Below are positions 1 through 64,000 of a stretch of 64,000 nucleotides of DNA, in pieces (the stretch's first letter is position 1; every line of letters starts with the position of its first letter). The position numbers and the translations under genes are program-made. Origin of the DNA: Calcarisporiella thermophila CBS 279.70 (taxonomy: Eukaryota; Fungi; Calcarisporiellomycota); contig NW_027192221.1 in the NCBI RefSeq assembly GCF_041956535.1, forward strand, positions 62,001-126,000. Direction: 5' to 3'. Below the pieces are notes generated by a model. That model did no database searches. It saw only the letters and a program-made list of their open reading frames with translations, and was not told the origin of the DNA.

Positions 1-37
1 AGAATGAACATTGCATAACATTTGGCTCTCGTTTGTT

Positions 38-1805
38 TTAAATCTTAGCACTCTTCAAACCCGCGCCAATCTCCTCCTCGTCGCGTACTCCATGTCGCTC
101 TAAAAATTTGGCTACTTCTGCAGGGCCAGGAGAGCCATAGGCATAGGGTAACGGGACAACGCCACCCTTCTCCAGGGCGTGTAGCATGGGAGTGAAGATG
201 CGCCAAGCGGCGTCCAGCTCGTCGTCGCGAACAAAGTGACTTTGATCGCCCCGGAGTACGTCGAGGATCAGGGCCTCGTAGGCGTCAGGGATGCGATAAG
301 AGGCGCCCTGGAATCGGTCTTTGTAGGTCAGATCAAGCGTGGTGGGGGTGGAGCGAATACTGAATCCAGGCACTTTGTTCGTCACTCGCAGCTGGACCGC
401 TTCGTTGGGCTGGACGCGCACAATCAACTCGTTGCGGGCCGCGTCCGGGTACACCTGCCCATTCGCCACATTCCTGAACAGCACTCGCACCTCGACCTTT
501 TGTTCATGCAAGGCCTTGCCCGCCTTTAGGATGAAGGGGACCCCTTGCCACCGGTCGTTGTTGATCCACAAGACATTGGCAGCGAAGGTGGGGCAGTTGC
601 TGTTGGGCGGCACCGTCTTGTCGTCTTTATAGGCGGGTTTGGATCCATCAGCGGAAGCGGTGTACTGGCCAACGATGGTTTCCGAGGGTTTGATGGGAGG
701 GATGCAGCGTAAGACTTTGACCTTCTCATCGCGAATGTCCTGAGAGCTCAGGGAGACGGGGGGCTCCATCGCAACGATGCTGAGGATCTGGAGAAGATCT
801 ATGTACAAGAAGTAAAGGGGGTAGGGCGTCCTATCAATACACGGCTCTGCACCAGCGACCAGGGACTACAGGAGGATGGATGACTTACGGTTCTGCATCA
901 CGTCACGGATAATCCCGAACTCGTCAAAATAGCCGCCTCGACCCTCCGTGCCAAACGGCTCACGCAGCGTGATCTGCACGTTCTCAATGTACTGGCGATT
1001 CCATACAGCGCCAAAAATGACGTTGGCAAAGCGGAGGGTGAGCAAGTTTTTCACCATCTCTTTCCCGAGATAGTGATCGATTCTATACACCTGGGGGGAG
1101 GAGGTTGGTAACGAAATTAGCATCGTAACGAAAAGATAAGAATTTCCTCAAGCAGCATAAGCACGCATGAAAGGTTTCAAGACGTGGTACACACCTCTTC
1201 CTCTGTGAATAGCTCGCCAAACTCTCGCTGTAAGTCACGGAAGCTCTCTAGATCGTGTCCAAATGGCTTCTCGACCACTACTCGGAAGCCATTCTTCCAC
1301 CGAGGATGCACATGTTTCTTCAGCATCCTGGCAACAGCGGTGAACACGCTTGGTGGAAGTGCCAAGTAGGCGACCAGTTTTATTTTCGCACCCATTTCCT
1401 TTTCGGCTTTTTCAATTTCCCCCACTAACTTCTCGAAGGATGCATCCTCGTCGTATTGTCCACTCACATATGACGTGAGGTTAAGGAAAGCGTCGACTTC
1501 CCCTGGCTCTGGATTCTTGATGGAGGAAGTGATACGCCTATTGTACTCAGCGGCATCCATAGGCGTCCGAGCATAGCCAATTATTTTGGTGTTGGATGGG
1601 AAAAATTTATGTTTGTGAAGACTAAAGAGGGCAGGATAAGTTTTCTTGCGGGCGAGATCGCCCGAAGCCCCAAAAACTGAAATAGAAAGGTGGAAAAAAA
1701 TGGTTAGTAATTCGGACGGGAATGCTGTTCTGGATTTCCTCAGGGGTTACCTATGATGACTAAATTATCATTCTGAGCGATTTCGTTCTGATTTGGGCCA
1801 GTCAT
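38..1805 (-). CDS. ZWF1: Glucose-6-phosphate 1-dehydrogenase (4 exons)
   Basis: NADP-binding [23 protein letters not shown], catalytic [22 protein letters not shown] and [16 protein letters not shown] at 1805, GT..AG introns (e.g. 1677-1750), stop at 38. Confidence 0.97.
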
Positions 1806-3646
1806 TTCGGATGTGAATGCAGAGCAAGGTTATAAATTATCGAGATTATAAAGAAGTGGAGCTATAAGACCCTTGGAGGTTTATACCCGTCGTGAAATTT
1901 CTCGAGCGCTCCAACTTACGTGATTGTGTGACTGCCTTGTGTGGGAAAATGTAAGATTGGGATGCATCCTCCGCTGACAGTTTTTTGATTTCTAATACTT
2001 GTCTAACCCAACCTTGACGTATTCAGTTCAGGTGAAAATACAAGCCACCGAATCGTTTTGGGGGAATGGAGCGATATCTGCAAAACTCTTATTTATCAGG
2101 CTCTTCCCTCTCCCCCCCCCATCCGCCGACGGTGACTATTCCAGGTCGGCTGTGGCCAATGGGGAATCAATACTCTTGTTGGACAGACTTTGCGAGGGAG
2201 TACTAGCCAAAATGGTTGGTGAACTCGCCTATTGCCTACATTATCCCGTTCGTTTCAATGGAGATCTTTAGCTACTACTACTTCCCCCAGTGTGGCTTCT
2301 AGAGGGTAGGTATAAGATCATCCGGCTCAGGAAGTCACGCCCGCCATCTCGTTACCATATCGACTTGTGCCGCAGCTTTTTACCTGCCTAAATTTGTCCT
2401 ACAGAAATTATAATGTGGATAAGCTCTAAAAAATGTTCTGAAACCAAAGTTCCTCCTTCTGAAAGAGAGGCGTTTTCGATTCCGTTACGTAGAGAACATG
2501 TTTGAGGTTGGCGGTAGAGTGCAGGATTTGCTATAGGATAAATGAGCCTGATTTGGAAGGGTATAGAGAGGATGAGCTGGCCCTCACAAAGCAGACTTGG
2601 ACACCGGATGCAAAACCATGGTCGAGCTTGGCCGCCTCTGCTCTCTCTATGTCGATGGCCTCCCCTCGATCACAGCGTTGAAAGTGTGCTGCTGCGAAGG
2701 CCTAAGAGCACAGGCTGGACCCATTGGAGAATGCTCTGCCCCAATTGCGGAATGGTGCTGCGGACCGCATCGAGTGGTTTTCGGTGGCCCGTTTGTGCTC
2801 TCGGACTAAGTCTTTCCGAGCGCTCTGACTGTTTTTCCGTTTAAAGGAAAAATTTATAACCTCCCCTCTCGGATTTGTAATGCCATGCAACCTGGTGAAT
2901 CACGGCGGCCTTTCGCAGGAGGCAGAGGGAGATATTCGCCATTCCTAAACACCAGCGTGGCCGCAAACACGCCCAGAGGACAAGACGAGGACCAGAAGAG
3001 ACGAGAGCGATGGAAGATTCTAGGTTGAAGGGAGGCGAGGAGCCGCGCGCTTGGAGGTTTAGGCTTGCATTGGAAAATGGCTCGTTGAATAAGAATCTGA
3101 GCATGAAATCGCCCCCGTGGTACAATATGACGCTCTCCAATTTTTCCTTTTTGACTAGATGATGAGGGGATGAGTAGTCTGTTGCCGTATGCGACCCATG
3201 CTCACCTGAGACGTTCGCAGGAGCTTGCCCTGACGGCGAGGCAGTATTCAAGGGGCGCGCGCCGCTGCGTCGGCTGACATGTGATCACCGGAGAGCCGCG
3301 TCGAACAGGGCCAGAGCTCTGTCGAGGAGAGGGTGTGTTAATGTGACTGCGGAATCAGCCGGGGCCATTGGAGCGGAAACAAGGGAGATAATTCTGACAT
3401 TGCGATGATTTTTGTGGCAAAATAGATTTGTCAGTTAATTTGATATAAAAGAATCGCGTAGAAATCCCCCTCTCTTCTTTCTCCTCTCAAATACTAGCCC
3501 CCCCGGAATCGCTGGCTTGGCAAGGCGATTTCTCTCCCAACGAATTCGAACCTGACGCTGCCTTCTCCCTGCTATATTCATACCTCCTATATCCTCTTTG
3601 CACCACTCCACCACTTTTGTCTTGCACCTGCTTTCTGATTTCTAAT

Positions 3647-5505
3647 ATGAGTGCATTACTAATAAAGACGCTGGCCCTGTTCCTAGTGCTAGCAATCACT
3701 GCTTTTGCGCAGGAGGATCACCATCATATGGCCATGCCCGAAAATCTCGACACTTCGTTGCCCCCGTCGTACATGACCTACAAGGAGTCCCGGGGCCTCT
3801 TAGTATCACATATTGTCTTCATGGTGCTTGGGTACGGCATACTTCTTCCAATGGGTAAGTTGCTTATTAATAGCCCCCATCCAAGGAAGATTTGACCAAT
3901 GTCTTTGAAATGCAAGGCATGGCGCTCGGTATTTCCCGGTCGCGTTGGCATATTCCCTGCCAAGTGTTTGGCATTGCGGCTATCATTATGGGCTACTTCT
4001 TTGGACATTCCTACGGCCATTCCACCCCGGATTTCTACCCTAACAATCTCCACCACAAGTTCGGCAAATGGCTACTTGCTCTGACTTTCGGCCAAATTTT
4101 CTTGGGCGTGGCACGCAAAATCGCAAAGCGCAAGGAGGCGAAGGTAAAGGGCTCGGACTATACCTCAGTCCCATCTTCCGAAACCGAAGCCATCCGCCTG
4201 GTTCACAACGGAGGCGACGGGGACGACGAATTATTATTGGAATCCCCTGTGAGCATGTCGGGAGCCCGCTCGTGGTTTGCGCACTTGCCAATGCCGGCTC
4301 GCGCTCGCTATCACCAATGGACGGCCCGCATCCCGCGTGTTGTTTCTGTCCCCCTTGGGTATGCGACATATATGCTTTCGGCCCTATTGTCCCGCGCTTT
4401 CACGTCCACTGTCCTTTTCTGGTCTCACCGCATCCTTGGCCGCCTCATCTTAATCCTGGCTTTCATGCAAGTCATTCTGGGGGCCGTCGCGTTCACGGGT
4501 GGATGCCAAGCGTGGGAGGTCCTTGGCTGTATTGCACACTACATCAAGGGCGCCATCTTCTTCTGGTACGGTATCCTCACCTTTGCTCGCTTCCTCGGCT
4601 GCTTCGCGGAGTGGGGCTGGGCTTGGAACGTCGTGCCCGACCATGAAAAATACATCACCGCCGAATTCATCGAGGCTTTTACCGTGTTTCTCTACGGAAT
4701 CACCAACACATGGATGGAGCACTTTGGACAGAGCTCGGAATGGAGCCACAAGGACTTCCAGCACGCAAGTCTGGCGTTCATGTGGTGGTGGGCGGGTCTG
4801 TGCGGAGTGTTATTGGAGCTGCGCTGGGTTCGCCGGAGGTTGGACCGAGTCGTGGGCCATCTCGATACAAGTGATAGCCAATCTCAACCATCGTCGCTGC
4901 AACAGCAGCAGCAACACCCTCAGTCGCATCAGCGGACCTCCGAGGAGGTGTCCGACGATGCTGGCTCCTGCTCATCGTCAACCACGGCCGTTTTCCCAGG
5001 CGATGCCCGCTCGCGGCCCAATACGCTGAAGCCCCAGCGCTATGGATTTAATCCCTTCGTCGCCCTCATCATTCTAGTGACAGGGATCTCGATGGGCAAC
5101 CACCATCAGCTGACCGCCTTTTCCACTCAGATCCACTGGCTCTGGGGGCTCTATCTCGCCCTCTTTGCCGTCTTCCGCCTAATTACCCAGCTCCTTCTCT
5201 ATATCCGACCACCCACCACGGTGAAGCCTTCACGTCCCCCCTCGGAAGCCTTGGCTGCATTTTGTCTGACGGCTGGTGGAGTGCTGTTCATGATGTCCAA
5301 CCAGGACATGGTCGACCTGTTGATGAAGCTGGGCGTGGATCCGATGTTCTTGATCAACGTGGTCACAGCCATCACCTTCATTGTCCTGATTTGGACCTGC
5401 GTGCTCATTGTCATTTCCTATTCCGGACCCCGGTTTAATCCCGCATCGTCAACCACCAGCACAAAATCCGACGCTCGAAAGGATAGTGGATATGACCATG
5501 CATAA
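3647..5505 (+). CDS. Ytp1-like multi-pass membrane protein with signal peptide
   Basis: Signal peptide MSALLIKTLALFLVLAITAFA, one intron (~3854-3916, GTAAGT..AAG), many TM helices, and motifs HYIKGAIFFWYG, EHFG..WSHKDFQH and HHQ..FSTQIH typical of the fungal Ytp1/DUF2427 family. Confidence 0.82.
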
Positions 5506-6275
5506 TTTTCTATTTATCTCCATTGCGCCGAAAGGACATGTTTTAATCTTGAACTTTTGTTTTCCATTTAAAATCCTCCTCGGAGCATGCTTGCACTTAA
5601 GCACGTTCTAGTATATATTTATCTAGCCTTTTTTTTTATTTTTCGTTCAGCTTATCATCACATCTTCCCTTCACCCCCCCCCCCCTCTCCTCTTCCTCCT
5701 CTCCTCTTGTATTTATCACTAATGTCGTGGAGATGATCGAATATAATATAATAGTGTTTTTCCTTGATTTTTGCTTCTGCAGCTGCTCTCCTCGGGCGTC
5801 GGCACTAGATCTCGACCTAAGCCCGATCTGATTTGGCCGTTAACCCGGGAAAGCAAAATAATTACCAGAAAATTTTTGTGTGACCCAAGGGTGGTTCGTT
5901 CTATTTCTTGTTATTTTCCCTTCCTTCCAAATGCTATCTGGTGCTTGATACACGCTCTTAGCGCCTTTTTCATCTACCTTTACTCGACTCATTCATTTAT
6001 TTATTATTTAATTTTCTTTCTGTATTCCATCCTTGCTATTGAGCTGGTCTCAATAATCACGTGAATCTCTCCCTTTTCATTGAGATCATATACTTGATAT
6101 ATTGGCTCAACATCCCGATCATCATCGCGAGAGAACCGACTCACCATCCGATAGAAAGAAAGGTAACCTCTAAGAATCCAATGTCTTTTTGCTCTTCTTG
6201 CGACTGCCTAGGGAGATTGAGCTAAGCATCTCAAATCGATTTTTTCCATCCACAGGTCTGGGTTAAGACGCAATA

Positions 6276-7153
6276 ATGAAAATTGGAAGTCTTTTCTTTA
6301 TTCTTTTCATCGTGCTCTTTGTGCTGGTCAGCCTAGCCTCCGAGGCCGATGCGGAAAAACTACGACCACCAGCTGCTACCACGACAGCAGCAGCAGCAGC
6401 AGCAGCAACAGCAACAGCAACAACAGACTTCCGATACCAAATCGCCTGTGGATAAGCCAAGCTCAGAGGTGAAGCCCACCAATGGAAAGCCTACTTCAGA
6501 GAGCAAACCGGCCGAAACTCCAACCACCAAACCCACAAGTGAAAAGCCAGTGACTCCAAACCCAACCCCCAGTGATAACCCAAGCGTGAAGCCAAGCCAG
6601 CCTAGCTCTCCGGCAGAGCCTACTGCTGAACCAGAAACGACCGTTGCTCCCCCTAAATCGACCCGTAGGACCTCGACTAGCTTCGTCACCGTGACGATCC
6701 CCGCGACCAATGGACCCGCCCCCAGCAACCCAGCTAATCCCGCTGATCCTCAGCAACAACAAGGCCAGCCCAGTGGTCAAACGCAGCCGCAGAGTCCCCA
6801 GAACCAGGCAAGTGCACAATCTCAAGCACCATCACCACCTCAATCACAATCCCAACGAGGCCTGATTATTGGGCTCTCCGTCACTGGCGGAGTAATCGTG
6901 TTGGGAGCGGTAGCGTTCGTGCTGACTAAATTCCTGAGGCAGCGGTCCTCCAGCCGGTGGGACGACGAGGAATTCGGCAGTGGAGGGGCCTACGGAAAGC
7001 AGGCGGATCCCTTCAAGGTAACTTGCCATTTCCCCCGGCAATCCGTTGGTTGCCCGCGCTTTGTGAATTTGCCCTTTTTATTGCACCTTCTCCTATTGAT
7101 ATGTTCTACCTTGTTTATAGATGACACTTGACCAATACCACCGCTCTCGCTAA
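6276..7153 (+). CDS. Mucin-like single-pass cell-surface protein, interrupted by a 1-nt frameshift in the assembly
   Basis: Signal peptide from ATG 6276. The polyQ and S/T/P-rich ectodomain and the TM helix (IIGLSVTGGVIVLGAVAFVL) are in the +1 frame. Intron 7018-7120 gives the C-terminus DPFK|MTLDQYHRSR*. Probable 5'UTR intron at ~6162-6255. Confidence 0.72.
6382..6426 (+). repeat. CAG/CAA trinucleotide repeat (polyQ, 14 codons)
   Basis: Visible directly in the sequence. Confidence 0.9.
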
Positions 7154-7729
7154 TACTCGCCGTGGATACCAATTGTTTTCTCCCCCTTATTTATATATAT
7201 CCTCTTAACTCTAATATGTATTTCTTTTTTTTTATTTTATTTTCACTCCTTAGCTAGTTTTTTAGCACTCGTAATGATTTACTCACGCGGTGATCCGAGA
7301 GTAAATGAATTCCCCTCTATCATACATCTTTGATTCCCCCCCCCCCCCTATCGAACTCTGTCTAACTTGTGTTTTGCTCCTATCCACCTGTGAAGACCTG
7401 GCTCCGCTGTCCTGTTGTTATATTGGAGGATTCAAATGGATAAAAACACACACATGCAAGAGTATTATTATTCATTGCGCTCAACGAAAAAATATAATAT
7501 AGAGATAACGTGGAGAAAGAGGAGGGCAGTGGGACTCTCACACAGTGAGAGAAAATCCCCAGCAACAGAAACCAAAGGCATTAGAAATAGTAATATAACC
7601 CTCTCCATGCAAGCACTCAAACCTGAGGAGGAGGGGATACGTCAAATGACAAACAAGCAAACAGATAAACTATAACATAGCAAAAGTAAGAGCAGAATTA
7701 AAGAAAGAAAAGTGCAGCAGATGAATAAA

Positions 7730-9377
7730 TTATTCGTCGTCGCGCGACCGCTTTCGCCATCCTCGGGCACCAACGTAGATCGCGACACCGTTGTTTGTGA
7801 ACTAGAGAAAGAAGGAAGGGTATACAGGTGAGCTCTTTGTTTTCAAACCTTTGGTTTCTTATGCCTCTGGAAAGAATCCGCTTACCCGATAATTGGGATC
7901 CACCACCAATCCCTCCGCCAAAATCACTTGGCGATAAAAGGCGCTCGACTGATACCCTACACGATGCGGAATATAGCTAGCAAAGAGCCCCCACTTATCT
8001 CCACAGCCGAATTGCCCCGCAACTTCCAGAAATTTGGCCTTCTCCTCCGCCGTCCAGTCGCCCATCCATTGTTCGACCCCAGGCTCCGTGTGCCGGTAGA
8101 AGTAGCAGTTAGGGTTTTTTCGGAATGAAACCTTGGCGATCTCCTTGGCCGACTTGGATGCCTTGGGCTGCTGTTGGGATTGGCCGAGCGGGTTACGGTA
8201 GGAATAGGAGCCGCCTCCATTTTTCTTCCAGGCCTCCTCCGCAGAGCCGTCAAGGCCGTATTTCGAGACAATCTCGGGGTTCACCCATCCACGAAAATGC
8301 CCATCCGTCTTAATCGCATTGCGGAGTACGTCCTCGCTAAAGTATTTCTCGGCAGGGATCAGCTCGTTAAAGTTGATGTTCGCTTCACCATCAGCCTCGG
8401 CGAGTTTGGCATCCGAGCACTGTTCTGGGTTGGCTTCTCTTTCTTTCTCCGCCTTCTCTCTCTCCTCTTTGCTCTGAGCCAGACTTCTGAGGCGACCGGA
8501 GGTTCGACGGGGTACTGAAGGAGTTTCCGCTACATTGAATCACTCTAGATTAGATACATGCGGCTCTACCTCTAAATTTGTTTACACGTACCTTTGACTT
8601 TGGCTTGCTTGCGTTTTTTCTTTCTATTACGTGGAACAGGCGTTAGTGGACCCGTCCCCAACAATGCAAGAGTGAAGCAGGCACTTACTCAGTCTCCGGC
8701 TTGGTGGTCTCTTCGGCTGGCGTTGTAACCGCCCGGACTTGCTCCACCGCGTCCAGGACCTGAAGGGATTGGAGGAGTTCGTGATTACGGCGAATATTTT
8801 CAAGGCGTTGTAATTCTGATAATAATCAAATGTAAACAAAAAACGCGGAAAGAATGAAAGAAAAAGAGACAGGGAATTATACCGTATTCAGACAAGGCCG
8901 TCTCCTGTATAATAAATCCTTTGAAAACGCATTATAAACATTCAGATAATTTGAGACACATAACCAAAACAAACATGGAATACCTTCATCCTTCTTTCGA
9001 TTCTTTTTCATTTTCTTTCTTTTTGGCCCCTCGTTCTCCTCCTCCTCCTCCTCCTCCTCCTCTTCGTCGTCTTCTGTCCCCTCCTTCTCATTTTTTCCGG
9101 CCTCTTCTTCCTTTTCATTTTCTTCCAAATTCTCCTTTTCTTCCTCAATCCCGATTTCATCCTTAACATCATCCGAATCCTTCAGTACCTTTTCTTCTTC
9201 CTCAGCGGGAGCTACCTTTTCTACCACTTCCTCCTCTACAATACTCTCCATAACTACAATGGGCTCTTTGCTATCCAGAACCTTGACCTTGGTGGCATCG
9301 ACCACCCTCGCCACCGGAGTCGGGGCATTGTCTTTTCCATTTAGGGCTGAGCGTTTGGCTTTGAAGAATGAAAGCAT
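7730..9377 (-). CDS. Myb/SANT-like domain protein with acidic N-terminus
   Basis: Spliced model: poly-E tract, LSEYELQRLENIRRNHELLQSL motif, Myb-like WTAEEKAKFLEVAGQFGCGDKWGLFASYIPHRVGYQSSAFYR, last exon FTNNGVAIYVG..DDE*. Confidence 0.75.
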
Positions 9378-10410
9378 TATGCTATAGGGTGAAATCTATT
9401 CAATTGAATACTAGAGATAAAGTAGAATGGATTCTAGAACATGGATGTTCAACACAAAGAAAAAAAAATGCGATAGACAGTAGAAAAAGCGAGAGGAAAA
9501 GAGTTTATGACATTTATTCGCCTCTTTAAATTCTGCACTCGACATCGACGCGTGTGACCGACAAATAGTATCCAAGAAAGAGAAATCTGAGAAAACTGCG
9601 CCCTTGAGATCCACTTTGGGATTCTCTTGTCTCAATCTGGGTTATACATAAACGAAACGCGCCTCGAAGCCATTCCAGTCCTATATATCCTTTTACTATG
9701 GCATACAGAATTCACCAAGGGAGATTCACTCTCCCCAAATCGGTTTATCCATGAAATCTATCTTAACCAGGCTTGCAAGCCAGAGGTGCCCCAATGCGCA
9801 AATCCGCTTACCTCAATGTATTATTAAACTCTTAGGATCTGTCGAAGTCATAAAATATGAAAAATACCAGCAAAATGATAGCGTAGAGCAGTTATACATG
9901 ATTATCAGTGAAACTTGACTTTATATGCAAGAAGAATGCTCATTTCTATAACTTATGTTCAGATATTGGTGACGACATTTAAACAGGCACCACATATATA
10001 AATACATTGCCTTTGTTCAAAGGGATGATCCATAAGCTAGTTAAAAAAAATTTGTTGGCAACTTCTAATACTTGGTAATCATTGAGCTATGCTGTAGCAA
10101 TCAACTTCATGGTGAAGAAGTAGTAATTGGAACTCTTATCATTTGTAAAACTGCAGCTTGACGAGATATCATCCATGGGCGAAAGGAGAAAAACCATTCA
10201 TTAAAAATAACATTGTTTAATTGTTGAAAACAACTAGGATATATTAATGAAAATAGACACAGTTAATTGCTCGACCTATCCAGCCCCATCCTATGGAATT
10301 TTAGTTTTGTACAGTTGGCTCCATAATGATACCAGGGCTACGCCCACTCCTGAAAACCCTAGCATGCTTCCCCTCATGCTTCTATAATGGAAGAAAGGAT
10401 GGCTGCGATG

Positions 10411-10882
10411 CTACTCTCCTTCAGAACACGCTAGCAGAGTTATTAGCTGCCAATGCAAAGCATGCGCTCTCTCTATCATTTCTTTGAGTGCTTGATCTTT
10501 CTTCATTGATTCCTGAAAATGAAAACCATAAAGATCGTCAACAGTTAGGTTTCACACCGATGAGTGAATCAGTAGAAATTACATCATATAAGCGATCACG
10601 TCTCTCCTTTAATCCTAGCAATTCTTCAGACTTCTCCTCGTCAGCTTCCATCGCATCGCCATTCTTGTTTCTGTGTTCTTCAATCCACGCCAACTCTTTC
10701 GCTAGCGCGTCAGATACGCGCTCGAACTCCTCGCGACAATGTGAGATCGAGGAATTCTCATCATTAGGAGGGTTCGTAAGCAAAGAACGCAAGGTGCGAT
10801 CAATGCATTGGCGTAGCTGTGAGAGAAGTTGACGGGCGGATGTGATATGGGAGAGAAGTGGTATTGTTGTCGTTGTTGTCAT
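10411..10882 (-). CDS. Small helical protein (133 aa, 2 exons), candidate Mediator subunit Med30-like
   Basis: Exon 1 10882-10583; intron 10582-10513 (GTAATT, CTAAC branch site, CAG); exon 2 ESMKKDQALKEMIERAHALHWQLITLLACSEGE*. The gene model is solid; the family call is from recalled similarity only. Confidence 0.6.
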
Positions 10883-11636
10883 TCAGTTATTATGAAGAAG
10901 AATAGACCATGACTTTTTATCTGCTTCGACTAATCATCCTTCTGCTCCATAATAAAATTTGATTGGCCGCAAACCAAAATTATATATGGAAAACTGATGT
11001 TTTGAATATATTGCTTTATTAACTTATAATCACAAAGATAATGGGGATAAAGAGCGTTTCATTTAATGGTTTAATAATAATAGATTGGAAAAAGGCTTTT
11101 GGAAGGGGCACTCGCTAGTGCCACATAGGCCATGTTGGGCATTTTATACAAGTATTCATTGCAGTAATATCGGTTGAATTCAGACGTTAAAAGACAAATT
11201 TTTTTTGTGGATCAAGGCCTAGCCTAATATCTCTCTCTTCTTATCTAGATCGAAATTCCGCAATACTAGGATAGACGAACACGTTTGGAAGATTACAATG
11301 CATGTTGAATAGAAAAGTGCGGGCTATTAAGGCCTCAGTTATTAAGGATTTTCTGGACAAATTTCATTTGTTCGAATTTCAAATCGTCGCCTTATTCTAT
11401 GCAGCAAAACTCATCCACACTTGTTAGCCAGGATAGAGAACTAAAAATCCTTCAATAGTTCTGTATTATGGGGAGCTATTTCTACCACGAGATTGGAATG
11501 AATGTCAATAATGATTAGTTAGGATACTAGCTAAAATAGTGAAAAAAATAAAAGAACAGAGTCGAAAAATAGATCGTCCAAGAAAAAATTAAGGTATAAA
11601 TCCCAAAAATAGTCCATGGTATATAGGGAGAGAAAA

Positions 11637-12863
11637 TTATAATGTCCTAAAATCCGCCTTTTCCTGCCTATCCACGAATTTCCCCTCACATCCAACTTCT
11701 GCTTTCCCTTGATAGTGAAGAGCGAGCTGCGCTAGTTGATAGCGATAAAGAATCTTCACCCCATCCTTCACGAGAATGAACAAGCATCCGCCAAGGACAT
11801 TACGATGAAACGTGTCAAGGGCGCTGAGTTGGGAGATGTAGCTATTGGAAACGACGTGTACAATAGGGGTTAAAAATGGTTAGCTCGGATGTTTGGGCTC
11901 CAATATTACCCTCCAATCCAAGCGGAGATGGCAGGAAGAAGCAGTGCACCAAGCACTTGTCGCATTAGCGTGGTTCGACTTGATGATCGGGATTGTGTGG
12001 ATTCTGGAGCTAGTGTATCCACCGATCGCAAGAGAAACAGGGAGAAAGCATTGTATGCCATACTATTTCATCATTTATCGTTACTATATCCATATGCGTG
12101 CAACCGGCAACTTCCTCCTCTCTTACCTCAATGTGGGAAGAAATGCGAGCGTCAATGCAGGCGACCAACACCACAAAACTTCGTCCAGAACAAGTATTGG
12201 AACTGTAAGCGCGACGAAGTGAGCGAATTGCGTACGGCACACCACCAGTCCGACAGGCACAAAAGGCAAGCCTATCCACATGCGCCATGTCCAAGGAATA
12301 GACAGAAGTCGGCCGCCCTCGTCTGAGCCAAACATGGTCAGCACTGTATAGGCACTAAGGGGAATGCATTTGGTTGGAGAAAGTTTTCTTCAATAGCATA
12401 CTTCATCTCCCTTGTAGACACTTACCCGTAAGTGGTGCAAGAGACAAGGAGAGAGAATGCAAGTCCTGCAACAGCGAAGTAGGGGAATGAAGTTGTCACA
12501 GCTTGTTTAGCCATGGCGTAGAGCAGCGATGTTAAAGGGATAGGCTCGTCTATATAGAAATGATCTTTGCATTGCGGACATGTGATCTAATAAAATGATG
12601 AGCTTTCAAGAGGCGGGGATGGCATGAATAGGGGCAATACATACCTTTGAGAACGGCTTCATCCGCCTCCTTTCCCGCGCCCACCGTAGAAAGCAATCTC
12701 TATGGATAACCAGAGAGCAGTAGGATCGGCAGCGTAGCCATTGTGTGTCCTGTTCTCCATCAACGGCCTCCCTCTCCTCTGCCTCCTCTTCCTCCTCAAA
12801 GCATACCCAGCAACGGCGTGGCTCTCTGGCAAAAGATGTGCTCCTTGGGGGAGGATTAGTCAT
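11637..12863 (-). CDS. MARCH5-like RING-CH membrane E3 ubiquitin ligase (5 exons)
   Basis: RING-CH CWVC..C..C..H..C..W..CPQC, followed by TM segments with WIGLPFVPVGLV, RQVLGALLLPAISAWIG and RNVLGGCLFILVKDGVKILYRYQ, matching the MARCH5 layout. Confidence 0.8.
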
Positions 12864-13359
12864 TTTCTGCGAAAGGAGCGTAATCAGTCTTATGGCACAA
12901 AAAATTAAGGGATTTAGAGTTTTCTGCTCACATCCGATATCGCGGACATTCAATATGGAAATGTGACTCTCTTTAATTTCAGCTGACGATGGTGAGACTT
13001 GGGTTAAGGGAGCGGGGTCTTTTTGTGCCTTCATCGCCTTGTGTCAGACTTTGTCCCTTCTCTCCCATGTTTGCGGGGGCCTGGGTGTTGCTAATAAATT
13101 ATTGGCATGGGGATCTCAAACCATCAATCATTCAATGATCTCTAACCGATGGGTTAACTGGATTGCCTTTTGGCCGTTACATGTCATCGATGGGTGCAAC
13201 AATGGGGGCCAATTTGATGATGATGAATGAATGAATGGATATCTATGGGCCCGGTTCGATAGCATACCTATCATTCATTCCATGCCAATGGATACAATTT
13301 TTAAAAATACAATATATGTAAAAAAATAAAATCTTGTAGAGAATGGAAAAGAGTATAAA

Positions 13360-14667
13360 TTAGTTAGGTGAGGAACTCCTCTCCTCTTCCTTTGCTGACA
13401 AGATAAATTCATCTATGATGTCGCCATCCACCTCGAAAGTTCGCCATCTCAGAGTGTTATCCTTTGGCTCCATCTCCAAAATCACGTAATGGAAAGCAGC
13501 CTCGGTGACTTCATACATACCCCAGTTCTGTACTCTGTCAAAGTCCAGCGTCCCACCCGCCCCTCCGATAATTGCATACATAATCCCATTTCTTTGCCCA
13601 CGCTGATAATTGTGCTGATGGCCACTGATGACCAAATCAACCCCATGTTCTTCAAACATTGGGACAAACCGATCGCGCACAAACTGACCCCAGGAAGACT
13701 CGCCTTGGTTAAACCAAGTTTCAGGATCCCAGAATTCGATATAGGGTGGTATATGTGTCACCACAATGCGGAATGTAGCTCGGCGGGAGGCGGGAGAAGC
13801 AAGTTCCTGAGCAAGAAACTTGTCTTGCGCCGGGGAATCGATGTTACTATCCAGCACAATCCAGCGCATTCCTCCGGTTCCGTCGGGGTTACCACCCATG
13901 GTAAAGGCATACCAGGGTTCGCGTGGGATGGTCGATGACCGCGTGTACGCATATATCCAATCCGGATCTTGATCGTGATTTCCGTGTGCATATATCAATG
14001 GTACCCGCTGACCCAATCCTACGTGTGCAAGCGGTGCAAAGAAGTCGGTTTGCCACTGCTGCAGATTCTCAAAATCTTGCACAGCATCTCCAGCATGGAG
14101 CATGTAGTCGATGTGTTGATGTCGAACCACCTCTCGCAGTACACGTGAGTACGTTTTCAGACCGAATTGGTTGTCCGATACTGCCGCGATGCGCAGCGTT
14201 GAATTGTTGCCTTTTGGATGCGTAAGCGAGTACTGGCGAAGAAGCCTAGTCGTGCTTTCTGCCTCATTGACCACCCCGATCTGATATATATGCTGCCCTT
14301 CACTGAGCGGGCCCAATACGGTTTTGTAGACATAATGCCGGTCGTCCACCTTAATCTCTTCAACCTTCCCTTCCAAAATTTTCTCTCCATCTTTCCAAAA
14401 AACGCGAATGGTCTCTCCGGGAACCGGACACGACATCTCAAACATCAATTCGATATTCCAAGTATCTCGCACAAATAAAGTGGGCTCTTTACGCAGGTAT
14501 CCACATTGAAGATAGTGATCCGCGAGCTGATTTTGTAGCTTGAAACCAGCCATTAGGTAGATATTATAAATATATTCCCAAGAGATAAGAAGAAGCACGA
14601 TGATAACAAGAATGGGGAAAAGGAAGCGGAGAAGGCGGCGCCTTCTGCGTATAAAGATGGGTTTCAT
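13360..14667 (-). CDS. Calcineurin-like metallophosphoesterase (PAP-like), type II membrane anchor, intronless
   Basis: Metal motifs SDNQ, HAGD, GNHD, TH and SGHQH; N-terminal RRRRR followed by a hydrophobic helix. Confidence 0.88.
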   Translation of the reverse strand: MKPIFIRRRRRLLRFLFPILVIIVLLLISWEYIYNIYLMAGFKLQNQLADHYLQCGYLRKEPTLFVRDTWNIELMFEMSCPVPGETIRVFWKDGEKILEGKVEEIKVDDRHYVYKTVLGPLSEGQHIYQIGVVNEAESTTRLLRQYSLTHPKGNNSTLRIAAVSDNQFGLKTYSRVLREVVRHQHIDYMLHAGDAVQDFENLQQWQTDFFAPLAHVGLGQRVPLIYAHGNHDQDPDWIYAYTRSSTIPREPWYAFTMGGNPDGTGGMRWIVLDSNIDSPAQDKFLAQELASPASRRATFRIVVTHIPPYIEFWDPETWFNQGESSWGQFVRDRFVPMFEEHGVDLVISGHQHNYQRGQRNGIMYAIIGGAGGTLDFDRVQNWGMYEVTEAAFHYVILEMEPKDNTLRWRTFEVDGDIIDEFILSAKEEERSSSPN

Positions 14668-14831
14668 TAGCCCCTAGCTTTTCATACCTAAGGCTCAAAT
14701 GAAGAGGTCTAGCAACTGTTTAAATGAATTGAATTTGAATTGTGGCGTAGCCAAGTCAAAAGTACAGATCCTATGTACAGGTATATTATTCAAGGAATGC
14801 AGATAAACTTAGGTGTAAGTATATTGGCCAT

Positions 14832-16484
14832 TCATTCTTCATCATCACTACCCCCAAATCCAAATGAAAATGACGCAGCTTTATCCCCTTCCTGAATCCC
14901 TTTCAATTTATCCCACCACCCACCCTCCCTTTTGTTCGCTCTGGCTTTAAGCCGGCGTTCCTCTTCCTCTCGTTCAATACGAGCCAACAGGTCTGGATAA
15001 ACTACCTGTAATTTCTCCCGAAATTCTTCGTATAGACCCTCCCTCCTCTCCACTGGCACACCTGATACCTGGTCTCGCTTTTCTGATAGGAATCGCAGCA
15101 CACTTCCAAGGTTTTGGCTCCCGACATAATTCTGAGTCACCGCCACACTCTCCTCCAAGTTGACTACCAAATGCCACCACCCGCATGGAACGAACATAAT
15201 TTCCCCTGCCCTACACACTGCTTGAACGGGCCTCTGATCAGGAGGACAACGGGAGGGAAGTGTCTGCTCATAAAAGTTCAGGAACCACTCCGCAATTGAA
15301 ACGGGCGATGTGACTTCGGATTCATCTGGGGATGTGAACACACCGGGCGGAAGTTGATGCGGGGGATACATGATCCAGAGTTTGGCACCTGTAAGAACGG
15401 CATTCCATGCAGAGGTGGAGTTGGGATCTTTGTGAAAAGTAGAACCTAAAGATTCGGCAGAAGCATTAGCTCGATTCTACAGTATAAAGCAAGATTGGGG
15501 AAGAGGGGATGGAAAGGATTTTTTTTATGTGGAAATAACGAAATGTGTGCAAAACTACAGATATCAATATACTTTACCACTTCTTGCAGGACCTACTATG
15601 ATCCATCGCCAATCGGGGCGTTTCTCCCCGAGCACTGCAAACAGATCTTCTGCAAAGTATGCAGGGACTTCAAAATCCTCTGCCATGCCCTTGCAATTTT
15701 CACAGAATCGCTTATCAAAGAGGTATAGAGGGCTCTCATCTGCAGTCGTGTCCGCATATTTGAAATATTCTCTTAGAGTGATGTCGATAGCTTCGGCTCG
15801 GAATTTGATATCCCCGTAGCGGGTGAGAAGGCTGGATTTTGTCCAGGAGGAGTTCTGGAACGCAGGCCACTGCGGGACAACATCGGTGAGGATGACAGGC
15901 TTATTCGGGAGCTCATATTTCTCTCGAAATTCTTCAAGAGAAAGGTTGGCGCGGCGTTCAATCCCATGCTCGAAATGAGCATAGGGGGTAAGATCTAGCG
16001 AGGTGCACCGGAATGGATGATATAGAGTGTCTGAATAAAACCGGTCAATAGCCAATGGCACTCCCCCATAGTCAATACCAAAAACCTTCTTCAGATAAGT
16101 GGTTCGCCAACTACCGCACCATTCGAATTCGCCACCCAATTCATCAATCGTTCTATTTCTCCACCCCTCTTCATGCATCGAGAAAATATACAAAGCTTTG
16201 CTCACATAGGAAAGTACAACTACAGTGCGAGCCGGGAGCAAGGAGACTATTTCTAGTACTGTGTCATCAGAAAGCTGTGCGAGTACTCCCAGTCCCGGAG
16301 TACGCCGTTCACCAGGAAAATTGGGAGACGTGGAATCGAGAAGATAATTCCCCCAGGGTTTGATACCAAGAGGATGTCGTGCGAGAGTTGATGGTGCAAG
16401 TCGTTTAGGGGTGGCTGGTTTCGCTAGAGGCGAAGCTAAGGCATCCTGATAGGGACGCTTTTTATTTATTGAATCATTCACCAT
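14832..16484 (-). CDS. F-box + JmjC domain protein (JMJD6-like 2OG oxygenase)
   Basis: F-box-like LSDDTVLEIVSLL..LSYVSK. JmjC RWIIVGPARSG|STFHKDPNSTSAWN (HxD) and PCGWWHLVVNLE. One intron at ~15447-15572. Confidence 0.9.
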
Positions 16485-16815
16485 TTCCTCTATAACTTTG
16501 TAGGAGTGCTTTGTCGCTAGGACAAAGGTTATATTTTAAAAAGCAGTCACTCTGTATTTATATCTGTGACTTCGTATCATAGTACGATCGAACAAACATC
16601 CACACCCAAGTGTGGATTGGAAAAAGTATGTATTAATAGTAAGATGTTTATATAATAAGGTGAGGGGAAGGAAAGAGAAAAATTCAGAACTAAGCTAAAA
16701 AAAAAAAGAAAAAAGTTGAAGCGGGAATGGAGCCTATATCAAGAAAGGAGGAGAAAATTACTGAACAAAATAAAAGATAAAGAGATTTAACAAGAGATTG
16801 AAGGAAATTATATGG

Positions 16816-19800
16816 CTATTTTGACGCGGACGGCAACACAGATCGCATATAATTGCTGGGGAACAACCCCCTCTTTCGCTCAGTACCCGAGGGTGAGTTC
16901 ACAACCTCTCCCTCCCACCAACCATCGGGCTGTTTTTCATATAGAGCAAGCACATCTCCCCGCTTGAACGAGATCTCCACGGGAATCGCCGCCTCGTAAT
17001 CCCAGAGTGCCTGCACGTAGCCAAGCACCTGTTTTTGTTCACTTCCTCGGGATTCATTTGTATGTGAAGAGGCAGGTGTTTGTGGGCCATCTTGAGGCGA
17101 TGCGTTAGGAGTGGCGGTATCAGCGTTGGCATTTTGCACTGGAGAAGGTTGCTTCGGCGGAATATTGGGCCCTTCAGTAGACCGCGGTGTTCCGGTAGGA
17201 GAGGGTCTTTCTGGGTTAGGGGTAGATGTTTTTGGTTGAGGGGTGGATCCAATTGGACGATCCATGATCATCTCGACTGGGTGCATAGAGTTGCGAGCTC
17301 TACTTGCACTCGCGCCTAAAGACGGCACTCCCTCTGTCATATCCATGCTGTATCTCCTCGGTTTATTGATCTGAGAATACTGTCCCATCATTGGCTGTAT
17401 CGGTTGCTTCAGAGGTTGCTGTAAGTGATGCAGTTGTTGTTGGCTTGATAGTTGCTGCTGCTGTTGTTGTTGCTGTTGTCTTTTCGCCAATGTCTTATCT
17501 TCCTTTGCTTTTTTCTTTTTCTCCTTTTCGTCCTCTTTATATTTTTTGTCCTTCCCACTGTCAACACCAAGCATGCTCTTGAAAAAGGATACGCCCTTAC
17601 TTTTCCTTCCGTCCTTTCCTGAGGGCTGGATTTTCTGCTGAGGATGCTCGGCTGAATTGCGTGACAATCCGGCTTCATCTTTCAGAGAACTGCTGGCCGA
17701 TCCATGAGGACTTTGCTGGAAGGGTGGGCTTTGTGCGTGCCAGGTTTCAGGCGGTGGAGAAGGATGCATTCCCGGTCCCATTGGGTGTGGGCCTGTAGCG
17801 ATCATTGGATAACCGGGCACACCTTGCGACTTCACCCACATCGTATTGGGGGGATGGGCATATCCTTGTGGAGCTCCGGGCGGCCTTGCATAGAATACTG
17901 GTTGACCATGTTGTTGGCCAGGTGCAGGATAAGCTCCCATTCCAGGCGGCACCATGACCGGTCCCATTTGATTCGGGGGAACCATATGGAATGTTGGCCT
18001 CTGCCCTTGCTGGTGTGTGTATGGGGGTGTGACGGACGGATTCGGAACGAAGGGAGAAGAGAGCACAACAGTTTTTACATCCTCCTGTGGGCTGAGTGTA
18101 TGGACTTCTTCTTTGTTGGAGTCGACGTCCAACGGGCGTGGTGCTGCGCTGGCAGATTCGGCAGGAGGCGTGGAAGAGGTGCGAGCATTGGAGTGGGTCG
18201 TAGGTTCAAAAGCGGAAGCTGGAGATGATTTCAGAGGCTCGCCATAAGTTGAAAGATTGTGCTGAGGAGAGGACATACGTTCAACTGAGGAGGGAATGGC
18301 TGATACTAGTTCAGAAGCAGTGCCTTGCTTTACCCCATCTTCTCCACTAAGCTTGGCATCGCCGGTGACTCCTTTTTCATGACCATTTAGCTTCTCGGCC
18401 GCACTATTATCGGATAGCGGGGGAGGCAAAGGAGGCAGATCCTTCTCGTTCTCTCCCTCATCTTTAACCTCTCTGCTATAACCTGCAATCTCGTTCGATG
18501 TGCGCCCGAAATTAAGCAGTTTCTTTTTGAATATATCTTTCTTATGTTGCGACTTATTCGGTAGGCCTGTGTCTACGTCCTCTTCCGGGAACCGTGCGGA
18601 AGTCGGAGATTTTACTGCTTTTTCATCGCTCCCGAATATTGGCATGCTGGCGCGCAGTGAGGAAGTAGCTTTATTGCCGTATTCATAAGAATAGTTCTCG
18701 GATCCAGGACGGGAGGATTGAAGTTTTGGACGCGTGGCGCCTGCTGGAACATCACTACTCCCTGTCTCAAACAGCGACCGTGAACCATTTTCCTGCTTCG
18801 TTGCTGTTTCATGTGAAGGGCCAACGTATTCTACTGCGACCACGGTTCCACTAGGAGTGAGCCCTACTGCCTCCTGTAGACCCGTTCCCTTGCTGGCACG
18901 CAAATTATCGAACCCTATTTTCTCTCCTGCATCATTTGTAAGGCCTCTATTAGCACTGGGGGCTTGAATATCTACCGAATTTGTGCGTGGTGGATTTCCC
19001 CTCAAAAGATTACTAAGCATACTTTCTACGTCCATAAAATTATCAAGCTCGCTTCCAGAAGTTGTGTCGTTTAGTGTCTGAGGCTCCTTCATCTTCGACT
19101 GATTGGGACTAGTGACACCCTCCAACTTGCTGCTTACGTTTGGTAAAGCGTTGGCAGTATTTTGGACCGCTTCCGAAATGGGGACATTCTCGGGATCAAC
19201 TCTTTTTTGCGTTTGCAATGGGATGTTATTTTCATTGTCAGGGCCCACTGTCACCTCTTTCTTAGCAGAGACGGTGTTGATAGACTCCTCGACTACTTGA
19301 GATAACGGACGTGAACCAATAGTTTTCCGTTTGTAGCTCAAAAGCTCATCGTGCTTTTCATTTTTCTTGTAGACAATTGGTTCTATTAGCATTCAAGGGA
19401 AGTGTTAATTAGCTTTGGGACAGGCTGAACAACCGCAGCTTTCGAAATACCTGGGACTGTCATTCCTGTTCCTTTTTCAAGGATAAAGGTGTTCAGATCG
19501 GCATGAACGTTGCATTTTTCAAGTGCTTTGCGAACGGATTCTGCTGTCTATCGGATTAGAATTCAAAAAAAAAAATAAGTCGTAGTCAATTAGAAAAGTA
19601 AATTCGAGGGTCAAGGTAACTGCTGATAAATATCTTACTTCATCTGTAGTAACACATAGAGCGGATATTAAATTTGCAAACTCCCACACAAAGTTGTGAA
19701 TACGCTCTAGCCGAGTCTCTTCCATCTTTTGTATTTTCTAAGGTAAAGGAGCACAACTGAGCACACTTGAAGAAAACTGAGGCAGATTGTAAGCATATTT

Positions 19801-21047
19801 ACATCACACGCTCTAATCCAATCCGAATTCCACTTCTCCGTCATTCCTTGGGCCGTCTTGCAAGCTTGGCTATACTCCCGGTCTTAAAATAATACAAGGT
19901 TAAGAACAAATCCACAGCAGAACGAATTAGTCCTATCGCTTACCCGCCACAATTGTATCATATTCGGCGATGTCTATTTCTTCATTATCCTTTAGAAAAC
20001 AAGACTATTAGATAAAGCATCTTCAGGATCCTCAATCAAATTATCGAACCATGTTGTTATCTTGTGTCGAATTTGGCTGACGAGATTTCAAGCCTTTTAA
20101 TTTATTAAACTCTTTTTCATATGTTTCCTGAGCCTATGCGGAACAAGCAAAGGGATGATACTTGAGCCAATGGGCTGAATAACGGAATTTCGACGTTTGT
20201 TTTTACCTTCAATGCGCTCGTATGGTATAGCTGCTTCAACTGGAAAGAGCTCTCCACTTGAGCTTGTTGCTATTCACCGGCAAAGCATTATAAGAAAATG
20301 CAATTCTGGGGGACAACCTAACACAAATAGCTTACTGTTTCACGCTGGCTCTTTAATTCTGTAATAAAAGCGGCTAGTGGGTCGTGTAAAGCACTTCGTA
20401 ACTTAGCGGCGAGTTGAATATGGGCTTTGGCGTCACTCTCAATAAAATTCAAGGTGGTAACTAGGCCCTCTCGGATAGATCTAACGTATCATGATGTAAT
20501 CTATATATTAATATCTATCTCCAAGATGTGCCTTTCTTCTTTTCTGCATACCCTATTTCTTCTTTGGCAAGGGGTATTCTCGCCAGCTGAAATTTAGGAA
20601 AAAAAAAAGATATTTATGATTATTTTAATTTGATATAGATTAGAACAGTATCAGATCTTAACCTTTAGCATTTGTTCCCCATAAGATTCCTCGATTTCCG
20701 CTCTATACAAGTACAATTATTCCATTAGCCTAAGATTCTTTATCTTATCATGCAATTAAATAGTCCTTTTACCTGGTATAGAGCATCTGCTTCAGATACT
20801 CACAAGTTTGCTCGCCGCACCTTAAACGATCGAAGAGTGCTCGTTTGCCAGAGTCATCATCGCTCTAAATCCAAATCCAAATGCAAACATTCAGCATGGA
20901 AGCCATTAATGCAAGAGTGGCCTCAGCCTCATTGCCAGAGCAACTCTATTATGTGCTAAAAAAAGAATGAAATGCTACACTTACCCAGAAATTGGTAGAG
21001 AACTCTCCAGCAATCCCCGTTATATATCCTGCACGCGTATCACTCAT
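16816..21047 (-). CDS. F-BAR + SH3 cytokinesis protein (Cdc15/Imp2/Hof1 family), many small 5' exons
   Basis: MSDT..FSTNFW|SDDDSG..|RAEIEESYGEQMLK|LAR.. and QKMEETRLERIHNFVWEFANLISALCVTTDE (F-BAR), then a long disordered linker and a C-terminal SH3 (ALWDYEA..GWWEG..GLFPSNY). Confidence 0.88.
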
Positions 21048-21299
21048 TATTACTTTGATTCTAATGAAATCTAATACATTCGTATATTTCTTAAAAGCTT
21101 GTCAGAGAGCCAGAAAAAGAAAAAGCAAAAGAGAAGAAATGACTCTCCAAATGAGTCCAGCCACACGGTGGAAAGAAAATGGTTTCACAACATGTAGTAT
21201 GCCACAGCTTATATTAGGAATTGATGGGCGAACAAATTATAAGATTCTGGCACAGCAAGCAATTCAATCGAATTGTTTCTGCATAAGACCACTTTAGGA

Positions 21300-22938
21300 T
21301 TAAGCTAAATTGGTTTTCAAATCTATTATCTCATGGACAACTTCATCTGCCTTCTGCTCGTCTGTTTCCTTTTCGGCTATCTCTCCCTTCTCCTGTTCTC
21401 GATGTTGCTTTAGCCGCTTCTCCACGTCTAGCCATTCAAAATATCCACATGTGCGATCTTGTTGTGCCCCGCCCGAATAGCAGGCATAAAAATATCGCCC
21501 CAAAGTCTGCTCTTGCTTCTGTACTACCCGTAGTACACACGAAATGCCACAATGGCATCGAGGGGTATACCGGGGACTGAACTCTGGGCGATAGGATCGA
21601 AACGTGATGTTGATGCCTATTCAAAAAAGCTCGGTGAGCCCAATAAGAATCGATTCTAGATTATCTAATGCGTAAAGTAATTACGTGTGCTCCCAGAGAC
21701 TGGATGCAGCTCAATCGTTCTCTGTGAGGGAACTTCGTGCCGAAACTCTTCTTGCGTGGGGGGATGCATTATAAGAATTGAGTTGTGCGGTAAAGGGATA
21801 CTATAAAGCTGGCCTGGCTTTTCATTGCCAGTAGAATCACTTAGTGGCATACGACGCAACCGGAACTGGCGCGTAACACCGAGCGAAAGGCTGACAATAA
21901 TTGGGCGAGGGCCAAGGTAGGTAAGCTGAAATACAATTAGATTAATGTCTGGGAGATTATATCAAAACGAGTACGCGCGTTGTTGTAATTACCTTATCTT
22001 TACGTGAAGAGTAGTGTAGAAATGCACGAGAAAATTAATCTATCTATATGATTAATAAATCCAACATAAATAGTCCTACCGCTATGCCATCCTACGCTTT
22101 CTTTTGACGATGCATAGCTATTTCCTATTGCCACATTCGGAATCCATTCCCCTTGAATCTCGAATGGATGGCGGTCGCGATATGATAACCGTTCATTCAC
22201 TATGTGTTGCACTATTTTGCGTGCTTCTTCAAGAAGCGGGGGAAAACAACGCGGCTTCTCAGTCTTAAATCCATTGTAATAATAATCTTGTCCCTCTTCG
22301 TATCCATAGTCTGTAGTATTAGCATAATAAAATGAAGTGGTGTGTGGCGATGTCACTTCACGCTCGAAGAGCCTAAAGTTAAAGCAAATCGAAGAACCAA
22401 TACACGTGAGGGGTCATGCAATTTTATAACATTGGAATCAAATGGTGACTCACCACCATTGGTTTCGTCCCCATTGCTTTGCTTCTTCTAACATCTCTAG
22501 TAATAGTTCATTAGCAAAGGAAGGAGACAAAGCATTTAATAACAATTCGCACGGGGTGTGTTCAGCAACGTGTTCTGGCTTCACAAGAAATTTAGCATGC
22601 GAAATGGTTTTTTTCATCTTATCCCCTTGGCTTGTCCAAGGTTGTAAGGTTTCATTGAGTGTGCGCATGGGTTTCGAGGAAGAAGAAGGAGAAGTGATAG
22701 CAGGAACAGGAGCAGGAATGTGATGAACTGGTTTTTTAACAAATTCGTTAAGCCGCATTTGTCGCTGTTTCTTGCGCTTTGGAGAGAGAGAACTATCACA
22801 TAGAATTGCAGCGGCTTCATTGACATCACCGTTTGCCCACCGGAGCGCACATTCAAGCTTTGACATGGGGACATTTTCAAAAAGGGTGCTAAGAGAAGCA
22901 AGTTTGGCGTCGAAATTTGGGCCATTCGGTAAGGTCAT
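21300..22938 (-). CDS. CUE/UBA-like + AlkB-type 2OG-Fe(II) dioxygenase + GRF zinc finger protein
   Basis: CUE-like LSTLF..ALRWANGDVNEAAAIL. AlkB VGWHS-DK-LTYLGPRPIIVSLSLG, FRHEVP and RINITFR. zf-GRF CHCG..GRYFYAC..CGYFEW. Confidence 0.88.
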
Positions 22939-23620
22939 TATGAGTGCTTGGTTAAAGACAGAACACGTAATTTGACTCTTATTTCCTAATTAATTAAATG
23001 ACGCAGTATAGATTATAAATGAAAAAATAGGTGGAAATGCGATGCTAAGGCAGATTGTTCAAAAAGAGTGTAGAGACAAAATATGGATTTCCGGCGATTA
23101 GATCAAACACAAGCCCACATACCCTGAAAGATTTATCGCAGATTCTTAACCCTCTACTTAATATGCTATTCTTTTTGATATTTTATTAATGATACTACAA
23201 ACAAGCTCGATTTTGGCACTGAAGTAGCAGATTACATCCCGCGGTCGCTCCCCCTTGGACACTTACCTCTAAGCAAAAAAGTGAATTTCCATTTTACGCA
23301 TTCTTTGGAATTCTGTACAAAAAATTAGTTCGAATTTGCGTCCTTTCTATGTAATTGTTATGGAATTGTGAAGCTTAAAACAATTTCGACAAAATAATTC
23401 GGCAATATAGAAAAAATAATACTTTAAAGAGAGAAACATAAGCTGTTGCTTATAAAATTCAAAAATTCTTTAATGACCATAAAGAAATACAAGGATTAAA
23501 GAGCGGCTAAGGCAAAAATACCGAGTAAATTCGATCAACGGTTATCAAATAGATAAACGCGGCAATTTGAAATATAGAAAAATCTTAAATAAACTAATAA
23601 ATCAATGTTATTTTTTTTCC

Positions 23621-25492
23621 CTAATAGCGGTTAATATCAAATCGCGTGCAGCACTTTTCATACTTGGGAGGTATCCGCGCCTTTGTGGCTTGTTCGAAAG
23701 CATATGCAACCTGTAATAGAGTATCTTCACGCAATGATCCGCTGACGAAGGCAAGCCCAAAAGGCAACCCATCCTTGTCAAGAGCAAGTGGTACGCTAAT
23801 AACAGGGTATCCCGCCACTGCCGATGGTTTCGGGAATGGAATGGGACGTATTTCTCCTTTCGGCCCAAATCCTGAAGTCGGCAGAACAAGCACGTCAACT
23901 CCATATTTGTTCATCAATGTGTCGATTCCATTCTCTCCATCGCGAAACCTTTTGTGTCCACTAGCGAGCGCAGATTGATACTTTGGGTCCTCTATTCCTG
24001 TGGAGTTTTGGGCCAATACAAAAAGCTCCTGTCCAAACAACAGCATCTCTTTATCTTTGTGCTCTTCATTAAATGCAATTAAATCCGCGAGAGTATTGAC
24101 AGGTGTCAGCTCGAGCTCCGAGAGATACTTGTTCAGGTAATGCTTGAACTCAGAGACGGCAACGATTATTTCCGAATTATTTGGATCATTCCAAAATGTA
24201 GTTTTGTTGGCATAGAGATCAGCCAACTCTAGATCAGAAACTATATTGACCGGATCGAGAACAATGCCGCCCAACTCCTTCAGTTTAACGATTGCCCCCT
24301 CGAATATAGGTAATTCATCGCCCAGGGCAATCTTATCCCAGAACAAATTACGTGGAACTCCTATCTTGATGCCATGCAGATCTTTCTTGAGGAATTTAGT
24401 GTAATCTAGAAGACTTTTGTCCTTGACCAGCACAGTTGCCGGATCACGCTCGTCATACCCTGATATCACGCTCAGTATGAGAGCTGTATCTTCTACTGTG
24501 CGCGTCATAGGTCCAATGGAATCTAGAGAGTAGGCTACAGGAATGACTCCATCACGCGAGGTTAGACCAAGGGTAGGTTTAAATCCCACTATGTAGCTCC
24601 TTGCAGCTGGGTAAGTGATTGAGCCATCAGTATCAGTGCCGATCGCTGCAGCGGCAAGATTAGCTGCGACAGAAGTAGCACATCCCGAACTGGAGCCTGA
24701 AGGAGATGCGCTCAAAACATATGGGCTAACACATTGACCTCCACGTGCACTCCAGCCATCTCTAGACTGGGTGGAACGAAAGCTATGTGAGAAGAGCAAT
24801 AAAAAATAAATATGATGCAACATATAGTACCCCCAGGGAAATTTGCGTTACTTTGCCCATTCGGTAAGGTTGGTTTTCCCAAGAATAATGACACCTGCTT
24901 CACGTAGTTTATTAATGATAAATGCATCACGAGGTACTTTGGAGCCCAGCAGAGCAAAGGATCCAGCAGCTATATGCAACAATAAGTCAGGTATATTTCC
25001 ATACAAATAACACAATAAACCAAAATTACTTGTGTTCATGGAGTCTCTGGTTGCGATATTGTCTTTAACCAAAACTTTCAACAATAGTGGTTGTAATTCA
25101 CGGCATCAATATGCTACACATGGTTGAAATTTCCACCTACTTGGGATTCCATGCAGTGGTCCTCTAAGCCCCTTTTGCTCTCTTTCCTTATCCAATTGTT
25201 CGGCAATGTTCAGTGCATCCGCATTTACCTCGATAACTGAATGCAAATAAGGATCAATTGTTTCAATACGTTTAATGTAACACTCTGTCAATTGTTTCGC
25301 GGTGAGCTTTTTGTTGTTAAAAGCGTCCTGAAGAGCAAGTATATTTGTCTCTATGATGTTGATACCGCTGCAGGTGCCAAGATCTTGGTCAAGTTTGAAG
25401 ATGTCGGTATCCCTGGTAGTTGCTAAAGGGGAGCCATAATAAGGGGCGAAGAAAGCAGTGCTAATATATGCTAAATAAAGTATTTTAACCAT
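23621..25492 (-). CDS. Secreted amidase-signature family enzyme
   Basis: Signal peptide, GPLHGIP|ILVKDNI (catalytic Lys), LGKTNLTEWA, GSSSG and GTDTDGSI (Ser-cisSer-Lys triad), GLPFG. Confidence 0.93.
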
Positions 25493-25634
25493 GTTGATTC
25501 CAACGGTGATGACTAAGGGAAGTAGAGAGAAAAAAGAGGAAAGGCGATGGTATCAGAAAGGCTAAGTTTGGAGAAAAAGGTTTTATAGAATATACAAAAG
25601 AACGCCCAGAAAAGAATATTCTTCAAAACCAGCC

Positions 25635-26343
25635 CCCTACAAAAAACCCGCCTGGTGAAAACTGCTAGAAAGCGAATAGGAGCATGTAGAAAAGATGGAA
25701 GAGGTTCGCGATTCCCTAAATTTTTACAAACTTTTCACCCATTTTTCACGATATTAATAATGGGAGAGGAGTNNNNNNNNNNNNNNNNNNNNNNNNNNNN
25801 NNNNNNNNNNNNNNNNNNNNNNNNNNNNNNNNNNNNNNNNNNNNNNNNNNNNNNNNNNNNNNNNNNNNNNNNNNNNNNNNNNNNNNNNNNNNNNNNNNNN
25901 NNNNNNNNNNNNNNNNNNNNNNNNNNNNNNNNNNNNNNNNNNNNNNNNNNNNNNNNNNNNNNNNNNNNNNNNNNNNNNNNNNNNNNNNNNNNNNNNNNNN
26001 NNNNNNNNNNNNNNNNNNNNNNNNNNNNNNNNNNNNNNNNNNNNNNNNNNNNNNNNNNNNNNNNNNNNNNNNNNNNNNNNNNNNNNNNNNNNNNNNNNNN
26101 NNNNNNNNNNNNNNNNNNNNNNNNNNNNNNNNNNNNNNNNNNNNNNNNNNNNNNNNNNNNNNNNNNNNNNNNNNNNNNNNNNNNNNNNNNNNNNNNNNNN
26201 NNNNNNNNNNNNNNNNNNNNNNNNNNNNNNNNNNNNNNNNNNNNNNNNNNNNNNNNNNNNNNNNNNNNNNNNNNNNNNNNNNNNNNNNNNACATGCTCCT
26301 ATACATTTTCTAGCAGTTTTCACCAGACGGGTTTTTTGTAGGG
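25635..26343. mobile_element. TIR-bounded DNA transposon or MITE (CACTA/EnSpm-like ends); interior lost in the N gap
   Basis: 25635-25687 and 26291-26343 form a 53-bp inverted repeat with 4 mismatches. Ends read CCCTACAAAAAA. AGC flanks both ends (possible 3-bp TSD, ambiguous by one C). Confidence 0.65.
25773..26290. other. Assembly gap (N run)
   Basis: Run of N characters. Confidence 1.
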
Positions 26344-27261
26344 AGCAAGTAAGGATATTTATTAGATGGTTTAGTGAAACAACTTTAAAACTGTCATTAG
26401 TATCTCTAGAGGTTATCTTTGAGCATTACTTGGGGAAATAATCGATATTGAAACGAATATGCATGTATTCATTTAATTCCTTTATTCTCTGTATATTGGC
26501 TAGGCTAGAGGTTAAAAGTCTCGAACATTCATTCATTGGATTACTTACATGATTTGTTACACAGTAACCCAATATTAACGAATTTTCTGGAAATCTTGAC
26601 CAGATACATGCCTCCTCATACTTACGCTTTTTTGAATATGTTAGGACAATTGATTTTTTATTCTTCTATCGCTATTACTTGTACTTGTGCTTTTCTTTTT
26701 AAACTATGCTCTCGTTACAGTTGGTGGCAATCCTAGCCACATTAATATTTCCATTTACCTAGCGCATCGGATTTTCCCTAATTTTAAGTACACCATGTCA
26801 CAGTAATCTGGCTGCTCAGTTATCTAGATACCAGGAAATCATACAACTTGATTTTAAGAGTGTTATATGATGTGTTTTGGATCTAGACCAAGTAAAAGAA
26901 AATGTATATGCTATTATTGTGCTGCAAAAAGAGAGGATAGTTAAATGTTTTTGAAATAACACTCTATATTATAATTTCGACTCTATAGCAATAAAAGCCC
27001 ATGTCGTTCTCAATCATATTTTGTTTTTTCTTCCGAAGTATAAAAATTACCATGCGCTCTAAGTTTTGGACTTTAGCTTTCTCGAAACCTCTCTAAATAT
27101 CCAAGAAACTGTCACATCCAAGCCGCCAATTAAACGTAAAATTCGTTCGAAAATTGAAAGCTCAAAATGGGAGCTTTTTGTTAACCTCAACCTGTATACG
27201 ATCTTCATTTAATTTAGTATTTTTTTTTCCTCATCTCAAATAAATCCTAGATACTTAGAAG

Positions 27262-30133
27262 ATGCTGGGCACACGCCCAAATTCCTCCAACCAGCGCCGG
27301 TCGCCGGTACGACCTATATCCGCCCCGCAACCAGCTCCTATACAACCCCGTGTCCTTGTTGTTCCAGCCGTGATGCCAACCATCCGCCTCCCTGCACGCT
27401 CAGATGCTATCATCTGTGACCCAATTAAGAAGCGGTATATATTAAGGGAATCGGAATTAAATGCTAGAGAGGAAGTGGGTCATCCTTTCCTTAAATTACA
27501 GTGATATTTGTTTTTTTATTTACTTGTTCAAAATAATATAGTCAAAGATGAGGTTACCCGATACACAATCGCGTACGATGTTCCCCAGTTTTCGTTGGAA
27601 AGATAAACACGACATGGTTGTTAATTTTCCACAATACTCTATGGATAAAAAACATACCTTCGATGAAGATGAGATGAAATCAAGTGATGAAGTAAGACTT
27701 GATTGCAATTCATAGCCCATTTGATATTCATTACTAAATATTGTAAATCTAGGAAAGTGACATTTGTGTAAAGCTGCCTAGCGATAGAGCTGCAGGCATT
27801 ACTGAAGATGAGAGCGAAGATGAGGATTTCACGGATGAGGAGGAGGAATGTTCATCTAATACCACAGCTCCATTGCAGGCCACTGATGAACCCTCTGATG
27901 ATGATAATCGTCAGGATAAACGAGTAACCTTTGAGGAGGCTCCACGACGCGGAGGTGATAAGAGACAGAGTTCATTGAATGTCTTTGCGCACGAGTTTAC
28001 TCCTGCATCTAATAATGAAAGTGGCATAAAACGAGAGGAAAATAATAGGATTGTGAGTATTTATGTCCAGATACTCCAACTTATTTCGAACCTTATTTAA
28101 TTTACCTTCAATCATGGACTTAGACTGCGAAGCCAGTTGTTCAGGCAAGGTCAGCCCACCCTGGCATGCACTACAAGGACTGGGTGCAACCCACGCACAT
28201 TCCTGCAATGGATGTCTCCCTCTGGCAAGACTTTCAGGATAAGATAGTACAGCACCTTGGCGAACGCGTTGAGACGGAAATCGAACGTCGATTCAAAGGC
28301 CATATTGCTAAACTCTCCGTCGAGAATCGCATTGCTCGTCCCGACCCAAAGCTCGAAGAGGAACTCGACAATCTACGCCGTAAGCAAATGAAGGCAGAGA
28401 TCGAAGCCAGTCAGTTCAAGGTTCGAGCGGCGGAGCTAGAAGCCCAGGTGCGTGAGCTCGAACGTGTTAAAACTCGGAATGCGGAGCTAGAAGCACGCTT
28501 GACGGATTCACAAACTGCGCCAGAGATTCATGAGGAATTGGCGCGTTTGCGCATGAAGAATCAGGATCTATCGCGTGATAGAGACAAAATCGACCAGTTG
28601 ATAGCGCGAAACTTGTATCTTGAGATTGAGGTTGAGCAAGCGCAAGCAGAGGTCAGTAAGCAATCGCAAAAGATGGCCAACGTCGAATCAGAGCTTTCTG
28701 CCGCAAAAGCAGAGACCTCAAATCTGCGCGCACGGAATGAGCAGTTGGAAAATGAGATGGATGGTAGACTCGGCGAAATCGATCAGCTGATGAAGCGGAT
28801 CGAGAAACAAGAAAACGAAAAGCGCAATTTAGAGGAGGAGCAAGCCCAACTCGCCCGAAAGAATGGCCAACTTGAGGCCCAACTCTCTGCCCGCCAGGCA
28901 GAAGCCGAGGAACTAACATCGAGGTACCGTTTGCTTGAGAGTGAAATGACCGGAAAGCATGGCGACATCACTCAACTTCGGATTCGAAACCACGAGCTTG
29001 AGAGTGAAAAGCGCACGATGGCGCAGGAGCTTGGCCATGCCAATCAAGAGCTCGAGGCGAAGAAGATTAAACTTGACGAACTCTGGGCACGATGCCAGTC
29101 GCTCGAAGAGCAACTTAAGGATATGGAACATATTCGCGTCCGAAGCGAGAGCTGGCGAAGTGACAAAGCTAAACTCGAAGAACTTGAAGAGCTTTGCCAT
29201 GACCTGGAGCGGCGTAATGCCCAGCTTGCTCAACAGGCTCGTGAGGATCGTGCATCGGCGGAGGAGGCGTATGGCATGTATCGCGAAGCGGAGCGCAAAA
29301 ACAAAGCACTTCTAGAGAATGAGACTCATTTGGAGCGCGCCTATGCACAACTCATGGGTCGTGAGCAGGAGTTCCGTGACCGTGCTGAAGAGCTGCAGGA
29401 GGAGAACAACCGTTTACAGCAGTTGGTCGAAGAAAGGCAGGCACAACTTGAGGAGGTGGTGCACCATTTCACTGAGTTACAGCACACAGAAGAGGAAACT
29501 CGCATGCAGTGGGAACAGGCTGCTGAGGAATACGAAGAGCTCTTGGAAAGATTCCGAAATATGGAACGGGAAAATGCCACCCTTCGCTCGAGCTTAGCAT
29601 CTCTGGTGGACGCGGCAGCCAGATCTCACCCGCCCTATCATGGTCATGGAGAGAAAGAAGAAGAAGGAGTGGTGATAGAAGAGGACAAACGAGGTGGAAT
29701 GGAGGTACTGCAGGAGATGAACGAGGGCCATCACGCTGAGACTGCCGCATCACTAGAGCCCGAGGATATACCGAGCCGAATCTCCGCCCCAAAAGCGAAT
29801 GGTACAACAATCAATGCAAACAGGCGCGCCTCCGTTTCAAGTAATGGCACCATTCATTCGCGTCGAAGATCGAGCAGCTTATTGAGTGCAAATAAGGAGC
29901 GAAAGCACAGTAACCAGCGCATCAGCTTTGATGCCTCACAGCACACATTAGAGCCATCTCAGGGGAAAACTAGTAAATCCAGCAAACGACTTTCGGCTGG
30001 GTCTGCGCGATCCGCACGTTCGGACGACAACAGCCGTGCCTTTTCCCCTGCTACCTCAAATGGAAGCAAAGATAACCCATGGGCCCAGAGGACCAATGGC
30101 GAATTGGCGAACAACGCATGGTGGAAAGAGTAG
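27262..30133 (+). CDS. ~890-aa protein: PAM2 motif + long coiled coil + C-terminal AWW (Upa2-like architecture)
   Basis: Exons 27262-27474, 27542-27691, 27753-28052 and 28124-30133 splice in frame with GT..AG. PAM2 SSLNVFAHEFTP at 27969-28004, ~400 aa of heptad E/Q/R/L-rich helix, terminus NNAWWKE*. Confidence 0.82.
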
Positions 30134-31025
30134 GCTTCTCTCTCATTTCTGTACTTATCATTTTGTATCTTTCTCCTCTGACTATTCTTTTAAATACTCA
30201 ATTCTATTTTTTTTACCCCTTTATTGTAATCTATCATTACAAAATTTTCTTCTCTCTGAGCACACCCTCATAATATAACAAAGTATTTTTTATATATAAC
30301 ATATATATACAAATATATTCATCGTTATCCCACTTTCCTTTCCACTGGCTTCTTTTTTCTTTCTCTTTTTTGTTTTGGTTCTTTTCAACACAATCTGCAA
30401 TCCGGTTTTATTACTTCTAGCTCTTTGTCGATCCATTACCTTCGTTTCATTGTGATTTATATCTTTTATCGTCTTTATCCAAACATTAAAAATATTCATC
30501 TATTCTAAAAAAAACCGCCATGTGCAATATTCCCATAGATTCTCAAGTTGTGCAAAGATGCGCCGCAACTAAGCCCACCGTCCTTCACAATGGAGCAAAA
30601 TGCTTAGGCTGTAAGAGGGGTGCACATGCCTTTTGATATATTTTGGCTCTTATCGGCAACAAGGTTTTTCGAGATAATGATGTCATATTTGCAATGAATT
30701 TTTCGGCTCGGGCGAATTTCACAGCAAGCGCAAGGTTCACTTAAGGAGCGAGCAGAGGCAGCTGGTTGAGAATCAATTAAAGGGGAATAGCGGAATGCAT
30801 TGTTTTTAGCTACGCAAGAGCGTAGACGATCGACAGTCAGTTAGCTTCTATCAAACTTAAATGAACGTATCCATAATCGTAACATGACTTGCATTGACTT
30901 TGGGCAGTCACTTGTTGCATATGAAGAGTGTTTAAATCCCCGCGACATATGATTTGGTTACAGAAATACTTAAATCTTCTCTTTTCTTTAGGGCAAAGAG
31001 AAGGATTTAACTCTGCGATTCGGCA

Positions 31026-34000
31026 ATGCTTATGTCATGTCAACTAGTGATAGTTTGGTTGTTGATTACAACTGTCCATTCCGCTCCCGTGTTCAATCAA
31101 GGTTCATTCTTCATCTTATTATGGTTGAAATTGTACATTAAACGATTTATTCATCTAACTAGTCAATTCGGTGGACTTGTTCGGGAATACTTGCCCCCTC
31201 CCTACCAAATTCGATTCGCAATGCCCTCTACTTTGTGTGGCGAGTCTTGACCAATGTCCCACGATCATAAGACCCACTTGCTCTACTGGTGACATTCACT
31301 GTGGAGATGGCATCTGTCGACCAGCCAATTCCTGCCCTAACATAAACCCTTGCTCTTGCGGACTTAACCCACCTACCAATTTGTACCCTTGTCTGACTAA
31401 TTATACGGTACACATTCAAAGTTTCGATAAAGCAGGGAATCTCGAAGCGCAGACCAAACAAGCTTGTGCTGCCTATCTGGGTGTGGGGAATCTTACGAGT
31501 GGATATGAAGGCGGGAATATCATGTGGCTCCAATGCCCTAAGAGCAAGATCAACCCTCCCACCTGGGTCGAGCCACAGTGGGTGACTGTATGGTGTTTGC
31601 TAGGATTCGAGATACTCTTGTCAATACTTTGGTGGGCTTATAAGAAAATTCGGGAGAGAAATATCCCTGTAAGTTCTGCTCTGAGTGAAAGTAAGCGGAA
31701 CCAGAGTGAGCCCGAGGAAAATTCCGAGAAACAGGTCAAAGACGAGAAAGGGCAGAGCCGAGGTGATACTGCGTTGGATAGCTCTGATGCAGGGAGCCTT
31801 GGTCCCCAGGAACATATTTCTCTCAAAGGATATCGCGGCGATTGGTTTGGTAGATTCGCCCTGGCGAGTATTGTCGTTTACACGCTAGGTCTATGGGTAT
31901 GGCTCGCTGTTATGATCGTGGATTACTATGGGTTCGTAACCGGAAGTCCATGGGGAATATTCGGAGGCGACTATGACTCCTCTGTGAGAATGTTCATTGC
32001 CGTTTGGTATGTAAGCAGCGCATGTCTTATAATCCTGAACATTGTGCGCAAACGGATAGTAAGTTGGTTCGCAATCCGGTGTTTACCCGAGCAAGGAGAT
32101 CGCGTGCAGATCGAGCAAACACGAGTCCCGACTGTGCTGTTGGACGACGAACGGGACACTTGGATCCAAAAATTCAGGGACTTCGAGGGGAAGATTCGGC
32201 GCATGCTTGGATGGGACGTCATCGTTAGCGTGTCGCCCATTGAGTACACAGCACTCGGAACAAAATATTTTAATTACCAGTGCGTACGCTATGTGTTTAA
32301 CGAGCAGCTCAACCGCTTCGACCCCTACGAATTCCACCTAGGGTGTGAGAATAAAGAGCTTTTGGATCAACGGCACGGTCTTTCGAGCACAGAAGCAAAA
32401 GCCCGACATGAACTCATAGGACCTAACTACATTCATGTGTATGTGCCTTCATTTTTAATTGCATTATTCCAAGAATTTTTCGGTTACTTTTATCTATACC
32501 AATTCATGTCCCTGGTAAGCTATGGATTTCATTGCATGATGAAAACATCTACTGACGCTAATCATGGATACGTATTAGTTTTTATTTTACTATAATGCCT
32601 ATTATTCCATTGGCCTCGTGTATGCCGGATTAATCTTGATATCCGCCCTGGTTAAAGTGATCATACGTCTTGGGAGTGAAAAGCGCATCAAGTCCATGGC
32701 GGAACATGTTGATGAATGTTGTGTACGGCGGGACGGGGAGTGGGTGGTGATATCGACTGCAGACCTGGTTCCAGGCGATGTATTCAAGCTGACACGTGAC
32801 ATGGTCGTGCCATGCGACGCAGTGCTACTCGAAGGGAATGCGATTGTCAACGAGAGTTCCTTAACTGGAGAACCCTTGCCAGTACGCAAGTTCCCTCTCA
32901 AAGAAGATGATGGGAGATACAACCCTGCCTCCTCCAAGGGAAATACTCTTTATGCAGGGACCAGTGTATCCCAAGTTGTGGAGGAGGAGAAAACAAGCGT
33001 GGCCACTGCACTTGTGATGCGCACAGGTACTCAAACAGACAAGGGAAAGCTTGTACACAAAATTCTGTTTCCGCAACCCATTTCATTTATCTTCGATGAG
33101 CAGCTGAAAATCGTGATGCTTATCCTCGCTTGTTGGGGCGGTGTTACCTTCGCCATTGCACTTTATCTGTTCCGGGCAGCTCGAGCGGGTGCTTGGTTTT
33201 ACGGGATGTTTACCTTTGTGGAGATCATCAGCCCTCTTTTCCCTGCAGCCTTGGTGGTGGGGCAGTCGGTAGCAGCGGGCAGGTTGCGAGGCAAGCATAT
33301 CTACTGTGTGGATTTGCCGAGGATTATAATAGCAGGCAAGGTGCAGATTTTCTGCTTCGATAAAACCGGCACGCTTACCAAGGAGGGGCTTGAATTTCAC
33401 CGAGCTTTACCGATAGAACATGGTGAGAAGAAGCTGCAGGCTAAGGCGGAAAAGGGAGAAGAACCCGAGAACACACCTAGTGGCGAGAGTCATGAAGGAA
33501 CAGTAGCGAAATTCGGCAATCTAGGCGAATTTTCGGAGCTTCCTGGCTTGATTCAGCTGGGAATGGCAACCTGCCATGCTGTTGCGATGCTAAACGAACA
33601 ATTGATCGGAAATCCTGTAGATATTGAGATGTTCCGAGCTACCGAATGGTCACTTCTACCTCACACCGAGAAGAGTGGATCTCACCTGGATACGGTGGTC
33701 AATCCCGTGAACAAAGCTCAAGCGCATGTTGTCAAGCGATTCGAGTTCATGCATGCGCGTGCTTCCATGTCAGTGGCAGTGCTCGATACTGCGACGAACC
33801 ATGTGCATATCTTCGTGAAAGGTTCATTCGAGCGAATCAAAGACATATCACACCAGACAAGTGTTCCCCAGGACTACGATGCCCGAACATCCCAACTTGC
33901 TCGCGAGGGATGTTACGTTTTGGCCATGGCACATAAGGATCTTGGCCCTCAGGCTGACCTTAATGCCATTCAGGGGTGGACGCGTGACGAGCTGGAGCGA

Positions 34001-35457
34001 GATGTTGAGCTGATAGGGTTGATTGTTTTCAGAAACAATCTGAAGGAAGATACTCCCTCCGCAATCCGCGAACTGAACTTGGGAGGTACGCGTACCGTAA
34101 TGATCACAGGAGACACCGCCTTGACGGGAGTCTACATTGCGAGGCAGTGCAGGATGACCGAGGAGGGAGCACGAGTCCTGCTCGGAGACGTTGCGGAGAA
34201 TGGGGAGGTAGTGTGGACTGACATCGATGACGCCGACAACCGCCCCATAGAGCTACCCAAATCCGAAGAGGGAGTGGAGTTGGCCGTGACCGGCCGGGCA
34301 TTTAGACACCTGGTCGAGACGGACCAGATACGCTCACTACTGCTCAATATCCGAGTATTTGCTCGGATGACGCCCATTGACAAGGTGACCTGCGTTGAGC
34401 TACACATGGAGCGCGGAATCACCGCCATGTGTGGTGATGGAGGCAATGACTGCGGGGCCCTTCGCTCGGCTCACGTTGGGCTCGCTCTTTCGGAAGCAGA
34501 GGCCTCAATAGTTTCGCCATTCTCCACCAATCGACGAACGATATCCTCGTGCTGTGAGCTGCTGAGGCAAGGAAGAGCAGCGTTAGCCACAAATTTGGCG
34601 GCTTACAAGTATTTAATTATGTATGGAGAAACGATGGCGATGATGAAGACCTTTACGTTCTATTTTTCTGGTACGTTTTCCCGATGCTGGCCTCATTTTC
34701 TGAACTAACCGTGTGCGCCTCCTATGGTTTAGTAACTATATCGCAATGGCTCTGGATTCTCGCTGACGCGTTCATCACGGTCGCTCTTGCTTACGCTATA
34801 ACGCAATCCCTCCCGGCGAAAACCTTGGCCCCCCGCCGCCCAACCGCAAGGCTTCTGGGACCGGAGACCGTGACCTCGACGGTGGGCCTTATGGTCATCA
34901 ACTATAGCTTTCTCATTGGCTCGATGGGGCTTCTCTTCTCCCAGCCCTGGTTCCGCTGCAACGAATGGGATTCGTCGCTGGTCGACACTTCCAAGTGGTG
35001 GCTTATTGGCGACAATTATGAAGCAGAGGTCATTGGCTTGTCTGTGCTCTTCCAATTCGTCAATAGCGCGGCGGTCTTTAACTTTGGTCACCTGTTTCGC
35101 AGGCAATGGTGGCGCAACTACACACTGGTCATTATCTGGATGGTGTATATCGCCATCGTGTCGTATGTTGAGTTAGCCGATCCAAATCCATTGGGATGCG
35201 CCATGCGGATGAACTGCGGGAATCCTGATGCTGTGGTACGAGAGGGCTATCCGCGCCCGACCTTTTACATAGAGCCCTACAACAACCTACTGGGGCATAA
35301 CATCATGCCTAGAGATTTCAGAATTAAATTATTTTTCCTGTCCGTCAGCAACATGTTGGCGGGCGTGCTTTTCGAGCGCTTTGTGGTACTTGGGCCGGTG
35401 CGCGAGTGGCTGCGCAGCAGGTATTCGGCACGGTCAGCACGGCGTTACAAGTTGTAA
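31026..35457 (+). CDS. P5-type (P5B/ATP13A-like) ATPase with signal peptide and Cys-rich N-terminal ectodomain
   Basis: LVPGD, NESSLTGEP, phosphorylation motif CFDKTGTLT, KGSFE, MITGD, VFARMTP.DK, MCGDGGNDCGAL and KYLIMYG. Three introns (~31102-31162, ~32515-32578, ~34671-34732). Confidence 0.93.
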
Positions 35458-35947
35458 TTTTAAGGGATGCTAGACCTTGGCCGCCACGGAACACGGCCAT
35501 GAGGGGATTGCTTGAGAGCCGATCCATTGGCACTGTAATGTTGATTTCTATATTAATTTATATTATGTGATCTCTTCTCTCGTTCGTCCGTTGCCCTGTG
35601 GCAATAAGCAAAAACAACAGATTTTTTTCTCAGGTTCGAGGCCCGCTTGTTCCGAATTTTCCATTTAAATCCCCTCGCTCCCTTCTCCGTTCCTTATCTT
35701 CCCAACTTTCTCTTCTGTTTTTCTCATCGCTTTCCCAACTGTTCTGGCTGGTCCATTACATCTTCTTATTGGCAGGTCCATACTTTTCTATCTTCTCTAT
35801 TCAAAAGACGTTTCAGCGCAAGCAGAGCTACGCATCAGTCTTTTATTTTGAAAATCTCCCCTTTGAAGAAAAGCTGTTTTCTCTTGACGAAAAAACACTT
35901 TTCTCCCATTCTTTCCCCCCAAGATATTCTCTATATTTCTAGCGACT

Positions 35948-36205
35948 ATGTCACGCCTTCTAGTTCTGTCTTTTCTATTTTTCTCCATCTTCGCCCTTAC
36001 TTTCTGGCAGGCGGCTGCCGCCCCCGTCCCATTCTCTTCCGGTGAGGGCGAGTCAGTCCTCAGTTTTCCAACACGAAAGAGCGAGTCAGCTGTGTTGAGT
36101 CGCTTCCAGGGCTTGTCCAATGACGAGGAGAAACGGGTGCGTCGTGAGATTCATCGGATATTTGAGGAGAGGCGAAATGTCATGGCGAGTGTACTGGCTG
36201 AGTAA
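35948..36205 (+). CDS. Small secreted protein (85 aa)
   Basis: Strong signal peptide ending AAAA|PVP, a charged C-terminal helix and dibasic sites. Confidence 0.6.
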   Translation: MSRLLVLSFLFFSIFALTFWQAAAAPVPFSSGEGESVLSFPTRKSESAVLSRFQGLSNDEEKRVRREIHRIFEERRNVMASVLAE

Positions 36206-36683
36206 TCAGAAAGGACACCCGTTGAAGTCTATTGTTTGTCGGGCCTATGTACCTATTCCCCCCCCCCCCTCCCCCTCATCTTATTGCAATCTCACTCTAT
36301 AGAAAAGATGATGTGTTTAAATCTGAAAACCCTATGAATAAAACAAGTGGCGATGATACAAATCCATACTGATCATTCTGGCATCCCTTCCATTCGTTGA
36401 GCGAGGGCGAGCCCATGAGCTCAATTCAACCTTCTTCATAGGACCTATCCTAATGTTTGTGGCGGCTATCTCATGCCTATCGATGTCTGCAACCCATTTG
36501 CATTGGGAAGGTGATGCGAAAATCCAATCAGAAGTTACCTTGTTGATTTGGTCGCAGGATGAAAATCTTATTTTTCATATCCAAATTTCCCTTTCCTTAG
36601 TTTCAAAAAGAGTCCATTCCCAAACTCCCTGCATACAGCGTCATCCCATTCTGTGTGAGAAACCCACTCATCTCATGTAAATC

Positions 36684-38196
36684 ATGCCCCAGACTATTGA
36701 CTACCGTGTGTCTAAAGTGGTGGTTCTGTGCAAAGACTGTGGAGAGGATGTGGGTCTTTATCCAGCTCGACATCGTTGCCGCAAGGTGGAACGGCCTCCG
36801 CTGCCGCCCATCCCCGCCCTTCCTCCACAGTATTTGAGCACGCCTTCGCCCTCGCCCTCTCCTTCTCCTTCTCTTTCGCCATCACGATCTGACGCCTCTG
36901 CAAAGCAATCGGATCCTAAGACGGGGACAAGCATGTGGGAGAGATTACGCAAGAATTGGACTGAGGGTGGTGAGCATTGCCTTGTTTATAGAGCCATGTT
37001 TTGAACCAACAATAAATGAACATTTGTTTTGTCAGCAGATTCTAGCACCGCTCAATCGTCAAAATCTGGAACACTTTGGGATAAGCTGCTTTCAGCAACC
37101 GAGATATTGAGTCAGCGCAACGATTGGCCGGGTACAGAACAGAATTATTCTTGGTGGTCTTTCTTGTCGCATTGTGCTAATCATCCGTAATCCTTTTTGA
37201 AATATTTCAGATTCAGACTGTTCTGATCACGAGGGTGAAACCCATGTGTCCCGATGTCTTCGCGAATATTATGAATCCAAGGGTAGGATTCCAGAATGGC
37301 TTCGGGATGAGAAGTCGAAATCGTTTATCAGGGAATCCGTTTCAAAATCGCCATCCCCCACCCAGAATAATCGCACAACAGGCGGTTCGCTCTTTCGAGA
37401 TATTTATGATAATGCTCCGCAGACCGCTAATGAAAGAGAAAGGGAGCGGAAGCCGCGATTGTGGGAGGAGGATGCGCCCTCCGAGCGAACACGGACGAGA
37501 GAGATAGGAAGAGAGAAACACAGGGAACAGGACGCTGTACCAGAGCGTAAACCAAGACTATGGGAAGAGGATGTTCCTCCCGCTTCGCCCTATCGTTCGA
37601 GGGACGAGAGAGATCAGGGAAATCGGATGAAACCGGGACAAAATGAACGGTACAGGGAGAGGGAGCGAATGGAGAGAATACAACGGGATGAATACGAGAG
37701 GAGAGACAGAGGTGAAGGTGATCGGATGGACGGCCGCATGCAGCGCGCAGTTGAGCGGGAAGGTGAGAGAGGAGATAGTGGGAGAGGGAGAGACCAGCGG
37801 CAAGACGCCTACTACCGCCTAACCGGCGAATCGACTCATTCTCTGCACAGCACCGCCTCCACTTCCTCCTCCACCTCATCCTCCCGAGAACGAAGTAGAC
37901 ACCGAGACTATGATCGTGATCGCACCAGAGTGGACCCACGCTATAGGGTCGACCCGGGACCCCACTACGGACATTCGCCTCAACCTCACCCCTCCTATCC
38001 CTATCCCCCCTCACAAACCTCATCTTCCTCTAGAAAACAATATGCGCCGCCTCCCCCTCCTACCGGGTATCACAGAGGTGATTATCCTCCTGGTCCCATG
38101 TCCGAAAGAGAGTCCCCGATGCGAAGTCGAGAACGACGTTCTCCTGACGAATACCCCTCTTACAGACGGCATCCACCGGCAACGCGTGGAATTTAA
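36684..38196 (+). CDS. Protein with N-terminal CxxC..HxC motif, Mso1-like Sec1-binding segment and R/E/D-rich tail
   Basis: Three exons (introns ~36970-37035 and ~37132-37210). LCKDCGEDVGLYPARHRC; SDHEGETHVSRCLREYYESKGRIPEWL resembles the fungal Mso1 N-terminal motif. Confidence 0.65.
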
Positions 38197-38919
38197 TTTT
38201 TTTTTTCCCCGGAGAATTTCTACGGTTGACTTGCCTTATTGTTTTCTTATTTTTTTACTAACTTTACTAATATTTTCGATCTTTGCTGAACAAATAAATA
38301 TTTGGACTTTAAGGGATCTATTTCCTGCCCTCAGCCCGTCTGATATCTGTACAATCGCGATCCGAAAGATATGAGGGTACATAGAACATTCGAACTTAAT
38401 GACGTAGCTAAGCCCCCCCGCCATGGCAGATTTCTGGATTTGATCGACAAGGAATGTGGATGCAAGTTTAAGGCCCAAATTTTATGCCGAAGTTTTGACC
38501 AATTTTCGGGAACCATCTTTGTTCTTTTAATTTTTAGTTTAGCTTTTGATTGTTCCCTACATTTTTGCTTCTGGTCTCTTTTCGCGGTAGGCCTCTTTTC
38601 TCTCATCTCATTTCATGTAATGTGTTAATTAACCAAGGTAACCATTCTCTTGCCATTGAGCCGTGGAACGAAGCCATTGCGTGCTAATCTTCATTTCGAC
38701 ATTCTTAGGCATTGAACCTATAGTCCTAGTATTGAAAGCAAAAGGTAATGTAATGTTCACATTTGTTTTTTCTTATTCACACGCCTAACCCCGCTCCTCC
38801 TATCCATGCCGACCAGTTTTCTTCAAAGTGCGAATATCCCCTTAAACCCTTAATATACCACCTCTATATCTCGTTGCCCACCTTGGTTCATCTTCACTCG
38901 CCACGAAGATAACCCAAGA

Positions 38920-40141
38920 ATGAGCAAAGTGTTCCACATACTCTCTTTAATCTTGTGCTATCTTACACTTGCGCACGCGGTTGCGCGGCCCAGCCCAGCT
39001 CCTGGCGGAGTTGCCACCGCCACCAATTCCCCCTCCCCCACCAAAGATTATGCGCCGGCCGCTGCGGCTGCCGCCGCAAATCCCCCGGCTAGAACCCAAG
39101 ATATTACCGACTCTGGCCTCGCAGCCCTCCATGCGAACGCTTCACCTCCCCGGCTTGCCGCAGTCGCAGCCGTCACCAAAAACGCCCTCCCCATCTTAGC
39201 CACCAATTTGAATTTACTCTCTCCCTTGCCTTCGCTACACCCCACACCTACAGTTCCAAACAATACCCAGGCGAAGCCACCATCGAAGAAGAAGGAGAAG
39301 ATCAAGAAGACCAAGAGTGGGAAGGAGAAAGGAAAGAACGGAAGAGTCCCTGGGTTTAAGCCAGGGAGACTTTTACAGAAGAATGCCGTCTTGTAAGTAG
39401 ATGTGTTCTTAAGTGGGTGTATGGAGAATGGCCCTCTAAACCTCTAAAACCTTTTTCTTCTCTATTGCTCCTCCACTCCTCCTCCTTTTTTCCGCCTCTG
39501 TTCACTTCCCTAGTACATATTATTGGATGGTGCAGGATCAGAAATCGGGCTTTGGTAATCACGGCTCTCGCGGTGGAAAGTTGGTACAGCTCGCCAACTG
39601 TAGCGGGAAAACTATTGCCAGAGTCACCAAAGAGTTTGCCGACGCGCTCACAGTTGAGGGCAGTGGGATTCTAGAAAACGGGCTCCTTGTGAACTCGGCA
39701 GGATGCGAGTGTGGCCGTGACTTCAACTGTTTCAACCTACTGAACAACAGAAAATTCCCCTACGGTCAGTCCAGCATGGGGACTCCACTAAGGCCGTTCA
39801 CCAGTATTGCGGCGAATGACCTCAGGGCAGGAACCAAAATCTACGTGCCTCAAGTCAGGGGATGGAAACTTCCCGGCTCAGACAGGGTGCATAATGTAAG
39901 TTGAGACTATTATTACCGATTGGGCGACCTTGCCTTGACCCCCCTCCCTCCCTCCCTCCCTTTTCTGCAGGGGTGCCTGCTGGTGGATGACAGAAGTACA
40001 AGCTTCAAATCCCATCATATCGACTTCTTTTGCGTAACTGAGGAGAACTACAAACGCCTGGACGAAAAGTACCATGTCACTAAGGTGGACATTTACGAAG
40101 GAGGTAAACCCAGCCCTCATTATGGATTTGATCCGCCCTAA
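38920..40141 (+). CDS. Secreted protein with P/A/T-rich linker and C-terminal 3D (MltA-like double-psi barrel) domain
   Basis: Signal peptide. Introns 39393-39512 and ~39896-39970 give VFTYYW..LRPFTSIAANDLRAGTKIYVP..HNGCLLVDDRSTSFKSHHIDFF. Confidence 0.78.
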
Positions 40142-40755
40142 CGAAGCTGAAAACATAACTCTCCTCGTTTATTCTACCTAGGAAACTGCAAACTCCTCGA
40201 CTACACATAATTTCCTCACGGTTCCGCTCTCCTTCTCCATTTCTTCTCTCTATTTTTTTGGATTTTTTTGTTTTTAACCTGATCTTTCCACCATCTCCTT
40301 TCTCCATATCCTGCTGTATATTTTGACATATAAACTGATGCTATTTTTACTCCTCCCTCCCCCCCCCCCCCCTTCTTTCTTAAAACTTTTTATATAGGTT
40401 TCTAGGATAAAAGAGAAAATAAAATTCAAGCCATGTATGCTATATTGATTTTTACTTTTCTTTAACCACTTGTTTCTCCCATCTGTTTAAGGATCGATTA
40501 TTTGTATTTTTTTTTTCCTTGGTTTCCCAATAAATTTCTTCTCTGTACCCGATTACTCCCCTATTTATTCCATTGCCTATCTATGTACAGCCTGTTTGTA
40601 GTGTTGAAACAAACAAATAAGGAAAGAAGAACTAGCAAAAAAGGGAATAGGTGTATCGTTGGATCCGAAATAAACACAATGAAATAAGAAATGATCAATA
40701 TCAACAGTAAGAATATATAACAATGGATAAACAGAAGTTCCCTGTGGCCACCGCC

Positions 40756-41805
40756 CTAAGACTTTCCCGGCGCGATGTCTCGGGGACCGAATAGTCTAAA
40801 CATCCAATCCGGGTGCATCACTGCAATCACAACGGCGATGACAAGAGCCAACACCATCGAAACCATCGAGGCGACGCGGTTGCATTTTCGCCAACCCGGA
40901 TGCTGGGTTTTCCCCGTGTAGATGCTGCCAATCCACCAGAGAGGAGGGCACACGAATCCACCCACGAAGAGAGCACAGCCCCACGACTCGATCCGCGATT
41001 TGAGATACATCTTGAGGGCGATGGCGGGCCGAAAAGAGGACAGAAAGGGTAGTTGCCTAACTGAAGACTGGGACACGCTACGCGGGAGAAATGGAGAGGA
41101 GTACAAGGCCGTGGGAGTGCTGCTCTCTGACCGCAGCTGGTAGATAAGTTGATATGCATCTAAAAATGGGGAGGGCTCCGAAGTGAGTGGGGGTTGAGCT
41201 ATGCGCTGTGGGGGCTGAATCAAATGCTCGCGAATTGGAGCCAGATGGCCTAGTTTTGGAGGGAGAGGGGGTTTAGGGGGCAACTTCGGTACAGGTGAGG
41301 AAGGTAGCTCTAGGGAGAGATTCGCATTCGAAAAGGCGCATTTGCTATACCCATAAGGTCGCCCCTTATGGACCAATTCTCTCCGCTCCTCCCATGGGCG
41401 CTGTCTGAGTGGTGGCATTTGAGCTTGTGGTGGGAGAGACACGTAGTATGACCAAAAATCGCCCCAACCATCCCGACCGCGAATTGCTTTCTCCTCATCC
41501 TGAACCACGCCCTCGGGTACGGCAAACTCCCCGCTATACGAGGATGCTTCCGATTTGGAGGAGAGAGAAGGCGAAGAGGGAGCGTCGCGAAAGGGTTGGG
41601 TGAGTTGGGTATGGACCTGGGTGGACGACAGATGGTGTCCTGATTTGCGATATGGGGAACGTGGATATGGTAGACGTGGATATGGGTCGCCTTTGGGAGA
41701 TATCAACAATTGGGGACTCGACTGGATACAATTCACATTATAAAAGTCAAAGGATGGACTGGTGGCATCATTGAACATGGGTGGGACCAAGGCTGTCCCG
41801 TGCAT
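40756..41805 (-). CDS. Hypothetical Pro/Ser-rich protein with two C-terminal TM helices
   Basis: Intact 349-aa ORF. LFVGGFVCPPLWWIGS..WRKCNRVA followed by a hydrophobic helix. Confidence 0.72.
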   Translation of the reverse strand: MHGTALVPPMFNDATSPSFDFYNVNCIQSSPQLLISPKGDPYPRLPYPRSPYRKSGHHLSSTQVHTQLTQPFRDAPSSPSLSSKSEASSYSGEFAVPEGVVQDEEKAIRGRDGWGDFWSYYVSLPPQAQMPPLRQRPWEERRELVHKGRPYGYSKCAFSNANLSLELPSSPVPKLPPKPPLPPKLGHLAPIREHLIQPPQRIAQPPLTSEPSPFLDAYQLIYQLRSESSTPTALYSSPFLPRSVSQSSVRQLPFLSSFRPAIALKMYLKSRIESWGCALFVGGFVCPPLWWIGSIYTGKTQHPGWRKCNRVASMVSMVLALVIAVVIAVMHPDWMFRLFGPRDIAPGKS

Positions 41806-43526
41806 AATTGCTCACAGTTGCTCTTCTGGCTCAGCAATTCAAAAACATAGATCCCACTCTACAATATATTCTCATAAGCGCAGCTAATGACAAGAATTTT
41901 TTCGGGCGGTATAACGACTAAAAAAAAAACACGAAAGAGAGAGAGGAAGAAGAGTAGTGCAATTGGAGCGAATTTGAATGCGGGTGGATTCAATTGTCGC
42001 GAAACGTTATTAAATGATTACAAAGTTTTTTCCAAAAATATCAGATAATAACTTTATGTGAGAAAAAAAAATAGGAGAGTGGATATAATTGTAAAGTAAA
42101 ATAATGAAGGAGGCCTGCAAACAATTAGGACGGGAGAGCTGGAGCGTTCGAGTCAAACGGACCGAGCTTGCGAGAATTCACAACGGATCCATTTTAACGC
42201 GCAAACCAAGTTGCAACTTGCCCATAATTTACCGTATCAAAACGCCAGTGCGGACTGAAGTTTTTGTCACCTCCTTACGACCCACATTACTGTCCCAAAC
42301 CTAAACAGGAAAAGAAAGCGTAATAATATTGCAGATAAATTAGCAAACGATGATGACATAACTATTATTTTCAGGCGCACAAGCCTTGTGGCTATGGCTC
42401 CTCTTAATGTTCTTCAACCTTTCTCATACTCCATACGGGCCATATAGGAGAGAAGGGAAAAATTCATTTGGGCATTTCGGGGCAGGACGTGAGGATCGAA
42501 AATGTAAATTGAGAATACACGAATAAGGTGTCGCCGAGAGCTTGGCGGGGAAGCAATGGCCATATTTCTTGCCACCATCCAAACACTAGTCAACGGAACG
42601 CTATCTAGACCTGCGAACACTCTCAAAATTCAGTCCTTAATCCTCACCTTCATCGCACGATGATTGCCTCATATGCCTCTACGTCATAGCCGGAAAATGA
42701 AGGAATCAAGGCGGGATATCAGAGCACCTGCCAACAACGCCTCATTGTAGAGCTTAAGGCTTAGTGTAGGATGCTGCGTAATGGGCTACTTTTTGAATCA
42801 ATGATTTCGAGTAGACCTACTTCGCTACTCGTCAACGATCTACAATAGGAGGGGGGATAATGTGGTTGAAAGAATTCCTCCTGTGAATATCAAATGTCCA
42901 GCACGTGATTCAATATGCTTTTTTTTTCCCCGGCTATCTCGACGATTTCACGGCCTCCACTCGGTCTCCCGTAAGTATCTGTCCGTTGCATTGTAATGCA
43001 CTTGTTGCCTTAAAAACATTATAGAAACGGGAGCATGCGGAAATAGAGAGAAAAAAGAAGACTTAAGGAGAAAAAAAGACGAGGGAGGTTCGCGCCCCTC
43101 TCCCCTGTATGGGCAGAAAGATAGAAAACTTAATCTACCTTGACTTCCTACGCCCTCTGTCCCCCTTCTAACCCCCCACCCCCTCCCAACTCAGCCATTT
43201 AAATCTTAAAAAACCCAAATTGTTATACTCTCGGCACCACGGGGAATGGGGTTTAACCTTCCATTGAGGCCTATGGCATCAATTGACGAGAAGATACGAG
43301 AAACAAATACAAGACCCATTCCCCGGATGCGGCCATCCGTGCGTTAAGACACTAGAACGTGACAAAACTTAAACTTTTTTTCGTACTGGAAAAGTTGGAG
43401 ATATTCAGAGGAAGTTTATAAAGTGCTCGCTATCTCTCTTCTCCCAACAATAGCAATTTTCATTTCTTCTATTCTTCTTTAACCAAAAGAATATATTAAA
43501 TTCGAATTTCTCTCCAACCATCATTG

Positions 43527-45632
43527 ATGAAAGAGGTTATGGAGTCAGGCAACGTAGAAAAGGCAGAAGAGGAGGAAGGCGACCTAGTTTTATCTTGCTC
43601 ACAGTTTAACGGCAAGGCCGATTCCGACCATAACTTCTATGAAGAGAGCAGCATGGATCTAGTAAGCTATCCGGCAAAAGTCCTCCCACTCCGTTCGTCA
43701 AGTGCCACCTGTTACAACACACTCGCGAAAAGCGCCTATCTGCACCCCCCTAATCACTCTTGCCCTAGTCTGGTATCTTCGAGAGTCTCCTCAAGGTGTG
43801 GAACATCCGACGCTGAATCGGAGGATCACTTAGACGATCCTGAGGAGGAGGATGCGAAATCAAGTGAAATGCAAATGGGAGGCGACGCAGCCGTTTTGGG
43901 AGCACTGTGGACCAATGTCGATGAGAAAGAGAGAAAGTACGGAGATCCCAAGGCATGTCTGCATGTTGGAAAGTAAGTGATTACCTAATGGTCTCCGCCC
44001 GTGTTAAACTGATTTATCAATCTCACATCAATAGCCTTCCGATTAATATGAAGGAGGAAGAGCTCAGAGACCAACTGGGATATCTATTCGAAAAGTATGG
44101 GCCTCTCCTCCATGAGATCAAAATATCCTACGATATCAACAGGCTTCCCACTGCATTTGTACAATTTCAGGTATTTTGATTTAACCGCGTTGTAGATATC
44201 CTTGATAAATTGGCCTCACCCTATGTGCTGGTTGACAGCATTTCCGTGATGCACAGGCAGTCATTGAGGCAAGCAACCTGTCCATTGGCGGACGTCGGCC
44301 GCGCATTAGGGAAGCGCATTGTAACCGCTGCTGGATCATTGCGGGAGTTCCAAAGGAGTTCGACGAAGAGGTTAGTGGAAAAGCTTTAGTTAAGGGGTGA
44401 ACCGGTCAGAACGATCTCTTGCAAAATTAGGATTTCCGCGAAATGTTCACGTGCTACGACCACATCGAAGACATCCGAGTCTTATGCAACTCGCAGACGG
44501 GAGAGAGAAAGGGGGCGATAGCGGTCATCTTCGAGCACTATGAAGACGCAAATGCCCACTTGCCTGTAACCCCACTCCCGCTTTCTTTATCGTGCTCGCA
44601 AGATGAAGTTTAGTAATAGGAAATCCATATGTGATAGGGCCTACGCAGAGATTTCCCCAACTGGAGAATCAAGAAGGTTTCCCTCGAGGATGCGCTTGAG
44701 TTCGGGAAGCCCATATACAGAGATACAGGGGTGTTTGTACGATTCATCACAAATCCTACCGTGGGGATTGAAGAGGCTCTTCGGAAACAGTGTGAGCTGT
44801 TCGGAAATATTGTCAACATAGAAATAGTACGGGGAAGTGGATATGGTATGTTGAGATGTCTCTGCACTTGTTTGCCTTGGGCTGAATCTAAGTCGCGGAC
44901 ATGCATCATTAGACCGTGGTGCATATGCAATTGTGGTTTATGGAGAAGCAGAAGCAGCCAAAAATGCCCAAGTTATCATGGTAAATAGGCTCTGAATCCT
45001 GCCGAAACAATATCCTGTACCTGACCTGAGCTTCTTTCAAGGATAATACTACTCTGCTTGATACTCATATCCGAGTGGATCCTCTCGAAACCAATGAGTT
45101 CAGCTATCCTTTCAAGCATAAACGGCTTCCTGACCCTAATCCTCCGAGCACTTCAGATTTCCCACCTACAAGCACGCCGTCATCTCAGGAATCCAGTTGC
45201 CACCAGCGAGTCCAGCAAGGACTAGTGCTAACGGAACAATTCTCCAACCTTGTTATTCCCTTTTTTCATTTTCTACCGGCACAATTCTCCAATATGAACC
45301 TACAACAACATCCTCACTTGCATCTACAACCCCCATCCTACAATAGGTATGCCTTTCCCCGATCAGAATTCCAGCTCTCGAACACTGCTCCCTGGACATG
45401 GGAATCTTTCTCCTGGCTTGTGCCTCAACATCCTTCCAGCCACTTATCGGCTTACGATGCTGTCAGGATGAACCCAGCGTCTCTTGTTGGCCTCACCGAA
45501 CATCCATATCCACCAGCACAGCCTCCTATGATGATGCCGGCCTATTGTTCTGCTCTAAATTGGATCAAATCTCACAGAAGGAGATTCCATCGGCGCAAGA
45601 GCTATAGTAATAACATTCATCTACAGCCCTAG
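43527..45632 (+). CDS. Three-RRM RNA-binding protein, Rim4-like
   Basis: Seven exons splice in frame. PKACLHVGNL..EELRDQLGYLFEKYG..IKISYDINRLPTAFVQFQ..GGRRPRIREAHCNR parallels yeast Rim4 RRM1. Two further RRMs and a P/Q/S-rich tail follow. Confidence 0.72.
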
Positions 45633-46106
45633 TATCCATAGGGCCATGTGTTTATATCGATGTAGTCTTCTTAAAGCCATTTGTTTTTCTCTGGTCTATA
45701 ATTAGTATTTCACTTACTTCGCACTGGAAATAACATATAGCGGATGTCTCTGTGAAATGGACCCACTTAAGTCCGTACCCAATCCTAAATTTTTTGTCGA
45801 ACGTGTATATATGAACTCCCCTTTGCTGTTTGCATTTTTTGCGTTTCACTTTCTCCAAATTAGTATGCGATCATTCTCCTTGCCATTTTTAAATAAATAA
45901 ACAAATGTATATGTATATTGGTAAGTACGTAGGAGCCAAAGCAGATATCATGAGTTGAAGCAGAAGTGGCTGAAATCAAGGGCGTATACCCGGCTAGAAT
46001 GAGAAAATGAATAGCAGAATAAAAACTAGCGTTCTAGAATACAAACGGATAGGCTGAATATATCGACAATAAAAAAAAAGAAACCAAAGCGTTTTCAGGC
46101 GCCTCG

Positions 46107-46322
46107 CTAATCCATTAACCGCATAATATTGAATTTTCCTGCCGCAGTCTCGGCCGTCTCCTTCAAGTCGTCCTTCGCTGCGGGGGCCCGGACGTTCTCG
46201 AGAAGCACGACAGGAATAAAAGAGTTTAACGAGTCGGTGGAGGAGACGGAGGAGGCAGTCGGGGAGCTGGAAGTGTTGAAGAGAGGATCAGCGGTAATGG
46301 CGGGAATATTGATGGGCTTCAT
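46107..46322 (-). CDS. Small hypothetical protein (71 aa)
   Basis: GC-rich ORF in AT-rich flanks, AAAAATG start context, and upstream TATAAATA at ~46535-46542 on the minus strand. Confidence 0.5.
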   Translation of the reverse strand: MKPINIPAITADPLFNTSSSPTASSVSSTDSLNSFIPVVLLENVRAPAAKDDLKETAETAAGKFNIMRLMD

Positions 46323-48796
46323 TTTTCTGGTTCAAGTACTATGTGCTTGCTGTAATATGAGGTATTATTAAGGGAGACGACTTGGTGTGATGGAATATTA
46401 TCCGTAAGAGCGGGGAGTGGTTTGAGGCAAGGAAAACCAGTGCAAGAATATCAGATGTAAACTAAGAAAATCGACCACGCTTAACCAAACTTGAGGATAT
46501 GAATGTTGAGGCGAAGAGAGAGGGAAAGGATTTGCTATTTATAATAATTTTTTCCAATATTTTCAATCCCGAGATGGCGCAATAGAAAAATGGGAGCTTT
46601 CCATTCACGGAGTAGTATGCCCATACTTCCCCGCACTTTCAGAGTTTTCTTCTCGTATGTTTAATTTGAATTCACCCGCTTTGCTCCGGTTCCCACGATC
46701 TAAATCTGGCCCCATTGGCTGGGCTTTGACTGAGTGCGATGAAGTTGGTGTGCATTGTTTTGATCCACGGGCACAACGGAGCAGCTTGTTGAACACAATG
46801 TCAGTTGAAAATTGAAAAGCGAGGGGGAGCGGCCTGATGAAGTCATCATCATTTTGGATGATTGGCCAAACCGGCCTCTTATTTATAGACTGGGAAATAA
46901 GGGTATGACAGGAATTGGGAGGAAGCAAACGTGGCACAGCAGCCGTGCTTGCACGATCCAAGCAAATTGGTATCCAGTTATGGTCGAAGCTTCTCAACCT
47001 AGGTAGAGTGTTGCGGCAGCATTGTTTTGTTTGTGTCCCTGACTGTCAGCTTCGATTTTCAAAGAAATGCACCGAGTTCCATGGGGTATGCAAGCGTACA
47101 CTTATTTCAACAAGCAGGTGTTGCAAATTGATTTTCTCGCTGGAAATGGATGGGACCCACCCGCTTGGAGCTCCCGTCGGTTTCTCTTTAGAATCGAGAG
47201 AACTCAATATAGTTCGTTTCAGATGGTAGATAAGAGGTGGCCCGATAGCATAGAAGGATTCAGACTAGAAGTGATAAAGACGTAGTCCTCTTTAGATAAG
47301 CGCTATCGAAGTTAGCCATCGCAGAGATGGAACGAAATCCATCTGACTTTTTTTGGTCGGCCAGTTTCCCGAGTTTCACTTGACCTCACTAGATAGAACG
47401 CATAAGGACAGTCTGACCAAACAGAAGGGGGAGAGACGACAACGACGACAGTATTGACGATTTAATTTATTATTGACGCCCTGCCCTCTCCCCAATTGAG
47501 CCTCTTTTAGATACAAGGAAGTTTATTTGAATAGCATAGAGCAGAAAGAGACAGAATGTTTCGTCCTTTTCCCCTGGGCACTTAATCCCACCCTATGGAC
47601 GGGCTGCCCTTTGGCCCAGTTTAGGCCGCATCAGGACAGAGAGGGGGCCTTCGCTTTGTTGGGAGCAGAAAGGGGATTCAGCACGTTTCTCCTTCCCCAC
47701 GCAATCTTATCTCTTGATGGGCAATTTTGGCGACGCTTTTCTTGGAAGTGGCCGCGGAGAGAAACTTCTTCCACATTTCTCAAAGGGGAAATGGCTCGTT
47801 CTTCCACCGAGGAGGCCCGGTTGCCTTTTAGACATCTCTATATATACTTATTAAAGCAGGGGAATTGGGCCCATCATTGGCTTGTTTCGCACATAACCGG
47901 ACTGTGGTTGAGCGACCAGTCAAGCCCAAGAAATTGGGGGGGGGGCTGTTTCAAAGTACTATCGGCCCTTTGTCTCATCTGTTCTGAATTCTGTTTATAT
48001 GACTTTTCATAATATCCAAGTTTGGCTGTTATAGGATAAAATGGTGGCCATCTTTTAGGCGAAAATTAAAAGATGACGACGATTTTAGTAAGAAGAAAAC
48101 AAATGCAAACAAAAACAGCACGCGTTTCTAATAAGCGCCTAAATAGGGAAAGATGGCCAGGAACTCGTCTGCACCATTGCTTCAGCCTTTTACCATTTTC
48201 TCTGCCGCTTACATTATGGTTAAGCTTTTTATTAAAAGGGAACTCTATCCAGGATTTTGTTCCAGCTCAGACTTTTTTTTTCACCCACTTTTCCTCCCGC
48301 TAACCTTCTCTCTCATCTCCATTCTCCTCTTCTTTAAACTACTCTTTGCCCCAGGCAGCTCTTTAGTCTTTTGCCTTTCCTCTCTTCTCCCTTGTGCCCC
48401 TCCGTCTCCGGAAGTTTTGTTGACGCTGGTCGTCCTCTGGGTCTTTCGCTCTCTACCACGGTCCGAAATTCAGTTCCTCATTTTTCTTCTTCATTCATTT
48501 CACAAGCTGTTCTTCTTCGGCTGGCCCGAGTTGTTGGAATAGAGCAATACGGTTTAAAACAAATAAAATACACCACAGGGATTCTCCGGGTGGCAAACTG
48601 TCGTTTTTAACTTAACAATACACCCTTAATATAATCAATTCCGCTGGCCTCGGTGCGCATTTCCATCCTTCGCCCTCATCCCATCCGCAGCACTTTGTTC
48701 TCTTCACTCAAGTGGATTGCTGGTCATCCTCTCGCATCACCTATTTCAACATCACTCCTATTTCAGTAGCAGCACGCGCTAGCACTATCTAACACC

Positions 48797-50642
48797 ATGG
48801 TATCTATACTTCATACCCCCTTTACAACCCCCTCCGACGACCTATCCGCCGCTCCAACCTGCCCGTCCACGGTGACGTTCCTCGCAACTACCCCTCTCCA
48901 CGCGCTCCACCAGGCTCCAAATAATCCTGAGTGGCTGCCGCCTGCCGCGCTAACTCCCTGCTACGCAACCCTTGCTCCCGAATCTATCCGGTTGCAACAG
49001 ATCGAGGCGCTCCGCTACTTCCTCACCACGGCTCCCACCACCATGTCGCCTAACGAGTCCATCCAGCGGCACGCGCTCCCGAACGACGAGCAGATTGCGT
49101 GTGTCCTCTGGCAGAACCTGTTCCACATCACGGGGACCGACATCCTGCGCTCCCTCATCTTCCGCTTTGAGGCATTCGGGCGGCCCGTGGCAAACCTGAA
49201 GAAGTTCGAGGAGGGAGTGTTCAGTGATCTGCGCAATTTGAAAACGGGCACGGACGCGACTCTGGAGGGGCCCAAGTCTGACTTCTTGGACCTGCTGTAC
49301 AAAAACAATTGCATTCGGACCCAAAAGAAGCAAAAGGTGTACTATTGGTTCTCGGTGCCCCACGACAAGCTCTTCGTCGATGCCCTCGAGCGGGATCTAA
49401 GACGGGAGCGGAGGGGGATTGCGCCCACCACCATAGCGCTCGCCGAGCCTGCCCTTTCGATCAGCGGCGACCTCAGCGACAGGAGCTTCTTGGAATTCAA
49501 AAAGGCCATGCTGGGCGAAGAGGGCATACTTGGGCGCGTCCCAAAGGTGAGGCTAGATGCATGCTGCGAGGAGACTGAGGATGCCGAGGGCAGGGCCTAC
49601 GAGGATGAAGTGGCCGGCCGGCTCTCCAGCGTTGGGTCGGACGAGTGCATTCTCGGTCTGGACGGCTCGCCCGCGCCTGGCTCCACCCCGACTCTCTCGG
49701 CCTCTAGCTCCTCGCCTTCTCCCGCGATCTACTCTTCCTCCTCCTCTCGGATTTGGGATGAATTCACCACCGCTTCCGCTCCCCGCGACGCCCACTCGCC
49801 TGCGCCTTCATCCCTCTACTCGCTCATCCCTCCTCTCGCGGATGCTCAGCGCCCAAAACGTCGCCGCATGACTATCTCCGACCCAACCCGCTATGATGGC
49901 GACGGACCGTGTCCTAATTTTGCGGAGCCTAGACCTTTTGTCTGCCCATTCGAGGGGTGCCGGCGCCCCTTTAAGGTACACATCCCTTGCCTCTTCTGCT
50001 CCATGCAATACGTTCATCCTGGAATGCTCACTCTTGTATGTCTTTACCTATTCAAACATTCTATAGCGGCTGCAGCATTGGAAACGTCACATCCGTAGCT
50101 CACACTCGGATGTAAGGCCGTACGAGTGCCCATACTGTCAGAAGGCTTTTACGCGCTCGGACAGTCTCACTGTTCACAAGAAGACCCATTTTCGTAATCC
50201 CTCCGATCGCGCTATGGACAAGCAGCAGCGCCGACGTGGGTTGAGTCTTGGCTCGGTTGTTCCACAGCCTTCTCTCGATGCTTCAACTCCGGACGCTGAT
50301 ATTCCCGCGCTCAACCACCAACACCAACTACCATCGCCACCGCAACAACAGCAGCAGCAACAGCCACTTCAACAGCACTCATCTCCAACACGACAGCATG
50401 ACACGCCCATGTCACAAATGATCATCCCCCCCACACACGGTGGGGACGAATTTGCGAGTATGCTCCACCCGGCTGAGGAGACCATGCTCCTCTTCTGCGG
50501 AGGTTCGAATGCGTCCGAGAAACTCTCCTTTCAGCATCATCTTCACCACGGGCACACATTCTCCGAGCCGCCCATGACCGAAGAGGAACTGAAAGTCAAA
50601 AACAGGCTCGCCATGAAGGCGGAATCGGTGGAGATCTATTAA
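48797..50642 (+). CDS. STE12: STE12-like transcription factor (STE domain + two C2H2 zinc fingers)
   Basis: CVLWQNLFHITGTDI, KKFEEGVFSDLRNLK and CIRTQKKQKVYYWFSVPHDKLF. After intron ~49976-50066: CPFEGCRRPFK|RLQHWKRHIRSSH and CPYCQKAFTRSDSLTVHKKTH. Confidence 0.93.
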
Positions 50643-52222
50643 TTTTATTTCTTCATACATAATTTCTCCCCCTCCCACAGTAAATTACTTTCATTTATTT
50701 TATTTGTCAAGTTTTTTTATTTTACGGTATATATTTTCTATGTAAGTTTTTTGTTTTACTCGGTTTTTGGTTTTCCTCTTCCCCCTTCCCCCTCCCCCAA
50801 TTTTTCGTTTTATTTCTTTTTATATCTGTATATGCATATATATAATTACTTGTTATATTTTTGTTATTTTTATGTTTGTTTCTGAGAATATATGGTCAAT
50901 TGAAAACAAAAAAAAACTCCTTCCCCCCCTTTTTATTTTCAATAAGTTTCAATAGAAGTTTTCATGTATGGACAAAATGCTCATGATATTTGAAACAAGC
51001 AAGTGATAAATAGAGCGGATGCATGAGAGAGTATCGAAGGCCAGAGTATACTATCAATCTGTAGACTTGTTAATGAGTAAGTGAGCACTACATGGAGGGA
51101 CATGCCAAGTGAAGGAGAAGAGCAGAGTTTGGCATGATCTGGTGGAGCGTTTAACCATGCTGGGATACCTTTGGGGGGGGGGGGGATACCAAGTCAACGC
51201 CGAGAAAGAGCCACTTAGATTCGGCAATAAAAGGCACAATTAAAAATGCCTTGTGGATCTCTTGAAAGCCAAAGAATCGTCTGCGTGGCGTGAGAGTTCT
51301 GTCGAATGCGTGGCATCCTTGAATATGGTGGGACTTGCGATTTCTCCGGAAATATCTCCATAGAGGGAGAGTGAATACTGCCTGAAGCGGCGGAGAAGTA
51401 CCGGGGGAATTTAGGGCGATCCTAGAGTGGGCGATTTGCGTATTATGATGGGGCAAGGGGAACCGGATGACCGTGCTTTGAAGTTCTGCGCACGACATAT
51501 CTGGGGAATTTGGCGTCGATATGGTGACTGTATCATCTTTATACTTGTGAACATTGTAAAGGCGCCGACAAGAATGCTGAGAAAGAATTGAAACCATATG
51601 GGAATAGGGAAATTGGGAAGGGTGCAGATCGCAACCTGCTGTCCAAAAGAGTGTGAGAGGATAGCAGACTCCGGATGTCAACTTATATCTGGGACAATGA
51701 GCGGCTGAGTGTGAGTGAATGGAAAAAAAATGTAGAACGTCTCCAATGCACACAGGACCTCAGTTTGGGTTGAATTGAATGCCAAGTGAAAACCGGGATC
51801 CTCTCTTACCATGCCCCTTGGGTAAGCGAATACGCTAAACTTCCTATTGGCATGATATCTCTAAACGAGTGGTGTTTTTTACGGTATCTTTGATTATTTT
51901 GCAACTGACCATTTCCATCACGTATTATAGCCAGAGATAAACGGCTTCTGTATATTGCTGTGCTGTATTAAAGTACATAAGAAAAAAGAAAAAGAGACCC
52001 GTAGGTAGGATAAGAGTTAAATACAAAATATGTCGTATAAAGTGTTGAATAGGTTGAGTCCAAGGGGGGGAAAGGAAAAACCGCAATGTGTGCAGCATTA
52101 AATTCGGCAAGAAAGGATAGCATCAGAGTTTGATGCTTAATATACATTGGCATAGAGCGTATCAGCAGCGAGGGTTAACGGCGATACAATAAAAAAAAAT
52201 ACAGTGAAGGGGCGGACGGCGC

Positions 52223-53158
52223 TTAAAGGTCGATATCATTCAAGGTCGAGGCAATAAGGGTAGAGTTGCCCGGGGAGGAAATGATTTGCAGCCCATTTAA
52301 ACCTGCGCCTAAATTCTCTCCACCAGAGTTTCTCAGTGGGGTGCGTGGCCGAGCCCCCCCACCTCCTCCGTCTCTTTGCCGGATGGGATATTGCCCCATA
52401 GTAGCCGAGGGCCTCGATACAGAGCTTCTGCGTCTCAAGGCAATCCCATCGAACATCATCAGTCTACTGCTCCCACGCATGGTTGGGCTACGGACGTCCA
52501 GTGCGGGAGGAGGTTCGAAGCACTCCATCTCGGAAGAGGACCCGAGCCAGTCGTGGTAATAGAAAGGGAGGGAGGGCCGAACCCACCGATCAAGAGAATC
52601 GTCCACGGATAGGGGTGCAGGCAGGGGGAGCGACCGCCCGGGATTGGAGGTGGGCCCGATGCGGCTGTCGGTAGGAGCGGAGGGGGCGGAATTATCGCCG
52701 GCGGATGAATGCGGGCCGACCATGGTATGCAACCACGAGGCTACCGTGGTATTATGGGGAATAATGCGGGTGCGAAGACGAGGATCATGAAGAGTGTTGT
52801 ACGGATGATGACGAAGGCGGAGCTTGTGTGCAGTCTCCTATTTGATTTTGGTAAGTTGGCATAATGGGCTGAAGAGAATGGGGAGAATGATATGATAAGG
52901 ACCCACCTTGACAAGAATCTCAAAGAGCTTCTTCACGGTTTTATCATTGACATCCAATGATTCGGAGAACTCATTAAACGTGATGAGATTCTCTCCCTAA
53001 TCCAGACCAAAGGGCCCGTTAGTTATGGCCACCCACCGACGCAAATCTCAGCTGTCCTTTACCTCCTCATTGTGAATTTTCTCAGCAACAGAATCGTACA
53101 GATCTCTGAACTTGCTTTTTAACACATCCTCTCTATCGAGCAGAAACTTCTTTCCCAT
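52223..53158 (-). CDS. Hypothetical protein (3 exons)
   Basis: MGKKFLLDREDVLKSKF..|GENLITFNEF..|ETAHKLRLRHHPY.. splices in frame into the 52223-52732 ORF. No domain recognised. Confidence 0.6.
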
Positions 53159-54019
53159 TGGTTATAATCGGCGGAAAGCAGGAAAATAAGTTAGAAATGA
53201 AAAGAGAGAATTCTTTAAATAGACGGGAGTTCTCTGTGAACTATATAGACTGCCAAAAAATCAAAATAGCATCCCCACCATGGAAAAATGTAACCAACCC
53301 AATAATAGGCTTTGATTTCCGAGGTTTTGTGGAGTAACGTCTAGTGTTGGTCACCGAGAGAGAAATAAGCCACCCTGTTTCAGAAGAGCCCATGGGATGA
53401 TGGAAAATGGTGGGCTAATAGGCTGCCCTGAGTTAGGCTGCTGCTACGAACAGCGAGCCCGGCCCTGTGCATTCGTACTCTAGGGACCAGCGACCTCCCC
53501 GGCTACCGAGAACTTGCCGCCATTCTGAAGCGCTACCTTATTTAGAACAATGACATAGGTAAACCGGCATTAGGTTCAGACTCCATCGGGGGAAGGAGCC
53601 ACCCTCCCCATAAAGTTTGCCAACACTTGCACAAAGGATACCAAGATAGGCACCATTGCCTTGTCCATTGAGGGGGAGTGGGGGCCTATTCTCGGCGATA
53701 AAGCCAAAGCTCTTGGGTTGCGCGGAATGCTATGCCGAGGGGGGGGTGGAGGGAAGAGAAGTGGTGCAATCGGTGTTTATTACTCACAAACGGAGCCCAA
53801 TGATGCCATCGAGGATTTAATGCGCGGAAGAAAAAAAGAGAAAAATGAGAGCTATATTACATAAACACAAAAGAATCGTAAAGAAAAAAAAAGGGAGAAT
53901 GAAAAAACACTCAGTATCATAAAGGTAGAAAGTATATTACAAAATATGTTAAGAAGAACACGAATAATATCAAGGCGACGCGAGCGCATAAGGACGAATT
54001 ATCGAGTGAGGAGGGGCGC

Positions 54020-57000
54020 TCACGCTTTCTGGTTCTGCATTGCGTTGAATTTAGGGCATTTCTTGTTTGTCTTCATATGGCCTAGCTGTCCGCAATTTCC
54101 GCAACGGCGCTAATGGGAAAAAAAGAGTTAGAGCTGGTTCCGATCAGATATCAGGAAATATGGAAACGTACCACAAGTTGCTCTTTCTTCTTCCCAAGCA
54201 ATCCAAGTACCGGATTCTCGGCAAGTGCAGCCTGTTTTGCAGCCATACGTTGGCGACGACGCTCCTGGTTCCGGCGGAGCTTGGCCAGTTCGTCTTGAAT
54301 CCTAAACAAGAAAAAAACGCAGTGTGAGTAACAAGCTTCGGTAGGATGGGGAGATGAAATGAAGCGAAGGGGGACTAACCTCTTCTTCATCCGCCTATTC
54401 CTCTCCTCATCATCGGTCGGCTCCAAGAGCTCAGCACTATAGGAAAAAAAAAATCGGCCAAGTTAATGCCGGTTCAAGGCAAGTGCACCATACATAAACA
54501 AGGGTTCTCACCTCATTATCTGCTCGTCAATTTCTCGCCTCGACTTTAAATAGGCATTAATGACAGCCGGGTTTTCCACATGCTCCGTCTCCCACACGAT
54601 CTCCCCCGTGTTGAGTCGTTTCTTGCGCTTGATCTCAAGCGTCTTGCGGTTACCTGCGCCCGTAAACCGCGAATACATACTCCCACCCATCGAGAAATTG
54701 TCGTCCTCCGAGGTGGCGCGCTCACGACCGAACGATGCGGGCGATGTAAGCGGCGAGGTGGAACGGCGGAAATGCTGCAATGTGTAGGCGGGATAATCCT
54801 CCTCGTAATACGTGGGCTCGCGCTTGAGGATACGCGAGTAGACTCCGTAGAATTCGGCAAGCTCGTCCTCCTCTCCTCGTCCCGCCTCGCTCTCGCCTCG
54901 CTCTTCATCAGTGAGTTCCGGCTCGGTAGGGTTACTTAGCGACTGATATTGTGCATTCCAAATGCGAGCAATCTCTTCTCGATACACCTGCTGTTGTTCC
55001 GCGACGTTATAGCGATGAGCACTCTTGGGTCTCTGCTCCAGTTGCGCCAGCTTCTCTGCCGCCGACTCGCCTTGCCGAAGGAAGATGTCCTTCATGGAAA
55101 CACGAATGAAGCTGAATCCCTCGCCGCGGCCCGTCGGATCCCCCTCGCCATAGAGCTTGAGCATGGCTTTGCCCTGCGTTGCATTGATGAAGTTACGGGT
55201 GATGATCCAGGGGGCAAGCTGCTGCTCGATATCGAGCTTCGATTCCCCCTCCTCCCCCTCGTCCTCATCCACATCCGATTTGCCGTAGCCCGCATCCTGG
55301 AGAAGCCGTTGTCCCACGAGCATGCTCTCGTACAAGCACACCATCTCCGGAGTCACCAGCTTTCGCAACTCCTCTTCACTGGGCAAGGGGTTGGTGGGCT
55401 TCAGCTTCCAGAAACCGGTGTTGTTACCCTTGCGCTGGAACTCGGCAAACTCCTTTAGCCGTTGGCGAATCTGGATCTCGGTGTACTCCGGGAAATACTT
55501 CATTAACTTAGTCATCCGCAGGCGGTGGTGTTTGTTTCGCCGGATTAGGCGGTAGGCGATAACCTGGAGCCGACTCTTGACAGTGTTGGTGATTTTGCGC
55601 GAGTGCGGACCCGGCACCTCCTGCACCGGATAAGTCTGACCAACAACAAAGAGGTGGGGTATTTCGCGGATGTAGAATCGTACTTGGTTCTTGTAGGTGT
55701 TCTTGATCACTAAGAAGTCGGTGTCGTGCGGCGTATGCCTGAAAAGGGGCGCGCGATAGAGATTGTTGTAGAGCGTGGGGATCGTCTGGCCCGGCTCCAC
55801 GTTACCAAAGTTCAGAAATGGCGACACATCCGCCACATCCAACACGAAGGGCTCTCCAATTTTTTCGTGGGGAACGTGATTGTCACTGATATCCTTCTTC
55901 CGGTAATAGTTGATGAGCAGGCTACCCATCCCGACGTTGGAGATGATGGGCGGGTATTCCTCGGAGAATTCAAGCAAGATGTAAGTCGACGTGTCCTTTA
56001 GCGTGATATCCCGCGATGTACGGATATACTCTTCGCCCTCGCGCTTCTTAAGCTTCTTCTTCTTCAGCGCCTTGACGCGTGTGAAGCCCAGCTCCTGGTG
56101 GAGCGGGAAGGAGATGGGGGGGCGATGGAATGAGCGGAGATCGGCCTTGGTCAATCTAGTCTTGAAGAACGGAGACTGCAGCTTCAATGCAGGCAACGAG
56201 TGTTGCACCACCAGTTGCCCGAAGGTTTGCCGGACCCGGTGGAAGCGGCCATCCCGCTGAGCCTCGTAGAAGCGGTCATTCGAGATGTTATAGCGGTCAA
56301 TCTGTAGTCGAGCGTGAGTTTCCGCCTCGGATATGGTCGGCTTAGGGGCAGGTTTCGGGGCGGCGGTCGCCGATTTCCTCCCCTTTCTCGAAACCTTGGG
56401 CTCTGCTTGTCCCATATTAGCCGGTTTGTCTGCGTCGGAGTAGGGTGTATAGAACGGCATATAGGGATCGTTTAGGTTGAGCAGCAATTTCGCTGGTGGC
56501 ACATATGCACGGCGATCATCCCAGACGACCAGGTCGAGCCAGTCGCCACCCTCGAGATCGTAATTTCGAAATGAGATTGGCGTGGATTCGGATGCCTTCG
56601 TCAATAGGCTACTCTTTCGCTTTTTCTCTTCATACGTCTCCTCTTCCGTATCCGCGTCCCATAGAATCTTCTCCTCCCATGGGTCGACCACCACGCGATG
56701 ATATGCCTCTGATTCCGTCGGAACTTTGGCGGCCGACTCTACCGCCAATTTGGTTTCCTCCGGAACCCTGGCATCCTCCTCCTCATCATCATCATAATCA
56801 ATTGGCTGAAATGGTGCCCAACCTTGCGAATACATATATTCCGAATGCGTCTTGGGGTCTAGTCGCAATCTCTTCACAAACACCTGACGATCGTCCGGCT
56901 CAACCGCGAACATTTGGTCCAACTTTCGTGACCCTCGCCTAGATTTAGGCCGTAGCCGATTCTCAACCACAATCTGCGGGGCAAACAGTTCTGAAAACCG

Positions 57001-57774
57001 CAGGATCTTGTCCTTCTCAAAAGCAGGGTATAGCTCTCGAATATCGATGGGCTTCGGTTGCACCGGCTCCAACTTCACCTCCGGCAAGGAAGGCTTTGGC
57101 CCTTTCGAGGTCAGAAATCCTAGAGCCTCCGCAGCTGCCGCCTGCATCACAGCGGAGGGAGTTGTCGAGGTGGGTAACTGTAGCATGGCTCCCAAATTGG
57201 TCACTCCACCCCTAATCATCGCCGCGGCCAAATCATCTATTGTTGTTGCTTCCTCCATTTTTACGGGCACTGGTGTGTCGATGTTGTCATAATCCTCATC
57301 TACAGGTGCATGAGTCGAAGGAACACTTTTCACAGCATTCATCCCAAGCTGATAATATTTGTCATTCAGCATGTCGTTGGTCGCAAAATCAGGCACTGTT
57401 TCATTAAAATCCGAATAATCAACGGCATCAGCAGAGTGTGCCGTGGTGGACACAGTGGTTGTGTCAAACGGCGTTGAGGGTGGCTCATCTTCATCGCCAA
57501 GACCGAGCGATTTGACTGAGAAAAGTTCACCCAAGACAGGATCTTGCGCATCGACGCGCTCTAATGTCTCCCGCAGTTCCTAGCACCAAGAAAAGAACGA
57601 AATTAGAAATAAATCGAAGCAGTGGTTGCGATCAATAAAATCGATTTTGTAGAACATAAAATGCAGCCCATGATCAAGTGGAATGAAGCGAATGAACGCA
57701 CGACTTACCTCATCGAACCCTTCCAAACGTCCATGTTCGTCGACATTGCCAAATAGGTACCCAGCAAATGACAT
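54020..57774 (-). CDS. TAF1: TFIID subunit 1 (fungal type, no bromodomains)
   Basis: TAND-like MSFAGYLFGNVDEHGRL, DUF3591 core (YNISNDRFY, LRSFHRP, EFSEEYPP, APWIITRNFI, GDPTGRGEGFSF) and a terminal zinc knuckle CGNCGQLGHMKTNKKCP. Confidence 0.97.
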
Positions 57775-58106
57775 AGTCGGGAGAGGAAGAATAAAGATGA
57801 TCGAGAAAGAACCGAATAAAACACAGGAAAATTAAGTTGATTATTCTATTCGGAACAAAACGATCTAGCAACAATCACAAAGAATATTGTACAGTAGCTT
57901 CAAGAAGACACTGTCTCCTCACCCTCCTTTTTTATAAGAATGCAGAGAAAGATGAGCGTGAAGAGGAAAAAAAATGTTTTCTTTGCGCGATGATTACGTC
58001 ATCCAATTCCCTCCGAATCTGAATTCACGACAAAAAAAAGGTTGGCAGTTCTTTCTCGATTTTATACAATAGAATAGGGATAAATATGAACATCCAGGAA
58101 TGCTTC

Positions 58107-60012
58107 TCAGAGCAGGCGAATAAATCTCAGCAACAAAACTAAAAGAGTGGCGAAACACAATAGCGCCAAAAATATTCCATAAAACCAGCTGAGTGACTCG
58201 GAGAATTGACCTGGCACGGGCACATTCATGCCCCATAAGCCTATTTGAAAAAACATGGGTCAACGATCCTTTCCCTATTCTTGCTTCGATGTAGAGCGGC
58301 TATTTACCAGTGATGAGGTTCATTGGCAAGAGAATACTCCCAAGAACTGTGAGTTTCGCAAGAATATCATTGGTGGCATTTGATGTGGCGGTAATCTCCA
58401 TGGATATCTGAGCGAGATAATTGGAATGCGAACGGGACGATATTTTCTCCAAGTGACTGAGAGTTTGATTCATGGTGGTTATGTGATCTATAAAGTTACA
58501 TGCAGCATGAATTCATTGAATCGCAGCAAGGTATCCAAAGACAAAATAGACTTGCCTTGCACATCCCCAAGATACAGTAGTACATCCGCATTTTCCACTC
58601 GCTTAATAAGACCCTTGACCGCATCGGGCTTGTTCCCGAGGAGCCGTAGCATGGATATTAACTTCTTGCGACAGTGGCCAATCCTACGTAGCATGTCACT
58701 TTGCTCGCTCTCCTTGAGGAGAAGCACCAGCTCATCGATCGAATCCACCTCGAACGCAATTGATTTGATTATCGGTTCGAAGGAATCAGTTATCGAATCA
58801 ATAAGGGCATAGTTGATCCAATCTACATCCCAGACGGTGAGCTTGTGTTAAGCAAGAGGGAGAAAGAATGGATTAAGAAATTGCGCTTACGCACCCGGGC
58901 TAATCTCCACAAATCCCTTCAATTGTTTGATACGTCGACGTACTTGAGCAGGATATGGCATTGGCTGGAAATGGAACTAGAAAAAAAAATTCCATGTTAA
59001 TACTCCATCCGTGACTTATACCATATGTGATCCTACTGTCAGAATCCCCTCCTTTAACACAATCATATAGAGGCTCAGCGGCTCCAGTGCACTCGAGTGT
59101 GGATCCTGGTCATAACCTTGGAAACACATAAAATGATAGTTTTTGAAAACCTCGCATTTTTCTCGGGATTCCTCCTGAATGACATCTTCCAATGTCAGAG
59201 GATGCAACCTGAATATCTACATTAAACCAAGCAGATAGAGATTAGTCTAGCATTTAGGTTAGGACCTATCTGACATTGAATACTTTGCCCAGCAAGCGCA
59301 TTTCCTGGTCAGTCGGACTCAGGACATCAATCCAAAAACATCCTGCCTTCAATAAGGCCGATAAACTCTGGCCAGGCTGTGGGATTTCGTGCAATGAGCG
59401 AGCGTGCACTGTATTCGTAGCGGTCGAGTAAAAGGTAAACCGCAACGGAACGGTCTTCTCTTGCTCTTGTGCATGGAAAGCTCGGTGAGGCCCCCATTCC
59501 TCTTGTCCTTCATTCCCCTGCCCACTGGACGCCATATACTCCTCAAGCACATCGTATCGGATTCCCTTTCGTCCTTTCTCCTGGAGATAATTCCCACTCA
59601 ATAACATATCAGCCTCCAAAGACTCTCTCCTTCCCCCCTCATGTACAAGCGCTTCGTCCTCAGAGGAGTACCAGTCACCAATATCGACAAGAAGATCGCT
59701 GACATGTCTTGTAATTCCTGGTTTGTTCTCCATGCTCACTCCATGACGTGAGCTGGCATTTAGATTATGTTTCTCAAAGGTTGCATCGGATGCTTCGTCA
59801 TGCTCGTGCTGATAATTCTGGCGCTGGATTTGGATCAGTAGTTTCTCAGCCGTAGATAAGACCTTTCGCCTGCTATTTCCTATTAATTCAGGCTCGCGAG
59901 CCTCCAACAGCGGTAACGAGTCAGTCTTGCTTGAGAAGTTAGCGTGGACGGGGCTGGAAGCACGGGAAGAATCCGCCGAATTGCGAGCGTTTGCGAGGGG
60001 ATGCGATTCCAT
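58107..60012 (-). CDS. CorA-family Mg2+ transporter (Alr1/Mnr2-like)
   Basis: FWIDVLSPT, HPLTLEDV..REKCEVF, YLGDVQ and LPMNLITG|LWGMNV (GMN signature), two C-terminal TM helices. Confidence 0.93.
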
Positions 60013-60506
60013 GGCGAGCTTGTGTTTAGTCTAATAACGAAGAGTGGGTTCTCAAGAAGTTGGGCGCAGTCAGCTCATCGAATCATAGAGTAGGAGCGAG
60101 AGGAATAGCAATATGTAAAGGGGATAAAAATATGAATTAAGGAATCACTTTTCAAATCAAAGGTTTCTCAATGCACGTCACATTAGAGTTCGGCCAATAC
60201 TTCGTCAGAAACCGCACTTGGTTCAACCGTTGTCTCTGAAAAAATTCATATAAAAATTCGAGAATCTTAAAGTACAGCACAGAAATTTTCAAAAATAAAA
60301 AATAAAAAAAAAAGTTAAAGTCTTAGTTAAAAACTGTAAAATATAAGGGGAAAAAAAATGTAAAGTGATGTAGTAGAGTATGAAGGATAGCATAAGGCGA
60401 TTGTTCAAAACAAAAAAAATCTCAGTATTAAGAAGCGACCATTCGGTATATAGATAGAAATAAAAATACGAATAAATTGTATTGAGGAAATTGTCCGTCC
60501 ATCCCA

Positions 60507-63434
60507 CTATACATGCGACACCTTTGCTTCGGTATTGTTCCCGCGCCCCTCGCTCTGCTGCCTCGCATCGTACCATTCGAAATCATCCAGGATCGAGGTC
60601 CGGCTCTTGTATTCGAACAATATACGGAGCACTTCGCGACCCGCTTCCGGCAGGAGCTCTTGTGTGTCACGGCTGTTGGTCACAGGCTTGTTATCATTGT
60701 TTCTGTTAGCAATAAGGGGATGTTAGCACCATGAGACAAGTTTCAAGCGCTTGCGACACGAGACTTACACGACACGTATGTGGCGCAAAGCAGCATTTGG
60801 CACATCCTTAACGAAAATCCAGCGAACGTTGAAAACGCCTTTCCACTTGTCTTGTGCCCACACCGTGCTATTTGTCGAGTAGTCCACGGCAGTAAGCATC
60901 TGGCCCATCCCACAGAAGTGGCCACTATTAAAATCAACATGCAAAATACAGGTTAACACACGCCCCTCTCTCCACCGATCCCAAGACAATGGAGAACCCA
61001 CCTTGCGTTCACGCTGAAAAACAAGTACACGGGCCCCTTTCCCTCGTTTTCTTGAAAGGCCTTATCCAGTCTTCGATTCCCGATCTCTGTACTTGCCCAG
61101 ATCCCATACTTCAGGCTCTTGTGAATGTCATCCTCCGTGTAGGATTTGATTACGAAATAACGGGCATTCGCAGGTTTCAGGTTGAAGATTTTAGGATTCA
61201 AATTGTAATTTGCGAGACACGATGGGTGATCTTTACCATCTGATGTCTCTTTAGCCACACTATTGTTGTTTTTGTTGCTGGGGGTGGACGAAGATAGCAC
61301 ATTAGTACGAGAAGGTTGTGAAGAGCTGGGTTTTAAGGGCATGCTGCGGGGTTGCTCAGGCGTAGCCGCGGGCCAAGGAGAAGTGGGTGGCGCCGACAAA
61401 GGTTTTATATATCCATATTCCCCACCTGCTGCTGTTAACTGAGACGCAAGAAGTGCTGCAGGAGACAAAATTTCGCCTGTCACGGGTAAAAAGGCCGGCG
61501 ATCCCCCGGCGCTACTGCTGCCGCTTCCGCTTCCTCCCCCACCCCCACCACCACCTCCTCCACCTATATTTACTCTTGCTTGAGCTCCCGCCGGGAGATC
61601 GGGCTTCCGCCAACCGCGTACGTCGCTCACCATCTTCTCTTCGCCCATCACCTTTTGTGCAGGGAGACCCTGAAAGTGAGCATCTTCTAGAGCAAGCTTC
61701 CCCATCAGCCGTGAGATATCGGGTGTCACCTCCATTTGCTGTGGTTGATGCAGCTGCTCCCAGCCGGGTGCAAGGGAAGGTGAGCGCCTTGTGGCTGCTC
61801 CGAAAGGAGGAGAAAATTTCTGATCCCCTCCACCGCCATTTGCCGCTGGAGTTTGCACGAGCGATCCCTTTCTCCCTCCACCTGATGAGAATCTTGGTGG
61901 AAAATTCTTCCCGCCCCCACTATTCAAGTTGGCGTTGTTGGAATTGAGAGAGCCAGCGGTTGAGGAAGAGGGTCGACGTGATACATCTCCACTCTGCTGT
62001 TGTTGGGGAGGTGGCGGCGGCGGTGGTTGTGGAAGCTGGGATAATGCGTCCGTCAATTTCGATCCCACTAAAGAAGAGCCGCTTGATGACCTAGAGTTTG
62101 TGAGTCCAAAGCTGTCGTTCCATCCGTCAGTCCCAGGAGTTGCACCCACTACCGGGGATAAATGGAGCTGTGTTTGTCCCTGTGCCTGCGCCTGCGCATG
62201 CGCCTGTGCATAGTAGGATTCAGCCATTGACTCCACCAGTGTGTCAATATAATTCATGTTTCCCATAGCACCCATTCCTCCGCTAGCATTCTGAGAAGAA
62301 GAAGATAGGGTAGACATGCGTCGCCATTGATCCATCATCCCAAACAAATCCTCTTTGCTTGTTTTTCTTTGTTGCGACTGTTGTTGCTGTTGCTGGGACT
62401 GTTGCTGCTGCTGCTGCTGTTGCTGATGTTGTTGAGGTTGATGCGGATGCTGGTGCGACTGTTGTGGAGCGGAAGAGTATGAGGATGGGAAGACTTGGTG
62501 TGGCGATGAACGAGTTGAGCTCAGAGGCGGAGAAGTAAGAGTACGCGTGCGGTCGGTGTTCCAGAGAGATGCTGCACCGATATTAGGACCTCCAAGGGGG
62601 TGCTGAGGCTCTGTTCGGTGTAAAGGAGGCTCGTAACCTAGGCTGTAGAAGGCCTCGTGCTAAAGCAAAGCAGAGGAAAATAAAAATCATTCTATATCCG
62701 CTTGTACTTGGAGAAAGCTTAGCGACCTACCATTTCTGCAGCACTAATCGCGTTCTCCTCGAGTTGCGGGATATGACTAATGGCCCGCTCCCAGTCATCT
62801 AAGTCGTCTTCATTGCTCGTCAGGGCGGATAGGGAATTGGTTGCTGGTCGAGGCAAGCGAAAGGTATCCTCGTATGCTATAATTCACAAGAGATTGGATT
62901 ATTCAAATAACCCCATTGTCTAACTGGGATCCACTTACGATTAAAAAGAGGGGAGGCGGTTGAAGAAAGCGTGCCGATCTGTGGAGAGCCGGTAACGAAT
63001 GAAGGGGTAAAAGGCGAGGAGAGCAAGGACGGGGAGGTTTTCAGGGGATCAAAAGCATGCCCAGGTCTCCCAGAAGTCAGCGGACAAGGATTCGTCATTA
63101 TTGCCGAGTAGTCCTTATCTGGCTGGAGTGGGGGCGAAACCGTACCCAATCCTGGAGGGGGGCGGATGGGCGGTCTGCCATCTACTCCGGAAATCGAATG
63201 AGAAAGATGGCGGGGCCACCCTTCTGAGAAACGGCGATCGGATTCCAGAGGATTCCCATAATCCCACTCACATTGACTGCGACCAGAGAGAAGGGACGTA
63301 TTGTTGAACGAATTGAGCTCGGCTTCAAGGACAGGGGGGACGGAAGCATTAGCAGCCGTGGATACCGTAGCCGGTGCATTCAAGTCGTGCTTGTTGGGAC
63401 TGTTAGGGTAGAGTTGCGAGATATTGCTGGCCAT
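60507..63434 (-). CDS. YTH-domain m6A reader (YTHDF/Pho92-type) with long low-complexity N-terminus
   Basis: [37 protein letters not shown]|[15 protein letters not shown] and VTNSRDTQE. All aromatic-cage Trp residues are present. Confidence 0.95.
62368..62441 (-). repeat. CAG/CAA repeat (polyQ) inside the YTH gene
   Basis: (TGC/TGT)n on the plus strand. Confidence 0.85.
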
Positions 63435-64000
63435 AGGGTAGATGTAGTTTCCCAACTAAGGCTGCTAATTTTGGGTGAAATCGAGAGGAGTAATTGGCAC
63501 GTTGCAAGGCTTGGGCAAAATCAGCTATGAGTCTCGTAACCTAGTCGTTATTAGCGTACTTTCAGTTGGCAATTAAGACCGTTCAAACGGTCTCCGAGAG
63601 AAAATTGAAGCGGCAATGGTGTGGTGAGAACAGAAGATCACGAGTCTCTTTTAATATAAAGGGGGAAGGGCCTCAGAACTTAGATCATGAAGCAAAACTA
63701 GAGAAAATGGAAGAATACCTCGGCTTTAGACCACAAGCGACATGTGAAGTAAAGGAAGCAACTCGGTGGCTATGATTAACCGCGCGATCCTTACGCTCTT
63801 CTTCGATTCAAAAGTAAAGAGAAAAATGCCAAAGCGCGCGCGAAAAAAAAAAAATGAAAAATTAGTGCTCTTGCCCGTGGTCGTGACGCATGGTTCAACG
63901 AATGAATTCCATTGGACGGATATTGGAAAGGAGTGACATTTCGAAAACGTGTAATCAAAAAGTTGCAACCTTCTCGCGCCAGGAAGAAGATGAAATGGAA

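Follow-up and report, generated by a model that had tools for sequence, protein, structure and literature searches.

A PAM2, coiled-coil and WW protein family of Calcarisporiella and Endogone as a candidate Upa2-like scaffold outside Basidiomycota

The best-understood case of mRNA transport on endosomes is that of Ustilago maydis, in which Upa2 (UMAG_10350) is the scaffold of endosomal Rrm4/Pab1 mRNPs. Upa2 comprises 2,121 aa and carries four PAM2 motifs, and deletion mapping has placed an N-terminal effector region at aa 339–599. Its interfaces are the PAM2 motifs, a self-interacting coiled coil and a C-terminal GWW that is required for endosomal shuttling. The GWW partner was not known when Upa2 was described, and we found no later identification of it in the literature. 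Published surveys report Upa2 in Basidiomycota only, as an earlier reading of the present locus made from the sequence alone (hereafter the sequence-only reading) had stated, whereas Rrm4 and Upa1 extend to Mucoromycota; the family described here is a concrete candidate for the scaffold. PAM2 motifs also occur in a range of other proteins (PF07145: ataxin-2/Pbp1, Paip1/2, eRF3, Tob, Pan3 and Upa1), where, as here, a 12-residue xxLNxxAxEFxP peptide lies within a disordered region. In GW182/TNRC6, PAM2 and Trp peptides in disordered sequence dock in partner pockets, a logic to which the authors of the Upa2 paper refer in their discussion and which the protein described below resembles.

We analysed a 64,000-nucleotide stretch of the Calcarisporiella thermophila genome, referred to as the window. 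The sequence-only reading had proposed that a gene in the window encodes a spliced protein of about 890 aa, with a near-consensus PAM2 motif in a small exon, a very long coiled coil and a disordered tail ending in AWWKE. The gene and its features are as follows (positions are those of the window).

27262–30133, plus strand: whole gene, four exons, 890 aa in total (frames and splice sites)
27262–27474, plus strand: exon 1, 71 aa, from ATG (ORF, frames)
27376–27414, plus strand: conserved N-terminal peptide PTI-x-LP-x4-A-x-I (three-sequence alignment)
27475–27541, plus strand: intron 1, 67 nt, GTGGGT...TAG, GC 0.254 (splice sites, phase)
27542–27691, plus strand: exon 2, 50 aa (phase 0, frame kept)
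27692–27752, plus strand: intron 2, 61 nt, GTAAGA...TAG (splice sites)
27753–28052, plus strand: exon 3, 100 aa (ORF, frames, alignments with relatives)
27969–28004, plus strand: PAM2-like motif SSLNVFAHEFTP in exon 3 (Pfam PF07145, 12.5 bits, E 0.13)
28053–28123, plus strand: intron 3, 71 nt, GTGAGT...TAG (splice sites)
28124–30133, plus strand: exon 4, 669 aa (28124–30130) plus stop codon (30131–30133), rod and tail (ORF)
28214–29620, plus strand: helical rod, about 470 aa (AlphaFold2 helices, heptad periodicity)
28214–28336, plus strand: conserved first helix, W-x-[DE]-F/L-Q/E..., with the block R-x-E-T/A-E-I-x-R/K-R...H-x-A...VE
28604–28630, plus strand: family signature ARNLYLEIE within the rod, the same in the paralogue and ARNLWLEIE in Endogone
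29621–30130, plus strand: disordered Ser/Arg/Ala-rich tail, 170 aa (pLDDT < 50, composition)
30074–30124, plus strand: near-terminal W motif NPW-x5-G-E-L-x4-WW, followed by KE and the stop codon (alignment)

The exons were delimited by GT-AG sites, by the contrast in GC content between exons and introns and by comparison with relatives, and at the level of sequence these support a four-exon gene model with an 890-aa product. All searches and folds of this gene were run exon by exon. The three introns are 61–71 nt long and run from GT to TAG; exon GC is 0.37–0.54, compared with 0.25–0.32 in introns and flanks. Exon 1 (GC 0.535 versus 0.32 upstream) encodes a basic, Pro-rich, disordered N terminus and can be aligned to the first exons of both relatives described below. 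The position of intron 1, after ..E, is common to the window gene, its paralogue and the Endogone gene. Exon 2, which encodes SR..F...VVNFP and the beginning of an acidic run, is the weakest of the exons by GC (0.373) and is colinear with the start of the second exon in both the paralogue and the Endogone gene. Intron 2 is missing from the paralogue, in which the counterparts of exons 2 and 3 are fused into one exon. The PAM2-like motif lies in exon 3, together with VKLP, a stretch of acidic residues and DKR. Intron 3, which has a positional equivalent in the paralogue, may have an alternative in-frame acceptor about 20 nt further downstream.

Two relatives were found: a 1,264-aa paralogue in C. 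thermophila (contig C23) and a 1,447-aa orthologue, P0127, in Endogone sp. (Mucoromycota; E 1.6e-19 and 7e-61). The paralogue is 36% identical to exon 4, with 36–42% identity in the rod, and BLASTP of exon 4 against P0127 gave 209 bits at E 7e-61, colinear across 545 aa. Both relatives retain the PAM2 motif, ARNL[YW]LEIE and the near-terminal W-x5-G-x-L-x4-WW, which stand as conserved islands amid poorly conserved disordered sequence. The three genes are mutually only 30–36% identical, all four exons are colinear and the motifs lie at equivalent places. Because PAM2, rod and WW recur at matching places in two relatives, these motifs are more than chance. By sequence, this is a conserved, unnamed fungal family, known so far from two Calcarisporiella genes and a single Endogone gene.

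A word-index protein search with exon 4 gave no match at E ≤ 1e-3. Exon 4 was also the query of an exhaustive phmmer search over 1.84 billion representatives; its six matches, to a repeat protein and to generic coils, were all discarded as spurious. No basidiomycete protein was returned by phmmer, which missed the known Endogone orthologue too; because that orthologue is found by BLASTP at E 7e-61, the phmmer blank is no evidence of absence. Similarly, no orthologue from Mucorales, Glomeromycotina or Mortierellomycotina, in which Rrm4 is present, was among the matches listed, a result that counts little given that one search missed P0127. Two metagenome scans with the family alignments gave pattern matches, none encoding a relative.

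The PAM2-like motif of the window protein has all of the consensus residues L, N, A, F and P despite its sub-threshold score. The Pfam gathering threshold of 20 bits is missed by the window copy (12.5), by the paralogue copy STFNIFAPAFMP (PF07145, 11.4 bits, E 0.28) and by the canonical Endogone copy SLNVMAPEFIPP (19.5 bits, E 7e-4). The profile scan matches the motif that the sequence-only reading had pointed out, at a score below the cut-off. Across the three genes, the columns N, A, F and P are invariant. Binding of PAM2 to the MLLE domain of Pab1 needs the Leu and Phe of the motif (PMC11572963); both are found in the window copy, as Leu75 and Phe82 in exon-3 numbering, and the paralogue has Phe where the key Leu would be. 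Apart from this peptide, the window protein is unrelated to any of the generic PAM2 proteins, and both Calcarisporiella copies remain under the gathering score. Among the other PAM2 genes of the genome, which are of RNA-metabolism types, one (L005) has CCCH fingers and another ORF resembles an Smr domain by eye.

Pab1 is encoded in the C. thermophila genome, and a predicted complex of its MLLE domain with the window PAM2 segment reached an ipSAE of 0.35, compared with 0.02 for the best control; the partner had a pLDDT of 52, and the agreement between runs covered at least 72% of contacts. In calibration, 51 of 78 solved complexes attained that mark, as did 2 of 108 mismatched pairs, and passing scores at ≤0.60 came from only 5 of the 78. 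The score may reflect memory of solved PAM2–MLLE structures, and the prediction, which we rate as weak support, indicates a likeness to known PAM2–MLLE complexes rather than proof of binding. The family probably binds PABP.

The very long coiled coil is represented by exon 4 residues 31–499, which AlphaFold2 predicts to form four long helices (31–71, 75–125, 134–332 and 349–499) with short breaks and which show a heptad contrast of z = 9.5 (SD above shuffles). This rod, presumed from the model to be a dimerizing coiled coil, is kept in the paralogue and in the Endogone orthologue. Its first helix (pLDDT 71–82) has the invariant columns W34, R48, E52, I53, R56, H60, A62, V66 and E67. The family also has N-terminal peptides of its own, PTI.LP and V.LP; P39, T40, I41, L43, P44, A49 and I51 are invariant in the first of these in the three-sequence alignment. 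In Pfam scans of each exon, of the paralogue and of P0127, no named coiled-coil family (golgin, spindle-pole-body or other) scored above its cut-off, and the structures matched in a profile search of the PDB were generic coils only (GCN4-fusion, SMC and phage-needle; E ≥ 2.7e-4). Conservation of the motifs and the lack of a match to another coiled-coil family run counter to two of the refuting conditions that the sequence-only reading had set. Weak Pfam similarities to Rab11-FIP3, intermediate filament and GAS coiled coils were seen below threshold. ESM-Atlas neighbours included TMF/golgin-type and myosin-like clusters, which are low-recognition leads.

Beyond the rod, exon 4 residues 500–669 have pLDDT < 50 and end, as the sequence-only reading had noted, in AWWKE. 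Only 14 of the 170 tail columns are invariant in the alignment; W653, G659, L661, W666 and W667 are among them, and three invariant Trp columns fall in the last 17 residues. The paralogue C terminus is NPWSKFVEGERELTTGTWWS (ending ...TWWS), and P0127 ends in ...WSQGQLANQSWWTTKNEAK, which contains ...GQLANQSWW within a continuous ORF. The termini read AWWKE* in the window protein, TWWS* in the paralogue and SWWTTKNEAK* in Endogone, where WW lies seven residues upstream of the stop codon. One Trp is encoded in exons 1–3 and eight in exon 4, with zero GW repeats.

Compared by described architecture, the window protein and Upa2 have the same order of parts, in which a PAM2-bearing disordered N-terminal region is followed by a conserved coiled coil and a short tail with xWW, and both occur in genomes with Rrm4 and Pab1. 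Upa2 has four PAM2 motifs and 2,121 aa, whereas the window protein has one motif and 890 aa (1,264 and 1,447 aa in the relatives), and the coiled coil of the window protein is far longer relative to protein length. The family has A, T or S where Upa2 has the Gly of its GWW (AWW, TWW and SWW), and GWW stands at the very C terminus of Upa2, whereas the Endogone WW is seven residues from the end. The order of PAM2, coiled coil and near-terminal WW is conserved in a deep paralogue and in the Endogone orthologue; the suggestion of an Upa2-like scaffold outside Basidiomycota is credible but unproven.

Partners of such a scaffold were sought in the host genomes. Quick genome scans, which give lower bounds, found at least three Rrm4-like RRM+MLLE genes in C. 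thermophila, with matches including basidiomycete Rrm4 orthologues, and at least one (P0013) in Endogone. In quick scans of the same type, no RING or ankyrin match lay next to a FYVE locus, as would be expected of a Upa1-type adaptor, and none of the FYVE loci scanned contained PAM2L ([DE][DE]FxY). Of the two companions that the sequence-only reading had proposed to look for, Rrm4-like genes were found in these scans and Upa1 was not. On contig C21, RING and ankyrin matches adjoin a Rrm4-like gene; they were rejected as Upa1 because the RING lies in a minus-strand gene that by eye resembles a SPRY-type RING protein, with the ankyrin match on the opposite strand.

The interface logic shared with Upa2, together with Rrm4-type transporters in both host genomes, makes an endosomal mRNP scaffold the most likely role. 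The family members would be long coiled-coil scaffolds, probably dimeric, in which the rod would pair two arms and the disordered tail would plug into a partner through its terminal, conserved W...G.L....WW peptide. In this arrangement, the protein would hold together Rrm4/Pab1 mRNPs riding endosomes and be the functional counterpart of Upa2 outside Basidiomycota, a reading that we hold tentatively and put at somewhat under an even chance. The sequence of the gene has no feature specific to endosomes, and it is from motifs, models and analogy that we infer Pab1 binding, dimerization, a partner for the WW peptide, an endosomal location and common descent with Upa2. The more specific proposal, that the family is the Upa2 equivalent, possibly a highly diverged true orthologue, of Rrm4-dependent endosomal mRNA transport in Mucoromycota-grade fungi and that W-x5-G-x-L-x4-WW uses the same receptor as the GWW of Upa2, is conceivable and rather doubtful.

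Several of the same observations could be explained by a PABP-linked post-transcriptional regulator unconnected with endosomes, with PAM2 on poly(A) tails, a Trp peptide that recruits an mRNA-fate factor (for example, a deadenylase or granule component) and a rod that multimerizes the protein. Such a regulator, which we regard as rather unlikely, would follow the GW182 logic of PAM2 and Trp motifs in disordered regions, and it would agree with the conservation of PAM2, with the RNA-metabolism types of the other PAM2 genes (L005 and the Smr-like ORF) and with Pfam scans of the exons, the paralogue and P0127, which revealed no domain that binds membranes or lipids. However, the eight Trp of exon 4 include a single short C-terminal W cluster, as in Upa2, rather than dispersed GW repeats, and the GW-repeat Argonaute-binding region, RRM and UBA of GW182/TNRC6 are absent from the window protein. 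A long coiled coil, which GW182 lacks, is not typical of GW182-type proteins, and the co-occurrence of the family with Rrm4-like genes also speaks against a regulator of this kind.

Because the heptad rod is most of the protein, a structural or motor-adaptor tether (at the cytoskeleton, an organelle, the spindle pole or the Golgi) was also considered, in which the PAM2-like peptide would bind a target other than Pab1, such as a Rrm4-like MLLE, or have another role. The sub-threshold coiled-coil similarities, the golgin-type and myosin-like neighbours (as leads only) and the Phe in place of the key Leu in the paralogue are consistent with a tether; by contrast, no coiled-coil family reached the Pfam threshold, the PDB profile matches were of generic GCN4 or SMC type, the Endogone PAM2 is canonical and that of the window protein almost canonical, and the Pab1 MLLE fold scored above controls. 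We judge a tether of this sort improbable. Finally, the motifs might have arisen by chance in a low-complexity coiled-coil gene that evolves fast, or the transcript might not include the upstream exons, as could be argued from the low GC of exon 2 and from the insignificance of each Calcarisporiella PAM2 match taken alone (E 0.13 and 0.28). The occurrence of PAM2, the rod signature and W...WW at equivalent places in genes of such low mutual identity, the invariant Trp columns in an otherwise variable tail and the shared intron positions and colinear exons make this explanation very hard to sustain.

If the family is indeed the Upa2 equivalent and shares its receptor, a PAM2, coiled-coil and WW scaffold would be an ancestral part of fungal mRNA hitchhiking. 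A single PAM2 motif and a short W peptide would be simpler handles than the full-length Upa2 for finding the receptor and, since C. thermophila is thermophilic, its proteins may suit biochemistry and structural work. Should the analogy with Upa2 fail, the family would still comprise a conserved, uncharacterized coiled-coil protein that probably binds PABP. In the ESM Atlas, the cluster nearest to P0127 is one of PAM2-bearing 1,960-aa proteins (score 0.86), which serves as a lead only.

The reading frames, splice sites, GC contrast and relatives of the window gene support a four-exon model for the spliced gene that the sequence-only reading had placed at 27262-30133; it lies on the forward strand and has a product of 890 aa:

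27262-27474, forward strand: exon 1, 71 aa
27542-27691, forward strand: exon 2, 50 aa
27753-28052, forward strand: exon 3, 100 aa
27969-28004, forward strand: PAM2-like motif SSLNVFAHEFTP in exon 3 (Pfam PAM2 12.5 bits, E 0.13)
28124-30130, forward strand: exon 4, 669 aa, followed by the stop

Each of the three introns (61-71 nt) reads GT...TAG and is in phase 0, and the GC content is 0.37-0.54 in the exons versus 0.25-0.32 in the introns and flanks. A second in-frame acceptor, some 20 nt further downstream than 28123, may provide an alternative. In an AlphaFold2 model built on a three-sequence alignment, exon 4 residues 31-499 form four long helices with short breaks and residues 500-669 are disordered (pLDDT <50). 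These helices and their strong heptad periodicity (9.5 SD over shuffles) confirm the proposed long coiled coil, and the disordered tail and WW terminus are likewise present, the protein ending in ...NPWAQRTNGELANNAWWKE. Neither Pfam nor a PDB profile search matched the protein to golgins, to spindle-pole proteins or to any further coiled-coil family, and thus gave no clear match of the kind that the sequence-only reading had named as evidence against it.

The gene model was searched one exon at a time. With exon 4 as the query, neither a word-index protein search nor exhaustive phmmer returned a real relative; the phmmer blank is unreliable for such proteins, because that search overlooked a true relative, P0127. 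A search of the window's own genome revealed a paralogue of 1264 aa on contig C23, with three exons (2014-2229, 2301-3089 and 3154-5940 of its DNA stretch, L012). Its first and last introns occupy positions identical to those in the window gene, whose exons 2 and 3 correspond to a single exon of the paralogue. The paralogue keeps the N-terminal PTI.LP peptide, the V.LP peptide, acidic tract and DKR, a PAM2-like STFNIFAPAFMP, the first helix, ARNLYLEIE and ER.NA.LR, and its tail ends in ANPWSKFVEGERELTTGTWWS. Besides its terminal TWWS, it carries a second, internal WW (EEDWWPKK, residues 726-727 of exon 3) at the start of the tail.

A region-restricted search with the paralogue yielded a single outside relative, the hypothetical protein BC937DRAFT_88006 of Endogone sp. 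FLAS-F59071 (P0127, 1447 aa, E 1.6e-19), which is colinear with window exon 4 over 545 aa (209 bits, E 7e-61). It contains the PTI.LP peptide, an acidic run, a canonical PAM2 SLNVMAPEFIPP (19.5 bits, E 7e-4), ARNLWLEIE and, in a continuous ORF, the tail end ...WSQGQLANQSWWTTKNEAK. Window exon 2 is colinear with the beginning of exon 2 in both the paralogue and P0127. Few islands are conserved in the disordered N-terminal sequence of the three genes, and the PAM2 block is among them. In the three-way alignment of the tail, 14 of 170 columns are invariant, five of which (W653, G659, L661, W666 and W667) lie in the last 17 residues. The colinear alignments and conserved blocks therefore provide comparative support for every one of the four exons, as well as for the PAM2 and the WW peptide; the PAM2 and the WW at or near the terminus, the two features singled out beforehand for comparison among relatives, are both kept in the paralogue and in P0127. 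The window gene is real and a member of a conserved, unnamed family.

Two short peptides, PTI-x-LP...A-x-I near the N-terminus (27376-27414) and the downstream [IV]-x-LP peptide VKLP (27768-27779), are also kept in the paralogue and Endogone. Exon 2 of the window copy additionally contains VVNFP, which may represent a duplication of the [IV]-x-LP type. The products of the window gene and its paralogue were not found in the protein collection, although other C. thermophila proteins are present there; in the public record, both genes may lack an annotation or have a different model. In the ESM-Atlas, the cluster closest to P0127, of 1960 aa and PAM2-bearing (score 0.86), is a lead only.

The PAM2 motif itself is present and conserved, but the window copy scores below the Pfam cut-off of 20 bits. 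The residues of PAM2 critical for binding the MLLE domain of Pab1 are Leu and Phe (PMC11572963). Both occur in the window gene and in P0127; in the paralogue, the Leu is replaced by Phe. Folding the PAM2 segment together with the MLLE of C. thermophila Pab1 gave an ipSAE of 0.35 versus 0.02 for the best control (partner pLDDT 52; at least 72% of contacts agreeing between runs), a result graded 'weak support'. In the benchmark, 51 of 78 solved complexes attain this mark, as do 2 of 108 mismatches, but passes at or below 0.60 are wrong more often than right unless the pairing is already likely beforehand. PAM2-MLLE complexes have already been solved, and the score therefore shows likeness, not binding. 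The window protein is predicted, and likely, to bind Pab1 through its PAM2.

C. thermophila is placed in Calcarisporiellomycota and Endogone in Mucoromycota (NCBI). The 28-Mb genome contains four MLLE loci, namely Pab1 and three Rrm4-like genes with RRM and a C-terminal MLLE:

C21:285431-288619: Rrm4-like gene L002
C5:558097-561291: Rrm4-like gene L003
C36:105578-108754: Rrm4-like gene L004

All three share an internal conserved MLLE-like block, MTERT...DIVDMLLTL.RKERSLCLFN. A search with the L003 ORF, which is 100% identical to NCBI VTP21DRAFT_9321, matched basidiomycete Rrm4 orthologues, with the other two genes among the best matches; VTP21DRAFT_5186 (P0008) and VTP21DRAFT_8074 (P0012) probably correspond to L002 and L004. 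Endogone also has a gene with RRM and a C-terminal MLLE (P0013). U. maydis has one Rrm4.

The sequence-only reading had proposed an Upa2-like scaffold. Upa2 combines four PAM2 motifs, through which it binds the MLLE of Pab1, with an effector region, a self-interacting C-terminal coiled coil and a C-terminal GWW needed for endosomal shuttling through a partner not known in the literature. Its orthologues have been reported from Basidiomycota only, with no later report from outside found in the literature searched, and Rrm4 and Upa1 extend to Mucoromycota. The window family has the same three interface types (PAM2, coiled coil and WW) in the same arrangement. Chance is an unlikely source of these motifs, because they are conserved in the relatives. 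By analogy, a scaffold of endosomal Rrm4/Pab1 mRNPs is the best single hypothesis for the window protein. However, several differences count against it: one PAM2 instead of four, no conserved Gly ahead of the WW, and a WW that is not strictly terminal in Endogone. Nor were orthologues in other Rrm4-bearing mucoromycetes seen among the matches listed. A quick look for a FYVE locus adjoining a RING or ankyrin match showed no Upa1-type adaptor among the matches listed, which also counts against this hypothesis; none of the at least 11 FYVE loci listed genome-wide has a zf-C3HC4_3 RING or Ank_2 within a few kb. Besides chance, the rivals to an endosomal scaffold are a PABP-linked regulator with no connection to endosomes and a structural or motor-adaptor tether.

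The gene adjoining the C21 Rrm4-like gene (L025 2105-3653; C21:281604-283152, minus strand), with a Glu-rich stretch, was considered as an Upa1-type adaptor and rejected, as by eye it resembles a SPRY-type RING gene and the ankyrin match beside the Rrm4-like gene lies on the opposite strand. PAM2 motifs also occur elsewhere in the genome. L005 (C16:134192-137230, minus strand) has an N-terminal LNPMAKAFVP (23 bits, over the Pfam cut-off), after which come CCCH zinc fingers and an ORF resembling an Smr domain by eye; it is a further predicted PABP-docking RNA-metabolism protein. L007 (C4:1321380-1324409, minus strand) contains a very acidic ORF with a PAM2-like LNVNAPVFVP at its end (15.2 bits).
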